Positions 1 to 48,250 of a stretch of 48,250 bases of DNA are shown here, one piece after another. Source of the DNA: Candidatus Woesearchaeota archaeon (GTDB lineage Archaea > Nanobdellota > Nanobdellia > Woesearchaeales > UBA12501); contig JACPCA010000008.1 in NCBI GenBank assembly GCA_016180035.1, forward strand, positions 1 to 48,250. The letters run 5' to 3'. Numbering within the stretch: position 1 is the first letter of the stretch; every line of letters starts with the position of its first letter. Position numbers and translations under genes: made by a program. Below the pieces are notes generated by a model that was not told the origin of the DNA, did not search any database, and was given only the letters and a program-made list of their open reading frames with translations.

Positions 1-218
1 AATGCCCGGTCTTTCCAGCCAATGCACGGATACTCGGTGGACGGTCGAATAGTAAACGCGAACGGAGCGCAGCAGCGCCGCCCATTTCAGGAGGAGAATG
101 GCACTGCTGCGCTCCATTCACATATAGAATCGGCCATGAAACCGAGTCTTCAGCCATCGTCCTGGAACGGATGACTTCGCTAGGCAGCAGTGCCATTCCC
201 TACATTCGGGACAGAGCC
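1..218. mobile_element. MITE-like element, family I, copy A (left part lost at window edge)
   Basis: 55-218 aligns colinearly with 18044-18207 (copy B) with scattered substitutions. Same right terminus ATTCGGGACAGAGCC at 204-218. Confidence 0.6.
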
Positions 219-227
219 AAAAGAAGC

Positions 228-443
228 GGCTCTGTAGAAAGTCTGCACTGCCGCCAATTTGTGAGCCCCTACTATACCTTGTTTTAGCCCGTTGCAGGGG
301 GTTGTCTCCTTGCGAGATGCCAAAAATCCGCAGATTTTTGAGCATCCCTTACGGGGATGCAGGGCTCTCGATTAAAAAACAAGGGGCGAACCCAGCGGCA
401 GTCGAGCAAAACGAAGTTTTGCGAGAAGACTTTTTACAGAGCA
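228..443. mobile_element. MITE-like element, family I-related, copy C
   Basis: Termini GGCTCTGTAGAAAGTCT (228-244) and AGACTTTTTACAGAGC (427-442) are inverted repeats (15/16). Flanked by direct repeat AAAAGAAGC (219-227 and 444-452). The interior is a chain of hairpins. Confidence 0.65.
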
Positions 444-501
444 AAAAGAAGCGCAACATTTAAAATCAGCAGCGAGTTAAACATCCAAAAAGAGGTGTGT
501 C

Positions 502-2016
502 ATGGCTCAGGCGTATCTAAACTATATCGGCGGCCAGTGGGTGCCGTCATCTTCAGGCCAGACCTTTGAGAGCAGGAATCCTGCCAACCCAGCTGATAGT
601 CTAGGCTCCTTCCAGAAGAGCACGCCGAAGGACATGAAAGAGGCGATTGATGCTGCCGAGCGCGCCTATCCCGACTGGAGCAGGATGCCGCCGCCAAAGC
701 GGGGAGAGATCCTTCTGAAGGCAGCAGAGCTGCTGCGGCAGAACAAGCACCGGCTCGGCCAGCTGGTAACTAGAGAGATGGGCAAGCAGATCAAGGAAGG
801 GCTTGGCGACGTGCAGGAAGCCATTGACATTGCAGAATATGTGGCAGGAGAGGGCCGGCGCCTGTACGGGCATACTACGACGTCAGAACTGCCGGACAAG
901 TTCTGTATGACGATCCGCAGGCCTGTCGGCATTGCCGGGCTCATCACGCCATGGAATTTTCCGATTGCCATCCCTGCCTGGAAGCTCCTGATGGCCCTGA
1001 TCTGCGGCAACAGCGTCGTTCTCAAGCCATCTTCAGACACGCCATTGTGCGCCATCGAGCTCGTCAAGATCCTGGACCAGGCAGGCGTTCCAAAAGGGGT
1101 TGTCAATCTTGTCGCAGGCAGTGGGAGCGAGCTTGGCGATGCCCTGGTCATGGACCCGAGAGTGAGGGTGGTCTCCTTCACCGGCTCCAAGGCAGTGGCA
1201 GAGCACGTTATTCGCTCCGCTGGCTTAAAAAAAGTCGGCATCGAATCTGGGGGAAAGAACGCGATCATCGTCATGGACGACGCTGACCTTCTTCTTGCTG
1301 TTGATGGCGTGGTGTGGGGAGCTTTCGGCACCACGGGGCAGCGGTGCACTGCCTGCTCCAGAGTCATCATCCACCAAAAAGTCCAGAAGGCATTTGAAAA
1401 GATGCTGCTTGACAGGCTCCGAAAGCTCAAGGTCGGCGACGGGATGGCGTGTGATGTCGGCCCTCTGGTGAACCAGCAGGCCCTGGATAAGGTTGCCAAG
1501 TATGTGGAGATCGGAAAAAGCCAAGGAGCAAAGCTGCTCTGCGGCGGGAGGCCTATCAAGAAAGCAGGCTATTTTTTTGAGCTGACCGTCTTCACCAATG
1601 TCAAGCCATCGATGAGGATCGCCCAGGAAGAGATATTCGGACCGGTCCTGTCCATTATCCCGGTGGTGTCATTTGAGGAAGCTGTCCGCGTGTGCAACAA
1701 CACCGAGTACGGCCTCAGCTCCGCCATATACACGGCAGATATCAACAAGGCGTTCAAGGCGATGGAGCATATCGAAACTGGGATCACCTACCTCAATTCC
1801 AGCACGATCGGCGCAGAAGTCCACCTGCCCTTTGGCGGGGTGAAAGGGACTGGGAATGGGACGCGCGAGGCAGGCATCGAGGGCATCCATGAATTTTCTG
1901 AAACAAAGACCGTGTATGTTGATTATAGCGGAAAGCTTCAGAAAGCGCAGATTGACACTGTTGAAGCCAAGCGCATGGCAGGCCATGCCGGCAGCAAGAA
2001 GAGAGTGAAGCGATGA
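502..2016 (+). CDS. NAD(P)-dependent aldehyde dehydrogenase (semialdehyde dehydrogenase-like)
   Basis: 504 aa. ALDH hallmarks ITPWNFP, IESGGKNA (catalytic Glu region), GQRCTACSR (catalytic Cys), EEIFGPV. AGAGGTG RBS upstream. Stop overlaps the next start (ATGA). Confidence 0.9.
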   Translation: MAQAYLNYIGGQWVPSSSGQTFESRNPANPADSLGSFQKSTPKDMKEAIDAAERAYPDWSRMPPPKRGEILLKAAELLRQNKHRLGQLVTREMGKQIKEGLGDVQEAIDIAEYVAGEGRRLYGHTTTSELPDKFCMTIRRPVGIAGLITPWNFPIAIPAWKLLMALICGNSVVLKPSSDTPLCAIELVKILDQAGVPKGVVNLVAGSGSELGDALVMDPRVRVVSFTGSKAVAEHVIRSAGLKKVGIESGGKNAIIVMDDADLLLAVDGVVWGAFGTTGQRCTACSRVIIHQKVQKAFEKMLLDRLRKLKVGDGMACDVGPLVNQQALDKVAKYVEIGKSQGAKLLCGGRPIKKAGYFFELTVFTNVKPSMRIAQEEIFGPVLSIIPVVSFEEAVRVCNNTEYGLSSAIYTADINKAFKAMEHIETGITYLNSSTIGAEVHLPFGGVKGTGNGTREAGIEGIHEFSETKTVYVDYSGKLQKAQIDTVEAKRMAGHAGSKKRVKR

Positions 2017-3434
2017 AAGGCCAGAATCCCGCATTTGGCTGCCGCGTTCCGGGAAAGCTGTCTCTTGAGTACATCCGAAGAGATACCCGAGTCGTCTCGC
2101 CATCGTACAGCAGGGAGTACTCGTTTGTCTATAAGAAAGCAAGAGATGTCTGGCTGTGGGATGTGGACGGCAACAAGTATCTCGACTGCGCCGCTGGCAT
2201 CGCGGTCATGAACGTCGGCCACACGAATCCTGACGTCGTGAAAGCGATCAGGGAGCAGGCAGGAAGAGGATTGCATGCGGGCTTTCCAGATTTCTATGCC
2301 GAGCTTCCCGTGCGATTCTGCGAAGAGCTTGTCAAGCACATGCCGGACGCGTCCATGAACAAGGTCTTCCTGTCCAATTCCGGAACAGAATCTGTCGAGT
2401 GCGCCTACAAGCTGGCGCGGTGGCATACGAAAAAGAAATGGTTTATCGCGTTCGATAACTGCTTCCATGGCAGGACGATGGGCTCGTTATCCATGACGAA
2501 CTCCAAGCCTGTCCAGCGCGAGCGCTTCGGGCCGTTCCTGCCGGTCAAGCACACGCCCTACCCGAACCCGTACCGATGGGGAGATGGGCATTTGGGAAAC
2601 GGGCAGAGCGGTGGAAGAGATAGTGACAGGCACAGCAGTGGCAGGAACAGAGATGTTTCTCCAGAACAATGCAGCAGCGAGGCGCTTGCCCTGCTGGAGA
2701 AAGCTATGAGATCAACAAAAGGAAACCTTGCCGGCATCATGGCAGAGCCTATCCAGGGAGAAGGCGGCTATATTGTCCCGCCAAAGAATTTTTTTAAAGG
2801 CGTCAAGAGATTATGTGAGGAGCATGGCGCGCTGTTCTGCTGTGACGAGGTCCAGGCAGGAGCGTACCGCACCGGATCCTTCTTGTCCATCAGCAACTTT
2901 GGCGTCACGCCCGACATCGTGAGCATGGCAAAGGGCATCGGCGGCGGAGTCCCAATCGGCGCCACCGTTGCCTCTCCTAAGATTATGGATTGGGGGCCTG
3001 GAAGCCACTCCAACACGTTTGGCGGAAATCTGCTGTCCTGCGCCGGAGGCATTGCTGCGTTACGATATATGGACAAGCACAAGCTTGGAGAGAATGCCAA
3101 GCGTGTCGGGGCGTACCTCCTGTCCCGCCTCAAAAGACTGGAGGACGATCATTGTATCATTGGCGACGTGCGCGGCATCGGCCTCATGATCGGCGTAGAG
3201 CTGGTCAAGAACAGGGACACCAAGCAGCCGCTCTCGCCTAATAGCCTGAACATCATCCTGTGCGAGGCGATGAAGCACGGCCTGCTCCTTCTTCCCTGCG
3301 GGAAAAACTCAATCCGATTCTGCCCGCCGCTCACGATGACAAAACAGCATGCGGATCTTGCCGTGCTCCTGCTGGATGCGGCCCTCACGAGCTGCAAGAA
3401 GCAGGATAGTGCACGAAGCGGTACACAACAATGA
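2013..3434 (+). CDS. Class-III PLP aminotransferase (acetylornithine/GABA aminotransferase family)
   Basis: 473 aa. Motifs SNSGTESVE, EPIQGEGG, CDEVQAG, and SMAKGIGGG with the PLP lysine. Has a lineage-specific G/S/R-rich insert (about 2580-2700). Confidence 0.9.
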   Translation: MKGQNPAFGCRVPGKLSLEYIRRDTRVVSPSYSREYSFVYKKARDVWLWDVDGNKYLDCAAGIAVMNVGHTNPDVVKAIREQAGRGLHAGFPDFYAELPVRFCEELVKHMPDASMNKVFLSNSGTESVECAYKLARWHTKKKWFIAFDNCFHGRTMGSLSMTNSKPVQRERFGPFLPVKHTPYPNPYRWGDGHLGNGQSGGRDSDRHSSGRNRDVSPEQCSSEALALLEKAMRSTKGNLAGIMAEPIQGEGGYIVPPKNFFKGVKRLCEEHGALFCCDEVQAGAYRTGSFLSISNFGVTPDIVSMAKGIGGGVPIGATVASPKIMDWGPGSHSNTFGGNLLSCAGGIAALRYMDKHKLGENAKRVGAYLLSRLKRLEDDHCIIGDVRGIGLMIGVELVKNRDTKQPLSPNSLNIILCEAMKHGLLLLPCGKNSIRFCPPLTMTKQHADLAVLLLDAALTSCKKQDSARSGTQQ

Positions 3435-4405
3435 CCTCTCTTCACCTCCTCCAGCAGTTGTGCAACACGATCGGCCCAAGCGGCGCCGAGGGAAATGTGC
3501 GGAAGATGATCGCAAAAGAGATCAAGCCGTACGTTGATGCCATCTCGGTCGATAAGTTCGGCAATCTCATCGCCCACAAGGTCAAGAGCGTGCAGGACAA
3601 CGGCCAGCTCACCTTTTCTGTGATCGGCGGCGTTGACCCTGTCGTCCTCATCGGGCACACGGCATCCGTGCTGAATTCCAAGAATCAGGTGGCCTGCAAG
3701 GGGGTCATCACGTTTGAGGAGCTCCATGAAGACCTTGAAGTCACCGGCATGCCGAAGCTCGGCGACCTGTACATTGACACCGGGCTGAAAAAAGAAGAGC
3801 TGAAAGCCCTGGACATCGGCGCAGGAAGCTATGTCGTCTTCACGCACCATTTCACCACGCTCGGCAGCGAGAAGATCATCTCCGGCAAGGCGTTGGATGA
3901 CCGGATCGGCTGCTACATCCTCATCGAGGTCGCCAAGAGGCTGAAAAGCGTGAATCAGGATGTCTATTACGTTTTCACCGTGCAGGAAGAGATCGGCCTG
4001 TACGGCTCAAAAGTGTCAGCCTACAATGTCGAGCCGGACTGGGGCATTGCTATTGATGTCACCAACGCAGACGATTCCAGCGAAAAAAATCTTATCAACA
4101 TGGGCAAGGGGCCTGTCGTGGTGCTGATGGATGCGGAGATCATCACGACCAGATGCATTGATGAGTGGCTCAAGGCAGTGGCCAAGAAGCACAAGATCCC
4201 GCTCCAGCTGAAGGTTGATGAGGTCGGAACCACCGACGCCACGCAGATCATGCTGCACAAGGAGGGCACGCCGTCGTCTGTTCTTGGCGTCGCTGTCCGG
4301 AACCTGCACTCCTCGGTCGGCATCGCCCACACCGACGATATTGCCAACGCCATCCAGCTGGTGTATGAGCTGCTGAAGAATCCTCCCAATATTTGCATTG
4401 AATAA
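3431..4405 (+). CDS. M42 (TET/FrvX) family peptidase-like protein, first metal-ligand motif missing
   Basis: 324 aa. Motifs ALDDRIGC, VQEEIGLYG, AIDVT and the C-terminal LHSS region are present. The AHMDEIG-type segment is absent. Confidence 0.8.
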   Translation: MTSLHLLQQLCNTIGPSGAEGNVRKMIAKEIKPYVDAISVDKFGNLIAHKVKSVQDNGQLTFSVIGGVDPVVLIGHTASVLNSKNQVACKGVITFEELHEDLEVTGMPKLGDLYIDTGLKKEELKALDIGAGSYVVFTHHFTTLGSEKIISGKALDDRIGCYILIEVAKRLKSVNQDVYYVFTVQEEIGLYGSKVSAYNVEPDWGIAIDVTNADDSSEKNLINMGKGPVVVLMDAEIITTRCIDEWLKAVAKKHKIPLQLKVDEVGTTDATQIMLHKEGTPSSVLGVAVRNLHSSVGIAHTDDIANAIQLVYELLKNPPNICIE

Positions 4406-4457
4406 GAAAGAAGTGAATAAGAAAGAAGTTGCGATGACCAAACAATAAGGTGGAATC

Positions 4458-5573
4458 ATGCTCGCGAAATCCATCATCTGCATCAACTGCAAGAAGGAGT
4501 TCTCCCCCTCTCTGGTCGTGTACGAGTGCGAGGAATGCGGCGGGCCAGTGGATATCATGTATGACTACGAAAAGATCAAAAAGCACCTGATCACCAGCCT
4601 GTTCTACCAGCAGAAGCCGACCCATTGGAAGTACCACCTGTTCTACCCGATCGAGGATCTCGACAAGAGAGTGACACTGGACGAGGGCGGCACGCCGCTT
4701 CTTCCATCAGTCCGGCAGAAGGGGTATTTCTTCAAGATCGAAGGGCAAAACCCGACAGGATCGTTCAAGGACAGGGGCAGTACTGTCGAAATAAGCAAGG
4801 CGGTCGAGCTCGGTGTGGCAGAAGTGGCGTGCGCGACCACCGGCAACATGGGATCGTCGGTCGCAACGTACTGCGCCCGCGCAGGCTTGAAATGTTCTAT
4901 CTATCTCCCCTCGTTCGCGCCAAAAAACAAGGTGCTGCAGATCCGCATGATGACAGACTCCGTGCATATCGTCAAGGGAACGTATGAGGATGCGCTGCGC
5001 AAGACGAAAGAGCTGCGGAAGAAGAAGCATGTCTACCTCACCGGCGATTATGCCTACCGCGGCGAGGGAGAAAAGTCCGTTGGGTTTGAAATCCTTGACC
5101 AGCTCAACTGGAACGTGCCGGACTATATCGTGCTGCCGGTCGGCAATGCGACCCTGTTTTCTGCAACGTACAAGGCATGCATGGAGATGAAACAGGTCGG
5201 GCTGATTTCCAAGCTGCCGCGGCTGGTGGCAGTGCAGTCCGCCGGGTGCAAGCCGCTGGTTGACGCGTTTGAGAAAGGCATGCATCACATCCCCTTAGTA
5301 AAACAGCCGCAGACGCTTGCTTCAGCTATCGCGTGCGGCAATCCTGTTGATGGCCTGAAGGCCCTGATCGCGCTGAAGAAGACGCGCGGGCTTGCGGTTG
5401 CCGTGAAGGACAGCGAGATCCTCAACGCCCGCGAAGAGCTTGCCCGCCATGAAGGGATCTTCGTCGAGCCCTCCGGCGCCGTGTCCTACGCAGGGGCGAA
5501 GAAGCTGCATCTGGATGGAAAAGTTGTTTGTGTCCTCACTGGGCATGGGCTGAAGGATGCGGAGAAGTATTGA
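4458..5573 (+). CDS. thrC: Threonine synthase with N-terminal zinc ribbon
   Basis: 371 aa. CINC..CEEC ribbon, NPTGSFKDRG PLP-lysine motif. AAGGTGG RBS. Confidence 0.85.
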   Translation: MLAKSIICINCKKEFSPSLVVYECEECGGPVDIMYDYEKIKKHLITSLFYQQKPTHWKYHLFYPIEDLDKRVTLDEGGTPLLPSVRQKGYFFKIEGQNPTGSFKDRGSTVEISKAVELGVAEVACATTGNMGSSVATYCARAGLKCSIYLPSFAPKNKVLQIRMMTDSVHIVKGTYEDALRKTKELRKKKHVYLTGDYAYRGEGEKSVGFEILDQLNWNVPDYIVLPVGNATLFSATYKACMEMKQVGLISKLPRLVAVQSAGCKPLVDAFEKGMHHIPLVKQPQTLASAIACGNPVDGLKALIALKKTRGLAVAVKDSEILNAREELARHEGIFVEPSGAVSYAGAKKLHLDGKVVCVLTGHGLKDAEKY

Positions 5574-5648
5574 ACGCTGTATGGGAAGGTAGTATAAGTA
5601 ATCGGCGGTAAGGTAGATATAATTGCAGGGTATAAGAAGTAATCAAGT

Positions 5649-6641
5649 TTACCTCTCATACCTCACCACCTTCTCCGTAAATCCCCGAACATCATCGGCT
5701 GTCTTGCCGGGAAAGGCCTCCATTTTCAGGACACGGTCGCTCTCGAGCTGGAAGGCAACGGTGCCAACAAGATAATCACTGTTTTTTGCTGACAATTTCG
5801 CAAAGCGTATCTCATCCCACAGTTCTCCTGACTCCGTATAATATTTTGTCTCCGCAAGGCCGTACACGACCATCCCTTTTTCTTTGTTGACTGACTCGGG
5901 GGCTGGAGCATTCCCTCGGACACTGAATGCTTGTGGAGAGCCGCCAAAATTGCCGATGGAAACCTGGATCTGTGACGGGTCGATGTGGTCATAGACAATG
6001 CTCAAGTCATCCTGCCAATACTGGGAGTTGGATGCATCACGCCCTATCCTGCGCCAGTTGCCAAGCAGTGTCCCGTCCTTGTCATACATGATCTTTCCGC
6101 CATATGGCTCTGTCATCTTGATATTTTTTGCGAGGAGAGCTGACCGGAGCGGCTCTGCAAGGTAATCAAAGGTATCCACCGTGTACAACGTCCATGTCTG
6201 AGTGTGCTCTGGAGCGATAAACTTGTTCTTGATACTGGTATCCATAATCTGGAAGTCAAACGAATGCGGGCCGACCGTGCCGATGGCCTGGCCTTTCTTG
6301 ACAGGAATTCTGGGAAAGGCATTAGGGTGCTGGCTCTCCGCGTTTCGGAATTCCACCTTCGCTTCAATGTCTGGAGCAAGCGTATCGATGTGGATAAGGC
6401 GGGTGTAGAAGGTGCAGGAATGCTCGAAAAAGACAAGGTAATTATTGATGTAGGGCTGGTCCTGATAGTTTATCTCGACCGGCTCTTTGAACAGCTCAAT
6501 ATTGATGATGTAGCCATCAGCAGGGGCTCGGACCTCGTAGCGATACGGGTCATCCGTCACGAGCGACTTGCTTTTAGTCTCTTTTGGGATAATGTACTGG
6601 TGGTCGGTCGGTGTCACGTGAGAATTCTGAACTCGGCCCAT
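5649..6641 (-). CDS. Hypothetical secreted protein, C-terminal part (frame stays open upstream to 6842 without an ATG)
   Basis: 330-aa ORF with protein-like composition. Contains a LytM/M23-like stretch PVKKGQAIGTVGPHSFDFQIMD. No signal peptide of its own. Confidence 0.5.
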   Translation of the reverse strand: MGRVQNSHVTPTDHQYIIPKETKSKSLVTDDPYRYEVRAPADGYIINIELFKEPVEINYQDQPYINNYLVFFEHSCTFYTRLIHIDTLAPDIEAKVEFRNAESQHPNAFPRIPVKKGQAIGTVGPHSFDFQIMDTSIKNKFIAPEHTQTWTLYTVDTFDYLAEPLRSALLAKNIKMTEPYGGKIMYDKDGTLLGNWRRIGRDASNSQYWQDDLSIVYDHIDPSQIQVSIGNFGGSPQAFSVRGNAPAPESVNKEKGMVVYGLAETKYYTESGELWDEIRFAKLSAKNSDYLVGTVAFQLESDRVLKMEAFPGKTADDVRGFTEKVVRYER

Positions 6642-6655
6642 CGGGACGATAAGCT

Positions 6656-7099
6656 CTATATTTCCAACATCAAGCGGGAATGTGTCGAGCTTGAACGAAC
6701 CATTCCCTTCACACCATTGAGTGAGAATGCCGCGCTGCTGGCCGTCCGAAGGGGATGGCTGCGAAGATGGCTGCTGATGGTCACCAAGCTCGCCAAGATA
6801 TTGGCCTTGTCGTCTTCTGTACGCCCATTTTCTTCGGTATGCCTATTGTTGGCTGCATTTTCCTGCCGGGCAGCATCTTGTTGGGCTGATGGAACAGGAG
6901 GAATCCACTCCCTGCCCTCTCCTTGGCCATCAGCGTGCGGAGCAGAAGTTGGAACACCCCCTGCATCAGCAGGCGCCATCGGCGGCGGAGGCATGAACTT
7001 CGGGAAGGGTGGTGGAGAACAGCCAGGAAGAACAGAGAAAACAACAAGGAGAAGAATGAGGGTGGGGAGGATGGCGTGAAGAATACCTTGTTTGTTCAT
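6656..7099 (-). CDS. Lipoprotein-type signal peptide plus Pro-rich linker fragment, probably the 5' part of the 5649-6641 gene
   Basis: MNKQGILHAILPTLILLLVVFSVLPGC, then a P/A/G-rich linker. The last ~50 codons look non-protein-like, and another frame is open across them. Confidence 0.45.
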   Translation of the reverse strand: MNKQGILHAILPTLILLLVVFSVLPGCSPPPFPKFMPPPPMAPADAGGVPTSAPHADGQGEGREWIPPVPSAQQDAARQENAANNRHTEENGRTEDDKANILASLVTISSHLRSHPLRTASSAAFSLNGVKGMVRSSSTHSRLMLEI

Positions 7100-7181
7100 G
7101 GTGCATCATAATCCAAGAAAGAGTATAAAAATGTTGTGGGGTTCGTCACAAACTAGGTTAGGCAGTACCTTACCATACCAC

Positions 7182-7190
7182 TTTATATAT
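7182..7190 (+). promoter_or_regulatory. TATA-like box (TTTATATAT) for the geranylgeranyl reductase gene
   Basis: Lies 22-30 nt upstream of the ATG at 7212. The same spacing recurs at several genes in the window (leaderless pattern). Confidence 0.4.
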
Positions 7191-7211
7191 CTTCTTCTCT
7201 CCCACTGGAAG

Positions 7212-8399
7212 ATGAGCTCGTCTGAAAAACAAGTCACTATCGTCGGCGCAGGCCCTGTTGGATGCTACCTTGGGCATCTCCTCTCCAAAGAGGGAGTTCC
7301 GACAACTATCATCGAAGACAATGCTGTCATCGGCAGCCCAGAGCAATGTACTGGCCTGTTCAACATCAATCTCGACGAGTTCATCAAGCCAAAGAAGGAC
7401 CATGTGCTCAACATGATCAAGGGCGCTGCGCTGTGCTGCGGCAAAGCATCAGTAGAGATCAAGGCAAAAGAAGAGAAAGCGTATGTGTATGACCGCATCA
7501 AGTTTGACCAGTACCTTGCCAGCCTTGCCATGGCATCCGGTGCAGCCATCCTGACCAAGACGCGCTTTGCCAGCTACACGAACCATACTGCTGCCGGCCA
7601 CACTGCTGCTGCCAACACCGCCAGGTCTTCAGCAGGGAGAAACAACTCTTCTATCCAGCTTCAGCTTCTGTCAGAAAACAAGCCGATAACCCGCGAGACG
7701 AGCCTGCTGGTCGGCGCTGACGGCCCCAACTCTGCTGTCGCCAAGAGCGCCGGCATCTTCGGCAGCCGCAGGTACTGGATCGGCAACCAGGTCTTCCTGG
7801 CCATGAAAAAGCCGTGGTTCGATAAGGAGCTCGCGTACTTATTTTTTGACAAGAAATATCACGAGGACTTTTTCGCATGGGTTGTTCCGATGGATGAATA
7901 TACAGCAAAGGTCGGCACGGCAAGCTATAAGAACTCCGCAGCATATCTTGGATCATTTCTCAAGGACAAGTTTGCCGGCGCAACGATTATCGGACGGCAA
8001 GGAGGGCTTATCCCCTATTATGATCCTGCCCTTCCATGCCAGAAAGAAAACGATGTTTTTCTCGTCGGTGACGCTGCTTTTCAGGTCAAGGCAACAACCG
8101 GCGGCGGCATCGTGCCGGGCTTCGCAGCTGCGCAACAGCTCAAGGACGCCGTCGCCCATGAAACGTATGATTATGGCAAGCGCATGGCAGCAGTCCGGCG
8201 CAATCTCTGGCTCCATCTGATGATGAGAAAGAAGATGAACAGGTTCTCGGACAAGGATTACGAAGAGCTGATCTCCACGCTCGGCAGGCCGCCTGTCCAC
8301 CGCATCCTTGCCGCGCAGGGGGACAATGATTACCCGCACAAGTTTCTTCTGAAGATGCTGTTCCATGCGCCGTCGCTGATGAAGTTTTGTGTGAAATAA
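7212..8399 (+). CDS. FAD-dependent geranylgeranyl reductase family protein
   Basis: VTIVGAGPVGCYLG dinucleotide-binding motif, LVGADGPNSAV, GDAAFQVKATTGGGI. The start was moved from the track ORF (7092) to the ATG at 7212, because 7092 overlaps the divergent gene start. Confidence 0.8.
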   Translation: MSSSEKQVTIVGAGPVGCYLGHLLSKEGVPTTIIEDNAVIGSPEQCTGLFNINLDEFIKPKKDHVLNMIKGAALCCGKASVEIKAKEEKAYVYDRIKFDQYLASLAMASGAAILTKTRFASYTNHTAAGHTAAANTARSSAGRNNSSIQLQLLSENKPITRETSLLVGADGPNSAVAKSAGIFGSRRYWIGNQVFLAMKKPWFDKELAYLFFDKKYHEDFFAWVVPMDEYTAKVGTASYKNSAAYLGSFLKDKFAGATIIGRQGGLIPYYDPALPCQKENDVFLVGDAAFQVKATTGGGIVPGFAAAQQLKDAVAHETYDYGKRMAAVRRNLWLHLMMRKKMNRFSDKDYEELISTLGRPPVHRILAAQGDNDYPHKFLLKMLFHAPSLMKFCVK

Positions 8400-8450
8400 G
8401 TTCTGTGTGAAATAGCTTAGCCTACCACAAATGTTTGTTAGGCAAAAAAT

Positions 8451-8622
8451 AACAAAACAGGCCAAAGGCCTGTAACGGGTTGCGGCGCCGCCACGCATCG
8501 TTATAACAGTCGTGTCCATTTTTCTTGCTCAACACTGGTGTAGAGCAAGAAAAATGGAATTGATGAGAGGTCTGCAATTGTGGCGGCGCGTGTGTCCCGT
8601 TACCGGCTCTGCCGGTTTTGTT
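8451..8622. repeat. Family II structured palindromic element, copy 1
   Basis: Order: AACAAAAC, hairpin AGGCCaaaGGCCT, GTAACGGG, GGCGCCGCCAC, central hairpin CCATTTTTCTTGCTC/GAGCAAGAAAAATGG, GTGGCGGCGC, CCCGTTAC, hairpin CCGGCtctGCCGG, GTTTTGTT. Lies between convergent genes. Confidence 0.8.
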
Positions 8623-8720
8623 AAACGCTCTTGCCGTTAAGAAACACGAAAGAAAGGATAAGAAAATAATTGACCGAGATGACAGCGCAAAAATACCGAT
8701 CAATACCCTTTTAATATCGA

Positions 8721-9554
8721 TCAATACACCTTCAATACCTTTCGCATCCCCATACTGGTGATGATAGAGAAGATGATATACGCCGCAAGCCAGCCTGGCT
8801 GCCAGCCGAAGATGCTGAGCGCACCGAATGGCTTCACCGGCTTGTTCTTGATGATGATCTGAAACACTGCCCCGTCAGGATCGAGATATCCTGCCTTGGA
8901 CGTGTACAGCCAGCCGAAGGCTGATGCAAAAAATCCTTTCTTGCTCTTGATGGTCGGCGAATAATCACGCCAGCTGCTGATCTTGACCTCTTTCGAGTGC
9001 AGCTCGCCGCCGACGTCAAACACGACATCGTATACTCCAGTATCCCCTTGAAGCGTGAACGGCGTCGATCTGCCAGTCACGTTCTTTGCTGCATCACCGA
9101 TGACCGTGATCCCTGTGGGCGGTTCGGCAGTGATCGTGCCGCGAAAGCCTTGCTCAGTAGCAATGACGACATCAAACGGCTCTCCTGCTGCCAATGGAAG
9201 ATACGCAATATTCGCCTGCATCCAGCCAAAGATGAGAAGCAAAGGGATAATGGTATAAAAGGTGGACTTGAACGAGTGTTTCATATATTCCATGTTTTTC
9301 TGCATGAAGACCTTCTGCTTGTCCAGCGCTTTTTTAGGATCGTCTTTCTGGAATTTCTTGACATCCTCCTGCAGCTTCTTCAAGTCCTCCTTGAGGCTTT
9401 TCATGAGCTGCTGGTTCGTCGTCCATTTGTAGACGAGCGTGATGATGGCAGAAAGAACAACGGACAAGATGATAATGCCTAAAAGATAGTTCAGCCTCAG
9501 CACTGGGCCGAGCAAGGCGTTCATGACCGGATCAAGGATGTTCAGAAGCCCCAT
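8721..9554 (-). CDS. DUF106/EMC3/TMCO1-type membrane insertase (archaeal Oxa1 superfamily) with a large inserted domain
   Basis: TM1, then a K/E-rich coiled segment (LKEDLKKLQEDVKKFQKDDPKK..QKNMEYMKHSFK), then TM2 and a C-terminal TM. Sits in the conserved position downstream of secY. Confidence 0.7.
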   Translation of the reverse strand: MGLLNILDPVMNALLGPVLRLNYLLGIIILSVVLSAIITLVYKWTTNQQLMKSLKEDLKKLQEDVKKFQKDDPKKALDKQKVFMQKNMEYMKHSFKSTFYTIIPLLLIFGWMQANIAYLPLAAGEPFDVVIATEQGFRGTITAEPPTGITVIGDAAKNVTGRSTPFTLQGDTGVYDVVFDVGGELHSKEVKISSWRDYSPTIKSKKGFFASAFGWLYTSKAGYLDPDGAVFQIIIKNKPVKPFGALSIFGWQPGWLAAYIIFSIITSMGMRKVLKVY

Positions 9555-9570
9555 CGTCGTATCTCCCCCA

Positions 9571-10965
9571 TCAGTTAATCTCCATAAACTTTCTCATCAT
9601 AGGATGCATATCATAGAGATGGTGTTTCGCAATGTCTTCATACAGCCGGTAGATGATCATGACGGTCAGCATGAGCGCTGTACCTCGGGTTAATGATCCT
9701 GAAACGTCAGCGATAGACGCGAGGAACCCGATAGCAGCGCCGCCCATCACCGTCAAGGGCCCGATGTACCTGGCAAGCAGCCGTTCCATCACCCTTGGAT
9801 CACGCCGGAAGCCAGGGATCTGGAGCCCTGATGCCATCATCTGCTTTGCCTGGCTGCGGGCATCCATGCCAGAGGTCTGCACCCAGAAGATGGAGAACAC
9901 CACACAGCCAACGACCATGATGAGGATGAAAAATAAGGAAACACCAATGTCACCGACGGTAAGCGACCCTTTGATGATCTTGTCAAGAAGGTTAGGCGGG
10001 TTGGTCCAGGCAACAAGGCCGGTGATAGGGGCATTTCCAGAGAAGGTCCCCAGCCATGGATGTCCCCAGTTCTGCAGCAGACGAGCCCATAACTGGATGT
10101 TCGCCAGCAGGGCAGACACTAAAATGACAGGCAGGACATTGGCGTAGGCAAAGCTCAATGGCCATCGGATGCCGTGGCCGCGGACACGCCCGAAAGACAG
10201 GGGGATTTCTACTTTCATCGCCTGGATGTACACCGCGATCCCAAACACGAACAAGGTCGCTGCAATAGTCCCGATCTTCAGGAAGGCAGTGGTCGGGTCG
10301 CCTTGAGAAAGGGCCTGAAAAAGAGCAGGGATCGCTCCTGTGGCAATGCCAGGATTGCTAGGGGATGGAAGAGGGGAGAGGGCAGTGATGAAGATCTGCT
10401 TGGCGACGCCAGCAGCGATGAACAGGCTGATGCCGGAGCCAAAGCCCCACTTGCTCACAATCTCATCCATGAAGATGATGAGGACACCGCCGACAAAGAG
10501 CTGGAAGACCAGCAATAATTCGATCTGGAAGAAAAGGCCAGTGCCTGCAAGAGCATTATCTGGAGCAAGGCCGCCGAGGAAAACATAGATGCATGCTTCA
10601 AACAGGACGAAAAAGAGGGACAGCAGCTTCTGGATGCCCTGGAATCTTCTCTTCCCTTCATGGGTGGTAAGGTCAAACTTGACTATGCCTGAACCGTTCA
10701 GGAGCTGAAGAACGATGGAAGCAGTGACGATAGGGCCGATACCGAGAGAGATGATAGATCCGAATTCTGCCCCAAGGATGAGAGAAAGAAACTCGAACTG
10801 CTGGAGCGCGTTCTGGCCAAGGCCAAACAGGGGGATCAATCCGAGGATAAAGAAGAGGACAAGGACGATACCAGTCCATTTCAGCTTTTCCTTAAAGGAC
10901 AGCCTACGCTGGCTTGGAGCGCCAACTTCTGGGAGATAATTGATGAATGGATCAATAAGGGACAT
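9571..10965 (-). CDS. secY: Preprotein translocase subunit SecY
   Basis: 464 aa, 10-TM pattern, N-terminal LPEV..P..R.SFKEKL.WT motif. GGAGG RBS. Lies at the end of the r-protein operon. Confidence 0.95.
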   Translation of the reverse strand: MSLIDPFINYLPEVGAPSQRRLSFKEKLKWTGIVLVLFFILGLIPLFGLGQNALQQFEFLSLILGAEFGSIISLGIGPIVTASIVLQLLNGSGIVKFDLTTHEGKRRFQGIQKLLSLFFVLFEACIYVFLGGLAPDNALAGTGLFFQIELLLVFQLFVGGVLIIFMDEIVSKWGFGSGISLFIAAGVAKQIFITALSPLPSPSNPGIATGAIPALFQALSQGDPTTAFLKIGTIAATLFVFGIAVYIQAMKVEIPLSFGRVRGHGIRWPLSFAYANVLPVILVSALLANIQLWARLLQNWGHPWLGTFSGNAPITGLVAWTNPPNLLDKIIKGSLTVGDIGVSLFFILIMVVGCVVFSIFWVQTSGMDARSQAKQMMASGLQIPGFRRDPRVMERLLARYIGPLTVMGGAAIGFLASIADVSGSLTRGTALMLTVMIIYRLYEDIAKHHLYDMHPMMRKFMEIN

Positions 10966-11069
10966 CAGGAACCTCCTTCCGATATATTTTTGGCAGATGA
11001 TTTGCCGTTAATTTGCCTTTAGTAACGATTTGGAGATGACTTTACAAGGTTGGTAGCGTGGTTGGCAGT

Positions 11070-11609
11070 TTATTTCTTCAAAGGCGATCTCTCTGATGCA
11101 GATTCAGCAGCCTTCTCTTTTTTTTCTGGTGCCTTCCCTTCTTTTTCCTTTTTTTCTTTAACTTCCTCTTTTTCTTTGACTATCACGCTTCCTCCTGCGC
11201 TCTTGACTTTTTCAACAGCGCCAGCGGAAGCAGCATCAGCAGTGATGACAAGCTTGCGATGGACTATGCCAGTGCCAAGAAGCTTTTGGACACCAAGATC
11301 GTGCAGGTTGATGTGGATGACGCCCTGCTTGTCCTGCGCCAGGCTTTTCGCGACAAGAACATCCCATTTCTCATCAAGATACGCAAGAGTGACCGCCTTG
11401 ATGACATCAGCATTCTTCTTTTTGAATCCGAACTTTCCAAAATAGTCTAGCCCGGAAACGCTCGGCCAGTTCACGTCCGCGCGCTTTCCCGTCCCGGCAT
11501 TGCCTCGGCCGCCACGGCTTCCGCCGCCACGGCGCTTCTTCTTATGGCCGCCGCCGCAGCTGTTGCTGCCGCGGTAATTGACACGTTTTTTCTTTTTGTG
11601 GGTTGTCAT
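11070..11609 (-). CDS. rpl15: 50S ribosomal protein uL15 with K/E-rich C-terminal tail
   Basis: GGGHKKKRRGGGSRGGRGNAGTGK motif. Operon position. Confidence 0.9.
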   Translation of the reverse strand: MTTHKKKKRVNYRGSNSCGGGHKKKRRGGGSRGGRGNAGTGKRADVNWPSVSGLDYFGKFGFKKKNADVIKAVTLAYLDEKWDVLVAKSLAQDKQGVIHINLHDLGVQKLLGTGIVHRKLVITADAASAGAVEKVKSAGGSVIVKEKEEVKEKKEKEGKAPEKKEKAAESASERSPLKK

Positions 11610-11674
11610 GGGCTGTAGAGGATCAGTAGTGGATTAGTAGTATAAGATCATTTCGCTGAGTGTCTCGTTGGGTA

Positions 11675-12157
11675 TCAGATCATTTTTTGGATGAGCTTGT
11701 TGATGGCATCCCCGCGATATCCGAGAGCGCCGCCCTCGCCATATGCCCGCTTGATGCCTCGGCGCTCGTAGCCTCCCCGAGGAGGGTGGAGATGGAAATA
11801 ATTTTTCATGTCTGATGTTGAAGGATCCTTGACACCGCGCTTGCTGGCGAGCAGCTGGTATCCTTCCGTGGACAGAAGGCCCCAGGTGATGTGATCCTTG
11901 ATCTTGATCAGCATCCCACGGATTGCCGGCGTATCCGGATATACCGCGCAGATATTGTTCTGGAACAGGTGAAGCTTCGACAGCGTGTCCTTGATCGGAA
12001 TCGGGACCTGGACGCAGCCGCGGATGCGGATGGCAGCAATCCTGCCGGAGGGGTTGGCAGATGAGGCTGCTGAAGGAGAAACTTTCGGCTTCTGCCCTGG
12101 CAGTGCCTTTTCCTTTTTCGCTTTCCGGAACGTCCGTACGGACGGATGGATGGCCAT
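11675..12157 (-). CDS. rpl30: 50S ribosomal protein uL30
   Basis: AAIRIRG..IKDTLSKLHLFQNN..GMLIKIKDHITWG. Operon position. Confidence 0.9.
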   Translation of the reverse strand: MAIHPSVRTFRKAKKEKALPGQKPKVSPSAASSANPSGRIAAIRIRGCVQVPIPIKDTLSKLHLFQNNICAVYPDTPAIRGMLIKIKDHITWGLLSTEGYQLLASKRGVKDPSTSDMKNYFHLHPPRGGYERRGIKRAYGEGGALGYRGDAINKLIQKMI

Positions 12158-12159
12158 GG

Positions 12160-13074
12160 TTATGCTTCCTCGCGATTCCCTGATTCATCAGCCTTGCTAT
12201 CAGCAGTGTTTTCTACCCTGACAGGAGCTGTTCCTTCCACGATGCCGAGCATCTCGTGATCTCCAGGATGGATCTTTGTCTTCATCAGCTGGTGAAGGGC
12301 TTCAGTACAGGCGAAGAGGACATTTACCGTGCTTGCAGTTGTTCCAGAGAGCTGAGACCAGACATCCTTGATCCCCGCAAGCTGAAGCACCTTCCTGCAT
12401 TCTTTCTGGATGGCAAGCCCGGTACCTTGAGGGGCTGGCAGGAGCGTGATGCGGATCGAGCCGCACTTCCCCGTCACCTTGAACGGGATTGAATGGGGCT
12501 CTCGACAGCCGCACTGCCAAGAACCGCAGCCTCTCCTGATCTGGAATATGTTCAGCTTGGCGTTTCTCGTGGCTTTCTCCCGGGCAGGGACAGTCTCTTT
12601 TGCTTTTCCGTACCCGAGGCCGACAATGCCATTGGAGTTTCCGATGACAGCACAGGTGGCAAAGTTAGGCTTGTTTCCTTCTTTTGTCTTCTTCTGCGTC
12701 TGCTTGAAGACACGGCGCTGGCCGCCGCCAAATTTACCTTTGGACTGCCCGATGAGGAGCAGGTCTGATGGCATGCCTGGCAGGAGCGTATCGGTGATCT
12801 GGTATTCAAGGATGGCTTTTCCTGTTTCAAAAACGGATTCGATTGTCCTGTGCCTTCCTTCCTTCACGTCGCGGCCAAGATCTGTCTTCGGGATCCATGA
12901 ATCAAGAGCGCTGTCTTTGCGCGCTGGCACGGCAACAAATGTGCTCGTCGCTTCTGGCACGATGAGAGACGTCGGGGTCCCTTCCTCGATCGGCTTCACG
13001 ATAACCTCGTCACTCTCCTCTTTTTCCTTTGCCCGTGACGGCTTTGCTACCTTTGCTGCTGGTTTTGATTTCAT
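12160..13074 (-). CDS. rps5: 30S ribosomal protein uS5 with extended N-terminus
   Basis: GCGSWQCGCREPHSIPFKV..PAPQGTGL motifs. Confidence 0.9.
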   Translation of the reverse strand: MKSKPAAKVAKPSRAKEKEESDEVIVKPIEEGTPTSLIVPEATSTFVAVPARKDSALDSWIPKTDLGRDVKEGRHRTIESVFETGKAILEYQITDTLLPGMPSDLLLIGQSKGKFGGGQRRVFKQTQKKTKEGNKPNFATCAVIGNSNGIVGLGYGKAKETVPAREKATRNAKLNIFQIRRGCGSWQCGCREPHSIPFKVTGKCGSIRITLLPAPQGTGLAIQKECRKVLQLAGIKDVWSQLSGTTASTVNVLFACTEALHQLMKTKIHPGDHEMLGIVEGTAPVRVENTADSKADESGNREEA

Positions 13075-13748
13075 GATCGTGCACCCTGCTGTTTCTTTAC
13101 ACTGTTTACGCCATCCAATCTCTTCTGAGCCGGCTCCTGTCTTTTCTGGGCTGGCTTGCCTGCCGCAGCCGGTGTTGCTTTCTGGATCGCTGCCTTGACA
13201 GACTCAAAAATCTTGGTGATCTGCTCTGGATCAGCCTGCTGCTTGATGGACGAGGAAAACTGTTTCTGATACACGTCCTTGGATGCCTTGAGCTGTTTTG
13301 CGTACGATGCGATGTGGCTTCCGGAAATGCGGTCTGCTGCCGGAAGCGCGTCTGGGGAGCACGGCACAGAAAGGCCGCCGTCGATGCATCCTTTCACGAC
13401 CGCAAACAGGCGTGATTTGGAAAGAGGAGCGTACAGCCCAAGATCGACAATAGCATGCCTGTTGTCAGCCGGCACCTTCATCGAAAGGAGCAGGCCGGTA
13501 AGGTACGCGGCGCTGGTGTTAGCAGTGTTGAATGGCCAGCCAAGGGCGCGGAGCTCTTTGGACGTTGCGGATGCCACGATTTTATCCCCGCCGGGAGCAT
13601 ACCCTACCACTTGAGCAGTGAAATATTTGAGCGATCGGCGTATGACAAGGCGGTTGGCGCCAGACATGAGCAGCGCACGCCGCTTCTTGTAATTGGTCTT
13701 CCCATCCCGCTTTCTGCGGTACGGCACCGTGTAGGTTTTCTGGTTCAT
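13071..13748 (-). CDS. rpl18: 50S ribosomal protein uL18
   Basis: YTVPYRRKRDGKTNYKKRRALL N-terminus. Overlaps the rps5 start. Confidence 0.9.
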   Translation of the reverse strand: MNQKTYTVPYRRKRDGKTNYKKRRALLMSGANRLVIRRSLKYFTAQVVGYAPGGDKIVASATSKELRALGWPFNTANTSAAYLTGLLLSMKVPADNRHAIVDLGLYAPLSKSRLFAVVKGCIDGGLSVPCSPDALPAADRISGSHIASYAKQLKASKDVYQKQFSSSIKQQADPEQITKIFESVKAAIQKATPAAAGKPAQKRQEPAQKRLDGVNSVKKQQGARS

Positions 13749-13767
13749 GGTTGATCAGGTGATCTGT

Positions 13768-14253
13768 TTATTTTTTGATTGGTGCAGGAGATGCTGCCTC
13801 TGATTTTTTCTGGAGGAGGCTGTTCTCTTCAAGGTAGAGCGTGACGTGGCGCTTGCTTCTAAAAAATCCGCCCTTGCATTTTAAGTATAACTCTCGGAAG
13901 GATTTTGGAGCCAGCAATCCTGCTTCTTTCAACTCCTGAAGATAGGAACGTTGAAGCCTGATCCGATAGATCCATGTCTGCTTCCTCGACTCCCTGGCAG
14001 TCTTCACTCCCTTCCTGGAGCCATGCCCGCTTCGCCGCCCTTTAGTTCTTTGGGCAGTTGCCTTTCGGATCCTTCCTCTAGATGAGCCGACAGTTGGCTT
14101 CTCTCGGACGATGCCGCTGTTCACCAGGGACCTCAGGTCTGCCTTGGTGATAGCCTCTTTGATCTGGTCGAGCTTGGAAGCATCAAACCAGACTTTCGAT
14201 GGGGAACAGCCCATGACATCGGCAGCAAGCCTTCGTTGAACGGTGAATTTCAT
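13768..14253 (-). CDS. rpl19e: 50S ribosomal protein eL19
   Basis: QRRLAADVMGCSPSKVWFD..GRRSGHGSRKG motifs. Confidence 0.9.
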   Translation of the reverse strand: MKFTVQRRLAADVMGCSPSKVWFDASKLDQIKEAITKADLRSLVNSGIVREKPTVGSSRGRIRKATAQRTKGRRSGHGSRKGVKTARESRKQTWIYRIRLQRSYLQELKEAGLLAPKSFRELYLKCKGGFFRSKRHVTLYLEENSLLQKKSEAASPAPIKK

Positions 14254-14255
14254 AG

Positions 14256-14861
14256 TTATTGGGTATGGATGAGCTGGTCATCCTTCTCCTTTTTTTCTTC
14301 TGCTTTCTTTTCCTCTTCCGTGACAGCTTCATCGATAGAGGTCTTTTCTTTTTCTTTGTCTTTCTTTTCTGCCTGCTTCTTGAGCCCTTCTTTTTTCTTT
14401 GTTTTCTCGCTCTTCTTCTTTGCTTTTTCTTCTTTTCTGGCCCGAAGCTTCTCTTCGGCTTTTTTGACAGCTCCTGCAGGGTCTTTGACATTGAAGACCG
14501 TCAGTTTCTTCTTGATAGCTTCATGGAGCAGCTGGATCTTAAGCCGGAGGCCGACAGTGCTTCCGATAAGGATGCCCTGCTTGGATGGGTCGGCAGCAGC
14601 GATATCCTTCATGGACTGGACAATAAGGATGGGCATACCAGTGGGGTGGAAGCCCCGAACAGCAGCCGGAGACCGGAATCCGATAGCGACCTGGCTTGGA
14701 TGGCCTCGCCTGTTCAGGCGAAGCTTGGAGTCAATGCCCTTCGGCCGGCGCCAGGCGTGCTTGAGCCGCTTCAATTTTCGGCCAGACTGGCGGAGGAATT
14801 CTGGCTTTCGCTTCTTGATCCGCTTCCTTGCTGCCAGCAATCGTTTGATGTCTTGTGCCAT
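14256..14861 (-). CDS. rpl32e: 50S ribosomal protein eL32 with long K/E-rich C-terminal tail
   Basis: KPEFLRQSGRKLKRLKHAWRRPKGIDSK motif. About 70 aa of K/E-rich tail. Confidence 0.9.
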   Translation of the reverse strand: MAQDIKRLLAARKRIKKRKPEFLRQSGRKLKRLKHAWRRPKGIDSKLRLNRRGHPSQVAIGFRSPAAVRGFHPTGMPILIVQSMKDIAAADPSKQGILIGSTVGLRLKIQLLHEAIKKKLTVFNVKDPAGAVKKAEEKLRARKEEKAKKKSEKTKKKEGLKKQAEKKDKEKEKTSIDEAVTEEEKKAEEKKEKDDQLIHTQ

Positions 14862-14944
14862 GATCGTATCGCGTGTTTGCCGTATCGCCTGTTGTTTGTC
14901 TTGTTTGTCCGCTATTTTTGGTATTTTTTCAATGATTATCTGGT

Positions 14945-15502
14945 TTACAATTCTACTGGGTGACCGTCCTTGTCAACGATGTAGATGCCGTCCTGGAATA
15001 TTCTTCTGTCCCTGTTCTGGATGATCGTCAACCGCTCGATGTCCGCAGCGCACTGGCTCACCTGTTCCAGGCTGACGCCTTCGACAGTGACATCCTGCCC
15101 GTTCACTTTCACGGTGACGCCGTCCCGGATCCGAAGTACTCTGGGGTATTTTTCACCGAGGAAGTTCTTGATCGAAAGGTCCATCCCTGACACTGCAGCA
15201 TTCATAGGGAAATGGCCGGAACAGATCTTCATCTTGTACACGTGGCCCTGGGTTACGCCTTTGATCATGTTTCGCAGATGGGACTCGATGGAACCCAGCC
15301 TTGTCTTCTCCCGCTTGGTTGCTTTTGCAGCAGAGACAGACAGGATGGAGTCTTGGACCTCTAGATGGACTGTCTTGTCCCGGAACTGCCTGGAAACTTC
15401 TCCCTTCGGCCCTTTCATGTGAACCTGGTATACCTGAGGGGTGATAGTCACCGTAACTCCAGCGGGAATGCTGACCTTCAAGGTGAGTGTCTTGTTTTTC
15501 AT
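14945..15502 (-). CDS. rpl6: 50S ribosomal protein uL6
   Basis: Two-domain uL6 pattern. Start set to the ATG at 15502 (MKNKTLTLKVSIPAGV) rather than the upstream extension. Confidence 0.9.
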   Translation of the reverse strand: MKNKTLTLKVSIPAGVTVTITPQVYQVHMKGPKGEVSRQFRDKTVHLEVQDSILSVSAAKATKREKTRLGSIESHLRNMIKGVTQGHVYKMKICSGHFPMNAAVSGMDLSIKNFLGEKYPRVLRIRDGVTVKVNGQDVTVEGVSLEQVSQCAADIERLTIIQNRDRRIFQDGIYIVDKDGHPVEL

Positions 15503-15585
15503 ATGTTTTGCACCGAACGATGATGATTGATGATTGGTAATAGGTATAATCAACAACAATATGTATGATCAACAACAGATACTAC

Positions 15586-15978
15586 TTAATAACAGTACGC
15601 CAGCAGGCGCCCTCCAAGCTTTCGTTGTTTTGCCTCTTGATGGGTCATAATACCTTGAGAGGTCGACACGATGATGATGCCGAAGCCTTTGGCGATGAGG
15701 AACCTCTTCTCAAATTTTTCATAGGTGTCGAGAGTGACAGACATTCTCGGCTTGATGGCGCCGCAGGCATTGATCATGCCGAGAAGAGGGATGACCAAAA
15801 AGTTCCCTTTGCCATCCTCGACCTCCTGGACATCGCCAAGATAATGATTCGTGTTCAGGATCGACAGCACCTGCTGCAGGAGATTGGACTTCGGCTTGAC
15901 AGCAACTTCTTTCTTGCCGATCCGCTCCGCGTTGAGCACGGCGGACAATGCATTAGATAATGGGTCATTGAGTGTCAT
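15586..15978 (-). CDS. rps8: 30S ribosomal protein uS8
   Basis: MTLNDPLSNALSAVLNAE N-terminus. Operon position. Confidence 0.9.
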   Translation of the reverse strand: MTLNDPLSNALSAVLNAERIGKKEVAVKPKSNLLQQVLSILNTNHYLGDVQEVEDGKGNFLVIPLLGMINACGAIKPRMSVTLDTYEKFEKRFLIAKGFGIIIVSTSQGIMTHQEAKQRKLGGRLLAYCY

Positions 15979-16004
15979 GATATCTTTCCTCGTTCAGTCC
16001 TTGT

Positions 16005-16235
16005 TCAGCCATACTTTTTGAATCCTAAATCTACTGCAATGTCACGGAAGCACTGCCTGCAGACGTGGATGGCATACTTGCCGATATGGGCGCGGATCCT
16101 GCCGCACCGCCGGCATCGCTTCAGGCTCCTGCCGCAGCTGCGGGCCTTTGGGGCATTGTGCTTCTTGTACTTCTGAAGCTTTGGCGGCTTCACGCTCAAT
16201 TGCTTGAACACCTTGTCGTAATTGCTGTAGCTCAT
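16005..16235 (-). CDS. rps14: 30S ribosomal protein uS14 (zinc-ribbon type)
   Basis: CRRCGR..CRQCFRDIAVDLGFKKYG. Confidence 0.85.
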   Translation of the reverse strand: MSYSNYDKVFKQLSVKPPKLQKYKKHNAPKARSCGRSLKRCRRCGRIRAHIGKYAIHVCRQCFRDIAVDLGFKKYG

Positions 16236-16747
16236 TCTTGGTCACCGATCTTCACGTTGAATGCTTGTTTCATGAATTCCATCGATTCTGTCTTGGTGAT
16301 GATATGCTTCTTGGAAACCGGCCTTGTCATCACTCGGCGGCGCTTGACGCGATAGCCTGGGCGATCGAGCGTGAGGCAGATCTGAAATCCCATCACCCCG
16401 ATTTCCGGATCGTACTTGACGCCGGGAACATCAATATATTCGTGGATGCCAAAGGAAACATTGCCGACATTGTCGAACTGGCTCTGCGTCAGGACATTGG
16501 ACTTTGCATCTAACAATCTCGGAAGGAGCTCTTGAGCGTTTTTTCCGCGAAGGGTGAGCTTGCAGCCGATCGGCAATCCCGGGCGAAGGCCCCATGCCGG
16601 GATTCTTTTCATCGTGAACGTCTGGACAGGATTGATGCCGCTGATATTTTTGAGGAGCTTGATGCCTTTCTTGAGCAGGTCTGGATTTTTTCCAGCGCCA
16701 ACATTCAATGTCAGCTTCTCAATCCTGATGCGTTTCATGGCGTTCAT
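16232..16747 (-). CDS. rpl5: 50S ribosomal protein uL5
   Basis: MNAMKRIRIEKLTLNVGAG. The track ORF starts at a GTG (16798); the first ATG was taken instead. Confidence 0.88.
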   Translation of the reverse strand: MNAMKRIRIEKLTLNVGAGKNPDLLKKGIKLLKNISGINPVQTFTMKRIPAWGLRPGLPIGCKLTLRGKNAQELLPRLLDAKSNVLTQSQFDNVGNVSFGIHEYIDVPGVKYDPEIGVMGFQICLTLDRPGYRVKRRRVMTRPVSKKHIITKTESMEFMKQAFNVKIGDQE

Positions 16748-16852
16748 GGCCTGTACCTGTATTGTTAGCGTTTTTGTGATGGGGCAGCATTGTTTCACTG
16801 ATCATCTTTTCCATGATTCTTTTCTACGCTTCTCATTTCTTTTCTATGCCCC

Positions 16853-17539
16853 TCATCCTAATGTCACCGCAGGCTTGTCCTTGCCGACGACAAAAGCATG
16901 CTTTTTTGCAGTGATGGACGGCGTGCCGCCGATGTTGATCGTGATGATATCATCTTCAATCTTATCGATGGTGCAGATTCTTCCGCGGTACTTCCCTGCA
17001 ACGAGCATGGCATGGGCACCGTCCTGGAGTGGATAATGCGCCTTCACCGCCTGGTCAGGAAGCGCTAGTTCAAGCGAATCTCCGACCTTGTAGCCATCCT
17101 TCTCGACCGTGCTGTTCCTGCCATCGGAAAAGTTCAGCTGCGTCTTTCCTTGGGGAAGCTTTGCCTTTCCGATGATCCGTGACAGTTTCCTGCCTGCCTC
17201 GCCTTTCGGCACCGAGACGACTGCAAGCATCCCTCTCTTGGTGAGCGTCATGCGATAATGCTCATCCGTATCGACAAGAGACACCACATCCATAAGCCCG
17301 ACAGGGAACTTGACATCGAGCCGGCGGCGGCCGTCAACAAGGACGGTCTTATGCTGCAGGATGTATCGGACTTCCCGAGTAGTTTTGGCGCATTTTATCA
17401 TGTCTTTCAGCACGGTTGCAAGGGAAAGGCTGTAACTCAGGCCATGGCCTGACGGGTGCGGCCTCGTGACAAACACGGATTCTTTTCGCGCAAGCTGCCA
17501 TGTTTTTGGCGTTGCGATTCGTTTCAGGTGGGCTTTCAT
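16853..17539 (-). CDS. rps4e: 30S ribosomal protein eS4
   Basis: MKAHLKRIATPKTWQLARKESVFVTRPHPSGH. Confidence 0.9.
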   Translation of the reverse strand: MKAHLKRIATPKTWQLARKESVFVTRPHPSGHGLSYSLSLATVLKDMIKCAKTTREVRYILQHKTVLVDGRRRLDVKFPVGLMDVVSLVDTDEHYRMTLTKRGMLAVVSVPKGEAGRKLSRIIGKAKLPQGKTQLNFSDGRNSTVEKDGYKVGDSLELALPDQAVKAHYPLQDGAHAMLVAGKYRGRICTIDKIEDDIITINIGGTPSITAKKHAFVVGKDKPAVTLG

Positions 17540-17931
17540 GGTTTAGGGGTGATATGATGAACAAGGCGCTTTTCGCGCTTCTTGTCTCCAAGCTTGAGCT
17601 CGGTGATGAGGAGATTGGATGCGTGAAGCGGGGGAACGACGCGCGAGCCGTCTTTCCTGATGACTTCTATCCCAGTCACATACACTTTTGAGGTGGACAG
17701 ATTTACCCTGTCAACGGTTCCTGTGTGTCCCTTGTACTGGCCGCGCACGACCTTGACCTTGTCTCCGCTGCGAAGCAGGACTGATCTCGTCTTGTATTTT
17801 GCCCGCAGCTCCTTGGACAGGTGGCAGCCGAGATGCTTGCGAAGCGTGTGAAGCGGAGCGTTGTACCTGTATTTTCTCTGCTTTCGCGGCTGCGTGCTCG
17901 CGATCCAGTGGGATGACCATTCTTTGTTCAT
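17536..17931 (-). CDS. rpl24: 50S ribosomal protein uL24
   Basis: RKQRKYRYNAPLH..GDKVKVVRGQYKGHTG (KOW). Start at the ATG 17931, preceded by GAGGA. The longer track ORF runs into the MITE. Confidence 0.9.
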   Translation of the reverse strand: MNKEWSSHWIASTQPRKQRKYRYNAPLHTLRKHLGCHLSKELRAKYKTRSVLLRSGDKVKVVRGQYKGHTGTVDRVNLSTSKVYVTGIEVIRKDGSRVVPPLHASNLLITELKLGDKKREKRLVHHITPKP

Positions 17932-17943
17932 GTGTTCCTCAGC

Positions 17944-18207
17944 GGCTCTGTCTCGAATCTCCTTATGGGCGGTGCTGTTGCCAAGCGCCGTGCCCGATGT
18001 CCTAAGCGAATGCTCGGATACTTGGGATACGAGCGATTGGCAAGCGCGAACAGAGCGCAGCAGCACCGCCCATTTCGGGAGGGGAATGGCACTGCTGCGC
18101 TCCGTTCACCTATGGAATCGGCCATGAAACCGAGTCTTTCATTCATTGACGGGCAATGGATAACTGCACTTGGCAGCAGTGCCATTCCCGACATTCGGGA
18201 CAGAGCC
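17944..18207. mobile_element. MITE-like element, family I, copy B, inserted in the rpl14-rpl24 spacer
   Basis: TIRs GGCTCTGTCTCGAAT (17944-17958) and ATTCGGGACAGAGCC (18193-18207), 14/15. Perfect 9-bp direct repeat TTCCTCAGC at 17935-17943 and 18208-18216. Confidence 0.8.
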
Positions 18208-18333
18208 TTCCTCAGCAGTGCGGTTATTGGCGCATCACATTCGATAGTGGATGATTTTTTATTGTTCATTTTTGATTGTTCAATGATGCCCTTTTTGATT
18301 GTTCGATAATGCTCTAGTTGATTACATAATCAA

Positions 18334-18735
18334 TTATACAATGATGCTGGCAAGTTTTGCTACTGCAGGCCATCGGTCACATGCTTCCTTGGCGATAGGG
18401 CCTTGGAGCTGGGTTCCCTTAGGATTTCCTTTATCATCCTTGAGGATGACGATGGAATTGTCTTCGAACTTGATCCTCATGCCATCAGGCCTGCGGTATT
18501 CCTTGCGCTGGCGGACGATGATGCCATACACCGCGGTTCCACGGACATCCGCTTTTCCTTTCTTGACCGAAACCATGACCAAGTCGCCGACGCCAGCTGC
18601 CTGGATCCTGCCGCGGACTGTCTTGTGGCCCTTGACCATGAACATGCGGACTTCCTTGGCGCCTGAATTATCACAGGGCTTCATGTAGCATCCGACTGGG
18701 ATTCCTCTGGTGACTTTTGACTTGTGCGCTTGCAT
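18334..18735 (-). CDS. rpl14: 50S ribosomal protein uL14
   Basis: 133 aa. DNSGAKEV..GDLVMVSVKKG..RPDGMRIKFEDN motifs. Confidence 0.95.
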   Translation of the reverse strand: MQAHKSKVTRGIPVGCYMKPCDNSGAKEVRMFMVKGHKTVRGRIQAAGVGDLVMVSVKKGKADVRGTAVYGIIVRQRKEYRRPDGMRIKFEDNSIVILKDDKGNPKGTQLQGPIAKEACDRWPAVAKLASIIV

Positions 18736-18766
18736 GGATCATCACTTGGTCATTGGTGCTTATCGC

Positions 18767-19258
18767 TTATTCTTCCGAAGCCACGGCTTCCTTGCCTGCT
18801 TTCGCTTTTTTTCCTTTCTTCTCTTCCTTGCCTGCAGCAGCTTCAGCTTCGGTGCGCTTCTTGCCGGCGAACTCATGCTCGACAAAGCGGACATGAGATG
18901 CCTTGACTTTTTCGATGATGACAAAATGCTTTGTCTTGCTCAGCGGCCGTGTTTCAGCGATTTTCACCGTGTCTCCTTTTTCAGCGTGGATGCAGACAGG
19001 ATTGTGGACTTGGAGCTTTGTCATCCGTATCCCGTATCTCTCAAATTTTCGGATGTGATACCTTCGTTCCCAGCCTACCGTGGCAGTCTTTGCAGCTTTG
19101 ACCGATAGCACATTGGCAGTGAAGATCCTGCCTCGAAGGCTGATCCTCCCGTGGAAAGGGCAATGCTTGTCCTGGCAAGGAGATGCTGGAAGCGTTTCTG
19201 TTTTGATCCCGATGTTGTGGGTTGCTTGTTTCATGGTGATGAGGTTGGTGATTCGCAT
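18767..19258 (-). CDS. rps17: 30S ribosomal protein uS17 with K/E/A-rich tail (alternative start 19234)
   Basis: CQDKHCPFHGRISLRGRIF..GDTVKIAETRPLSKTK. Confidence 0.9.
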   Translation of the reverse strand: MRITNLITMKQATHNIGIKTETLPASPCQDKHCPFHGRISLRGRIFTANVLSVKAAKTATVGWERRYHIRKFERYGIRMTKLQVHNPVCIHAEKGDTVKIAETRPLSKTKHFVIIEKVKASHVRFVEHEFAGKKRTEAEAAAGKEEKKGKKAKAGKEAVASEE

Positions 19259-19374
19259 TTTTTATTCGCTGCGCTTTCGTATCTGTTTATTTCCTGTTTA
19301 TTTCACATTTGTCTCCGGTTTTTGGTATGCATTACCTCTCGTTTATGAACACATCGCTTATGATTGCGTATCGT

Positions 19375-19638
19375 TTATGGACGCCCTGTCTTGGCTTTCG
19401 CGTGAAGGCGCTCATCCGGCCTTCCATCGAGCAGTGATCCTTGGATGGCCGCACTGCCATTCACGGTGATCGTGACCTGCGACTTGATCAGCCGCTTCTG
19501 CCCTGCGCCTTCCTGGACAATGATGGTGTGCTTTGACTCGTCGATGACGCGCCCTTCAATCCCGATGAGGGATCTGTTGTTGGAATCAACCACGCGAATG
19601 GCTGACCCCAGCAGGATGATGGAAGCAGGCTGCTTCAT
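19375..19638 (-). CDS. rnp1: RNase P protein component 1 (Rpp29/Pop4)
   Basis: 87 aa. LIGIEGRVIDESKHTIIV Sm-like core. Conserved position between sui1 and rps17. Confidence 0.8.
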   Translation of the reverse strand: MKQPASIILLGSAIRVVDSNNRSLIGIEGRVIDESKHTIIVQEGAGQKRLIKSQVTITVNGSAAIQGSLLDGRPDERLHAKAKTGRP

Positions 19639-19650
19639 GCCGCACCGTTC

Positions 19651-19959
19651 TTACTGGACATCGATGGTCTCTGGCGCAAATCCAAGTTTGGCCAGCAGAG
19701 GCTTGACTTTCTGCTTGTGATCGCCTTGCAGCTCAATGATCCCTCCCTTGTCCGTGCCGCCGCAGGCAAAGGAGCTCTTGAACGTCTTCAGCAGGTCTTT
19801 CATGTCGATCTGCTTGCCGTCAATCCCTTCAATGATCGTGTACATCTTTCCAAATTTTCTTTTTTCAGAGCTGACAATGATGCGGAGGCTTTCTTTGGCG
19901 ATGGACTCGCACACGCAAAGGTCCTTTGGGAGGCCGCAGATGGCGCAGATGGTACTCAT
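19651..19959 (-). CDS. sui1: Translation initiation factor aSUI1 (eIF1 homologue)
   Basis: CAICGLPKDLCVC zinc knuckle plus SUI1 fold (KFGKMYTIIEGID..LKTFKSSFACGGT). Confidence 0.9.
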   Translation of the reverse strand: MSTICAICGLPKDLCVCESIAKESLRIIVSSEKRKFGKMYTIIEGIDGKQIDMKDLLKTFKSSFACGGTDKGGIIELQGDHKQKVKPLLAKLGFAPETIDVQ

Positions 19960-19962
19960 GCT

Positions 19963-20280
19963 TTAGTTTCCTCTGCTCTGCAGCTGTGGTTTCTTAGCTT
20001 CTTTCGCCGCTGCTGGAGCTGCTTGATGATGCTTGTCTGATACTGACTTTGGCGTGGACAATGGTGTGGATAATGATGCTGTCTTTCCGGACTGCTGGGT
20101 CCCGAGCGTGTGCAGCCTGGCGATGGCCCGCCGGATGTTTCGCAGCTGCATCGGATTCTTGGGCGGTGTTCCTGTTGCAGACTGTGCTTTCAAGACAAGA
20201 TATTCCTTACGAAGGTCTTGGATCTTTGCGGGAATCTCTGCTAGCTTGAGCTCCTGCAGGCTTTTCATCGCGCGAGTCAT
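19963..20280 (-). CDS. rpl29: 50S ribosomal protein uL29 with C-terminal extension
   Basis: LRKEYLVLKAQSATG..NPMQLRNIRRAIARLHT. Confidence 0.85.
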   Translation of the reverse strand: MTRAMKSLQELKLAEIPAKIQDLRKEYLVLKAQSATGTPPKNPMQLRNIRRAIARLHTLGTQQSGKTASLSTPLSTPKSVSDKHHQAAPAAAKEAKKPQLQSRGN

Positions 20281-21233
20281 GGTTGGCCACCTGCAGAGGC
20301 GGCTGTATCAGCTATCGCTGCGGTATTATCTATCGCTGCTGCGGGAACCGCTTCTTTCATGTCTTTCGTTTCTTTTTTCTTCCGTGGCTGTTTCTCTGCT
20401 GCTTTTTCTCCTGGCGTTTCTGATGCAGGCTTGCCTTCTGATGCTTGCTTGTCTGCTTTTTTTCTGGAGCGTGATGGCCTTTTTGCTTTTGATGGTGACG
20501 CTTGCTCTGCTTGCGGAGCCTGTAACGCTTCTCCTGATGCATCTCGTACATCTCCTGCAGCCCTTACTTCTCCTGCGACAAGCTTTGATGGTGATGCGCC
20601 TAAAACGCTTCCTGATGCAGGCTGTTGAAGCTCCTCCGGAGCCCTTATCTTGACATCATCCGGCCTCTTGGTCGTCGGCGGCATGATACTGACCTGGATG
20701 CCGATGACGCCGGATTTCAGGAGCGCGGTGGCATAGGCATGATGGACGCCGCTGATGGCGATGTCGCCGCATTTCTTGAGATAGCCGCTGAAAAACCGCC
20801 ACGTCTTGGCGCGCATGCTTGGGACTTTGCCGCTGATGGTCACTTCAATCCCTAATGCCCCTGCTGCCATGACATCCGTGAGCACCTTGTGGGCGACTCC
20901 TTTAAATCGCTGGGAGCCGAAGCGCTCTAATGACATGGCGATCCGCTCTGCCACGATGCGGGCATCGAGATTTATATTCTCCACCTCTGCGATTTCTATC
21001 TGAGGATTTTCAAGCTGGTACTCCCTCTTCAAGTCTGTCGTGAGCTTCTTGATGTTTTGGCCTTTCCTGCCGACAATCATGCCAGGCCTTGCAGTATAGA
21101 CCACGATCTTTTCGCCAAGCGGCGTGCGCTGGACCTTGATGTGGCTGAGGCCGCTATTCTTGAGATCGCCAGCTATATATTCTTGGATCTTGAGTTCCTT
21201 CATCCGCTGCTCAACAATTTTTCTCTCGATCAT
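20277..21233 (-). CDS. rps3: 30S ribosomal protein uS3 with ~120-aa low-complexity tail
   Basis: KH-domain N-terminus (VVYTARPGMIVGRKGQNIKKL) and uS3 C-domain, then an A/S/K/E-rich tail. Confidence 0.9.
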   Translation of the reverse strand: MIERKIVEQRMKELKIQEYIAGDLKNSGLSHIKVQRTPLGEKIVVYTARPGMIVGRKGQNIKKLTTDLKREYQLENPQIEIAEVENINLDARIVAERIAMSLERFGSQRFKGVAHKVLTDVMAAGALGIEVTISGKVPSMRAKTWRFFSGYLKKCGDIAISGVHHAYATALLKSGVIGIQVSIMPPTTKRPDDVKIRAPEELQQPASGSVLGASPSKLVAGEVRAAGDVRDASGEALQAPQAEQASPSKAKRPSRSRKKADKQASEGKPASETPGEKAAEKQPRKKKETKDMKEAVPAAAIDNTAAIADTAASAGGQP

Positions 21234-21249
21234 CGCTTGAGGCTCTCCG

Positions 21250-21828
21250 TTAATTTCTGATTAATTTCTGCTCTCCCTGCTGTTTGGCATTTGCACCAGC
21301 CGGAGCGCCAGCTGAATTGCCGGCGGCCTTGCCACTGATTTTGCCGACGGCCTTGGCAGCCGGAGCTGGTGATGAACCAGGATTGGCGGATTGCCGCGTC
21401 TCTTGAACAACCACTTCGATATGGCTCATCTTCATGACCCTGCCGCGCTGGCGTGAAGCATGATACTGTTTGGATGCCTTCTGTGCTGCAGCGTGGATGA
21501 CCATCAGGCGCGAGGTGTTCAGGCCCTTCTGCTGAGCATTTGCCTCGGCGCTGGACAGCAGCTGAAGGAAGCGCGTGCATGCCTTGACAGGATATCTGCC
21601 GGATGCCATGCCGTGCTTATGGCCAAGCCCGTTGGTGAATCGCCGGAATGGCACAGGGGATTTCTTGGCGATGGCTTTTTCCATGAGCTTCTTTGCAGCC
21701 TGGAGCTCTTTCTTTCTCAGGAACGAGCAGATCTCGATAGACTGCTTGAATGATATCGGCACGTCTTTGCTGGCGGCTCGCGCCATCGTGTCTGCATTGA
21801 ATCCCTGGAATGAATATGCTGTTGGCAT
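21250..21828 (-). CDS. rpl22: 50S ribosomal protein uL22 with A/G-rich tail
   Basis: MARAASKDVPISFKQSIEICSFLR..GRYPVKA motifs. Confidence 0.9.
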   Translation of the reverse strand: MPTAYSFQGFNADTMARAASKDVPISFKQSIEICSFLRKKELQAAKKLMEKAIAKKSPVPFRRFTNGLGHKHGMASGRYPVKACTRFLQLLSSAEANAQQKGLNTSRLMVIHAAAQKASKQYHASRQRGRVMKMSHIEVVVQETRQSANPGSSPAPAAKAVGKISGKAAGNSAGAPAGANAKQQGEQKLIRN

Positions 21829-21836
21829 CGTGTCAG

Positions 21837-22217
21837 TTACCTCACGGAAACGCTGGCGCTGGACCGCGTCGCTCCGATTCCTGGCGCAGAGTGGGCAACA
21901 CGCTGGCGGGTCATTGAAAATTCCCCGAGGCGGTGGCCGAGCATTTCTGGCAGGATCGTGATAGGGTTGAAGGTCTTTCCGTTGTAAATATTGATCGTGG
22001 CACCGACCATGGACGGAATGATGACCATGTCCCGAGAGTGCGTCTTCACCGGGCGTTTCAGCTGGAGCCGCTTCAGGACGGATTTCTGCTGTACGGAAAT
22101 CCCCCGCTTCAGCGTTCGCCGCTGCCGGGCAGGGATGAGCTTGATGAATTCTTCCAGCTGCATCGCCTTGAGCTCCTCAAGGGTTTTTCCTCGGTATTGG
22201 AATTCTTTTCGTGCCAT
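21837..22217 (-). CDS. rps19: 30S ribosomal protein uS19
   Basis: VKTHSRDMVIIPSMVGATINIYNGKTF..GHRLGEF. Confidence 0.9.
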   Translation of the reverse strand: MARKEFQYRGKTLEELKAMQLEEFIKLIPARQRRTLKRGISVQQKSVLKRLQLKRPVKTHSRDMVIIPSMVGATINIYNGKTFNPITILPEMLGHRLGEFSMTRQRVAHSAPGIGATRSSASVSVR

Positions 22218-22267
22218 GGTTAATCACAAGTTTATACAGTTGTTGTTTCAATTTTACCGTTGTTGTT

Positions 22268-23017
22268 TCAATTTGCTGCATTTTCTGGCGCAGTGGACGA
22301 GCCTGTTTTTCGCCCGGTCCTTCTCGGCCGGATCATACCGACCTTTCGCCCTGGCCCTGCATGCCGCGGCGCTGGGCGAGCCTTGGACTTCCTGCTCGTT
22401 CTCTTATTTCCGAACGGATGATCGACAGCGTTCTGGGCAGATCCTGAAATCTGAGGCCAGAGCTTATTTTTTGCTTTCATCTTGAAATATTTTGTTCCAG
22501 CGCGGAGGAAGGGCTTGTCGACCCTGCCGCTGCCTGAGGGGATGCCGATCATCGCCCTGCATTCAGGATGAAACGCTTTTTCTTTCTTGGACGGAAGCTT
22601 GACGATCACGCCGGCATCGGTCTTTCCGACAATGCGCGCGGTGACGCCGGATGCCCGGACATACTTTCCGCCGTCGCCAGGGATGCCTTCAATATTGCAG
22701 ACATCAAGCCCGATGGGGATGCTGCGGAGCGGAAGAGTATTTCCCAAGGTCGGCGCTGCTTCAGGGCCGGTCTGGACGAGCTCCCCGAGGCGCAGCCCTT
22801 CTGGCGCGATTGCCAGGCAGGAATCCCCGTCGAGATATTCGATCCTTGCAAGAGGAGAGGAATGTCCCTGGCAGTGGATAAGGTCGATGACTCTTCCTTG
22901 ATGGAGAGGGCTGCCGTCACTTGATTTATGGCATACCCTTCCGGCATAGCGGAATGATGGAGCGCGGTAGCGGGGTGATCCTTTTCCCCGTGCCTGGGAG
23001 ATGAGATTCTTTCCCAT
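22268..23017 (-). CDS. rpl2: 50S ribosomal protein uL2
   Basis: GGKYVRASGVTARIVGK..SGSAQNAVDHPFG motifs. Confidence 0.95.
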   Translation of the reverse strand: MGKNLISQARGKGSPRYRAPSFRYAGRVCHKSSDGSPLHQGRVIDLIHCQGHSSPLARIEYLDGDSCLAIAPEGLRLGELVQTGPEAAPTLGNTLPLRSIPIGLDVCNIEGIPGDGGKYVRASGVTARIVGKTDAGVIVKLPSKKEKAFHPECRAMIGIPSGSGRVDKPFLRAGTKYFKMKAKNKLWPQISGSAQNAVDHPFGNKRTSRKSKARPAPRHAGPGRKVGMIRPRRTGRKTGSSTAPENAAN

Positions 23018-23025
23018 AGTTCACC

Positions 23026-23298
23026 TTACATGAGCCCCATCTTAGTCGCAATGTCGATGGCAGGGCTGTCCTTGGCAAATGCCACATACGCTTTCTTCAA
23101 TCCTTTGCTGGTGATGCTGGTGTGGACGTTTGCCACGCGAACCTTGAACGATTCTTCCACTGCTTTCTTGATGAGAGGCTTGGAAGCCTGCAGGTCAACG
23201 ACAAAGATGAGCGTGTTTTCTGACTCCATCAGCCGTATCGTCTTTTCTGTCGAGAGAGGATACTTGATGACACTGGAGAGAGGGATGTCGGAGGTCAT
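23026..23298 (-). CDS. rpl23: 50S ribosomal protein uL23
   Basis: IKYPLSTEKTIRLMESENTLIFVVD. Confidence 0.9.
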   Translation of the reverse strand: MTSDIPLSSVIKYPLSTEKTIRLMESENTLIFVVDLQASKPLIKKAVEESFKVRVANVHTSITSKGLKKAYVAFAKDSPAIDIATKMGLM

Positions 23299-23316
23299 GG
23301 CAGTCAGGGTTCCTTT

Positions 23317-24222
23317 TTATCTTTTTTGATCGCTCACTTTTTTGTTTTGATTGGCGGAGGGGGTATCTCTTTTTTGATCGTCATTGCCAAGCCGTGATGG
23401 CGCGGTGGCCGGTGTCTTGGTGAACAACTGCTCTTTTGCTAACAATTCGAGAGCAGCTTGAGTGAATAGGGTTGCACGGCCGACAACAGCTCCTGGCGCA
23501 AGGAGGTTGGCGTTCAAGGAACGGACGTTGGCAACCTCGATGCCTGGAATGTTGATGGATGATCGTGAAAGGCTGCACTCGCCGCTGACAACGATGAGCG
23601 GGCCGTGCTTGGATCGGTACTTCCTGCCGCGGATCTTCCCCCTCGTCGGGCGGATGGATCTGGAAGAGACGCGCTGAAGCTCGCTGCCAAAGCCGAGGGC
23701 CTGAAGTGTTTTCGTGACATCTTTCGTCTTGGATAATGATTCTGCCCGGGTTTCCAGAGCAAACGGATATGTTGGAGGAACATGATGCCCCCGCTGCAGG
23801 ACCAATGGCTTGCTCATCACTGCAGCCATGGCTGACCGGATGGCCTTGCGTTTTTCCTGAAGATTTATTTTTTTTGAAAGGACTTTCCCTGCTTTCGGGG
23901 GGTGGGCTTCGCGGCCGCCGACAGTGCCTGGCGACAGGGCGCCAACCCAGTTCATGCGCGTTCCGCTCCTGCTCATGATCTTTCTTGGAACTCGTGAAAT
24001 GCCGATACCATAAGATGTCTTGTAATCACGCCGCCGACGGGAAATCTTGGCAGAGTGGCGCTGGCCAGCTCCCGGCATTGCGCCGTAGGGCTGGCGGGTG
24101 TTGGCCTGGATGGCCTCGACTGCCCGCTTGACAAGATCAGGACGGACTGGCTCCTGGAATTGTGAAGGAAGATCAAGGCTTCCTGCGCGGCTGTTAGTGA
24201 TGGTGAAGACGTCGAGTTTCAT
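23317..24222 (-). CDS. rpl4: 50S ribosomal protein uL4 with C-terminal extension
   Basis: RQPYGAMPGAGQRHSAKISRRRRDYKTSYG..VGGREAHPPK. Confidence 0.9.
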   Translation of the reverse strand: MKLDVFTITNSRAGSLDLPSQFQEPVRPDLVKRAVEAIQANTRQPYGAMPGAGQRHSAKISRRRRDYKTSYGIGISRVPRKIMSRSGTRMNWVGALSPGTVGGREAHPPKAGKVLSKKINLQEKRKAIRSAMAAVMSKPLVLQRGHHVPPTYPFALETRAESLSKTKDVTKTLQALGFGSELQRVSSRSIRPTRGKIRGRKYRSKHGPLIVVSGECSLSRSSINIPGIEVANVRSLNANLLAPGAVVGRATLFTQAALELLAKEQLFTKTPATAPSRLGNDDQKRDTPSANQNKKVSDQKR

Positions 24223-24299
24223 GGGGCTTCGAGTGTTGATTTTTAGCAGGTTTTTTGTGATGGGCGTTTTATGATAAGCTTATTGTTGTGGTGATACGT

Positions 24300-25289
24300 T
24301 TATTGCTGTGATGATGTGCTGATATATTGCACGGTTGGCGCTTCTGTTGGGATGGTATGATCAGGACGCATGGATTGGGTGAGGCGGACAAGGCGCTTCT
24401 TGGAGCCGGCAACAGATCCTCGAAGGAGAAGATACGGGCTCTTGACAAGGCCATAGCGCCCAATCCCACCTGCAGGATTGATGGCAGAAACATCAGAACT
24501 GATCTTGACGATGGGCTTGTTCCATTCTGTCCTGGAGTGATACCCCATCTGTCCTGCGTGGGCAACCCGGTACATCATGTGCTGCTGGCCGCGCCAGGCG
24601 CCAAGGCTTCCTGGCCCGCGCTTGGTCTTTTCTGCCTTGTGCTGCCGGATGGCAACGCCAAAGCGCTTGACTGGCCCCTGAAATCCTTTGCCCTTTGTCA
24701 CGGCGTGAACATCAACCTGCTGACCCTCTTTGAGGATATCCTGGACAGCCAGTTCTTTTCCAACAACAGACTTCGCATAGTCTGCCTGGGCCTGGACAGC
24801 TCCGGGCAGCGCGACTTCGAACAGGTCGGGTATTTTCTTGCCAAACCCGACGAGATTAGGCTGGGTGGCGACAAGAAGGTGGACTGCACAGATGCCGTCA
24901 AGAGAAACAGAAGGGAGGGAAGAAAGCGTGTCTTTTTTGGGGAGTGGAAGCCTCTTGCCCAACTCTTTCCCCTTGTCAGGCTTGGCAAACACTTCGGTCT
25001 TGACGCGCGTTCCCCACGCTGTCTTGGTGAGGAAACGGACGCCAACGACGTTGAGCGGTGGGCATTCGATAATCGTGACAGGGATACTGATCGGCTGGCC
25101 TTTTGTCTTGGATGTCTGGCGATTGTCTACCATAACAAGATGAGTCATGCCTGCCTTGTACCCGGCAAACTCGACCGGCCGCACCTCTTTTCCTTTGGCA
25201 AGAGAAGCATTGACTCGTGGATAGCTCCGTCTAGCTCGCTTCCGTGGCCAGTAAGCCATGCTTCCGTGACGTGGGTGGTGATGTCCCAT
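24300..25289 (-). CDS. rpl3: 50S ribosomal protein uL3
   Basis: PRHGSMAYWPRKRA..FAGYKAGMTH..GKGFQGPVKRFG motifs. First gene of the superoperon. Confidence 0.95.
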   Translation of the reverse strand: MGHHHPRHGSMAYWPRKRARRSYPRVNASLAKGKEVRPVEFAGYKAGMTHLVMVDNRQTSKTKGQPISIPVTIIECPPLNVVGVRFLTKTAWGTRVKTEVFAKPDKGKELGKRLPLPKKDTLSSLPSVSLDGICAVHLLVATQPNLVGFGKKIPDLFEVALPGAVQAQADYAKSVVGKELAVQDILKEGQQVDVHAVTKGKGFQGPVKRFGVAIRQHKAEKTKRGPGSLGAWRGQQHMMYRVAHAGQMGYHSRTEWNKPIVKISSDVSAINPAGGIGRYGLVKSPYLLLRGSVAGSKKRLVRLTQSMRPDHTIPTEAPTVQYISTSSQQ

Positions 25290-25976
25290 AAAATAGTGCC
25301 TGCTTCATGACAAACAGTGCGAAAAAGAACAAGCCGTGACACTTTTTCAAAAAAAAGCCCCAAATAAGGGTTTTTTCAGCAAAGAGCCTATTTTTGAAGC
25401 CAGTATTCTCAGAAAAAAGTTTATTGCTAAACTTGTACTGAAAAGACTCCTTTTCAGGCTTGGTTTTCCAAATCTCGCATTTAAACCTTCCAATAACGCG
25501 TTTAAATGCCCTGTTGCGTATTTTTGAAGAAAACGGGACCGATTTATAAAGATTGTGGTGGGGTGGGCTTTGTAGAAAAAGTCTTCTTAAATAGGAAGAA
25601 ATGTTGTGGAGGATGGCTCGGCTGTAGATTTGGCTTCGTTGATTTCTGATGTTGGTGGAGCTGAGGGTGCTGGAGTATTTGCTTTTGATGCTGGAATTGA
25701 TGGTTTCTGGTGAGGTAGGCTACTACTTTTGTTTCACCTGCTGGTTTCGCATTAATCTTTATTCTAAAATCTTGGCCTAAGACCCCGCTTTAGCGTCTGT
25801 TTTAACTGGGAGATACAGGCCAAAGCGCTTCTTTCATTGGAAAATTTGGAAGATGCGATAGCTCTCACCTACTATTCCAGGAAATTTCCACCTGCACTCA
25901 GGATAGGCGTGAAAAAGCAAGGAAAAGATTCAAACAGATTGTTGGTATTCGGACACCAAGATAAACTTCATTCTTA

Positions 25977-28900
25977 TTACCTCTCAACACCAACATTCAC
26001 TGAAGCGCTTCTCTGCCTGCTGGGATACTCAACGATCAGGTCGTTTCGTCTTGTCGTATCTTCCAGCCGGAAGTGCGTCCCGTACACGGTCATCGCCTCT
26101 TCATAGTCTCCTGCATCATACGTGCGCAGGCCTGGAAGGCTGACACCGATCTCCCCGTCAGTAACACTAAAGCGGATAGTAGTTGTCTCATCCGGTGAGC
26201 TTGAATTGCTCAGGTAGCGCTTCAGCGTCCGAAGCGTGATATCCGTCGGCGATCCTGCAGCCCCAAGCTCGAGAATGCCATTGCCCATGATGTTGATGGG
26301 GATGGCAGCGCCATTGAGTGTCCCGTCAGCGTTCTGGTCCACCACCAGCTTGTCGCCGGCAGGGTTGATGAAGAACTCATACGACACGCCGGACAGCACC
26401 AGGCTTCCCTGGCCAAGGCCGGCAGCGTCGATGGCTTCATACGCCGTAAAACCCTCGACAGTAAACGTGAGCTGCTTTGTCTCTTTGTTATACTCGACGA
26501 TCGTGCAGGACTCGCAGGGCTTCCCATCCTTGTAGATCACTGGATTGATCATGTCCACGTTTTCAAGGGTGACGATGGCAGGCTTGTCCAGTTCTGGCGC
26601 CTTGCTGGAATCTACCTCCACCCTGTTTTTGCTGAAGATGACGGACTCATCCAGATTCAGCCCTCTGGCATCGACAGCCTTGGCAAACTCGATCTTTCCA
26701 AGCCCGTTCCTGCCAAGCGTCAGCCGGTCAACACGCTTCAAGTCATCCAGTGTCTTCGTGGAAAAGTCCGTAGTGACCTCTTTGTCAAACGTCGCTGCTT
26801 GCGGCGGCTCGTTGATGGCGTTATCAGACTGGAAGGCGCTGAAGAGATCACTAAAAAAGTCGCTGATCTTATCGATGATGGATTTCTCTCCGCCAGCCTC
26901 TCCACCTGCCTCATTTCCGGCTGGCTGGCCAGTTTCCGGCATCCCCTGCTGGCCTTGGAGAGATTCTTCATACTCCCTGATCATTTGGTCATAGATCTTG
27001 TCCCTCGCCTGGCGGTCTTCGTCCTCTTTGAACATCTGATCATATCCCTTCTCCCGCTGCTCGCGCTCGTACCGTTCTATCATCTCATCATAGAGCTTCA
27101 TGCGCTGCTGCGTATTGTAGTCTTCAATCATTTTATCATACAGCTTCTCTCGCTTGAGGCGCTCGTCATACTCGTTCATCATCTTATTATACTGTTTCTC
27201 CCGCGCCTGCCGCGCCGCATCTGCTTCCTCCGCAACAACTTTGTCATTGACAAGGGCTTGAAGAGGGCCTCCCTCGCCGGGAACATCAGCAGAACATTTT
27301 GTTTCAGATGCGCAGTTCTCGCCGACTTTGGGATCGATCGTGACACAACTTTTTCCTCGGCACAGCGTTACGGACTTGCCGATAAGCGGCTCGTCCATAG
27401 AGAGAACAACCTTGTTCGTGCCCGGCAATTGGTAGATAACCGCAGCTGTTTTTGGCGTTTCTGGTGATGGCTGCGGCTGCCGTTCACAAGCGCCTTCCTG
27501 GCAGTTCGTGCACAATGAAAAGTCCATCTTTTCAGGCTTGTCTCCAGCACAGACCTGCTCTATCAGGTACTCCTCTTTTTGAAGCGGCTCTCCAACATAC
27601 TTCCATTCGTCATAAAAACATTCATCATAATGTTGAAACGGAGTGCCATCGTCCAATGCCCCACTAGTAAATCCGCTGGTATACGGCTCAAAGCCGCCGT
27701 CACTATCTGTGCAGCTTCCCTTGCCCTGCCTTACCCGTTCTTGCGGCTCGACGCAATGGTCTCCCTGACAGTCACAATCATAGCTTACAACACCATACAC
27801 ATCCCCTTTGCATATTGATTCGTATAGGGTGTGGGGATCATGGCACATATCTTTGTATGTTCTGCTCGACCCATCTGCTCTTGTTTCTGTTGCGCTGCCC
27901 TGTGTTTTGGGATTGTCTCCGTCGGTGTCAGTGCAGCTTCCTCCCTCGTTTTTGGGGATTGGGCCTGTCAAGGATGACTCTGGATCAGGGTTCTTTTTTA
28001 TATCAACACATTGCCCGCCCATACAGAGGCATTTTATGCTCTTGTCTCTGATCTTATTCTGATCGCAGTACACCTCAACAAGAGTTTCCGCCCTATCAGG
28101 GTACTTCATATCAAAGATGCTGTCAGCGCAGAAATCATGCTCCTCATGCACCTTTCCTGTCTCTGACACTTCTATCGCTGTACCCTTCTTATAATAATTG
28201 ATGCCACCGTCGCTATCCGTGCAGCTCGGCGTGTTTGCCGGCAGGACTGTTTGTGGGGTGAACCGATTAACCTTCTCCTTGCAGGCGCCGCCTTCACAGT
28301 CACATTCGACATTGATGAACTGCGGTTCGACACCGTTACAGATGTACTCATTCAGCATGCTTAGCCCAAGGCAGCTGTCCGTAAACTCAAAGCCGACGCC
28401 ATTGCTGTCAATGCCAGTCACCTTTCCTTGATTGTTGAAGTCTTTCCCGTCACTATCCGTACAGGAGGGCGTTGCAGGGCTGTTCGTCGTTTGTGTTGCC
28501 GAAGGCTGGCTGTCCATGCGTGCTGGCACTCCATCAAGCTTTACGGTTATCTCTCCCTCTCCAGGCACGTCCATAGAGCACTTGGATTCCGTAGCGCAGT
28601 TCTCCCCAACCTCTGGCATGAAGCTGACACAAGAATCTCCTCGGCAGATGGTGATCTGATGGTTGAGGAACGACGCGTCTGCTTCGACAACAACGTGCTG
28701 GCTTCCTGGAAGCAGATACGCTGTCTTGACAACCGGCTGAAATCTGACATTGACCGTTGACGAGCTCCCCGGCGCTAATTGAGGAGGAGAAGCTCCTGGC
28801 GGAGGAACCACCAATTTGGGAGAAGGCAGCGTTGCACCGCCAGTTGAAGGAACAGATGGAGCCTGGCGCTGTTCTGGCTGTGGTGTAGCATCAATACCAG

Positions 28901-31538
28901 CGTCACACAACTTCTGGGCAGCATCACGCGCCTTGATAAATTCGTTAAAATACAAGTCATGCGCTTCCTGGAACGCTGCGTCATACACTGCCTTTGCGCC
29001 GGCATCCGTATACTTCGACTGTTCATAGCCTTGCCATGCTGTGCGCGTCAGCTGGACTGCCCGTTCATACGCTGCCTTGACCGCTGAAAATTTGTTTTTG
29101 GCATCCTCACACTGCTGCTTTGTTTCAACATCTTTCGGGTTAGGACAATTTTTACCGTAGGTTGCCGGGCCTGTGTAGGGTTTGTCGTAGAGCGGATTGC
29201 CGCATTGCATCCTGGTCAGGTCATCCCTGCGGGCATCGCCAGGCTCACAAGTATTGCCGCTGAAAGGGACGTAGAACCTGGCATCAGGTGTTGAAGGGCA
29301 TGATTCGCAGCAGATGAATACTCCTTCATCCTGAGGGGCTTCCGGTGGATTTGAATCACTGCCGGAACTGCTGGCTGGAGCATTATCGAATGGAGAAGCT
29401 TCTGGAGGGACCATCATCCAATCGGGTGGCGTGTACTGCTGGTCATCAGCATTTCCGTTTTCTCTCTGCGCCTGTTCTCCTGGCGCTGCTTCCTGGCCAA
29501 CGGGCTGCTCTGGTGAGGGGACATACGGCTTGTTGGGATCAATGCCATGCGCCAGATTCCACGCGTCTATGTCTGCCTGCTTTTGCGGCTGGCATTTTTT
29601 TCTGGCATCAAGGATCTTGTCCATGTTGTAGTTGATCTCCCGCACCATATCTGTCATCTCGTCATTGCAGGCTTTATAGACATCATCGGACATTTCTTCA
29701 TAGTTGTAACATGTTTTTGCTTCGTCGGGGATCATGCTGTTCCCGTACATATTCATGCAGTCGTCAGTGGCTTGCTGGACTTGAGGCGGGAAGGCATTTT
29801 CATTCATCAGGTAATCCATGAACTCCGAGCACACATTGAACGGTTTAGCGCCAAGCATGCTGATAATCACTTGATCGCCGCTGATCTGCACGCCGAACGG
29901 GCTCATTTCCTCGTGCATGGTCGATTTAATCTGCCCGGAAATGCGATCGCAGGCTTTCTTGAACCCTGGATCGGCCGCGTCACTGCTGCCAGCACGGTCA
30001 TCTTGAAGATCTGCTGCCTGATAACCGGTGAGGTAGGTGATCGGCGCGCTTATCTTTTCGCCGCCAAGAACATCAAGCCCGAAGATGCTGTCAAGAAAAA
30101 AGGCGCCGGTCGGCAGAAGGCCGATGATCTTGGTATTCCCGCTCAGATCCGTGAAGACGGCATTGCCGTTCTGGACACCATCAAAATGGAGGATGTGCGT
30201 CCTGCCCTTGCCTTCTGAACCAGCTGTTGTAATGAAGCGATCATCTTGATTGATGACATAGTCCGAGGCATTTCTTCCTTCAGTAAAAATGATGTTGTAC
30301 TCTTCTGTGCCATATTTGAGCGTATTGCCCACCAGGCTGAGGAGGCGGACGTCGTACTGCTGGCCGTTATTATTGACAAATTCGAGATCGTAATTGCTGT
30401 CGCGCGCGTCAAAGGTGGCAACAGATCCGCCAGTCGCTGACGACGATGGAAGCGATGTGCCTGCAGAGCTGCTGAATGACAGGTCAAACGCAGAGGAGAG
30501 CAGCCCCATCGGCGCCCGGTGATACAGAGAAAGCCAGCTGCCAGTCGGGACGAACACGTCGCCACCAGGGCCTGCTGCTTCGAGGCGGTAGGAAAGTGCA
30601 GAGATAGAGACGACGCTATTGCTGGTTGACCCTTGTATCTTGAGTTTGGAATCGACAAGGCGGTCTCCATTGACTTGGACGCCGCCAGCGGTAAAGGAAT
30701 TGTCGGTGATGTCCGCATCTTCCATCACTATCGAACGCGGGCCTGCAAGGATCGTCACCATATCACCATGGCTTCCTGTTCCCTCCCCTGCTTCATTGGG
30801 AACAATGTCCAAGACAGTGAGGATGGCGATATCGCTGGCATAGAGAGTCTTTCCCTTCTCCATGGCAGGAGTAAGATTCCCATTGACACGGAGCACCACC
30901 GTCGGCGGCGTTGCCGTATCAGAAACAGAGAAAACCTCAATAAGGATAGTTGAGCTGCCGACAGAGATCGTCTCTTTTGACCCTTCCACCAGCGTTTTTT
31001 GAACTGGGCTTCCTGACAGGTGAAGCTCGATGGCATTGTTGCGGAGCTCTGCGCTGCTGATCGTGAAATCCTGGCCGAGGATGGAAAGGCTCTTGCCCGT
31101 CAGGTCAACCAGATCGTTGGATTGGATCTCGCTGCGGAGCGGTGCGGAAAACGACATGCGGTACTCAAAGATATCATCGCCATTCTTGCATACCAAATAG
31201 TCCCCGGGCTCTCCTTCTTCGTTCTCTGCAAAGCGGCGCGTGCAGGACTCGATCGGGTCGCCGGCAACATTGTCCTGAAACACGATGAATTGGGAGTATT
31301 CTGCCTTTCCTTCGTTGGTAAAGAGGGAGCCGTCAGCAAGGCCGTCCCAATCATGGCTCGTCAAGGAGCGGTACTCCTGGCCGATGTTTTCGTTCACGTC
31401 AAGCTTTTGCAGGACAAGGTCCCCCGTTGGAAACTCAGAAAAGGACGACAAGACTGCGATGCTGATGGCGACAAAGGCAAGAACAATGATGACTGCAGCA
31501 CGCGGATAGGGAGCATCGCCTCTTTTTTTATCCATCAT
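25977..31538 (-). CDS. Giant (1853 aa) N-terminally membrane-anchored, Cys-rich, repeat-containing cell-surface protein
   Basis: N-terminal TM (AAVIIVLAFVAISIAVLSS). Four SCTD(S/T)DG Cys-rich modules, two copies of a CRG(D/K)SC domain, five KxYDxMI repeats, Pro/Gln-rich linkers. Uninterrupted ORF. Confidence 0.8.
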   Translation of the reverse strand: MMDKKRGDAPYPRAAVIIVLAFVAISIAVLSSFSEFPTGDLVLQKLDVNENIGQEYRSLTSHDWDGLADGSLFTNEGKAEYSQFIVFQDNVAGDPIESCTRRFAENEEGEPGDYLVCKNGDDIFEYRMSFSAPLRSEIQSNDLVDLTGKSLSILGQDFTISSAELRNNAIELHLSGSPVQKTLVEGSKETISVGSSTILIEVFSVSDTATPPTVVLRVNGNLTPAMEKGKTLYASDIAILTVLDIVPNEAGEGTGSHGDMVTILAGPRSIVMEDADITDNSFTAGGVQVNGDRLVDSKLKIQGSTSNSVVSISALSYRLEAAGPGGDVFVPTGSWLSLYHRAPMGLLSSAFDLSFSSSAGTSLPSSSATGGSVATFDARDSNYDLEFVNNNGQQYDVRLLSLVGNTLKYGTEEYNIIFTEGRNASDYVINQDDRFITTAGSEGKGRTHILHFDGVQNGNAVFTDLSGNTKIIGLLPTGAFFLDSIFGLDVLGGEKISAPITYLTGYQAADLQDDRAGSSDAADPGFKKACDRISGQIKSTMHEEMSPFGVQISGDQVIISMLGAKPFNVCSEFMDYLMNENAFPPQVQQATDDCMNMYGNSMIPDEAKTCYNYEEMSDDVYKACNDEMTDMVREINYNMDKILDARKKCQPQKQADIDAWNLAHGIDPNKPYVPSPEQPVGQEAAPGEQAQRENGNADDQQYTPPDWMMVPPEASPFDNAPASSSGSDSNPPEAPQDEGVFICCESCPSTPDARFYVPFSGNTCEPGDARRDDLTRMQCGNPLYDKPYTGPATYGKNCPNPKDVETKQQCEDAKNKFSAVKAAYERAVQLTRTAWQGYEQSKYTDAGAKAVYDAAFQEAHDLYFNEFIKARDAAQKLCDAGIDATPQPEQRQAPSVPSTGGATLPSPKLVVPPPGASPPQLAPGSSSTVNVRFQPVVKTAYLLPGSQHVVVEADASFLNHQITICRGDSCVSFMPEVGENCATESKCSMDVPGEGEITVKLDGVPARMDSQPSATQTTNSPATPSCTDSDGKDFNNQGKVTGIDSNGVGFEFTDSCLGLSMLNEYICNGVEPQFINVECDCEGGACKEKVNRFTPQTVLPANTPSCTDSDGGINYYKKGTAIEVSETGKVHEEHDFCADSIFDMKYPDRAETLVEVYCDQNKIRDKSIKCLCMGGQCVDIKKNPDPESSLTGPIPKNEGGSCTDTDGDNPKTQGSATETRADGSSRTYKDMCHDPHTLYESICKGDVYGVVSYDCDCQGDHCVEPQERVRQGKGSCTDSDGGFEPYTSGFTSGALDDGTPFQHYDECFYDEWKYVGEPLQKEEYLIEQVCAGDKPEKMDFSLCTNCQEGACERQPQPSPETPKTAAVIYQLPGTNKVVLSMDEPLIGKSVTLCRGKSCVTIDPKVGENCASETKCSADVPGEGGPLQALVNDKVVAEEADAARQAREKQYNKMMNEYDERLKREKLYDKMIEDYNTQQRMKLYDEMIERYEREQREKGYDQMFKEDEDRQARDKIYDQMIREYEESLQGQQGMPETGQPAGNEAGGEAGGEKSIIDKISDFFSDLFSAFQSDNAINEPPQAATFDKEVTTDFSTKTLDDLKRVDRLTLGRNGLGKIEFAKAVDARGLNLDESVIFSKNRVEVDSSKAPELDKPAIVTLENVDMINPVIYKDGKPCESCTIVEYNKETKQLTFTVEGFTAYEAIDAAGLGQGSLVLSGVSYEFFINPAGDKLVVDQNADGTLNGAAIPINIMGNGILELGAAGSPTDITLRTLKRYLSNSSSPDETTTIRFSVTDGEIGVSLPGLRTYDAGDYEEAMTVYGTHFRLEDTTRRNDLIVEYPSRQRSASVNVGVER

Positions 31539-31557
31539 TGATAAATAAGGCCTGCGC

Positions 31558-31565
31558 TTTTTATA
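31558..31565 (-). promoter_or_regulatory. TATA-like box (TATAAAAA on the minus strand) for the giant surface-protein gene
   Basis: About 20-27 nt upstream of the ATG at 31538. Immediately downstream (minus sense) of the MITE target duplication. Confidence 0.4.
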
Positions 31566-31580
31566 CTTTGTGGTTTAGGG

Positions 31581-31877
31581 TAATACTTCAGCTTTGTGAA
31601 GCGTTACCGTCCAGGGGTCGAGCCTCTTCCATGTCTTTGTCGAGACTGACAAGGGGGACGCCCCATCCGGGGAATGTCAGTTCTCAATACCCTGAGCGAA
31701 GGCGAGAAGACGGTAACGCTTCACAATGAAGCAGGGAGAGCATCTTCGAAATCCTCGACGTAAAATGGAGGGCGCTGCGTCCCCGGATGGGGCATCCCCC
31801 CGCAACGCGCCCGACAAAGAAACGAGAGGATTTCGACCTCAATGATGCTCTCCCTGCTTCAGGAAGCTGAAGTATTA
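31581..31877. mobile_element. Dimeric MITE-like element (two inverted ~130-nt structured modules)
   Basis: Perfect 14-bp TIR TAATACTTCAGCTT (31581-31594) / AAGCTGAAGTATTA (31864-31877). 9-bp direct repeat TGGTTTAGG at 31571-31579 and 31878-31886. Confidence 0.8.
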
Positions 31878-31881
31878 TGGT

Positions 31882-32424
31882 TTAGGTCAGTTTATGTTTG
31901 GGATACCCTTTACCGCCATGACGACGAAGAAGGGCGATGATGCGCGGCAGAGAAATTGGTTTTGCAGTATTGATGATGATAGGGTCATGGCCGTGCTCAA
32001 CAGCGTCAGAATGGCAGGCTTCCATGATCTCGCATTCCAGATTATCATCTATCTTTTGTTTGGAGTAGCCTTTCTTCTTGAGGCGCTGATAGAGCGTCTT
32101 CAGGCTGCAGGTTGTCACGATGCAGGCATCAACAAGTTTGGGGGAAGCAGAATAAGAGAGATGGGAATCGATGATGAGGTTGGCCTGCTTCTTGGCATGC
32201 TGCTTTTCTCTGTCGGAAGCAGTCATGATAAGCGCATCGAGCTCCCTGCCGAGCTTTTGCTCGTCAACAACCGTGCAGCGCCGCTTCCAGTCGTAACTCT
32301 CCCCCAGTCTCTTTTTCTTAAGGAGGGCGTTCACGTCAACATAGGTATACCCCCATGCTTTCGCAAGCCTTTTTGCAAGAGTGGTTTTCCCTGTTCCAGG
32401 AGTTCCGGTGATAATAAGGATCAT
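31882..32424 (-). CDS. Adenylate kinase isoenzyme 6 / Fap7-like NTPase (small-subunit rRNA maturation factor)
   Basis: MILIITGTPGTGKTTLAKRLA Walker A, short AK6-type length (180 aa). The start was trimmed to the ATG at 32424, which overlaps the upstream stop (ATGA). Confidence 0.75.
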   Translation of the reverse strand: MILIITGTPGTGKTTLAKRLAKAWGYTYVDVNALLKKKRLGESYDWKRRCTVVDEQKLGRELDALIMTASDREKQHAKKQANLIIDSHLSYSASPKLVDACIVTTCSLKTLYQRLKKKGYSKQKIDDNLECEIMEACHSDAVEHGHDPIIINTAKPISLPRIIALLRRHGGKGYPKHKLT

Positions 32425-32807
32425 GACAACGCCTCGCGGTGCTTGCTCAAGCAAGTATCGAGTCCGGCCTGATCCCCCCACTGGCAAGCCTTGTTCACGC
32501 AGATGCAGGAAGCATCTTGATAACAGGCATATTCTTCCTTCCATTCACAGGTGGTTATGGCAGGATCGGCGCTGACAGATTGGCAGATCGTTCCAGAACA
32601 GCCGGCAGTGATGCAGTCAGCGTCCGCAGCGCATGAAGCAGGACGAATGGGCTGGTCATCAGATTGCGGAGGGGAAATTGCAGAAGGAGGGAGAGTGTTT
32701 GGCACAGGCGAACAGCTGCTAACAACAAGGAGGATGAGGATGGATGGGATAAAGAGTACACTCTTCCCATGATCGCCAAAGGTTTGAAAGGATCGCATGA
32801 ACTTCAT
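32421..32807 (-). CDS. Small secreted/lipoprotein-like protein with C-terminal eight-cysteine domain
   Basis: MKFMRSF..LFIPSILILLVVSSC signal, then CAADADCITAGCSGTICQS..CEWKEEYACYQDASCICVNKACQW. The track ORF extension to 33044 overlaps the tRNA and was trimmed. Confidence 0.55.
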   Translation of the reverse strand: MKFMRSFQTFGDHGKSVLFIPSILILLVVSSCSPVPNTLPPSAISPPQSDDQPIRPASCAADADCITAGCSGTICQSVSADPAITTCEWKEEYACYQDASCICVNKACQWGDQAGLDTCLSKHREALS

Positions 32808-32932
32808 AGGGAGGGGTTGGTATATAAAGTTTAGGAAGGCAAACATAAAACACTCCATGTATCCCTGCTGTATCCCGAAATCCTTATAAATGACGTGGGA
32901 ATCATGCGGGTTATGATAGAGACTATGCCTTC

Positions 32933-33086
32933 GGGGGCGTAGTATAACCTGGCTAGAATGGCTGGCTCCAGCAATGGAGCGATGAGCTGCAGAATATCTG
33001 CAGCGATGATGAAACGCTGTGGTCTGTTGAAGCTTTCGCTTCAATGAAGAGACCAGCAGGTCTGGGTTCGAATCCCAGCGCCCCCA
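32933..33086 (+). tRNA. tRNA-Trp (CCA) with 80-nt intron at canonical 37/38
   Basis: Acceptor GGGGGCG/CGCCCCC, anticodon stem GCTGG/CCAGC, loop CTCCAG|A with CCA at 32968-32970, T-arm CTGGG-TTCGAAT-CCCAG, discriminator A. One A-A mismatch in the D stem. No encoded CCA. Confidence 0.75.
32972..33051 (+). ncRNA. tRNA-Trp intron carrying box C/D-like guide RNA elements
   Basis: AUGAUGA at 33006-33012, GCGAUGA at 32979-32985, AUGAAGA at 33044-33050. Short antisense elements to anticodon-loop positions 32-36 and 38-41. Confidence 0.5.
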
Positions 33087-33088
33087 AA

Positions 33089-33094
33089 TTTTTT
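33089..33094 (+). terminator. Oligo-T (T6) terminator after tRNA-Trp
   Basis: TTTTTT begins 3 nt after the discriminator base. Confidence 0.5.
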
Positions 33095-33144
33095 AGTTGA
33101 AAAGATTATTGTTCTACTGATTGGGGGAATTAAGAGAAGTAAAT

Positions 33145-33326
33145 AACAAAACCGGCAGAGCCGGTAACGGGTTACGGCGCCGCCACGCATAGGCCTATAG
33201 ATTATGTCCGTTTTTCTTGCCCCTCACTGGTGTAGGGCAAGAAAAACGGAATTGATAAAGTACTGCGATCGTGGCGACGCAGATGTCCCGTGACCCGCTG
33301 AGCGTAGCGAAGCCGGGTATTTTGTT
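33145..33326. repeat. Family II structured palindromic element, copy 2
   Basis: Same architecture as 8451-8622, with compensatory changes: central hairpin CCGTTTTTCTTGCCC/GGGCAAGAAAAACGG, side hairpins CCGGCagaGCCGG and ACCCG..CGGGT. Lies between convergent tRNA-Trp and dnaG. Confidence 0.8.
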
Positions 33327-33423
33327 TTCTGTAGTTCACATCAGTTAGTATAGCACATCTTAGAATAAACACAGGCCTGACAGTATCACAAAAAGAAAAT
33401 GAAAGAAAAATAACAGCTGATCC

Positions 33424-34737
33424 TTACGCCAGCTGCTCTGCGGTCAGCACCTGGACTGGAGAGGCGCCAAGCTTGGCGTCAGTTCCCATCCCGATGAGGA
33501 ATTTGATCCTTGACTTTTCTGCAGTCTGGACGATTTCCCGATCGACGCTGCCGTCAAAGATGACTGCATAGACGCCGGAACCAAGGCTGTTCACCGTCGG
33601 GACAAGCTCTGTCAAGGGGACTTTTCCGAGAATGTTGAGCTTTTCATCAAGGATGAAGGCTCCCCTCGTCCCGATCAGGTCGTCGAGCATTCCCTTAAAC
33701 GTGCTTTTTTCTGTTGAAGAGATAGCGGCGCGGGAGCGCGGCGGCGGATAAGCTCCACGGGAAGACGAAGCAGGCGGCTGCCCATTTGCCATCGAAGGCG
33801 GCGGCGACTGCCCCTGCATTGGCGGCCTTGCGAACCTTGACGGTGCCTGCTGCGGCTGCTGCTTGTTGAAGCTGCGCTGCGGCTGCTGGGACATCCGTGA
33901 TGAACTATCCATCTCCTGCTGGAACTGTTCTGCCGTCATCTTGGACCGGAGAGCCTGATGGATCTCTTTCTTCGTCAGCTCTTCAACCTCTTTTCCGTCT
34001 GGCGCGCTGGTCACGAAATCGATGGAAGCGACCTGGAGGAGCTCCTTGATGTTCAGGATCCCGCCCCTGTCGCCGTCGACAAAGACCGTGACTTCCTTCT
34101 TGCGGCACAGGTCAATGACGGTCTGGCTTGCGGACGTGCCGTTCATGGCGACGACGTTCTTGATGCCGTGCTTCAGCATGGTGAGAACGTCAGCCCTGCC
34201 TTCGACGAGGATGATCTCTTCTATATCGTCGATGCCGGGGCCGCAAGGAAGGCGGTCCTTGCCGTACTCCTGGACTTCCATGACCCTGACAGAGTATGCA
34301 ACTTCATCTGCCAATTCCTGAGAATCCGGCATGACGCTGTCGATCATGTCTCGCAGCAGCTCTTTTGCCCTTGTCACGACAAAGGTGCGCTTGGAAACAC
34401 GGACGTCTTCGATCTTGGTGACGCGTATCCTGGCATTGCAGGGGCCGATGCGCTGGATGATCTCAAACGCGGCAGCGATGATAGCGGTCTCCGCCTTGTC
34501 AAGGGATGAAGGGACAATGATCTCTCCTTTCGTCTTTCCTGTCTTGGTGTCGACGTTGACTTCAATCCTGCCGATCCTTCCGGAACGCTGGAGCTCTCTC
34601 AGCTCAAGGTCAGCTCCGAGAAGGCCTTCAGTCTGGCCGAATACCGCGCCGATAACGTCAGGCGTGTCAACAACACCGTCAATGTCGATCGTTGAGTGAA
34701 TGATATATTTTGCAGATACTGGACTGATCTTTCCCAT
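33424..34737 (-). CDS. dnaG: Archaeal DnaG-type Toprim protein (primase/exosome-associated) with Q/P-rich insert
   Basis: KISPVSAKYIIHSTIDIDGVVDTPDVIGAVFGQTEGLLG N-domain, Toprim LVEGRADV..VDGDRGG. GGAGGG RBS. Confidence 0.85.
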   Translation of the reverse strand: MGKISPVSAKYIIHSTIDIDGVVDTPDVIGAVFGQTEGLLGADLELRELQRSGRIGRIEVNVDTKTGKTKGEIIVPSSLDKAETAIIAAAFEIIQRIGPCNARIRVTKIEDVRVSKRTFVVTRAKELLRDMIDSVMPDSQELADEVAYSVRVMEVQEYGKDRLPCGPGIDDIEEIILVEGRADVLTMLKHGIKNVVAMNGTSASQTVIDLCRKKEVTVFVDGDRGGILNIKELLQVASIDFVTSAPDGKEVEELTKKEIHQALRSKMTAEQFQQEMDSSSRMSQQPQRSFNKQQPQQAPSRFARPPMQGQSPPPSMANGQPPASSSRGAYPPPRSRAAISSTEKSTFKGMLDDLIGTRGAFILDEKLNILGKVPLTELVPTVNSLGSGVYAVIFDGSVDREIVQTAEKSRIKFLIGMGTDAKLGASPVQVLTAEQLA

Positions 34738-35392
34738 GGTATGAACCCTCCGTTGCGTAGTTGGTTATTTTTCACGATAACGCCAAGAGAACAAAGAACA
34801 GAACAGCAAACAGAACAGACCTTTTTCAATCTGTTCTTCACGGTCATAAAAGGATGGATAAAGGAACGTGATAATCTCTTATTTGCTTTCTATTCTATCT
34901 GCTTTCTCTGGGTCTCGTTTTCTTTATGTCTTGAGTAACAATTCTTACAACAATGAATGGAAAATTGTCGCCCGACGTACTAACTCCCAAGCTCATGGCT
35001 TGAGTTTATCGTATGCTCCCTTGGGTACTCTCGTATCGGGCTGGATCGTGAAAGAGTGTCTTATAGTCACCACCAAACAGAATGTTCAGTTCATACAAGG
35101 ACCCATTTTCACAAGAAGACAATAATGGAGCTCCTTAATAAAGCTTATGGATATAAGTGATACAGGGATAATAAGGGTTGGATAAAGAGGTACTGGTAGG
35201 AAATTGCAGATAGAGAACAAAAATTCCCCTGGATAGCCGAAGCCATCCAGAGGAAAGAGGTGTTTAGACATGTTGGGTTAAAAACAGGGTGTTTTTAACT
35301 ACTAAACAGGAAGAAAGAGTTGTATATAAACCTTACTGGCTAAACGGCTCTGAAGAGACAGCTGAAGAGGCGAACCAGCTCATTTTATAAAG

Positions 35393-36202
35393 ATGGCCAG
35401 CCCAAATTGGACTGAAACAGAGATCTCAAGAACCATGCCCCCCATCACCCGCGAAAAATTCAGGACCTCCCAGGCAGTATTCGACAACCATACCGAACGA
35501 TGCCTGTTCAAGCTCTCTTCTCAAGGCCATTTTCTTCATCTGGAAAGCCCGATATCCATCGGAAAAGAAGCAAACCTGTTTACTGCCAGAAAGGCAGACA
35601 AGAGCTTCTGCATCATCAAGATTTACCGTGTGGAAAACTGCGACTTCAACAAGATGTATGATTACCTGAAGCTCGACCCGAGATACCCGCTGCCGAAGAA
35701 AAACCGCCGCCACGTCATCTTCACCTGGGCACGGCGCGAATACCGCAACCTCCTCAAGGCAAGAGAGGCTGGCGTGAGGGTTCCAACACCCTACGCCGTG
35801 CTTGACAACATCATCGTCATGGAACTCATCGGCGATAAGGAAGCAGGCAAGCCATCACCGAAACTGAAGGACTGCCCGCCAGCGAATCCTGAACATTTTT
35901 TTGAGATCATCCAAGCCCAGATGGCGCTCCTGTACCGCGCAGGTTTGATCCATGGGGATCTCTCCAAGTTCAATATCCTCAACTGGGATGATAAGCCCGT
36001 CCTGATCGACATGTCCCAATCGACGACAACAGAGGGGAGCAATGCTCAAGAGCTTCTCGAAAGGGATGTGAGGAACGTCATGGCCTATTTCGAGAAAAGC
36101 GGCATGCCTCTCCAAGCAGGCACGATGATACAGAAGATCACCAGCAGACTCAGAAGCGCGCCAGAGAAGAAAGGGAGTGGCAAGAGAAGGAAAGAAAAGT
36201 AG
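35393..36202 (+). CDS. RIO-type serine protein kinase (Rio1-like; alternative start 35435)
   Basis: ISIGKEANLFTA, IIKIYR, LIHGDLSKFNIL, IDMSQS motifs. A TATA-like TTTTATAAAG abuts the 35393 ATG, so the second ATG may be the real start. Confidence 0.85.
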   Translation: MASPNWTETEISRTMPPITREKFRTSQAVFDNHTERCLFKLSSQGHFLHLESPISIGKEANLFTARKADKSFCIIKIYRVENCDFNKMYDYLKLDPRYPLPKKNRRHVIFTWARREYRNLLKAREAGVRVPTPYAVLDNIIVMELIGDKEAGKPSPKLKDCPPANPEHFFEIIQAQMALLYRAGLIHGDLSKFNILNWDDKPVLIDMSQSTTTEGSNAQELLERDVRNVMAYFEKSGMPLQAGTMIQKITSRLRSAPEKKGSGKRRKEK

Positions 36203-36408
36203 GATGTATTGGAGCGCTTGTCTCGTCGAAGAAAAAAAAAGAAAAAAGATGTGGAACTTTGGTTCTCACATCAAAGATAGCCAAGTTTTCTCATAAAAAG
36301 GACTCATTTATAAATTTTTTGCGGATCTCGGCGTATAGAAAGCAGTAAAAAGCGCCCCAAAACTGGTTTGAAGGATAGAAAAGAGCCCAATAAAAGAAAT
36401 ACCCGTGC

Positions 36409-37641
36409 TTAATCCTTCCCAAGGAACCAATCCGTCAATTTTATCTTGACCATCTTTCCCTGTTTCTCAACACCCAGAACCTTCTTTGCCTCGAGAGAAG
36501 AGAACGATCGTGACAAAGACGTCTTCGGTATGCCGGTCAGGTGGCGAAGCACCGATTGGGATGCCTCGAACTTGTTCTGGACCAGCGCATCGACAATTTT
36601 TGTTTCCCGCTCATTCAGCGTCTTCATAATATCACGCGCGCGCGGATTCAATGCAGAAGAGGGTGATGTGCTGGCCGGCTCTTCTGAATCTATCGGAGCA
36701 GAACCGTTTGTCTTTGCCCCAGTTTCTTTCAGTTTTTTTTCAATATTGGTCTCGAGCACCTGGCGAACTTCTGTCAGCTCCCGCTGAAACCTTTTCCGAA
36801 GGCGCTGGCGGATGCTGATGAACAGGATGATGCCTCCAGCAATAACAACAACGATGCCCACCAGATACCCTGCCAAGCCTGGAGAAAATGCCAGCGGCGC
36901 AGATTGATCCAGCTCAATTTTGACACTGACCACGTTTCCTCGGACAACAGTAGTTTCAACAACGCCAACAGAATTCAGGAATGATGCAAAAATCTTGCAT
37001 GTCCCTGCAGGAACAAGGACGGAGCGGAATGACCCATATCGGTCTGTCTTCGACGGAAAATCGATGTCACCATCAGTCCTGCACATGAAGTCAAGCTCTG
37101 CTCCAGCAATAAGATGGTTCTCGCTATCCACCACAACGCCTTCAAGCATTCCCACCGGATTGACATAAAAAGTCTTCACTACCCTGGTGTCTGTCGACTG
37201 GATGTTGAAGTGATGCTCTGCAGAATAGTCCACTTCATTCGATGTCTGATTCAGCACTTTGACTCCTATTTCCCAATTTCCAGTGGATATACGGTATGTC
37301 AAGACACCGGCTTCGGATAAGTATTGCGTGACATGCTCCTGAAAGCCGGTATTCAAGTTTCGGACTTCAATCATGACAGGAACAGAAGAGATGATCTGAT
37401 TGGAGGTGATGTCCTTGATGATCAGCGACAAAAGAGGGAGAGTAGACGTGATGTCGGAGGTGGTGTCTGTTGGCATGCCTGCGGCTTCTCCGACAAGTGT
37501 GTCATCCGAAACAGAGTCCACCACAGCAGGCTCTTCCTGGGCAATGCTGGAAACAAGGGCAAGGCCAAGAAAGAGAAGAAAGACAGGGACAACAAGATGA
37601 GTTATACGCCTGATACGCTGATGGGATACTGATTGATTCAT
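36409..37641 (-). CDS. Single-pass membrane protein: extracellular carboxypeptidase-regulatory-like beta domain, TM, cytoplasmic winged-HTH
   Basis: Signal/TM at the N-terminus, GVVVDSENHLIAGAELDF..TDRYGSF..PAGTCKI beta-sandwich motif, TM GYLVGIVVVIAGGIILFISI, C-terminal ERETKIVDALV..SQSVLRHLTGIPKTSLSRSFSSLEAKKVL. The track start is TTG (37653); the ATG at 37641 was used. Confidence 0.6.
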   Translation of the reverse strand: MNQSVSHQRIRRITHLVVPVFLLFLGLALVSSIAQEEPAVVDSVSDDTLVGEAAGMPTDTTSDITSTLPLLSLIIKDITSNQIISSVPVMIEVRNLNTGFQEHVTQYLSEAGVLTYRISTGNWEIGVKVLNQTSNEVDYSAEHHFNIQSTDTRVVKTFYVNPVGMLEGVVVDSENHLIAGAELDFMCRTDGDIDFPSKTDRYGSFRSVLVPAGTCKIFASFLNSVGVVETTVVRGNVVSVKIELDQSAPLAFSPGLAGYLVGIVVVIAGGIILFISIRQRLRKRFQRELTEVRQVLETNIEKKLKETGAKTNGSAPIDSEEPASTSPSSALNPRARDIMKTLNERETKIVDALVQNKFEASQSVLRHLTGIPKTSLSRSFSSLEAKKVLGVEKQGKMVKIKLTDWFLGKD

Positions 37642-37664
37642 AGAAATGGGCAAGAGGCAAACAG

Positions 37665-37673
37665 TTTATAAAA
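37665..37673 (-). promoter_or_regulatory. TATA-like box (TTTTATAAA on the minus strand) for the membrane wHTH gene
   Basis: 24 nt upstream of the ATG at 37641. Confidence 0.35.
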
Positions 37674-37821
37674 GTTGCTACTGATAACGTGGATAGAGTG
37701 GAAAGTTTTAAAAAGGAAGCGTTATACGCCAGAAGTGGGTGGGATGTTGGTAGAAGATGGTGACGGAGACCAATAGGCAGGGATAGGATAAATAGGCGGG
37801 AATAGAATAAACAGCACGAAG

Positions 37822-37829
37822 AATATAAT
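37822..37829 (+). promoter_or_regulatory. TATA-like box (AATATAAT) for the KH-domain gene
   Basis: 18-25 nt upstream of the ATG at 37847. Confidence 0.35.
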
Positions 37830-37846
37830 GTCACTTGAGGATATGT

Positions 37847-38389
37847 ATGACGCTTGACCAACCAGAATATACTGACGAACTAAAGATCCCAAAGGACCGC
37901 GTTGCCATCCTTATCGGAAAGGCAGGATCAGCAAAGAAAGACATCGAGCGGGCTACACAGACCCGTCTTGAGATCGACTCCGAAGAAGGCGATGTCACGA
38001 TACGGGGAAAGGACACCATCCTTCTTTTCAGCGCAAGAGAGATCATCCGTGCCATCGGGCGCGGATTCAATCCGGACATCGCAAGGCTGCTTCTAAAGCA
38101 GGATTACTCGTTCGAGACCCTGCCGCTTTCGGAGTATCTCGGCAAGTCAAAAAAGAGGATGATGAGAGTGAAATCCCGCATCATCGGAGAAGATGGCAGG
38201 GCGCGAAGGACGATTGAGGAACTGACTGAAACGCACATTCGCGTGTATGGAAAGACGATCGGCATCATTGGGCCGTTAGAGCGCGTTCTTATGGCAAAGC
38301 AGGCGGTGGAGATGCTGTTTTCCGGAAGCACCCATGCTACGGTCTATAAATGGCTGGAGAGAAAACACCGCAGCTTCCGGCAGTTATAG
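37847..38389 (+). CDS. KH-domain RNA-binding protein (Dim2/Pno1-like ribosome-biogenesis factor)
   Basis: Two KH-like units (IPKDRVAILIGKAGSAKKDIE; IIGEDGRARRTIEELT). The track start is TTG (37835); the ATG at 37847 was used. Confidence 0.8.
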   Translation: MTLDQPEYTDELKIPKDRVAILIGKAGSAKKDIERATQTRLEIDSEEGDVTIRGKDTILLFSAREIIRAIGRGFNPDIARLLLKQDYSFETLPLSEYLGKSKKRMMRVKSRIIGEDGRARRTIEELTETHIRVYGKTIGIIGPLERVLMAKQAVEMLFSGSTHATVYKWLERKHRSFRQL

Positions 38390-38424
38390 TTTCTTTGTAG
38401 GCAGAGAACGGATTGATAGAAAAT

Positions 38425-38680
38425 AATAAAACCGGCAGAGCCGGTAACGGGTTATGGCGCCGTCGCCTATCACATTGTTCTTCCAATCCATTTTTCTTGC
38501 AATTTGTAACAAAAAATAATAAATGTGCCAGGGGCACAACGGGTTACGGCGCCGCCACGCATGAATCTGTTGTTCATGTCCATTTTTTTGCTCCTCAACA
38601 GTGTGGAGCAAAAAAATGGAATTTATGAAATTAAACGCGACGGCGCGGATGTCCGTTAATGCCCATTTGGCATTTTTGTT
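38425..38680. repeat. Family II element, copy 3: truncated left half (38425-~38500) followed by a complete copy (~38508-38680)
   Basis: The left half is near-identical to the copy 2 left arm. The complete copy has side hairpins GTGCCaggGGCAC and ATGCC..GGCAT, and central hairpin CCATTTTTTTGCTCC/GGAGCAAAAAAATGG. Confidence 0.75.
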
Positions 38681-38833
38681 ATTTTTTGTCCAAACGTGCG
38701 ACACTGAGAAATTTATTACTTTTCACAAAACGAATAATCGCAACATTAATAAAACAGTTGCCTTGAAAAGCGGAGAAGCGCAGCGATCACTGCATCGCGG
38801 CACCGTATAGCTGCTTTACCCCACCAGTTATAG

Positions 38834-40705
38834 ATGATTTACCCTACCAGCAGATGCCAACAGCGGCAAACAACCACCATGACGCAGACAACGCTCTCCC
38901 CTCAGGGAAAAGAAGAGAAAGAGGATCATGACAGCCACACTGCTACAAAAGCGCATGAGATGGCAAAAAAGCAGAGGGATATCTCTGTCGCAGAATTCTT
39001 CGAGAAGAACAGGCATCTTCTTGGGTTTGACAATAAGCGAAAAGCGCTCCTCACGGCAGTAAAAGAGGCAGTGGACAATTCTTTGGATGCCTGCGAAGAA
39101 GCAAAGATCCTTCCTGAAATTTCCGTGGAGATCATTGATATGCAGAATGACCGGTTCCGCATCGTTGTAGAGGACAACGGCCCGGGCATCATCAAGAAGC
39201 AGATCCCCAACATTTTTGCCAAGCTCCTGTACGGCAGCAAGTTCCACAAGCTTTCCCAGACGCGCGGCCAGCAGGGCATCGGCATCAGCGCTGCAGCGCT
39301 CTACGGCCAGCTCAGCACCGGAAGGCGGATCGGGATCGTATCAAAAATATCACCGAAGCATCCCGCGCATTATTTTGAGCTCCATCTTGACACCAAGAAC
39401 AACACGCCAGAGATCGCCAAGGAAGAAGAGACAGAATGGAAAAAGGATCACGGCACGAGAATAGAGCTTGATCTTGAAGCGATCTACCAGAAAGGCCTTC
39501 AGTCCGTCGACATGTACCTGAAGGAGACTGCCATCGTGAACCCGCACTGCACGATCATCTACACGAACCCCAAGGCAGAGCAGATCATCTTCCCGCGGGC
39601 AACAGACGAGCTCCCGCCGGAGACGAAAGAGATCAAGCCGCACCCCCATGGCGTCGAGCTTGGCATGCTGATCAAGATGCTTGACGCTACCGAGGCAAGG
39701 ACGCTGCAGAGCTTTTTCACCACGGAATTCTCCCGGGTCGGCGACGGCACGGCAAAAGAGATCTGCAGCAAGGCAGGGATGCTTCCTTCCCAAAAGCCGC
39801 AGGAGGTGTCTCGAGACCAGGCCGAGCGCCTCATGAAAGCCATCCCTCAAGTCAGGATCATCTCCCCTCCTACCGACTGCTTATCCCCGATCGGAGAAGA
39901 GAATCTCAAGCGCGGGCTCAAGAAGGAGATCAACGCGGAATTCTACTGCGCCACGACGCGCCCGCCGTCCGTCTACCGCGGCAATCCGTTCATCATTGAA
40001 GCAGCTGTTGCGTACGGCGGCGAGCTTGGGGCAGAAGAGCCTGCCCGTGTCATGCGGTTTGCTAACCGCGTCCCGCTCCAGTACCAGCAGGCAGCCTGCT
40101 CATCGACCAAAGCGATTCTTGATACGGTATGGAGGAATTATGGGCTGCAGCAGAGCAGGGGGGCGCTGCCGATCGGCCCTGCGGTGATCCTCATCCATAT
40201 GTCCTCTGTCTGGGTGCCCTTCACGTCAGAAGCGAAAGAAGCCATGGCGCATTATCCGGAGATCATCAAGGAAATGAGGCTTGCCCTGCAGGAGTGCGGC
40301 CGAGAGCTGGCGCGCTACACCAACAAGAAGCGCCGCCTCACCGACGAGCTCAAGAAGAGGGGATACATTGAAAAGTACATCCCCTACGTCTGCAGCGCTC
40401 TCGGCGAACTGCTCAGCCTCAAGGAAAATAATAAGGAAGAGATATCAGAATCGCTCAAAAAGATTCTTGAAGAAAAACGAGGAAAAATCGAGGATATCAG
40501 CGATGATAATGAGGAATATGATGAAGAATTCGCCAGCATCGGGCAGGAAGGAGAAGAGGATGAAGGAGAAGCAGGCGCGAAGAACGATAAAGAAGGAGAT
40601 GATCAAGAGCAAGAGAATGGCAGCGGCAAGAAAAAGCGCCGAAAGAAAAATGATGATGAAGAGAATGAAGAGTCCGGCGAAGAGCAGGGCGGGATGGATG
40701 AGTAA
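38834..40705 (+). CDS. top6B: DNA topoisomerase VI subunit B with acidic C-terminal tail (homology favours start at 38960; 38879 also possible)
   Basis: [30 protein letters not shown] (Bergerat ATPase N box), [18 protein letters not shown]. Confidence 0.9.
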
Positions 40706-40779
40706 TGCTGCAAGGTGAAGAACAAGAAGAGATGGCGGATAATGATGCAAGATAAAGAACAAGACGGAGCGGATGAATA

Positions 40780-41877
40780 ATGGTACAGATGCACAGCCCT
40801 CAGGAGATCGTACAAGACATCAAGGCTATTGCCAATGAAGTCTATCAGAAGATCATCAAGATAAAAGCGCCAACGCTGAGCATGCCATTGCGCTCGCTCC
40901 AGAACGTCAAATACGACGAGAAAGAAGGATACTTTGAAGTGCTCGGCAAAAAGAAGGCAAGGACGCTCACGGCCTCCACGGTCAAGACGTTCGCACAGAC
41001 GCTCCTGATGATGAACGAGTCCAAAAAGCTCGTGGAGACCGACGACATCGCCACCAAGAGAGAGATGTATTACATCTCCAAGAACTGGGGTGAAGCACGG
41101 TTCAAGGAGCAGCCGGAATCAGATACTGTCATGGACGATTATGAGGCAATGCTCAGCGTGAACCGCGAGCAGATCGGCTTCGTCCCGGAAGAGAAAGGCG
41201 GCGCGGTCGCCGGAAAGCTCGTTGTCATCGACAAGGATGATACTGGAAAAGAGCTGCGCATCGACTGCACCAAGTTCGGCTCTGGCGCGTATTCCGTGCC
41301 GACCAGCGTGGAGCACCTCAAGTTCGAGACAAAAGCGGACTTTGTCTTGGCGATCGAGACCGCAGGTATGTTCCAGCGGCTGGTGAAGCATAACTACTGG
41401 AAGACTGCCAACTGCGTCCTGGTCTCTATGGGCGGCGTGCCGACACGCGCCTGCAGAAGGTTTATCAGAAGGCTGTCGGATGACATGAAAATTCCCGTAT
41501 ATGTCTTCACCGACGGCGATCCCTACGGATACCTCAATATTTATCGCACGCTGAAAGTCGGCTCCGGCAATGCCGCGCACATCAACAAGTACTTCTGCGT
41601 GCCGAACGCAAAATTCATCGGCGTTACGCCGCAGGACATCATCGACTACAAGCTGCCGACGCATCCGCTGAAAGACATTGACGTGAAGCGCGTCCGGGAC
41701 GGCATGAAGAACGACCCCTTCGTCCAGCACTACAAGGCCTGGCAGAAAGCTCTCGACCATATGGTCTTGATGAAGAAGAGAGTGGAACAGCAGGCCTTCG
41801 CCGCACATTCGCTGAATTTCGTCATTGACACCTATCTGCCGGAAAAGATCAAGAACCAGAAGACCTGGCTGCCGTGA
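40780..41877 (+). CDS. top6A: DNA topoisomerase VI subunit A (Spo11 family)
   Basis: REMYYISKNW (catalytic Tyr region), Toprim VLAIETAGMF..VFTDGDPYG. Confidence 0.95.
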   Translation: MVQMHSPQEIVQDIKAIANEVYQKIIKIKAPTLSMPLRSLQNVKYDEKEGYFEVLGKKKARTLTASTVKTFAQTLLMMNESKKLVETDDIATKREMYYISKNWGEARFKEQPESDTVMDDYEAMLSVNREQIGFVPEEKGGAVAGKLVVIDKDDTGKELRIDCTKFGSGAYSVPTSVEHLKFETKADFVLAIETAGMFQRLVKHNYWKTANCVLVSMGGVPTRACRRFIRRLSDDMKIPVYVFTDGDPYGYLNIYRTLKVGSGNAAHINKYFCVPNAKFIGVTPQDIIDYKLPTHPLKDIDVKRVRDGMKNDPFVQHYKAWQKALDHMVLMKKRVEQQAFAAHSLNFVIDTYLPEKIKNQKTWLP

Positions 41878-41902
41878 GGGGTTTCTTTTTTGTTCATTTT
41901 TT

Positions 41903-42067
41903 GGCGCTGTAAAAAATGTCATCCAGATTTTGGTGCGCCGCCGTGACTTTCACTGAAGACTCTTTTTTCTTTCCCACCCTGCAAGGTGAGGTGGGAAAGA
42001 AAAAAGACCTAAACCAAGTTTAGATACGGCGGCGCTATGTATAAGCCATGATATTTTCTACAGAGCC
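41903..42067. repeat. Hybrid structured element, copy 4: family I-like termini with a family II-like core
   Basis: Termini GGCGCTGTAAAAAATGTC and GATATTTTCTACAGAGCC (reverse complement GGCTCTGTAGAAAATATC). Core GCGCCGCCG .. TCTTTTTTCTTTCCCACC/GGTGGGAAAGAAAAAAGA .. CGGCGGCGC. No clear target duplication. Confidence 0.6.
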
Positions 42068-42121
42068 GATAGCACCATAAACTAGTTATACCAGTTATAA
42101 CTTTGATTATACCAAGAGAGT

Positions 42122-42439
42122 ATGGCTCAACAAAGGAAGATAACGTGCGACTGTGGGGGGCATCTCCAAGAACAAGACATGGAGCTAGATCATATCCTCA
42201 CCAAGGCAATGGTGTGTGATGCCTGCCAGTTCACGACCTTGACCAAAGAGCAAGCTAAGGAGTTTCGGAAGCGGGTAGAATTCCACCAGGCGATAGACCA
42301 GGAAAAGCAGGTTATTCAGATAGGGAACAGCATGGGAATAACGCTCCCTGAAAAGTTGCGGGACTATGGCGTCAGCATTGGAAAGAAATTACGGATTGAG
42401 GCCATTGATGACAAGTCATTTAAGGTGGAGATTGTTTAG
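42122..42439 (+). CDS. Zinc-ribbon plus AbrB/SpoVT (MazE-like) domain protein
   Basis: CDCGG..CDAC ribbon. C-terminal IQIGNSMGITLPEKLRDYGVSIGKKLRIEAIDDKSFKVE matches the swapped-hairpin beta-barrel pattern of antitoxin/transition-state regulators. Confidence 0.6.
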   Translation: MAQQRKITCDCGGHLQEQDMELDHILTKAMVCDACQFTTLTKEQAKEFRKRVEFHQAIDQEKQVIQIGNSMGITLPEKLRDYGVSIGKKLRIEAIDDKSFKVEIV

Positions 42440-42477
42440 AGAAATACTGCCACAAGAAGACCTGGCTGCCGTGAGCA

Positions 42478-43242
42478 TTAAAGTTGGATTAGCAAGTCAC
42501 GAACTCTGTGCCGGTTCTCTGTGTAAAAAGAAGATGAGGGTTCTGCACTCTTGTCATATTCTTTAAAAAAAGGGTAGAGCTGGTCTACATCCCCGCAAAC
42601 AAGCCGTGTAATCTCATCGCCGGAACGAACAACAAACGAGGTTCCGTAAAGGATTGGAACGCCTATATCTTTAGCATCAATCCTGCCATATGCTTCTGAC
42701 CTGGTAAACCTAAAAAATGCTTTGTAATCGATGGTACTAAGCACCATGTTCAGTTCGTGAAAATGAGTTGTACGAACAGCATGATCTACCACTGACGTAT
42801 TGTAAGCAGCCAGGACATATTCCTCCACAGCATATTTGCCGCCTTGAGACAGGTCTTCACCGACAAGGCCAAATTCAAAGCCGTGCTGAACAATGAAAGA
42901 GAACCGCGGAACATCAACGTGGCCTCGCACGGAAGCAACATAGAACAGCGTTGGCTCAAATGCCACGGCATGGCCGGAAGCAGGTTCGTTATACCGTTTT
43001 AGGACAGCATGATGTTGCTCGCCACCAGCAGAAAAAGCACCAAGAGGATAGACTCGCCGTGCAGTTCCTCCCTGAAGTGCCAGTTCTTCAAACGCTGAAG
43101 GATCAGCCATAATGGAGCGCGCTAATTCTGCTACATCGGATTCCCTGAACGAAGGAGCAAGTTGTGCTGAAGTTGAAAAGTGATCCACCATTTCTTTGAG
43201 AAACAGGAACTGTCTTATAAAATCATCGAAACCCCACAACAA
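42478..43242 (-). CDS. Hypothetical protein (track start is TTG at 43242; first ATG at 43191)
   Basis: Uninterrupted 254-codon frame with balanced composition. No motif I can assign. Convergent with the AbrB-like gene. Confidence 0.45.
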   Translation of the reverse strand: MLWGFDDFIRQFLFLKEMVDHFSTSAQLAPSFRESDVAELARSIMADPSAFEELALQGGTARRVYPLGAFSAGGEQHHAVLKRYNEPASGHAVAFEPTLFYVASVRGHVDVPRFSFIVQHGFEFGLVGEDLSQGGKYAVEEYVLAAYNTSVVDHAVRTTHFHELNMVLSTIDYKAFFRFTRSEAYGRIDAKDIGVPILYGTSFVVRSGDEITRLVCGDVDQLYPFFKEYDKSAEPSSSFYTENRHRVRDLLIQL

Positions 43243-43277
43243 CCTTTAAAAACCAGCCGCCTTCACAAGCCGGTTAT

Positions 43278-43389
43278 GGTCCCGTAGCCTAGCCTGGATA
43301 GGGCGTCGGCCTTCTAAGCCGAAGGTCGGGGGTTCGAAAACGGTATGCAGAGAAAGTATTATATACCGTCGAAAGTCCCCTCGGGACCG
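43278..43389 (+). tRNA. tRNA-Arg (TCT) with 37-nt intron in the T-loop (59/60)
   Basis: Acceptor GGTCCCG/CGGGACC, D arm GCCT-AGCCTGGATA-GGGC, anticodon arm TCGGC-CTTCTAA-GCCGA (TCT at 43313-43315), T stem GGGGG/CCCCT. Intron 43339-43375, flanked by a canonical bulge-helix-bulge. Confidence 0.8.
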
Positions 43390-43391
43390 TT

Positions 43392-43463
43392 GGCGGCGTG
43401 GCTAAGCGGCTAAAGCAACCGGCTGCAGACCGGTCATCGGGAGTTCGAGTCTCTCCGCCGCCT
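43392..43463 (+). tRNA. tRNA-Cys (GCA)
   Basis: Acceptor GGCGGCG/CGCCGCC, anticodon arm ACCGG-CTGCAGA-CCGGT (GCA at 43425-43427), T arm GGGAG-TTCGAGT-CTCTC, discriminator T. 72 nt. Confidence 0.85.
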
Positions 43464-43507
43464 TGGAGGCGACAAGGGCCTGCAATCATGCTCAAGAGCG
43501 TGGCAGA

Positions 43508-44059
43508 ATGCCCCTTGCCGAAACAACAATGACAAAAGATAAAGTAGAAGCAAAACTGGTAGAAGAAAAAGTCGTTACCGAAGATTCCGACGCGGCCCGC
43601 GACATCGCCAATCAGGGCAGGTACGGGCAGATCGTGAACAAGTGCGTCGAGCTCTCTCTTCTCGAGGCGATATACCTGGTAGAGAAAGAGAAGCTCACCG
43701 TCAAAGACAAGCGCGGCAAGGAACTGCCGGCCGACCAGCTGATGGTGAAGGCGCGCAGGTATGACCCCAACATCAGCGTCCGCTACCGCGTCTTCCGGGA
43801 CATCCGGAGCAGGGGCTACATCGTCAAGACCGCGCTCAAGTTCGGCGCAGACTTTCGCGTGTACGACCGCGGCGTCAAGCCCGGCGAGGACCATGCCAAA
43901 TGGATCGTGTACCCTGTCCATGAAAGCAGCGTGATGACCTGGCGTGACTTCTCTGCGAAGAATCGGGTTGCCCACAGCACGAAGAAGCGCCTCATGATCG
44001 GCGTGGCGGACGATGAAGGAGATGTGACATTCTATGAGATCCAGTGGATGCGGCCGTAA
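43508..44059 (+). CDS. endA: tRNA-splicing endonuclease EndA (single-unit, ~183 aa)
   Basis: LSLLEAIYLVEK, YRVFRDIRSRGYIVKTALKFGADFRVY (catalytic Tyr region), HAKWIV (catalytic His), and a C-terminal SAKNRVAHSTKK region (candidate catalytic Lys). Start moved to the ATG at 43508 so that it does not overlap tRNA-Cys. Confidence 0.85.
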   Translation: MPLAETTMTKDKVEAKLVEEKVVTEDSDAARDIANQGRYGQIVNKCVELSLLEAIYLVEKEKLTVKDKRGKELPADQLMVKARRYDPNISVRYRVFRDIRSRGYIVKTALKFGADFRVYDRGVKPGEDHAKWIVYPVHESSVMTWRDFSAKNRVAHSTKKRLMIGVADDEGDVTFYEIQWMRP

Positions 44060-44115
44060 GCGCATAAAATTCCAAAGGTGGTTTTGGAATAAAACCAGTT
44101 TTGGAACATAAAAAC

Positions 44116-44123
44116 ATATAAAA
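44116..44123 (+). promoter_or_regulatory. TATA-like box (ATATAAAA)
   Basis: 22-29 nt upstream of the ATG at 44145. Confidence 0.4.
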
Positions 44124-44144
44124 CGGCTGCCGCTTCTGGCAGGC

Positions 44145-45293
44145 ATGACCCTGCAAGACACCGTAGCCCAGCTCGTCCGCCAGAAAGGCCCGCTTCTTCC
44201 GGTGGCGATCAACAAGGAGCTGAAGACCAACGTGCTCTTTGCAGCCGCCATGCTCTCCGAACTGGTAGACAGGAAACAGCTCCGGCTGACCACGATGAAG
44301 ATCGGAGGCTCCCCCCTTTATTATACGCCAGGGCAGGAAGAGAAGCTTCAGCTGTTTTCCCATCATCTCCCTGAAAAAGAGCGCAGGACGTATGACCTGC
44401 TTCGGGAAAAGAAAATTCTCCGCGATAAAGAGCAGGAACCGCTTGTCCGGGCAACGCTCCGAGAGATCAAGGATTTCGCAGTCAAGCTAGAGGTTGAAAC
44501 TGCACAATCGATGGAGATATTCTGGAAATGGTACCTTCTTCCAACCCCTGCTGCAGAAGAGCTGATCCGCCCCTTTTTTGACGAAGCCATGGAAGAAAAA
44601 ATATCCCTCCCTGCCCCATCCCCCTCCATGCCATCACCGCCTTTACACCCTCTCCAACCAGTAGTCAACATTCCATTCCCTCCAGAATCGGCGCCGCGGC
44701 AAGAACCCATGCCGATGGCACGTTCAGCCCAAGAAACGCGAAAAGAGCAAGAGAAAGAAAAACAGAGCGAAGAAAAAAAAGGGGAACAGGCAAGCGGGCC
44801 GCCAAGGCCAAGAGCGGCAAGAGAAGACGGCAGCAGAAAAGAAGAGAAACAACAGGCAAGAGAAAACGAAGGCGCAAAAGAAAAAAGCCTGCAGGAAGAG
44901 CCTGCAAAAAATAGGGAACCTGCCGTTGGAGAAAAACAGATTATCAGTGCGGATGCCCTGTTCATGGATACCACCGGCGACAAGGACAAGTTCTTCAAGA
45001 AGGTCCAATCCTACTGCGCAAAGAATGAGATCAGCATTATCAGTTATAAGATCAATAAGAGAGAAACAGAGATCGACCTTCACCTCCTCATCCCGAGCAA
45101 TGTCGGAAAGCTCCATTACTACTGCAAGGCACGGAACAAGATGAGGTGCAATGATGGAGACCTCAGCACGGCGTACATCCAAAGCCAGGCCCAAAAGCTT
45201 CCAATCCTGTTCCTCACGACCGGCGACGTGACAAAGAAGGCAGGAGCCATGGCGGCACAGGAATTCAAGACCATGACGATACAGAAGATATGA
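44145..45293 (+). CDS. Double winged-helix N-terminus, K/E/P-rich linker, C-terminal Mrr-like (PD-(D/E)xK) nuclease domain
   Basis: The C-terminal ETEIDLHLLIPSNVGKLHYYCKARNK .. ILFLTTGDVTKKA parallels the Mrr catalytic-core pattern (ID..x15..IQAKR .. ITTSxFTxxA). The N-terminus is predicted wHTH-like (SPLYYTP, LPEKERRTYDLLREKKIL). Confidence 0.55.
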   Translation: MTLQDTVAQLVRQKGPLLPVAINKELKTNVLFAAAMLSELVDRKQLRLTTMKIGGSPLYYTPGQEEKLQLFSHHLPEKERRTYDLLREKKILRDKEQEPLVRATLREIKDFAVKLEVETAQSMEIFWKWYLLPTPAAEELIRPFFDEAMEEKISLPAPSPSMPSPPLHPLQPVVNIPFPPESAPRQEPMPMARSAQETRKEQEKEKQSEEKKGEQASGPPRPRAAREDGSRKEEKQQARENEGAKEKSLQEEPAKNREPAVGEKQIISADALFMDTTGDKDKFFKKVQSYCAKNEISIISYKINKRETEIDLHLLIPSNVGKLHYYCKARNKMRCNDGDLSTAYIQSQAQKLPILFLTTGDVTKKAGAMAAQEFKTMTIQKI

Positions 45294-45344
45294 AAGGGGA
45301 TGATAGCAAGATGAGAAAGCTGAAGTATTACGAAAAGTAGAAAG

Positions 45345-45352
45345 ATATAAAA
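45345..45352 (+). promoter_or_regulatory. TATA-like box (ATATAAAA) upstream of fen1
   Basis: 34-41 nt upstream of the ATG at 45386. Confidence 0.35.
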
Positions 45353-45385
45353 AGAAACAATGCCAAGCCGTATCCCGAAAGCGTT

Positions 45386-46423
45386 ATGGGAACAAAACTT
45401 AAAGACCTTGCCGTCAAGAAAGAGATTGCCATTGCCGACTTGAAAGACAGGAAGCTCGTTGTTGACTCGTACAACATCATGTATCAGTTCCTCTCCACGA
45501 TCCGGATGTATGATGGCTCTCCGCTGAAGGATTCGCACGGCAATATCACCTCCCACTTGACCGGCCTTTTCTCCCGCACGACAAACCTGATGCAGCAGGG
45601 CCTCAAGCTTGCCTTCGTATTCGACGGAACACCGCCAAAGCTCAAGGAAGCAGAGCGGGAGCGGCGCAAGGAAGCCAAGCTCAAGGCAGAGGCAGACTAC
45701 GAGATTGCCAAGGAGCGCGAGGATTTTGAGGAGATGAAAAAGTATGCTGCGCGGACGTCCAGGCTCACGCCAGACATGGTGGAAGAGGCGAAAAAGCTGG
45801 TGGCTGCCTTGGGGCTTCCGGTCATCGAAGCGCCATCAGAGGGAGAAGCCCAGGCAGCGCGCATGGTAAATCAGGGAGATGCCTTCGCGGAGATAAGCCA
45901 GGATTATGACTGCCTGATGTTCGGCGTCAAGCGTGTCGTCCGCAACCTGACTGTGTCAGAAAAGAGGAAACTGCCAAGCAAGGCAGCGTACCAGTCCGTC
46001 TCTCCGGAGATCATCGAGCTGAAGGAGACCCTGCAGCATCTTGGCATCAGCCAGGAACAGCTCGTCCTGCTCTGCATCCTCATCGGAACAGATTATAACG
46101 TCGGGGGCATCCCGGGCATCGGCCCAAAAAAGGCATTGAAGATGGTGCAGGACTATAAGGGCAGGCAGGAAGAGATGTTCAAGGATGCCAGATGGGGCGA
46201 TCATTTTGAAACAGGCTGGAAAGAGATCATGGAAACCATCCAGAACATCCCAACCACGGACGAGTACGCGATAGCATGGAAACGGGTTGATGATGACGCT
46301 GTTGTCAAGCTCCTCTGCGACAGGCATGACTTCTCCGAAGAGCGCATCAGGGCCGTGCTCGGCAAGATGGACGAGAGCGCAAAACAGCGCCAGCAGAAAG
46401 GGCTTGGAGATTTTGTCTCATGA
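45386..46423 (+). CDS. fen: Flap endonuclease 1
   Basis: MGTKLKDL..VVDSYNIMYQFLS, VFDGTPPKLK, EAPSEGEAQAA, SQDYDCLMFG, GTDYN..IPGIGPKKA motifs. Confidence 0.95.
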   Translation: MGTKLKDLAVKKEIAIADLKDRKLVVDSYNIMYQFLSTIRMYDGSPLKDSHGNITSHLTGLFSRTTNLMQQGLKLAFVFDGTPPKLKEAERERRKEAKLKAEADYEIAKEREDFEEMKKYAARTSRLTPDMVEEAKKLVAALGLPVIEAPSEGEAQAARMVNQGDAFAEISQDYDCLMFGVKRVVRNLTVSEKRKLPSKAAYQSVSPEIIELKETLQHLGISQEQLVLLCILIGTDYNVGGIPGIGPKKALKMVQDYKGRQEEMFKDARWGDHFETGWKEIMETIQNIPTTDEYAIAWKRVDDDAVVKLLCDRHDFSEERIRAVLGKMDESAKQRQQKGLGDFVS

Positions 46424-47259
46424 AACTCCGGGAAGCGCTCCAAGGAAAGATTCCAGCAAGCAAGCTGGCACAGCTGAAGACTGCGTTCGATTCTGTCGGC
46501 AGCATCGCCATCCTTGAAATTGATGATGATATGAAAAAATATCAGCGGAGCATCGCAAAGGCGCTCCTCAGCATCCAAAAAAACATCAAGACAGTAGTGA
46601 AGAAGAAGGGCATCCATGAAGGCGCACTCCGGCTGCAGAAGGTTGCCTGGCTCGGCGGCAAGCGGACAAAAGAGACTGTCCATGTGGAAAGCGGCGTCCG
46701 GCTCCTGCTGGATATCGAAAAAGTGTATTTCTCCGTCCGGTTGGGAACCGAGCGGCTGCGGATCGCACAGCAGGTGAAGCCCGGTGAAGAGGTCCTCGTC
46801 ATGTTTTCTGGCTGCGCCCCGTACCCGTGCGTGCTGGCCAAGCACACGAAGGCAAAAGAGATCGTTGGCATTGAGCTGAATCCTGCCGGGCACGAGTACG
46901 GCCTGCAGAACGTGGCGCTCAACAAGATCAAGAATGTCACGCTGATCCATGGCGACGTGCGGAAGGCTGTTCCGGAGCTTCACCGCACATTTGACAGGAT
47001 CATCATGCCCCTGCCGCACGGAGCTGATGATTTTTTAGACGTTGCCTTCTCTGCTGCAAAAAAAGGGGCGGTCATCCACTTCTATGATTTTCTTGAGGAG
47101 AAGGACATCCCCGATGCTGCCGTGAACAAGATCAAGGCAGCCGCGGCGCGCGCAAAAAAGAAGGTGGAGATCCTGCACTGGAACAGGTGCGGCAGCAATG
47201 CGCCGAGAACGTGGAGGGTGTGCGTGGATGTGAAGGTGGTGATAGAACAGTTTAAGTGA
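46420..47259 (+). CDS. trm5: tRNA (guanine37-N1)-methyltransferase Trm5 / Met-10+ family
   Basis: FDSVGSIAILEI, VYFSVRLGTER, VLVMFSGCAPY, GIELNP, IIMPLP motifs. Start overlaps the fen stop. Confidence 0.85.
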   Translation: MKLREALQGKIPASKLAQLKTAFDSVGSIAILEIDDDMKKYQRSIAKALLSIQKNIKTVVKKKGIHEGALRLQKVAWLGGKRTKETVHVESGVRLLLDIEKVYFSVRLGTERLRIAQQVKPGEEVLVMFSGCAPYPCVLAKHTKAKEIVGIELNPAGHEYGLQNVALNKIKNVTLIHGDVRKAVPELHRTFDRIIMPLPHGADDFLDVAFSAAKKGAVIHFYDFLEEKDIPDAAVNKIKAAAARAKKKVEILHWNRCGSNAPRTWRVCVDVKVVIEQFK

Positions 47260-47337
47260 TAGTCTTGTCCACTATTCTTAACAATGTTGTTAATTTGTGG
47301 ACAATATCCTAAGCATTACTACTTATAAATAGTAAAA

Positions 47338-47347
47338 TTTATAAATA
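47338..47347 (+). promoter_or_regulatory. TATA-like box (TTTATAAATA; a second copy lies at 47323-47332)
   Basis: 24 nt upstream of the ATG at 47371. Confidence 0.4.
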
Positions 47348-47370
47348 GGCTCTTGTTTTCTTTAAATATT

Positions 47371-47895
47371 ATGATACCGCTTGAAGATAGAATTAAATGG
47401 GCTGAAAGAGCAGATAAAAATCAAAACCCCGCCAATTTCTTTAGACAGCACTATGATCCTGATACTACAAGAAGCCAATTAGCCAAAAAAGATTGCGCAT
47501 TGTACAGGATATTAAGCAGGAAAAGATTGCTTGATGAGGCCATACCTGATTTTGACCATGAAACATCTGAAAGAGTAAGAAGGGCACGCACAGAAGTAAG
47601 TAGGTTTGGAAATGACCCATTTGCATATTACCAAGAGCATCATGCTGGATTGACAAGAGGACAATTGTGGAAGCAAGACCAAAGCTTGTATCAGAGATTA
47701 AGAAGTGATGGGTTGTTGGACCAGGTTCCTGTTACAAGAACAGATTTTGGAAATGATCCTGTTGCATATTACCAAGAGCATTATGCTGGATTGACAAGAG
47801 GACAATTAAAAAAGCAAGACCCAAGCTTGTATCAGAGATTAAGAAGAAATGGCTTATTGGACAATGTTCCTGCTAAACCTATTAAGATTAGATAG
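47371..47895 (+). CDS. Hypothetical protein made of three ~47-aa repeats
   Basis: Repeats 2 and 3 (47605-47745 and 47746-~47880) are near-identical at nucleotide level: FGNDP(F/V)AYYQEH(H/Y)AGLTRGQL.KQD.SLYQRLR..GLLD.VP. Repeat 1 has diverged. The track start TTG (47353) was replaced by the ATG at 47371. Confidence 0.5.
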   Translation: MIPLEDRIKWAERADKNQNPANFFRQHYDPDTTRSQLAKKDCALYRILSRKRLLDEAIPDFDHETSERVRRARTEVSRFGNDPFAYYQEHHAGLTRGQLWKQDQSLYQRLRSDGLLDQVPVTRTDFGNDPVAYYQEHYAGLTRGQLKKQDPSLYQRLRRNGLLDNVPAKPIKIR

Positions 47896-48250
47896 GGATA
47901 CCTGGAATTGCCCCCTTTCTCGTTTTTAGGGCTCCAAATTTATTGAATATGATCCTTGTTATACTCAATTTTTGCGTTGCCTTTCAGGTACATTCCTCGT
48001 CGGAAAACCGAGACTTCTTAACGGAACTAACTTCGTTTAGCGAGGAGAAAAACGGAAAAATAATTCAATTGAAACTGAATCTAACGTATGCTAAACAAAA
48101 TTTTTTATTACTTTAACGGTGGGGTTCCGTTATTAAAGACTATACTTTGAAAAAAATAACATTTTTTGGGGGAAATCGGCTATCCCCCCGCTAAAGCGTG
48201 GGGGTCTTTATCGCCGATTTCCGGTCAGATGAGGGTTTTTTGTTTGGTGC

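Follow-up and report, generated by a model that had tools for sequence, protein, structure and literature searches.

Quasi-palindromic interspersed repeats of probable MITE type in a core-genome stretch of an uncultured DPANN archaeon

Introduction

The closest described counterparts of the elements considered here are the palindromic MITEs of bacteria, i.e., Correia/NEMIS of Neisseria, ERIC/IRU of enterobacteria and QMITE2 of Coxiella, which are non-coding, multi-copy sequences of 100-250 bp in AT-rich intergenic DNA, with terminal inverted repeats of 20-45 nt, a very stable stem-loop and possible effects on neighbouring transcripts. MITEs typically reside in AT-rich intergenic DNA and form stable stem-loops, and their direct repeats fade as the copies grow old; QMITE2 consists of inverted repeats of 23-29 bp, a core of 113-145 bp and direct repeats of 7-9 bp (PMC10969869). 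SPRITE elements, also of bacteria, are interspersed units of a hairpin and a T-run, modular and clustered, with elements inserted beside or into one another (PMC10969869). In the REP/BIME/REPIN group, which is mobilised by RAYT (Y1) transposases, an inverted pair of small GC-rich hairpins can be folded into one long hairpin, the elements are placed after genes without target-site duplication, and the structure of the hairpins persists through substitutions. With a motif tool, REP-like palindromes have also been reported from archaea (PMC12306157), and among archaea a woesearchaeal genome with 105 MITEs per Mb has one of the highest MITE densities, with 146 per Mb in Candidatus Altiarchaeum hamiconexum (PMC11602168).

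Here we describe a repeat family, A, together with its relative B, from a stretch of DPANN DNA. Family A shares with the palindromic bacterial MITEs the size range, the non-coding and multi-copy character, the AT-rich intergenic location, the inverted ends and the stable fold, but it lacks a direct repeat at its ends, resides in a DPANN host, has no known parent insertion sequence, and each of its inverted repeats holds a GC hairpin that is hypervariable and always self-complementary. It shares with SPRITE the modular, clustered hairpin and T-run units and the insertion of elements beside one another; there is no sequence similarity between the two, and family A has the form of a palindrome with two ends, its terminator-like modules pointing both ways. 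Compared with REP/BIME/REPIN, the placement after genes, the inverted pair of GC-rich hairpins and the absence of a target-site duplication are alike, whereas the stems of family A are 5-7 bp long and set in conserved arms of 45 nt, the centre is large and structured, and there is no GTAG-like tetranucleotide. The woesearchaeal MITE density of a survey of the Macia-Valero type (PMC11602168) fits the approximately eight elements found here in 48 kb, although that census counts inverted plus direct repeats (MITE-Tracker) and family A has no detectable duplication. The dimensions of QMITE2 closely match those of two further elements of the same stretch, C and D.

Results

The window, i.e., the whole 48,250-nt stretch of DNA analysed here, is an archaeal core-genome stretch with genes for geranylgeranyl reductase, SecY, a ribosomal-protein cluster, DnaG, RIO1, a KH protein, Top6B, Top6A, FEN1, TYW2, tRNA-Cys and an intron-containing tRNA. 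The Top6A and PAN proteins of the organism show 76-86% identity to proteins named Woesearchaeota or Nanoarchaeota, the best public match to Top6A being at most 86% identical, and near-identical DNA is confined to four groundwater metagenome runs, with no RNA run among the carriers; the host is an uncultured Woesearchaeota/Nanoarchaeota (DPANN) archaeon from groundwater. The organism's PAN ATPase (P0123) traces to runs in the SRR121134xx series, as does the Logan contig bearing the window's Top6A, and three short Logan contigs for this ATPase are without any element. About 88% of the window is coding, all element insertions are intergenic, and neither a transposase gene nor an autonomous partner element was found within the 48 kb.

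Family A is represented by three full copies and one 5' half copy, all on the + strand. Copy 1 (8445-8624, 180 nt, 183 bits with the covariance model) lies between the convergent genes for geranylgeranyl reductase (7092-8399, + strand) and an EMC3/YidC-like protein (8721-9554, - strand), and its boundaries, 8444|8445 and 8622-8624, are set by the loose ends of other copies. Copy 2 (33140-33330, 191 nt, 181 bits) occupies the spacer from the intron-containing tRNA (32933-33086, + strand) to the gene for the DnaG primase (33424-34737, - strand). The half copy (38418-38508, 49 bits with nhmmer) starts 29 nt past the stop codon of the KH-protein gene and ends inside the 5' arm of the central hairpin, where it directly abuts copy 3 (38509-38689, 181 nt, 168 bits); the latter is located 145 nt upstream of Top6B, which starts at 38834, and has the longest outer inverted repeat of the family (ACAAAAAATAATAAAT / ATTTTTGTTATTTTTTGT). 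A sequence-only reading of the same DNA had placed copies at or near these positions, but it had taken 38425-38680 for a single copy, where a half copy and a full copy adjoin. Its observation of a single, + strand orientation agrees with nhmmer for all A copies; the start of the elements 26-59 nt past gene ends holds for geranylgeranyl reductase, the intron-containing tRNA, the KH protein and Top6A; and the location of two elements between convergent genes is borne out by the gene map.

A 25-nt core, AACGGGTTRCGGCGCCGCCACGCAT, occurs three times, against zero occurrences expected by chance. With nhmmer, the three full copies give E-values of 1e-50 to 1e-55 on the + strand and scores of 66-84 bits on the - strand, so that family A is quasi-palindromic yet has a defined orientation, identical in all copies. 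The A and B elements measure 165-191 nt, and single-strand folds of the A copies and of B give z = -6.3 to -9.3 relative to shuffled sequences, with RNA and DNA parameters alike. The six-frame ORFs of the elements are short and broken, with frames inconsistent between copies, and a chimera of all open six-frame pieces yielded no match among 5.8 billion proteins.

From the outside inwards, family A consists of an A/T-rich stem, TAACAAAAC / GTTTTGTTA, which in copy 3 is lengthened to 12-16 nt, a GC side hairpin of 5-7 bp, a trunk stem, GTAACGGG / CCCGTTAC, a conserved asymmetric internal loop in which TTRC faces RNRTGT, and an inner trunk stem, GCGCCGCCAC / GTGGCGGCGC. One inner hairpin per strand flanks the centre, which is a perfect 16-bp hairpin that bears T5-7 in the 5' arm and A5-7 in the 3' arm. 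In copy 1, all parts of which are given on the + strand, the 5' arm of the outer stem (8450-8458) forms the A/T-rich tip of the terminal inverted repeat and pairs with 8615-8623 by 9/9 Watson-Crick pairs. Side hairpin 1 (CAGGCC-AAA-GGCCTG, 8458-8472) is followed on the - strand by TTTGTTATTT, which is terminator-like, and the conserved trunk of the left arm, GTAACGGG-TTGC-GGCGCCGCCACG (8472-8495), pairs imperfectly with 8579-8603. The perfect central hairpin (8515-8558) is composed of TCCATTTTTCTTGCTC, a 12-nt loop and GAGCAAGAAAAATGGA, with T5 and A5 on its 5' and 3' arms, respectively, and side hairpin 2 (ACCGGC-TCT-GCCGGT, 8602-8616) leads into TTTGTTA. The long-range stems of this branched structure are two imperfect terminal inverted repeats of ~45 nt, each with an A/T-rich tip, a small GC hairpin and GTAACGGG..GCGCCGCCAC, and the element as a whole has five local hairpins, i.e., one per terminal repeat, a pair flanking the centre, and the central hairpin itself. 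The architecture first proposed for the family omitted the two local hairpins beside the central one.

For a census of base pairs, helices were delimited by eye and all pairs of the A copies were tabulated. The local hairpins (two side, one or two inner and one central) contain 102 Watson-Crick pairs and one G·U among 103 pairs, whereas 9 of the 85 pairs in the long-range stems are non-Watson-Crick and none of the changes in these stems is compensated; for helices so drawn by eye, the two non-Watson-Crick rates differ with Fisher p = 0.006. Examples of long-range mismatches are GTGGCGACGC and GCGACGGCGC facing GCGCCGCCAC, and CCCGTGAC facing GTAACGGG, and uncompensated mismatches of this kind are found in two of the three full copies. 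The claim that the stems of all copies stay complementary is consequently correct for the local hairpins and incorrect for the long-range stems. All differences between copies in the central hairpin are matched on the opposite arm, namely two substitutions and one paired one-base deletion, and the two deletions, at 8524 and 8549, recur with identical depth among the other copies in the metagenome. Overall, ~95% of pairs are Watson-Crick, and the mispairs include five G·U against four A·C. Because G·U is about as rare as A·C, neither strand is favoured, and the pattern of pairing is that of inverted-repeat DNA, not that of wobble-tolerant RNA. The features of a generic structured-RNA gene, i.e., long-range compensation, wobble pairs on one strand and orthologous conservation, were not found in this small sample, and in an Rfam scan of the window only tRNAs pass the gathering score.

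The left ends of family A are 88-90% identical to the left ends of other copies, whereas a left end and the reverse complement of its own right end share 75-80% identity over ~50 nt. Left ends thus resemble other left ends more closely than their own right ends, which makes the arms two conserved end types. This, together with the uncompensated mismatches in the long stems, speaks against the idea, raised in the sequence-only reading, that the arms are homogenised; the left and the right ends each trace back to those of a master copy. Read as its reverse complement, the right end of copy 1 is the same as the left end of copy 2 along 29 nt (TAACAAAACCGGCAGAGCCGGTAACGGG), from which the half copy differs at one base. 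Some hairpin modules that stand at the left end of certain copies recur, identical but inverted, at the right end of another. The loose ends contain further module variants: CCGGC/GCCGG closed by a TTTT loop, GCCC-ACAA-GGGC, and a 26-nt long form in several versions. Hairpin modules have probably been swapped between copies.

Element B (41903-42067) lies 26 nt past the stop codon of Top6A and resembles family A in its layout, with a GCGCCGCCG/CGGCGGCGC stem, two inner hairpins and a central T6/A6 hairpin, and differs in its termini, GGCGCTGTA...TACAGAGCC. The family-A covariance model scores B at 40 bits on the + strand (E ~1e-6) and 36 bits on the - strand. Contig depth is 7-12x in the flanks of B and up to 430x within 41930-42067, with the right boundary at 42067/42068. 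What had been described as a related copy is related, but it belongs to a separate, high-copy family with termini of its own.

The window contains additional repeats of similar build. Element C (228-443) has the termini GGCTCTGTAGAAAGTCT / AGACTTTTTACAGAGC and an exact 9-bp direct repeat, AAAAGAAGC, and its interior, with a GC stem, a side hairpin and a central A5/T5 hairpin, follows the design of A and B. Element D (17944-18207) has the termini GGCTCTGTCTCGAAT / ATTCGGGACAGAGCC and the exact 9-bp direct repeat TTCCTCAGC, and a second D copy is located at 3-218. Both C and D are multi-copy in the metagenome as well, and they are bona fide MITE siblings with inverted repeats and duplications. 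Duplications of 9 bp at the target are typical of DDE transposases. B combines the terminal motif of C and D with the core of A, and the termini of B, C and D (GG..CTGT..AAA) may recall the inverted repeats of the IS6 family, with its 8-bp duplications. Family E (31580-31880) reaches a depth of ~800x. Altogether, approximately eight repeat elements in 48 kb represent at least five palindromic repeat families, including three besides A and B.

Copy number was estimated from depth, i.e., from the assembled contigs of the four groundwater runs aligned with the elements. Unique flanks have a depth of ~10-13x, which rises to 100-658x within A and B, with peaks of up to 400x in 8445-8624 (flanks 13x) and 658x at 38426-38446. 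Contigs break inside the elements, and many different continuations are seen past 8444|8445, 8622-8624 and 42067|42068. A scan of the whole window gives 9-17x for unique DNA and large spikes at repeat elements only; depth otherwise goes up mildly over conserved genes and the tRNA, and weakly over the last 300 nt of the contig. A depth of 10-60x that of the flanks corresponds to tens of copies per genome equivalent, to which related community genomes may contribute; this number is drawn from summed contig depth, and 3.5 A copies are readable in full.

In two syntenic relatives, with Top6A identities of 83% and 86%, the gene order DnaG..RIO1..KH-Top6B-Top6A is kept, and the KH-to-Top6B spacer measures 6 nt and 53 nt, compared with 444 nt in the window. 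Empty sites in relatives, which had been put forward as a check, are thus present in both. The covariance-model search proposed along with it detects B, at 40 bits, but no copy in the ~40 kb of relatives' DNA, where nhmmer likewise finds no A copy. Exact-pattern scans of genome and metagenome collections returned only chance hits, in GC-rich bacteria, two viral-contig scans screened by nhmmer contained no copy, and blastn against plasmid and phage collections gave no match. No empty-site allele from the same population was seen among the groundwater contigs. One groundwater contig joins 41878 to 43231 and represents a candidate filled/empty site.

By pattern matching, the six side hairpins of family A, which point outward on both strands, rank among the best terminator-like sites of the window. 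A T-run follows each local hairpin on one of the two strands, and the inner hairpins precede the central T5-7, which is present on both strands, as the sequence-only reading had recognized. A single copy accordingly presents two modules of hairpin and oligo-T to a polymerase arriving from either side. Since the local hairpins each lead into a T-run, a copy probably stops archaeal RNA polymerase from either side, and terminator activity of family A is plausible on the basis of these motifs. Such a bidirectional stop would make a copy tolerable, perhaps useful, between tightly packed genes.

Some further candidate identities were considered and rejected. An integron attC site lacks support as its core motifs are missing and the elements are flanked by housekeeping genes, a bulge-helix-bulge intron as there is no 3-4-3 motif, a C/D-box or K-turn as UGAUGA occurs in one copy only, and a small peptide gene as the reading frames are not conserved.

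Discussion

The data assembled here indicate that family A and its relative B are probably a non-autonomous, quasi-palindromic interspersed repeat of the MITE type. This gives substance to the MITE or REP-type option of the sequence-only reading, on the strength of the depth, the contig breaks, the empty sites in relatives, the truncated copy and the 9-bp duplications of the siblings. As in MITEs, the elements of family A are small and non-coding, they have terminal inverted repeats, and they occur as dispersed copies whose presence varies among relatives (3.5 copies of A and one of B in 48 kb). A target-site duplication, which is a further mark of MITEs, was not convincingly found at any of the 3.5 readable A copies or at B. 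The only candidate, the 7-mer TTTGTTA in low-complexity sequence near copy 1, was rejected, since it would leave GTTTTGTT outside the element though GTTTTGTT is present in every copy. A transposase whose gene lies in another part of the genome may have mobilised the copies in trans, and these would have survived only in AT-rich spacers just past gene ends. Family A is a new sequence family of a known kind, and a new mechanism is not established.

The perfect upkeep of the five local hairpins despite complete turnover of their sequence implies that more than transposition alone is needed. Selection, either for termination or for recognition of the hairpins by an enzyme, and a hairpin-templated mutational mechanism remain as explanations, and they are non-exclusive. 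In the latter case, repair of quasi-palindromes templated by the hairpin would affect arms that lie close together, but not those 85-170 nt apart.

Movement of the elements as single-stranded DNA by an HUH/Y1 enzyme that recognizes the shape of the hairpins, either in a REPIN-RAYT-like manner or as a derivative of IS200/IS605, is unlikely, although several properties of the elements speak in its favour. There is no target-site duplication at A or B, the hairpin structure is kept while the sequence has turned over, and the two side hairpins form an inverted pair as in REPINs. Furthermore, IS200/IS605 is the most widespread insertion-sequence family of archaea (PMC13343696). The four independent A/B sites and the half copy share one orientation, in a region where the cumulative GC skew is monotonic, but four sites of the same orientation make for weak statistics (p ~0.125). 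The ends speak against it: family A has inverted ends of ~45 nt, whereas the ends of IS200/IS605 are without long terminal inverted repeats, and the left flanks end differently (TAGGC, GAAG, ATAG, TGTA), with no conserved tetranucleotide. Long inverted ends and variable left flanks set the elements apart from palindrome-associated elements derived from IS200/IS605, and the comparison with REPIN/REP-RAYT finds the inverted pair of GC hairpins without a conserved GTAG-like motif. In addition, the siblings C and D, which share the termini of B, have 9-bp duplications, and no Y1 or RAYT gene is seen in the 48-kb window.

A role mainly as bidirectional terminators or insulators used by the host, or as stabilisers of mRNA 3' ends, with selection acting on function and not on mobility, appears quite improbable as the reason why the elements exist. 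Their hairpin and T-run modules in both directions would suit such a role, as would the T5-7 of the central hairpin on both strands, the position of all copies 26-59 nt past the end of a gene or tRNA, with two of them between convergent genes, and the maintenance of stems whose sequence is free to vary, as expected for terminator stems. However, close relatives lack the elements at the same sites, the insertion at one site comes between the KH and Top6B genes, which are otherwise contiguous, T6 runs belonging to Top6A and to the tRNA are already present upstream of the element, and termination does not need the sequence conservation of the 45-nt arms. In bacteria, intrinsic termination that depends on a hairpin is well established, whereas termination in archaea is known to require oligo-T and no hairpin.

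Equally doubtful is that family A is either a mobile bidirectional terminator cassette required by the host or an archaeal single-stranded-DNA system of the REPIN-RAYT kind, the two being taken jointly. In the case of a cassette, perfect hairpins and T-runs would be kept by selection in a lineage with hairpin-assisted termination, and transposition would distribute the terminators; a REPIN-RAYT-like system would account for the missing duplications, for the conservation of hairpins in structure only and for the uniform orientation.

A structured small RNA was also suggested from the sequence alone. Despite the very stable predicted folds (z = -6 to -9), the conserved, orientation-defining unpaired segments of the internal loop (CGCAT..ATGTCC and, in the opposite strand, GGAATTGAT) and a U·G in one inner hairpin where other copies have U-A, a multi-copy gene for such an RNA, folded into two stacked four-way junctions under RNA selection, is highly improbable, given that no Rfam match at E <= 1 covers the elements, that syntenic relatives are without them, that all changes in long-range helices are uncompensated (in a small sample), that the ratio of G·U to A·C and the share of Watson-Crick pairs are DNA-like and strand-independent, that the reverse strand folds and scores nearly as well, and that copies are truncated and no shared promoter motif is evident.

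Seen as a MITE-type repeat, family A and its companions belong to a tiny, gene-dense DPANN genome in which nevertheless a few percent of the core-gene region consists of palindromic repeats. In practical terms, such repeats fragment assemblies and yield spurious ORFs and false structured-RNA candidates. As to the evolution of the genome, genes that adjoin in relatives, e.g., those for the KH protein and Top6B, are driven apart by them, and if their hairpin and T-run modules do terminate transcription, they would constitute a natural experiment on the gain of terminators in archaea.

Additional palindromic repeats in the window

Element C, a palindromic repeat of 216 nt (positions 228-443), is a canonical MITE. 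It is bounded by the inverted termini GGCTCTGTAGAAAGTCT and AGACTTTTTACAGAGC. The 9-bp sequence AAAAGAAGC stands on either side of it as an exact direct repeat (219-227 and 444-452), and the interior of the element combines a central A5/T5 hairpin with a GC stem and one side hairpin. In the metagenome (four groundwater runs with near-identical DNA, in which depth is the summed contig depth), element C reaches about 5-15 times the depth of its flanks.

Element D (17944-18207), a highly structured repeat of 264 nt, lies within the ribosomal-protein cluster and folds strongly as DNA (z = -10.8). It ends in the inverted repeats GGCTCTGTCTCGAAT and ATTCGGGACAGAGCC, an exact 9-bp repeat, TTCCTCAGC, lies on both flanks, and metagenomic depth rises to ~500x, compared with 12x for unique DNA. 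Another copy, 81-83% identical, lies at 3-218, truncated where the contig begins. The termini GG..CTGT..AAA are common to C, D and element B (41903-42067, 26 nt past the Top6A stop codon) and may resemble the inverted repeats of the IS6 family.

A fifth repeat family, E (31580-31880), is a nest of inverted repeats of 18-27 nt each, located in the spacer that separates the 1853-aa ORF from the AAA_18 kinase gene. Metagenomic depth is up to 800x inside, versus 10x on either side. Copies found elsewhere in the metagenome are arranged head to tail with CTCAAAAAC between them. No Rfam match was obtained for 31580-31880.

The spacer upstream of RIO1 (35126-35392) holds the strongest individual terminator-like hairpin of the whole window, at 35224-35255 on the minus strand, which consists of a 14-bp stem, TTCCTCTGGATGGC-TTCG-GCTATCCAGGGGAA, followed by TTTTTGTT. 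This hairpin belongs to none of the repeat families seen in the window.

At the 3' end of the contig, the last ORF (47353-47895) contains a tandem 130-nt repeat (47605-47875, 88% identical). The final 300 nt (47951-48250) are non-coding, include a GC hairpin at 48185-48204 and show a rise in metagenomic depth to 30-48x; this segment may be another repeat, at which assembly stopped.

tRNA genes and a possible polymorphic insertion

The tRNA gene at 32933-33086 (154 nt overall) contains a long intron; it is matched by Rfam with 42 bits and was not called by ARAGORN. A weaker tRNA-like match (43278-43334, 24.8 bits) lies immediately upstream of tRNA-Cys.

In one metagenome contig (7.8x), position 41878 runs straight on to 43231, with a matching side of only 30 nt. 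The 1352 nt absent from it contain, besides element B, two hypothetical ORFs (42122-42439 on the plus strand and 42478-43242 on the minus strand), neither of which has a Pfam match. In relatives, tRNA genes come directly after Top6A. Because the joining contig skips this stretch and the relatives run from Top6A to the tRNA genes, the 41878-43231 segment may represent a polymorphic insertion within the population.

Follow-up and report, generated by a model that had tools for sequence, protein, structure and literature searches.

The segment at positions 17944–18207 of the window, by which we mean the whole 48,250-nucleotide stretch of DNA analysed here, is very probably a MITE, a non-autonomous cut-and-paste DNA transposon, inserted on the leader of the ribosomal-protein gene uL24; we infer that an IS903-type transposase moved it in trans and that it is carried passively. 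The minus strand of the window is an archaeal ribosomal-protein operon of a Woesearchaeota (DPANN) archaeon from groundwater, and the element, which we term copy B, lies between uL14 and uL24. It is complete, measures 264 bp at 58% G+C and contains neither a transposase nor a conserved ORF. A first-pass annotation of the sequence had proposed a MITE insertion at this point, and the proposal is supported by the inverted termini, a 9-bp target duplication, the lack of a conserved ORF, a second copy in the window, absence of the element from relatives and recovery of its junctions in independent assemblies.

The boundaries of copy B are set by its inverted termini together with the exact end of its homology with the second copy, copy A. 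The left terminal inverted repeat, GGCTCTGTCTCGAAT (17944–17958, plus strand), agrees with the reverse complement of the right terminus, GGCTCTGTCCCGAAT (18193–18207, minus strand), at 14 of 15 positions, exactly at the coordinates first proposed for a 264-bp element with 15-bp termini; over 20 nt (17944–17963 against 18188–18207) the agreement is 16/20. The first 9 nt of the left repeat are perfectly complementary to the opposite end, and the right repeat is identical to the copy A terminus at 204–218. Directly outside these ends stands a perfect 9-bp direct repeat, TTCCTCAGC, at 17935–17943 on the uL24 side and at 18208–18216 on the uL14 side. This 9-mer occurs nowhere else in the window and abuts both element ends with nine of nine positions matching, confirming the target-site duplication that had been described. 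We calculate that a 9/9 repeat would flank both termini by chance with a probability of about 4e-6 per site; such a case occurs twice in the window.

The operon runs on the minus strand in the order uL3, uL4, uL2, uS19, uL22, uS3, uL29, SUI1, Rpp29, uS17, uL14, uL24, eS4, uL5, uS14, uS8 and uL6, and on to SecY. The uL24 gene (17536–17931, minus strand, 131 aa) matches Pfam PF16906 (Ribosomal_L26/L24P, 1.2e-23) and carries a KOW motif; its ATG occupies 17931–17929 on the minus strand, and its N-terminus agrees with those of two relatives (L033 and L034). The uL14 gene (18334–18735, minus strand, 133 aa) matches PF00238 at 5e-34, and its closest match, at 90% identity, is from a Woesearchaeota groundwater MAG. 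These Pfam identifications confirm the position of the element between uL14 and uL24, where the two genes are separated by 402 nt. Across 78 Woesearchaeota/Nanoarchaeota relatives, the same spacer ranges from an overlap to 132 nt and is mostly shorter than 30 nt. The earlier description of uL14 and uL24 as normally almost contiguous therefore holds for most relatives but not for this genome, in which the spacer measures 129 nt even with the element subtracted. Because the element-free spacer is of this length, the two genes were already non-contiguous here, and uL24 therefore already relied on its own leader. The residual spacer outside the element (18217–18333, minus strand) is A+T-rich, at 28–39% G+C, and, read on the coding strand, contains the GAACAATMAAAAA repeat three times. 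Its sequence recurs nowhere else in the window, is lacking in relatives and is the same in four independent Logan contigs; it could be an internal promoter, a binding-site array or the remnant of an older insertion.

Comparison with related genomes, which the first-pass annotation had named as a check on the insertion, finds the element absent from the uL14–uL24 spacer of 78 of 78 relatives; the closest empty site comes from a relative that is 90% identical in uL14, hence not from the same species. Neither a BLAST search for similarity to the element nor a regular-expression search for GGCTCTGT-type ends with matching duplications returned a hit in 80 related loci.

The relatives also illuminate what lay at the insertion point. 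On the coding strand, the uL24-side copy of the duplication reads GCTGAGGAA, ends 3 nt ahead of the uL24 ATG, as had been noted, and carries a Shine–Dalgarno (SD)-like GAGGAA; the pre-insertion site on that strand is ...CCGCACT GCTGAGGAA CAC ATG. Relatives that possess a spacer often carry this motif ahead of uL24; in several of them GAGGAA stands 4–7 nt from the ATG, as in L034, with GAGGAACACCATG in the leader TGAGGAACACC-ATG; the corresponding leaders are CGAGGAACCC-ATG in L056 and TGAGGAAAAA(A)-ATG in L054 and L096. Within the present operon, SecY, uS8, SUI1, uL22 and uL2 are likewise preceded by GGAGG- or GAGG-like leaders. Because relatives and other operon genes carry such motifs, the GAGGAA before the uL24 ATG is native, and the spacing in relatives fits the earlier reading that the insertion fell on this motif and that the duplication left one intact copy in place.

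These observations show a simple course of events. The element encodes nothing and bears only terminal inverted repeats recognised by a DDE transposase. It inserted into the uL14–uL24 spacer through a 9-bp staggered cut on GCTGAGGAA, the SD-like uL24 leader, and filling-in of the stagger doubled these 9 bp, keeping an intact GAGGAA 3 nt before the ATG. The enzyme was probably an IS5-family transposase of the IS903 type, presumably supplied in trans from elsewhere in the genome. The element would since have been carried passively in the operon transcript. Such co-transcription is suggested because the coding strand offers no T-run terminator: the minus strand from the uL14 stop to the uL24 ATG holds zero runs of four or more T, which bears out the earlier statement that runs of five or more are lacking.

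Copy B is not the only member of its family in the window. Copy A occupies 1–218, its left part lying beyond the window start, and is 84% identical to copy B (18005–18207) over 203 nt, with the homology halting at exactly the same terminal base, ...ACAGAGCC. The window thus holds two family copies, one of them (copy A) truncated. Copy A is neighboured by metabolic genes unrelated to the setting of copy B and, relative to the downstream gene, has the opposite orientation. A second MITE-like element, el2 (228–443, 216 bp), shares the GGCTCTGT terminus, starts with GGCTCTGTAGAAAGTC and finishes with the inverted form of GGCTCTGTAGAAAGTC; its interior is unrelated, its predicted fold has a closing terminal stem (z-score −8.0), and it is flanked by a perfect 9-bp duplication, AAAAGAAGC, at 219–227 and 444–452. 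It abuts copy A, in the order copy A, AAAAGAAGC, el2, AAAAGAAGC, so that its insertion point coincides with the final base of copy A; this suggests that one 9-bp target was used again, as a hot spot. A third element with related termini, el3 (41903–42067, 165 bp), has the ends GGCGCTGTAAAAAATGTCAT and GGCTCTGTAGAAAATATCAT, which match at 17 of 20 positions, and no flanking target duplication was found. Altogether, at least seven or eight small palindromic elements are present in the 48-kb window.

Some of the repeats in the window belong to other groups. A separate, fully palindromic intergenic family of about 185 nt is represented by four copies (8438–8630, 33138–33325, 38418–38500 and 38510–38693) that are 72–96% identical and have no Rfam match at the gathering score; its layout is TAACAAAAC-hairpin-GTAACGGGTTRCGGCGCCGCCACG ... 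GTCCATTTTTCTTGC/GCAAGAAAAATGGA ..., followed by the mirror image. Around el3, a 19-bp direct repeat, AAGACCTGGCTGCCGTGAG, at 41860–41878 and 42458–42476 is a duplication of the 3′ terminus of the topoisomerase VI A gene, stop codon included, and encloses el3 and a 105-aa ORF (42122–42439) with no Pfam match. The region 41860–42476 looks like an insertion of roughly 600 bp. Elsewhere in the window, a minus-strand 1853-aa ORF (25977–31538) contains, at residues 1594–1701, a Nup98-96 S59 autopeptidase domain (PF04096; E 1e-9, 39 bits, with the gathering score at 28.4), which is unusual in archaeal proteins. At 32933–33086, an Rfam tRNA match spans 154 nt, implying a long intron, and was missed by ARAGORN. 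Finally, 47605–47875 holds a 130-nt direct repeat in two tandem copies 141 nt apart and 88% identical, within or beside a 180-aa ORF (47353–47895).

Inverted termini combined with a duplication of fixed length indicate mobilisation in trans by a DDE cut-and-paste transposase. A Pfam search of 25 ORFs of the window recovered housekeeping genes only and no transposase. As a reference we analysed an E. coli IS5-family copy of IS903 type with DDE_Tnp_1 and DDE_Tnp_1_5 domains, which has GGCTTTGTTGAATAAATC ends and is flanked on both sides by the 9-bp sequence GGTTAACTA. The window elements match the IS903 end in register at seven of the first eight nucleotides, with the terminus GGCTYTGT; over 18 nt, copy B matches at 10, el2 at 11 and the right end of el3 at 14 positions, these being short stretches counted without a statistical model. 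The two perfect duplications in the window, those of copy B and el2, are both 9 bp, the same length as in the IS903 reference copy. On the basis of the terminus GGCTYTGT and the 9-bp duplication, the mobiliser is likely an IS903-like (IS5 family) DDE transposase acting in trans. The window elements further resemble IS903 in the 14/18 match of el3 to GGCTTTGTTGAATAAATC, and differ from it in lacking a transposase gene, in size (264 bp against 1057 bp), in their unrelated interior and in host, a DPANN archaeon here and an enterobacterium in the case of IS903. Elements of the IS200/IS605 type have no terminal inverted repeats and no target duplication, and carry subterminal hairpins; a palindrome-associated element of that type was rejected, as inverted repeats and duplications are both present here.

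Public assemblies reproduce both junctions of copy B. In Logan contigs from three runs (L001, L002 and L003), the uL14-side junction reads ...GCTGAGGAA|GGCTCTGTCCCGAATGTCGGGAATGG, and each contig stops 26–29 nt inside the element. A fourth contig, L005, starts 52 nt inside the other element end, which is correctly oriented, and runs into uL24. The right junction of el2 likewise appears in contigs L113 and L114, both beginning 40 nt within that element. De Bruijn contigs typically break at repeats, just inside the element. As the short-read contigs of copy B stop just inside it, the element is likely multi-copy in that community, and it accounts for short-read contigs of this population breaking at this point of the operon. 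Among public contigs, none covers the element from end to end or shows an unoccupied site in the same species, and neither the exact 131-aa uL24 nor a 176-aa extended ORF described below is present in public records; the junctions are reproduced in public contigs, and the element interior is that of the window assembly. The series to which the Logan runs belong is Modesto, California groundwater, from which run SRR12113421 is named in PMC11549363.

We examined the predicted structure of the element in both senses. The minimum-free-energy fold of copy B comprises a closing terminal stem and two long arms, forming a three-way junction as the first-pass annotation had drawn it. The prediction is a strong one: the operon sense has a z-score of −9.15 and the plus strand one of −12.0, and none of 200 shuffled sequences folds as well. 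Arm P2 (17965–18073) has a basal helix of 17965–17977 with 18061–18073 in which 13 of 13 positions are complementary, and arm P3 (18082–18189) has a basal helix of 18082–18098 with 18173–18189 in which all 17 are, so both helices are as perfect as had been claimed. When folded in context, the element closes as its own domain and the flanking leader is weakly paired; since this self-contained junction leaves the leader largely unpaired, the insertion may have been tolerated. Segments containing GCAGCAG can adopt two mutually exclusive pairings: 18088–18107 can pair instead with an upstream GAACAGAGCGCAGCAGCACC segment at about 18048–18067, and in the truncated copy A this alternative central helix is the predicted one.

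Comparison of the two copies gives no argument for selection on this structure. The long helices (termini, P2 and P3) are identical in copies A and B and, being invariant, are uninformative on selection. Placed on the structure of copy B, the sequence of copy A shows one compensatory pair and four to six one-sided changes that keep pairing, against 11–15 broken pairs. A small hairpin within P3 had been thought to keep its pairing while changing in sequence; each copy forms it in a shifted register, at z-scores of −0.5 to −2.0 that are no better than shuffled, and with so many broken pairs we rejected covariation support for it. Nor did Rfam 15 return a match at the gathering score, or at E ≤ 1 over 17850–18400, and copy A gave chance microRNA matches only; a described functional RNA family was rejected on these results. 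We take the strong predicted fold to be most likely a by-product of the palindromic build of the element, not a selected RNA.

The element also creates reading frames that call for care. Two of the six frames of copy B (+0 and −1) are open throughout, giving spurious ORFs of 125 aa and 113 aa. In a third frame, a GTG at 18066 opens a 45-codon extension of uL24, yielding the 176-aa extended ORF, and in Logan contig L005 uL24 is called with a 21-aa extension into the element. We rejected a genuine N-terminal extension of this kind, since in relatives the protein begins at the MNK/MKxxW methionine. In copy A each of the six frames is interrupted by stops, so no reading frame is conserved in the family. 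Open frames across the element can thus lead gene callers to yield spurious proteins, a point to be borne in mind in annotation.

Several other explanations of the locus were weighed. An assembly artefact, in which a repeat was misplaced or collapsed between uL14 and uL24, might be suspected from the repeat nature of the element, the breaks of short-read contigs within it and the lack of a public contig across it. We regard this as very improbable: three independent runs agree exactly on the uL14-side junction, a fourth contig carries the uL24-side junction with the element end rightly oriented, no empty-site contig is on record and the exact 131-aa uL24 expected from an uninterrupted locus was not found. 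Still harder to credit is an ancestral structured spacer or ribosomal-protein autoregulatory leader in place of an insertion. A strong structure directly upstream of a ribosomal-protein start codon would suit such a leader, but the element is found in none of 78 relatives, in which the spacer reaches 132 nt at most, has a second copy beside unrelated metabolic genes and ends in inverted termini flanked by a perfect 9-bp duplication. A more serious contender, possible although clearly the less probable choice, is that the MITE was moved by another transposase family, such as ISL3, IS4, IS1, IS256 or an undescribed archaeal family. The window yielded no cognate transposase, and the similarity to IS903 ends is short (7/8 nt in copy B, and 10–14 of 18 over the longer stretch). 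The ends of ISL3 elements start with GGCTCTT and resemble the window elements about as closely in the first 8 nt; IS1, IS4 and IS256 can also give 9-bp duplications. The two independent, perfect 9-bp duplications, however, misfit the 8-bp target duplication of ISL3, and an 8-bp reading gives non-matching flanks, so that an ISL3 origin was rejected; the length of the duplication is the sole feature that discriminates between the two and favours IS903. IS4-type ends, which start CT, and IS1 ends, which start GGTGATG, do not match the window termini, and the IS903 copy checked here combines GGCTTTGT ends with a 9-bp duplication.

A different kind of alternative accepts the insertion and gives the element a role. 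In the manner of Correia and REP elements in bacteria, the MITE might have been co-opted, its three-way junction acting as an RNA processing site, stabiliser or insulator that uncouples uL24 and the downstream genes from those upstream. The fold is very stable and self-contained in the operon sense (z −9.15), the perfect 13- and 17-bp helices are conserved between copies, the element would have to be transcribed given that the coding strand lacks a terminator, and the GCAGCAG segments have mutually exclusive pairings. We nevertheless consider co-option improbable. The conserved helices are invariant and hence silent on selection, and the variable hairpins are mostly broken between copies (1 compensatory against 11–15 broken pairs). 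The fold is more stable antisense to the operon than in its sense (−150.8 against −137.4 kcal/mol), copy A is oppositely oriented relative to its downstream gene, and all 78 relatives lack the element. We similarly give little credence to a more specific version, in which the junction with its alternative GCAGCAG pairings would be a functional RNA module in an essential operon, a processing or stability site setting the ratio of upstream to downstream ribosomal proteins; were it true, insertion would be favoured at purine-rich ribosome-binding leaders. The preferred reading thus remains a passively carried MITE on the uL24 leader.

Searches of wider collections returned neither another copy of the element nor its autonomous partner. 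An exact 22-mer from the conserved core had 0 matches in genome contigs, and an 18-mer hit 25 loci in metagenome contigs, all of them chance matches of 19–31 nt by BLAST. Two patterns had 0 matches in viral contigs, and the plasmid and phage collections yielded nothing to blastn in distant mode. At the protein level, a query made by joining the open segments of the six translated frames, a design that may lower sensitivity, also found nothing. The family therefore appears, by sequence, to be matchless in all collections searched, and its kind, the prokaryotic MITE, is already known. In build it resembles the Correia elements of Neisseria, ERIC, RUP and the SM elements of Sulfolobus, which are likewise small, have inverted termini and a target duplication, lie intergenically within transcription units and fold strongly. 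The likeness is one of element build: neither sequence similarity nor an Rfam match links it to any of these. A published MITE census places a Woesearchaea genome among the highest-density archaea, at 105 per Mb (PMC11602168), and the present window, in which 48 kb hold seven or eight small palindromic elements or more, is in keeping with this. The census does not describe a position in the uL14–uL24 spacer, and the word 'ribosomal' is absent from the paper.

Collectively, these results describe a well-documented and ordinary kind of event, notable mainly for its landing site, and raise no new biological question. The location in the uL14–uL24 junction, on the leader of uL24, is unusual, being shared by 0 of 78 relatives, and no new mechanism is needed to explain it. 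One of the most conserved gene junctions of archaea can absorb a structured 264-bp mobile element with the downstream ribosome-binding site kept, and a family of non-autonomous transposons, probably IS903-like, is active or was so until recently in a reduced DPANN genome.

Follow-up and report, generated by a model that had tools for sequence, protein, structure and literature searches.

The 297-bp non-coding feature lying between two genes of a small archaeon (Woesearchaeota), in the 48,250-nt stretch of DNA analyzed here (the window), is a composite non-autonomous DNA transposon (MITE) and belongs to a family mainly confined to DPANN archaea. The explanation that we consider best, with a probability of roughly 0.7, is that this MITE is mobilized in trans and carries two hairpin modules.

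Boundaries and parts of the element

A preliminary description had proposed an insertion with perfect terminal inverted repeats (TIRs) and a 9-bp target duplication. Every detail of the TIR, duplication and module coordinates that we checked was borne out in the sequence. The repeat TAATACTTCAGCTT at 31581–31594 and the reverse complement of 31864–31877 were identical (14/14), and the match extended imperfectly to 22 nt (20/22; 31581–31602 and 31856–31877). With two mismatches allowed, this 14-mer occurred three times in the window against an expectation of 0.24. The flanking duplication was perfect (9/9). Within the element, the only open reading frames (ORFs) were of 63 aa (TTG start) and 52 aa, indicating that it has no coding capacity. 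The stop codon of the flanking AAA_18 (Fap7-like) kinase ORF had been placed in the right duplicate and the TATA box of the gene for the giant surface protein beside the left one, and both were found there (Table 1). The right junction was reproduced in a separate assembly (Logan contig L117, SRR12113431), which breaks inside module 2; the exact 297-bp composite was seen only in the window and in this contig, which represents the same locus.

Two hairpin modules fill the interior, each with one copy of the core GGGGGAYGCCCCATCCGGGGA on opposite strands, where shuffled sequences are expected to contain none. The closing stem P1 of module 1 is a perfect 18-bp helix, and that of module 2 is likewise perfect over 18 bp (23 nt at 91% by repeat search) and is followed by an 11-bp inner stem. 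Folded as RNA and compared with shuffled controls, module 1 gave a z-score of -5.6 and module 2 one of -7.6 to -9.4, and the whole element as single-stranded DNA adopted a Y shape of -90.5 kcal/mol (z = -12). The modules had been described as two inverted copies of one unit. Their opposite orientation was upheld, but they are not copies of each other: only 70 of 135 aligned columns are identical (about 52%), and each is nearer to some module of another genome than to its neighbor (module 1 to that of L037, 68.8%; module 2 to that of L024, 71.3%). By sequence comparison, the two are judged to be members of two subfamilies, with no duplication of one from the other.

Table 1. Positions of the element, its parts and related features (window coordinates unless a locus is named)
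Feature	Position	Strand	Remark
TATA box TATAAAAAG of the 1853-aa gene	31557..31565	-	Gene ATG at 31538; element immediately upstream
Left target-site duplication TGGTTTAGG	31571..31579	.	TATA box of the 1853-aa gene 5 nt away
Left TIR (G)TAATACTTCAGCTT	31580..31602	+	Overlaps P1 of module 1 with its inner part
Module 1	31594..31726	+ (sense)	P1 18-bp closing stem, P2, P3 (CTGACA/TGTCAG), apical core
Core 1 GGGGGACGCCCCATCCGGGG	31653..31672	+	Within module 1
Module 2	31727..31861	- (sense)	18-bp P1, 11-bp P2 (GAGGATTTCGA), P3, core
Core 2 GGGGGATGCCCCATCCGGGG	31781..31800	-	Within module 2
Right TIR	31856..31877	-	Perfect over 31864–31877; junction also in independent contig L117
Right target-site duplication TGGTTTAGG	31878..31886	.	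Includes kinase-gene TAA stop (31882–31884, - strand)
Second module-bearing family member, GGCTCTGTAGAAAGTC repeats	228..443	+	Perfect 9-bp duplication
Split-core halves of the 228–443 element	GGGGGTTG 297–304; CCTTACGGGG 347–356	+	
Solo right end, repeat class of the 297-bp element (AAAGCTGAAGTATTA)	45316..45330	+	Rest of the element gone
Partner IS copies	L045, L122/L123, L125–L128		9/9 duplications

The window holds two further traces of the family. The solo end at 45316–45330, taken together with two upstream bases, reads AGAAAGCTGAAGTATTA and is identical to the right end of L037; it lies 15 nt from another TATA box of the same sequence, upstream of the FEN1 gene. Since AAAGCTGAAGTATTA, 15 nt and then TATAAAAAG thus occurs twice, the TIR was suspected of being a promoter motif; this reading was rejected because the same ends bound elements elsewhere and because proximity to TATA boxes is a target preference of the whole family. 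The second module-bearing element is flanked by the duplication AAAAGAAGC (219–227 and 444–452, 9/9), a 42-nt insertion interrupts its core behind position 8, and it carries repeats of the class (GGCTCTGTAGAAA) for which a partner insertion sequence (IS) was found.

The family and a partner transposase

Genome and metagenome searches for other copies of the module or TIR, as the preliminary description had suggested, yielded a large family, amounting to hundreds of modules in DPANN archaea. The core GGGGGANGCCCCATCCGGGG was present in more than 116 contigs, nearly all of them labeled as MAGs of Woesearchaeota, Nanoarchaeota or simply "archaeon", individual genomes carrying several copies, and 145 cores were counted in 833 kb of fetched loci. 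Copies from two repeat classes and many genomes, otherwise almost without sequence in common, have kept this 20-nt core nearly unchanged. The core was found on just one of 2.9 million viral contigs, and a viral origin was set aside. An all-versus-all comparison of the ORFs from 116 loci revealed no recurrent neighboring protein. No description of the element family was found in the literature searched, with the motif as text included; a MITE census reports one Woesearchaea genome with 105 MITEs per Mb and does not describe the elements (PMC11602168).

Mobility is evident from the flanks. Flanking 9-bp repeats matched at 9/9 positions in 10 of 89 copies and at 8/9 in five more, compared with a control maximum of 7/9, and A_NAN_12 and CSMAG_1005 contain sets of nearly identical copies that differ in their flanks and have 9-bp duplications. 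The repeat class of the 297-bp element occurs at unrelated loci (L037, L129, L138/L140 and the solo end). A monomeric module, which had been predicted, was recovered in MAG nzgw58 (L037), where one module is enclosed by the window's own repeat and flanked by repeats that match at 7/9 positions, and a groundwater contig (L129) has the window's two-module order and layout at a different locus. Modules designated "Type C" have neither terminal repeats nor duplication, and some modules may therefore spread or persist by another route. Family copies lie a few bases from TATA boxes, and the TATA-proximal geometry of the window's element recurs in many members and in the partner IS itself; beside the promoter of the giant surface-protein gene, the 297-bp element could alter expression of that gene. 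Two copies are situated in frame inside genes, and different copies are read in different frames.

The autonomous partner proposed in the preliminary description was found for the sister class with GGCTCTGTAGAAA repeats and not for the window's own class. It is an IS5-like DDE element of ~890–900 bp (891–901 bp in the copies measured) with perfect 9-bp duplications and without core or module, indicating that transposition by this enzyme does not depend strictly on the core. Its terminal repeat GGCTCTGTAGAAAGT matches the MITE repeats GGCTCTGTAGAAAAT and GGCTCTTAGGCAAAT. The transposase (269–289 aa, IS5-like) contains a DDE_Tnp_1 domain (PF01609, E = 8e-11), and the IS5-family motif Y-(2)-R-(3)-E-(6)-K is visible in its translation (YWQRSIVEALIGAVK). 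IS903-type elements of the IS5 family produce 9-bp duplications and have GGC... termini (ISfinder family descriptions). The best NCBIfam model, NF033579, scored 93–111 bits against a cut-off of 140; being below the NCBI IS5 equivalog cut-off, the transposase was named "IS5-like". No partner carrying repeats of the window's "GTAATAC" class (GTAATACTTCAGC) was found, and a metagenome scan with the window's repeat plus the start of P1 recovered the relatives L129 and L138/L140 and no transposase. When the window and the loci were searched with tblastn and a profile of 60 homologues, the transposase was detected only in L045 and not in the window, where the same search gave a 15.6-bit trace at 25234–25719.

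Folding of the module and its possible role

The module is a three-helix hairpin (P1-P2-P3) capped by the 20-nt core, which consists of a run of five G, 2 nt, a G, one variable position and a 4-bp hairpin with a U-N-C loop. Across the family, 91.9% of the stem cells were paired, compared with 35–43% when the partner strand was slid, and none of 500 shuffles reached the observed value. Two-sided changes were present in 26 of 29 stem pairs, and the core hairpin has undergone three compensatory events. The suggestion that each arm has kept its own fold is thus supported by strong two-sided compensatory change across the module family. The preliminary description had further set the element apart from a plain MITE and had listed a small RNA among the options. 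It is a MITE after all, although an unusual one, because its interior is better conserved than its ends; a small RNA is not favored, since the stems show neither an RNA-type excess of G·U pairs nor a strand bias. C-GNA-G triloops, which are especially stable in DNA, are frequent among the modules. As a separate observation, which speaks against a folded-DNA view, the core is asymmetric and nearly invariant, and its UNC(G)- and GNRA-like loops and the peripheral hairpin expansions resemble features of RNA. Inspected by eye, the internal loops did not fit a kink-turn, a hammerhead or an HDV-like motif.

In our reading, a single TIR pair brackets two hairpin modules from different subfamilies, and the composite moved as one unit into a ~43-bp spacer between the stop codon of the Fap7-like kinase gene and the BRE/TATA of the giant surface-protein gene, duplicating 9 bp of target. 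A DDE transposase would act in trans, as shown for the sister repeat class and as we infer for the window's own class. That the module is a folded-DNA feature recognized by a protein is our preferred mechanism, held tentatively and at somewhat less than even odds. It is favored by the nearly exclusive Watson-Crick pairing, the loss of strand bias on masking the core, the weak orientation bias relative to genes, the foldback form of core-less MITEs with the same repeats, the frequent C-GNA-G triloops and the Y-shaped fold of the whole element as DNA. Extrusion of hairpins or cruciforms from both strands might bring together the two ends of a very short element, and the apical core would be a candidate recognition site of a conserved protein, either a host factor or an accessory contact of the transposase. 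With folding and core recognition combined, the element could be well suited to transposition by an enzyme supplied in trans. Because it encodes nothing and its insertions lie directly upstream of promoters, it would do almost no harm in a compact genome. A more far-reaching proposal, which we regard as unlikely, is that the module represents a new class of functional folded nucleic acid carried as transposon equipment. In RNA form, it might be a protein-binding or self-processing RNA that neutralizes insertions into transcribed DNA, a prokaryotic counterpart of "introner"-type elements; in DNA form, it might be a folded-DNA transposition enhancer whose invariant 20-mer is recognized by a conserved protein that DPANN archaea have in common. 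Both forms would account for the survival of the interior through changes of terminal repeat and transposase.

The modules might instead be structured RNAs carried by the transposon, a read-through transcript folding to the benefit of element or host, with the DNA symmetry secondary; a processing, stability or termination signal, a protein-binding RNA and a ribozyme are the candidates. We consider this doubtful, though it deserves serious weight. Several helices, asymmetric internal loops of conserved length and the strong covariation agree with it, as do a core loop in which U14, C16 and G17 are invariant and N15 is free (UNCG-like), GNRA-like loops (GAGA, GUAA) capping a small 3' hairpin, and variable peripheral hairpins at fixed core points, a feature of many structured RNAs. 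Copies are also located in transcribed DNA, be it 3' of genes, in a 5' leader or within ORFs, and, when folded as RNA, the sense strand is more stable than the antisense in 83 of 109 copies. However, this energy difference nearly disappears when the core is masked, leaving no convincing bias, and minimum-free-energy structures contain 273 G·U pairs in sense versus 312 in antisense. Covariation in the core hairpin fits a triloop register (pairs 10-20, 11-19, 12-18 and 13-17), not the UNCG tetraloop. Nearly all stem pairs are of the Watson-Crick type, and G·U is as infrequent as A·C (16 versus 11 of 692 cells), which renders RNA-only selection doubtful; a strand test based on mismatch type gave 47 versus 35 (p = 0.22). 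Module orientation relative to neighboring genes is only weakly biased (49:32), and since the two window modules are oppositely directed, one of them is read in antisense whichever strand is transcribed. No Rfam family matched any module type: the window's element gave nothing at gathering score and, up to E = 10, only a chance-level hit to GNAS-AS1_4 (E = 8.9), and eight loci with other module types gave no match. A tRNA scan of the window gave nothing relevant. The same purity of the pairs, with seemingly single-step compensation and almost no G·U intermediates, would be expected if the folds were functionless, their palindromes perfected by template switching or gene conversion between the arms and the core hitch-hiking from a successful founder. 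Many peripheral hairpins are perfect 7–9-bp palindromes with 3–4-nt centers, and MITEs of the same genome that have the same repeats but lack the core likewise form extreme foldbacks (-150.8 kcal/mol with RNA parameters for 264 nt). Even so, this account is quite improbable, because a core that stays nearly invariant across two repeat classes and many genomes, where almost nothing else is shared, is not expected without selection. Internal loops that are non-complementary yet constant in length have also persisted next to perfect stems, and P1 has kept its pairing in elements in which it has ceased to form the transposon end (window and CSMAG_1005 copies).

Relatives inside conserved domains, namely those of an RsmB/F methyltransferase (L074) and a PLD-like protein (L002), would suit modules that are intron-like and removed by the archaeal splicing endonuclease (bulge-helix-bulge) or by self-cleavage. 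We judge this very improbable: the in-gene copies are in frame and free of stops (in L074, 165 nt plus the 9-nt duplication, 58 codons) and can simply be translated, as Rickettsia palindromic elements are. Neither a frame-breaking in-gene copy nor a split gene was present among 61 candidate gene pairs, the closing stems are continuous and lack the two 3-nt bulges flanking a 4-bp helix, and the Rfam searches matched no ribozyme. It is scarcely credible that the segment belongs natively to this genome, as a conserved regulatory region between genes or as a small-RNA locus, and that its flanking direct repeat is coincidental. In keeping with a native locus, the empty site that the preliminary description had called for was not recovered: an exact 22-mer across the predicted junction (...ACTGACCTAAACCACAAAGTAT...) had no match in metagenome contigs, the nearest homologue of the flanking kinase is 58% identical and too distant for a synteny test, and a look-up of the giant 1853-aa protein returned no record. 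Against it stand the perfect inverted repeats with their 9/9 direct repeat, the same ends at unrelated loci (L037, L129, L138 and the solo end) and the family-wide 9-bp duplication rule.

Significance and relation to known elements

Although DPANN genomes are very small and tightly packed, these elements are numerous in them. The family reverses the usual pattern, with ends that vary and an interior that is conserved down to one 20-base motif. It offers a clean test case for what a non-autonomous element may need beyond its ends, whether a folded-DNA aid to synapsis, a host-factor site or an RNA device. Its insertions also show how transposons locate safe positions in compact genomes, whether a few bases ahead of TATA boxes, beside resident copies or in frame within protein loops. 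In practice, the 20-base motif marks contigs as DPANN, and it is also a source of breaks in assemblies.

Like MITEs derived from the IS5 family, the elements are short and non-coding, have a fixed 9-bp duplication and TIRs that in the GGCTCTGTAGAAA class match those of a DDE (PF01609) IS, and are present in many copies mobilized in trans. They differ in that their interior is an unrelated structured module and no deletion derivative of the IS, this module being better conserved than the repeats and common to two repeat classes. They differ further in that the partner transposase falls under the IS5 cut-off and that the window's repeat class has yielded no partner.

Correia elements, ERIC and RUP are small, intergenic, promoter- or terminator-proximal elements with long hairpins, some with an IHF site. 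The window family resembles them as small elements that lie in intergenic, promoter- or terminator-proximal positions and fold into long hairpins, and the host-factor site in some of them is the analogy behind our hypothesis that the core is a protein site. These structured bacterial MITEs (the Correia elements being those of Neisseria) have been reviewed (PMC10969869). Unlike them, the present family has an archaeal host, a 9-bp duplication instead of TA and a multi-helix module with an invariant apical 20-mer, and it shows no sequence relation to them.

Rickettsia palindromic elements (RPE) have no recognized terminal repeats, duplication or transposase. They share with our family a length of about 100–170 nt, the palindromic form, a reduced genome and in-frame positions in protein domains (L074, L002); the window family, in contrast, has duplications and an IS partner and is unrelated in sequence. 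REP units are 20–40 nt long, have no terminal repeats or duplications and are linked to Y1 (RAYT) transposases. The arrangement of two inverted small structured units in an intergenic spacer recalls the REP/BIME mosaics of enterobacteria, whereas the TIRs, 9-bp duplications and DDE partner distinguish the window family from these mosaics and from palindromic elements derived from IS200/IS605.

Architecture of the window element

The window element belongs to a DPANN-wide family of MITEs and is itself composite; the perfect TIR, the 9-bp target duplication and the two stem-closed modules named in the preliminary description were all confirmed in the sequence (see table). The TIR extends imperfectly to 22 nt (20/22 matching), and the window contains three occurrences of the 14-mer end, compared with 0.24 expected even when two mismatches are tolerated. 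Each module carries the 21-mer GGGGGAYGCCCCATCCGGGGA a single time, the two copies lying on opposite strands, and none is expected from shuffles. RNA folding gave z-scores against shuffled controls of -5.6 (module 1) and between -7.6 and -9.4 (module 2), and the whole element as single-stranded DNA was predicted to adopt a Y-shaped fold (-90.5 kcal/mol, z = -12) composed of a 14-bp base stem and two hairpins. Logan contig L117, assembled independently (from run SRR12113431), reproduces the right junction and terminates within module 2.

Features of the MITE family and other repeats in the window
Feature	Position	Details
Left TIR of window element, TAATACTTCAGCTT	31581-31594	perfect inverted match to 31864-31877
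Target duplication TGGTTTAGG	31571-31579 and 31878-31886	both ends of window element
Module 1	31594-31726	closing stem 18 bp, perfect
Module 2	31727-31861	closing stem 18 bp, perfect; inner stem 11 bp, perfect
MITE with module, first end class	228-443	9/9 duplication AAAAGAAGC
Core-less foldback MITE, 264 bp	17944-18207	9/9 duplication TTCCTCAGC
Truncated second copy of the 264-bp foldback	1-218	cut by window start
First-end-class element, 165 bp	41903-42067	ends GGCGCTGTAAAAA / GGCTCTGTAGAAA; 18-bp perfect inner hairpin
Solo end of the window element's class	45316-45330	
Unrelated palindromic family, at least four copies	8438-8625, 33138-33300, 38418-38500, 38510-38695	

Module 2 had been described as the inverted homologue of module 1. 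The two share a common core (the nearly invariant 20-nt motif at the apex of each module) on opposite strands; they are identical at only 70 of 135 aligned columns (about 52%) and belong to two subfamilies. In an alignment of 24 sequences, module 1 was nearest to a module of MAG nzgw58 (68.8%) and module 2 to the module at L024, from a Nanoarchaeota MAG (71.3%), and the identity between modules 1 and 2 was 53%. Because each is nearer to modules of other genomes than to its companion, the element is a chimera of two subfamilies rather than a duplication.

The duplicates lie relative to the neighbouring genes as previously stated. The right one contains the TAA stop of the 180-220-aa AAA_18 (Fap7-like) kinase ORF, and the left one is 5 nt from the TATA box TATAAAAAG, itself situated 27 nt before the ATG that starts the 1853-aa ORF, the giant surface-protein gene. 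The pre-insertion spacing from the kinase stop codon to the ATG of the next gene was ~43 nt. The best named homologues of the kinase were from Woesearchaeota and Nanoarchaeota, at identities of at most 58%. The 1853-aa protein (25977-31538, minus strand) gave a single Pfam match, over residues 1594-1701, to an autopeptidase S59 domain of the Nup98/96 type (PF04096, E = 1e-9), an uncommon feature in a surface protein from an archaeon. Antisense within the kinase gene and close beside the element, a weak C/D-box sRNA-like match, sR44, was detected at 31933-31996 on the plus strand (26.8 bits, gathering score 45, E = 1.7e-4).

Distribution and mobilization of the family

When one genome per species was scanned, the core GGGGGANGCCCCATCCGGGG was found in at least 116 contigs, with several such contigs per genome in many genomes. 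Archaeal labels accounted for 78 of the 80 listed titles, mostly Candidatus Woesearchaeota, Nanoarchaeota or Nanoarchaeia, and some MAGs were labelled 'Methanosarcinales', 'Euryarchaeota SM23-78' or plain 'archaeon'. One of 2.9 million viral contigs carried a core (L118, IMGVR_UViG_3300015189_000030, 21.7 kb, positions 4376-4395). A relaxed core pattern recovered 145 cores in 833 kb of fetched loci, which is not a genome-wide density, because these loci were picked for bearing a core. The stem around the core differs in sequence among all copies while complementarity is kept, and more nested stems lie farther out. Type A modules (AGGTCRAAA...TTTYGAAG, ~133 nt) include both window modules; type B (TTGCGAGG...CCGAGC) adds a further outer stem, and its small 3' hairpin is capped by a GAA or GNRA loop; type C (...CGAGCC-core-TGGCGAGTAGG-hairpin-CCGTC) measures ~90-105 nt. 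Additional hairpins follow the core in some copies, and the core is split after position 8 in the groundwater contig L129 and in the window MITE that begins at 228.

A 9-bp duplication is the rule across the family. Six near-identical copies in MAG A_NAN_12, with ends GGCTCTTAGGCAAAT and its complement, are surrounded by 9-bp direct repeats, two of them perfect (TTATTCGTC and TCTTGTTCG) and one matching at 8/9, and six copies in CSMAG_1005, with ends (G/A)TAAGTAAAAAGTC, have flanking repeats of 8-9 bp. Repeats outside the outermost stem matched at 9/9 in 10 of 89 copies and at 8/9 in 5 of 89, the maximum in a shifted control being 7/9. The ends fall into two classes, one GGCTCTGT.GAAAAT-like and the other GTAWGT...-like, the latter taking in the (G)TAATACTTCAGC of the window element. 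In short type A elements (e.g., the loci L015 and L024), the terminal repeat is the module's own closing stem, P1. The search for monomeric modules and for further copies of the TIR proposed in the preliminary description was productive: the end class of the window element surrounds a single module in locus L037 (flanks ACTTTCCCC / CCTTTCCCA) and an AT-rich, core-less 256-bp element in L138/L140, and it stands at the start of L129, where a module-1-like unit is followed immediately by TGAAGCAGGGGCAGCATC, the module-2 stem. The two-module order of the window element therefore recurs at another locus, and adjacent module pairs in other arrangements are present at L018, L054, L061 and L085.

The autonomous partner that had also been proposed was found for the first end class only. 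Contig L045 contains an element of 901 bp that is bounded by perfect 17-bp repeats GGCTCTTTAGCAAATGG and flanked by a perfect 9-bp duplication GTTGAGACA. Its 269-aa product has a DDE_Tnp_1 domain (PF01609, E = 8e-11) and the motif Y-(2)-R-(3)-E-(6)-K. This transposase has more than 356 homologues, the best 120 of which are 58-78% identical, 270-300 aa long, mostly on ~1-kb contigs and, where named, transposases of Nanoarchaeota or Nanoarchaeia. Since the top NCBIfam model, IS5 family NF033579, scored 93-111 bits, below the cut-off of 140, the element is termed IS5-like. Fetched IS copies are 891-892 bp long, with repeats GGCT(C/T)TGTAGAAAGT, and their duplications, GGAGTCGAG and TCTTTCTAC, are perfect; in contigs L121/L124 and L122/L123, one IS copy has a common right flank (GGAGTCGAG...) and a left flank that differs between metagenome contigs, indicating rearrangement at the IS. 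The IS5-like ends are those of the first MITE class, and none of the IS5-like copies contains a core; the module is therefore cargo and not an IS remnant. In A_NAN_12, these same ends surround two different module subfamilies. A transposase homologue was found neither in the window nor in the other loci searched, and no autonomous partner with GTAWGT-like ends was found; that class is probably mobilized by a related DDE enzyme. A lone GGCTTTGTAGAAAAAGTC end with one mismatch to the IS repeat (window 25566-25583) and an IS5-like transposase profile trace (25234-25719, 15.6 bits, E = 0.004, minus strand) may together represent a decayed IS copy, situated between the L3 gene and the giant gene's 3' end.

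Insertion sites and other repeats in the window

MITE copies land beside promoters. Most clean-ended copies have a TATA-like box (TTTATAAA, TTTATAAT or TATAAAA) 4-7 nt past the duplication on one side, and its placement is the same in the IS5-like copies. This family-wide proximity accounts for the 15-nt distance to TATAAAAAG that the window element shares with the solo end at 45316, and the interpretation of that spacing as a promoter motif was dropped. This siting may reflect a preference of the enzyme or the persistence of those insertions that do no harm where spacers are very short. Downstream of genes, module orientation is weakly biased (49 sense, 32 antisense). No gene broken out of frame was found among 61 candidate flanking ORF pairs. 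The copy in locus L074 (5045-5209) lies in frame inside the conserved domain of an RsmB/F rRNA methyltransferase, split at profile position 75/76, where the 165-nt element and the 9-nt duplication amount to 58 codons. The copy in locus L002 (about 6150-6250) is in frame inside the conserved domain of a PLD-like phosphodiesterase, and the two cores are read in different frames (GKPHPG and GEAPSG). Elements also abut the ends of resident copies: the IS5-like element and the MITEs are repeatedly placed against a resident MITE end, in L045 (3736-4636 and 4650-4800) and at window 218/228. This suggests that existing ends are targeted or that elements hop locally beside them, and insertion against resident ends is a plausible route to composite two-module elements.

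The 264-bp foldback has ends GGCTCTGTC(T/C)CGAAT and a fold energy of -150.8 kcal/mol (RNA parameters); it lies 3 nt upstream of a minus-strand ATG, and its duplication includes a GAGG Shine-Dalgarno-like motif. The 165-bp element has neither a core nor a clear duplication. The second, unrelated palindromic family (~190-210 bp; TAACAAAACCGGCAGAGCCGGTAACGGGTTACGGCGCCGCCACGCAT ... TCCATTTTTCTTGC-hairpin ... CCCGTTACCGGCTCTGCCGGTTTTGTTA) shows no clear target duplication in its window copies, one of which immediately follows an intron-containing tRNA. This tRNA (32933-33086; Rfam match of 42.2 bits) was missed by ARAGORN in bacterial mode, and its 154-nt span implies the intron. Tandem 130-nt copies, 88% identical, lie at 47605-47734 and 47746-47875 within the ORF 47353..47895.

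Conserved fold and possible function of the modules

The type A structure was derived from 24 modules using a plain MAFFT alignment and RNAalifold, whose consensus comprised helices P1 (14 bp), P2 (8 bp) and P3 (4+3 bp), with two-sided changes in 27 of 34 predicted pairs. Across 29 stem pairs, 91.9% of cells were paired, compared with 35-43% for slid partners, and the covariation score was 0.66, compared with 0.10-0.17; none of 500 shuffles reached the observed value. The module helices are kept by compensation, and the two-sided changes at 26 of the 29 pairs support the earlier claim that each arm keeps its own fold. Pairing in P1 could be explained by the need for an identical transposase site at both ends, an explanation that does not easily extend to P2 and P3; P1 is still paired where an outer repeat is the true element end. 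G·U pairs (16) and A·C mismatches (11) were about equally rare among 692 stem cells, and a cruder test on all copies gave 47 and 35, respectively (p = 0.22). The sense strand folded more stably as RNA in 83 of 109 copies; when the core was forced to be unpaired, this fell to 66 versus 42 (median difference, -0.9 kcal/mol), and G·U pairs were fewer in sense than in antisense folds. The rarity of G·U pairs and the small strand difference with the core unpaired therefore indicate that the stems are strand-symmetric and that the core alone is asymmetric. Within the core, G1-G5 are nearly fixed, positions 6, 7 and 9 vary freely, and insertions occur at position 9; three compensatory events (U10-A20, G10-C20 and U11-A19) fix the hairpin pairs 10-20, 11-19, 12-18 and (13-17), with the loop U14-N15-C16.

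We tentatively favor the reading that the module works as folded DNA (probability about 0.4). An element of 130-300 bp is too short for easy looping, and foldback extrusion from both strands could draw its ends together. Such extrusion would need Watson-Crick pairing on both strands, which the observed stems fit, and the invariant asymmetric apex would be best explained as a protein recognition site. The RNA-like appearance of the loops, junctions and expansions, together with the location of copies in transcribed DNA, speaks for modules acting at the RNA level, which we nevertheless regard as rather unlikely; no Rfam family matched the modules. It is less probable again that mutation keeps up the palindromes while the core hitch-hikes, since this would leave unexplained an invariant 20-mer among otherwise unrelated copies. 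We give very little credence to an intron-like element, and least of all to the window element being a native regulatory region.

Literature searches, which included the core motif as text, found no description of this MITE family; a MITE census mentions a density of 105 MITEs per Mb in one Woesearchaea genome and nothing further (PMC11602168). The closest known systems are IS5-family-derived MITEs, structured bacterial MITEs such as the Correia elements, the Rickettsia palindromic elements and REP/BIME mosaics. The DPANN family is set apart by ends that vary around a structured interior that is conserved, by the invariant core and by the group of hosts that carries it.
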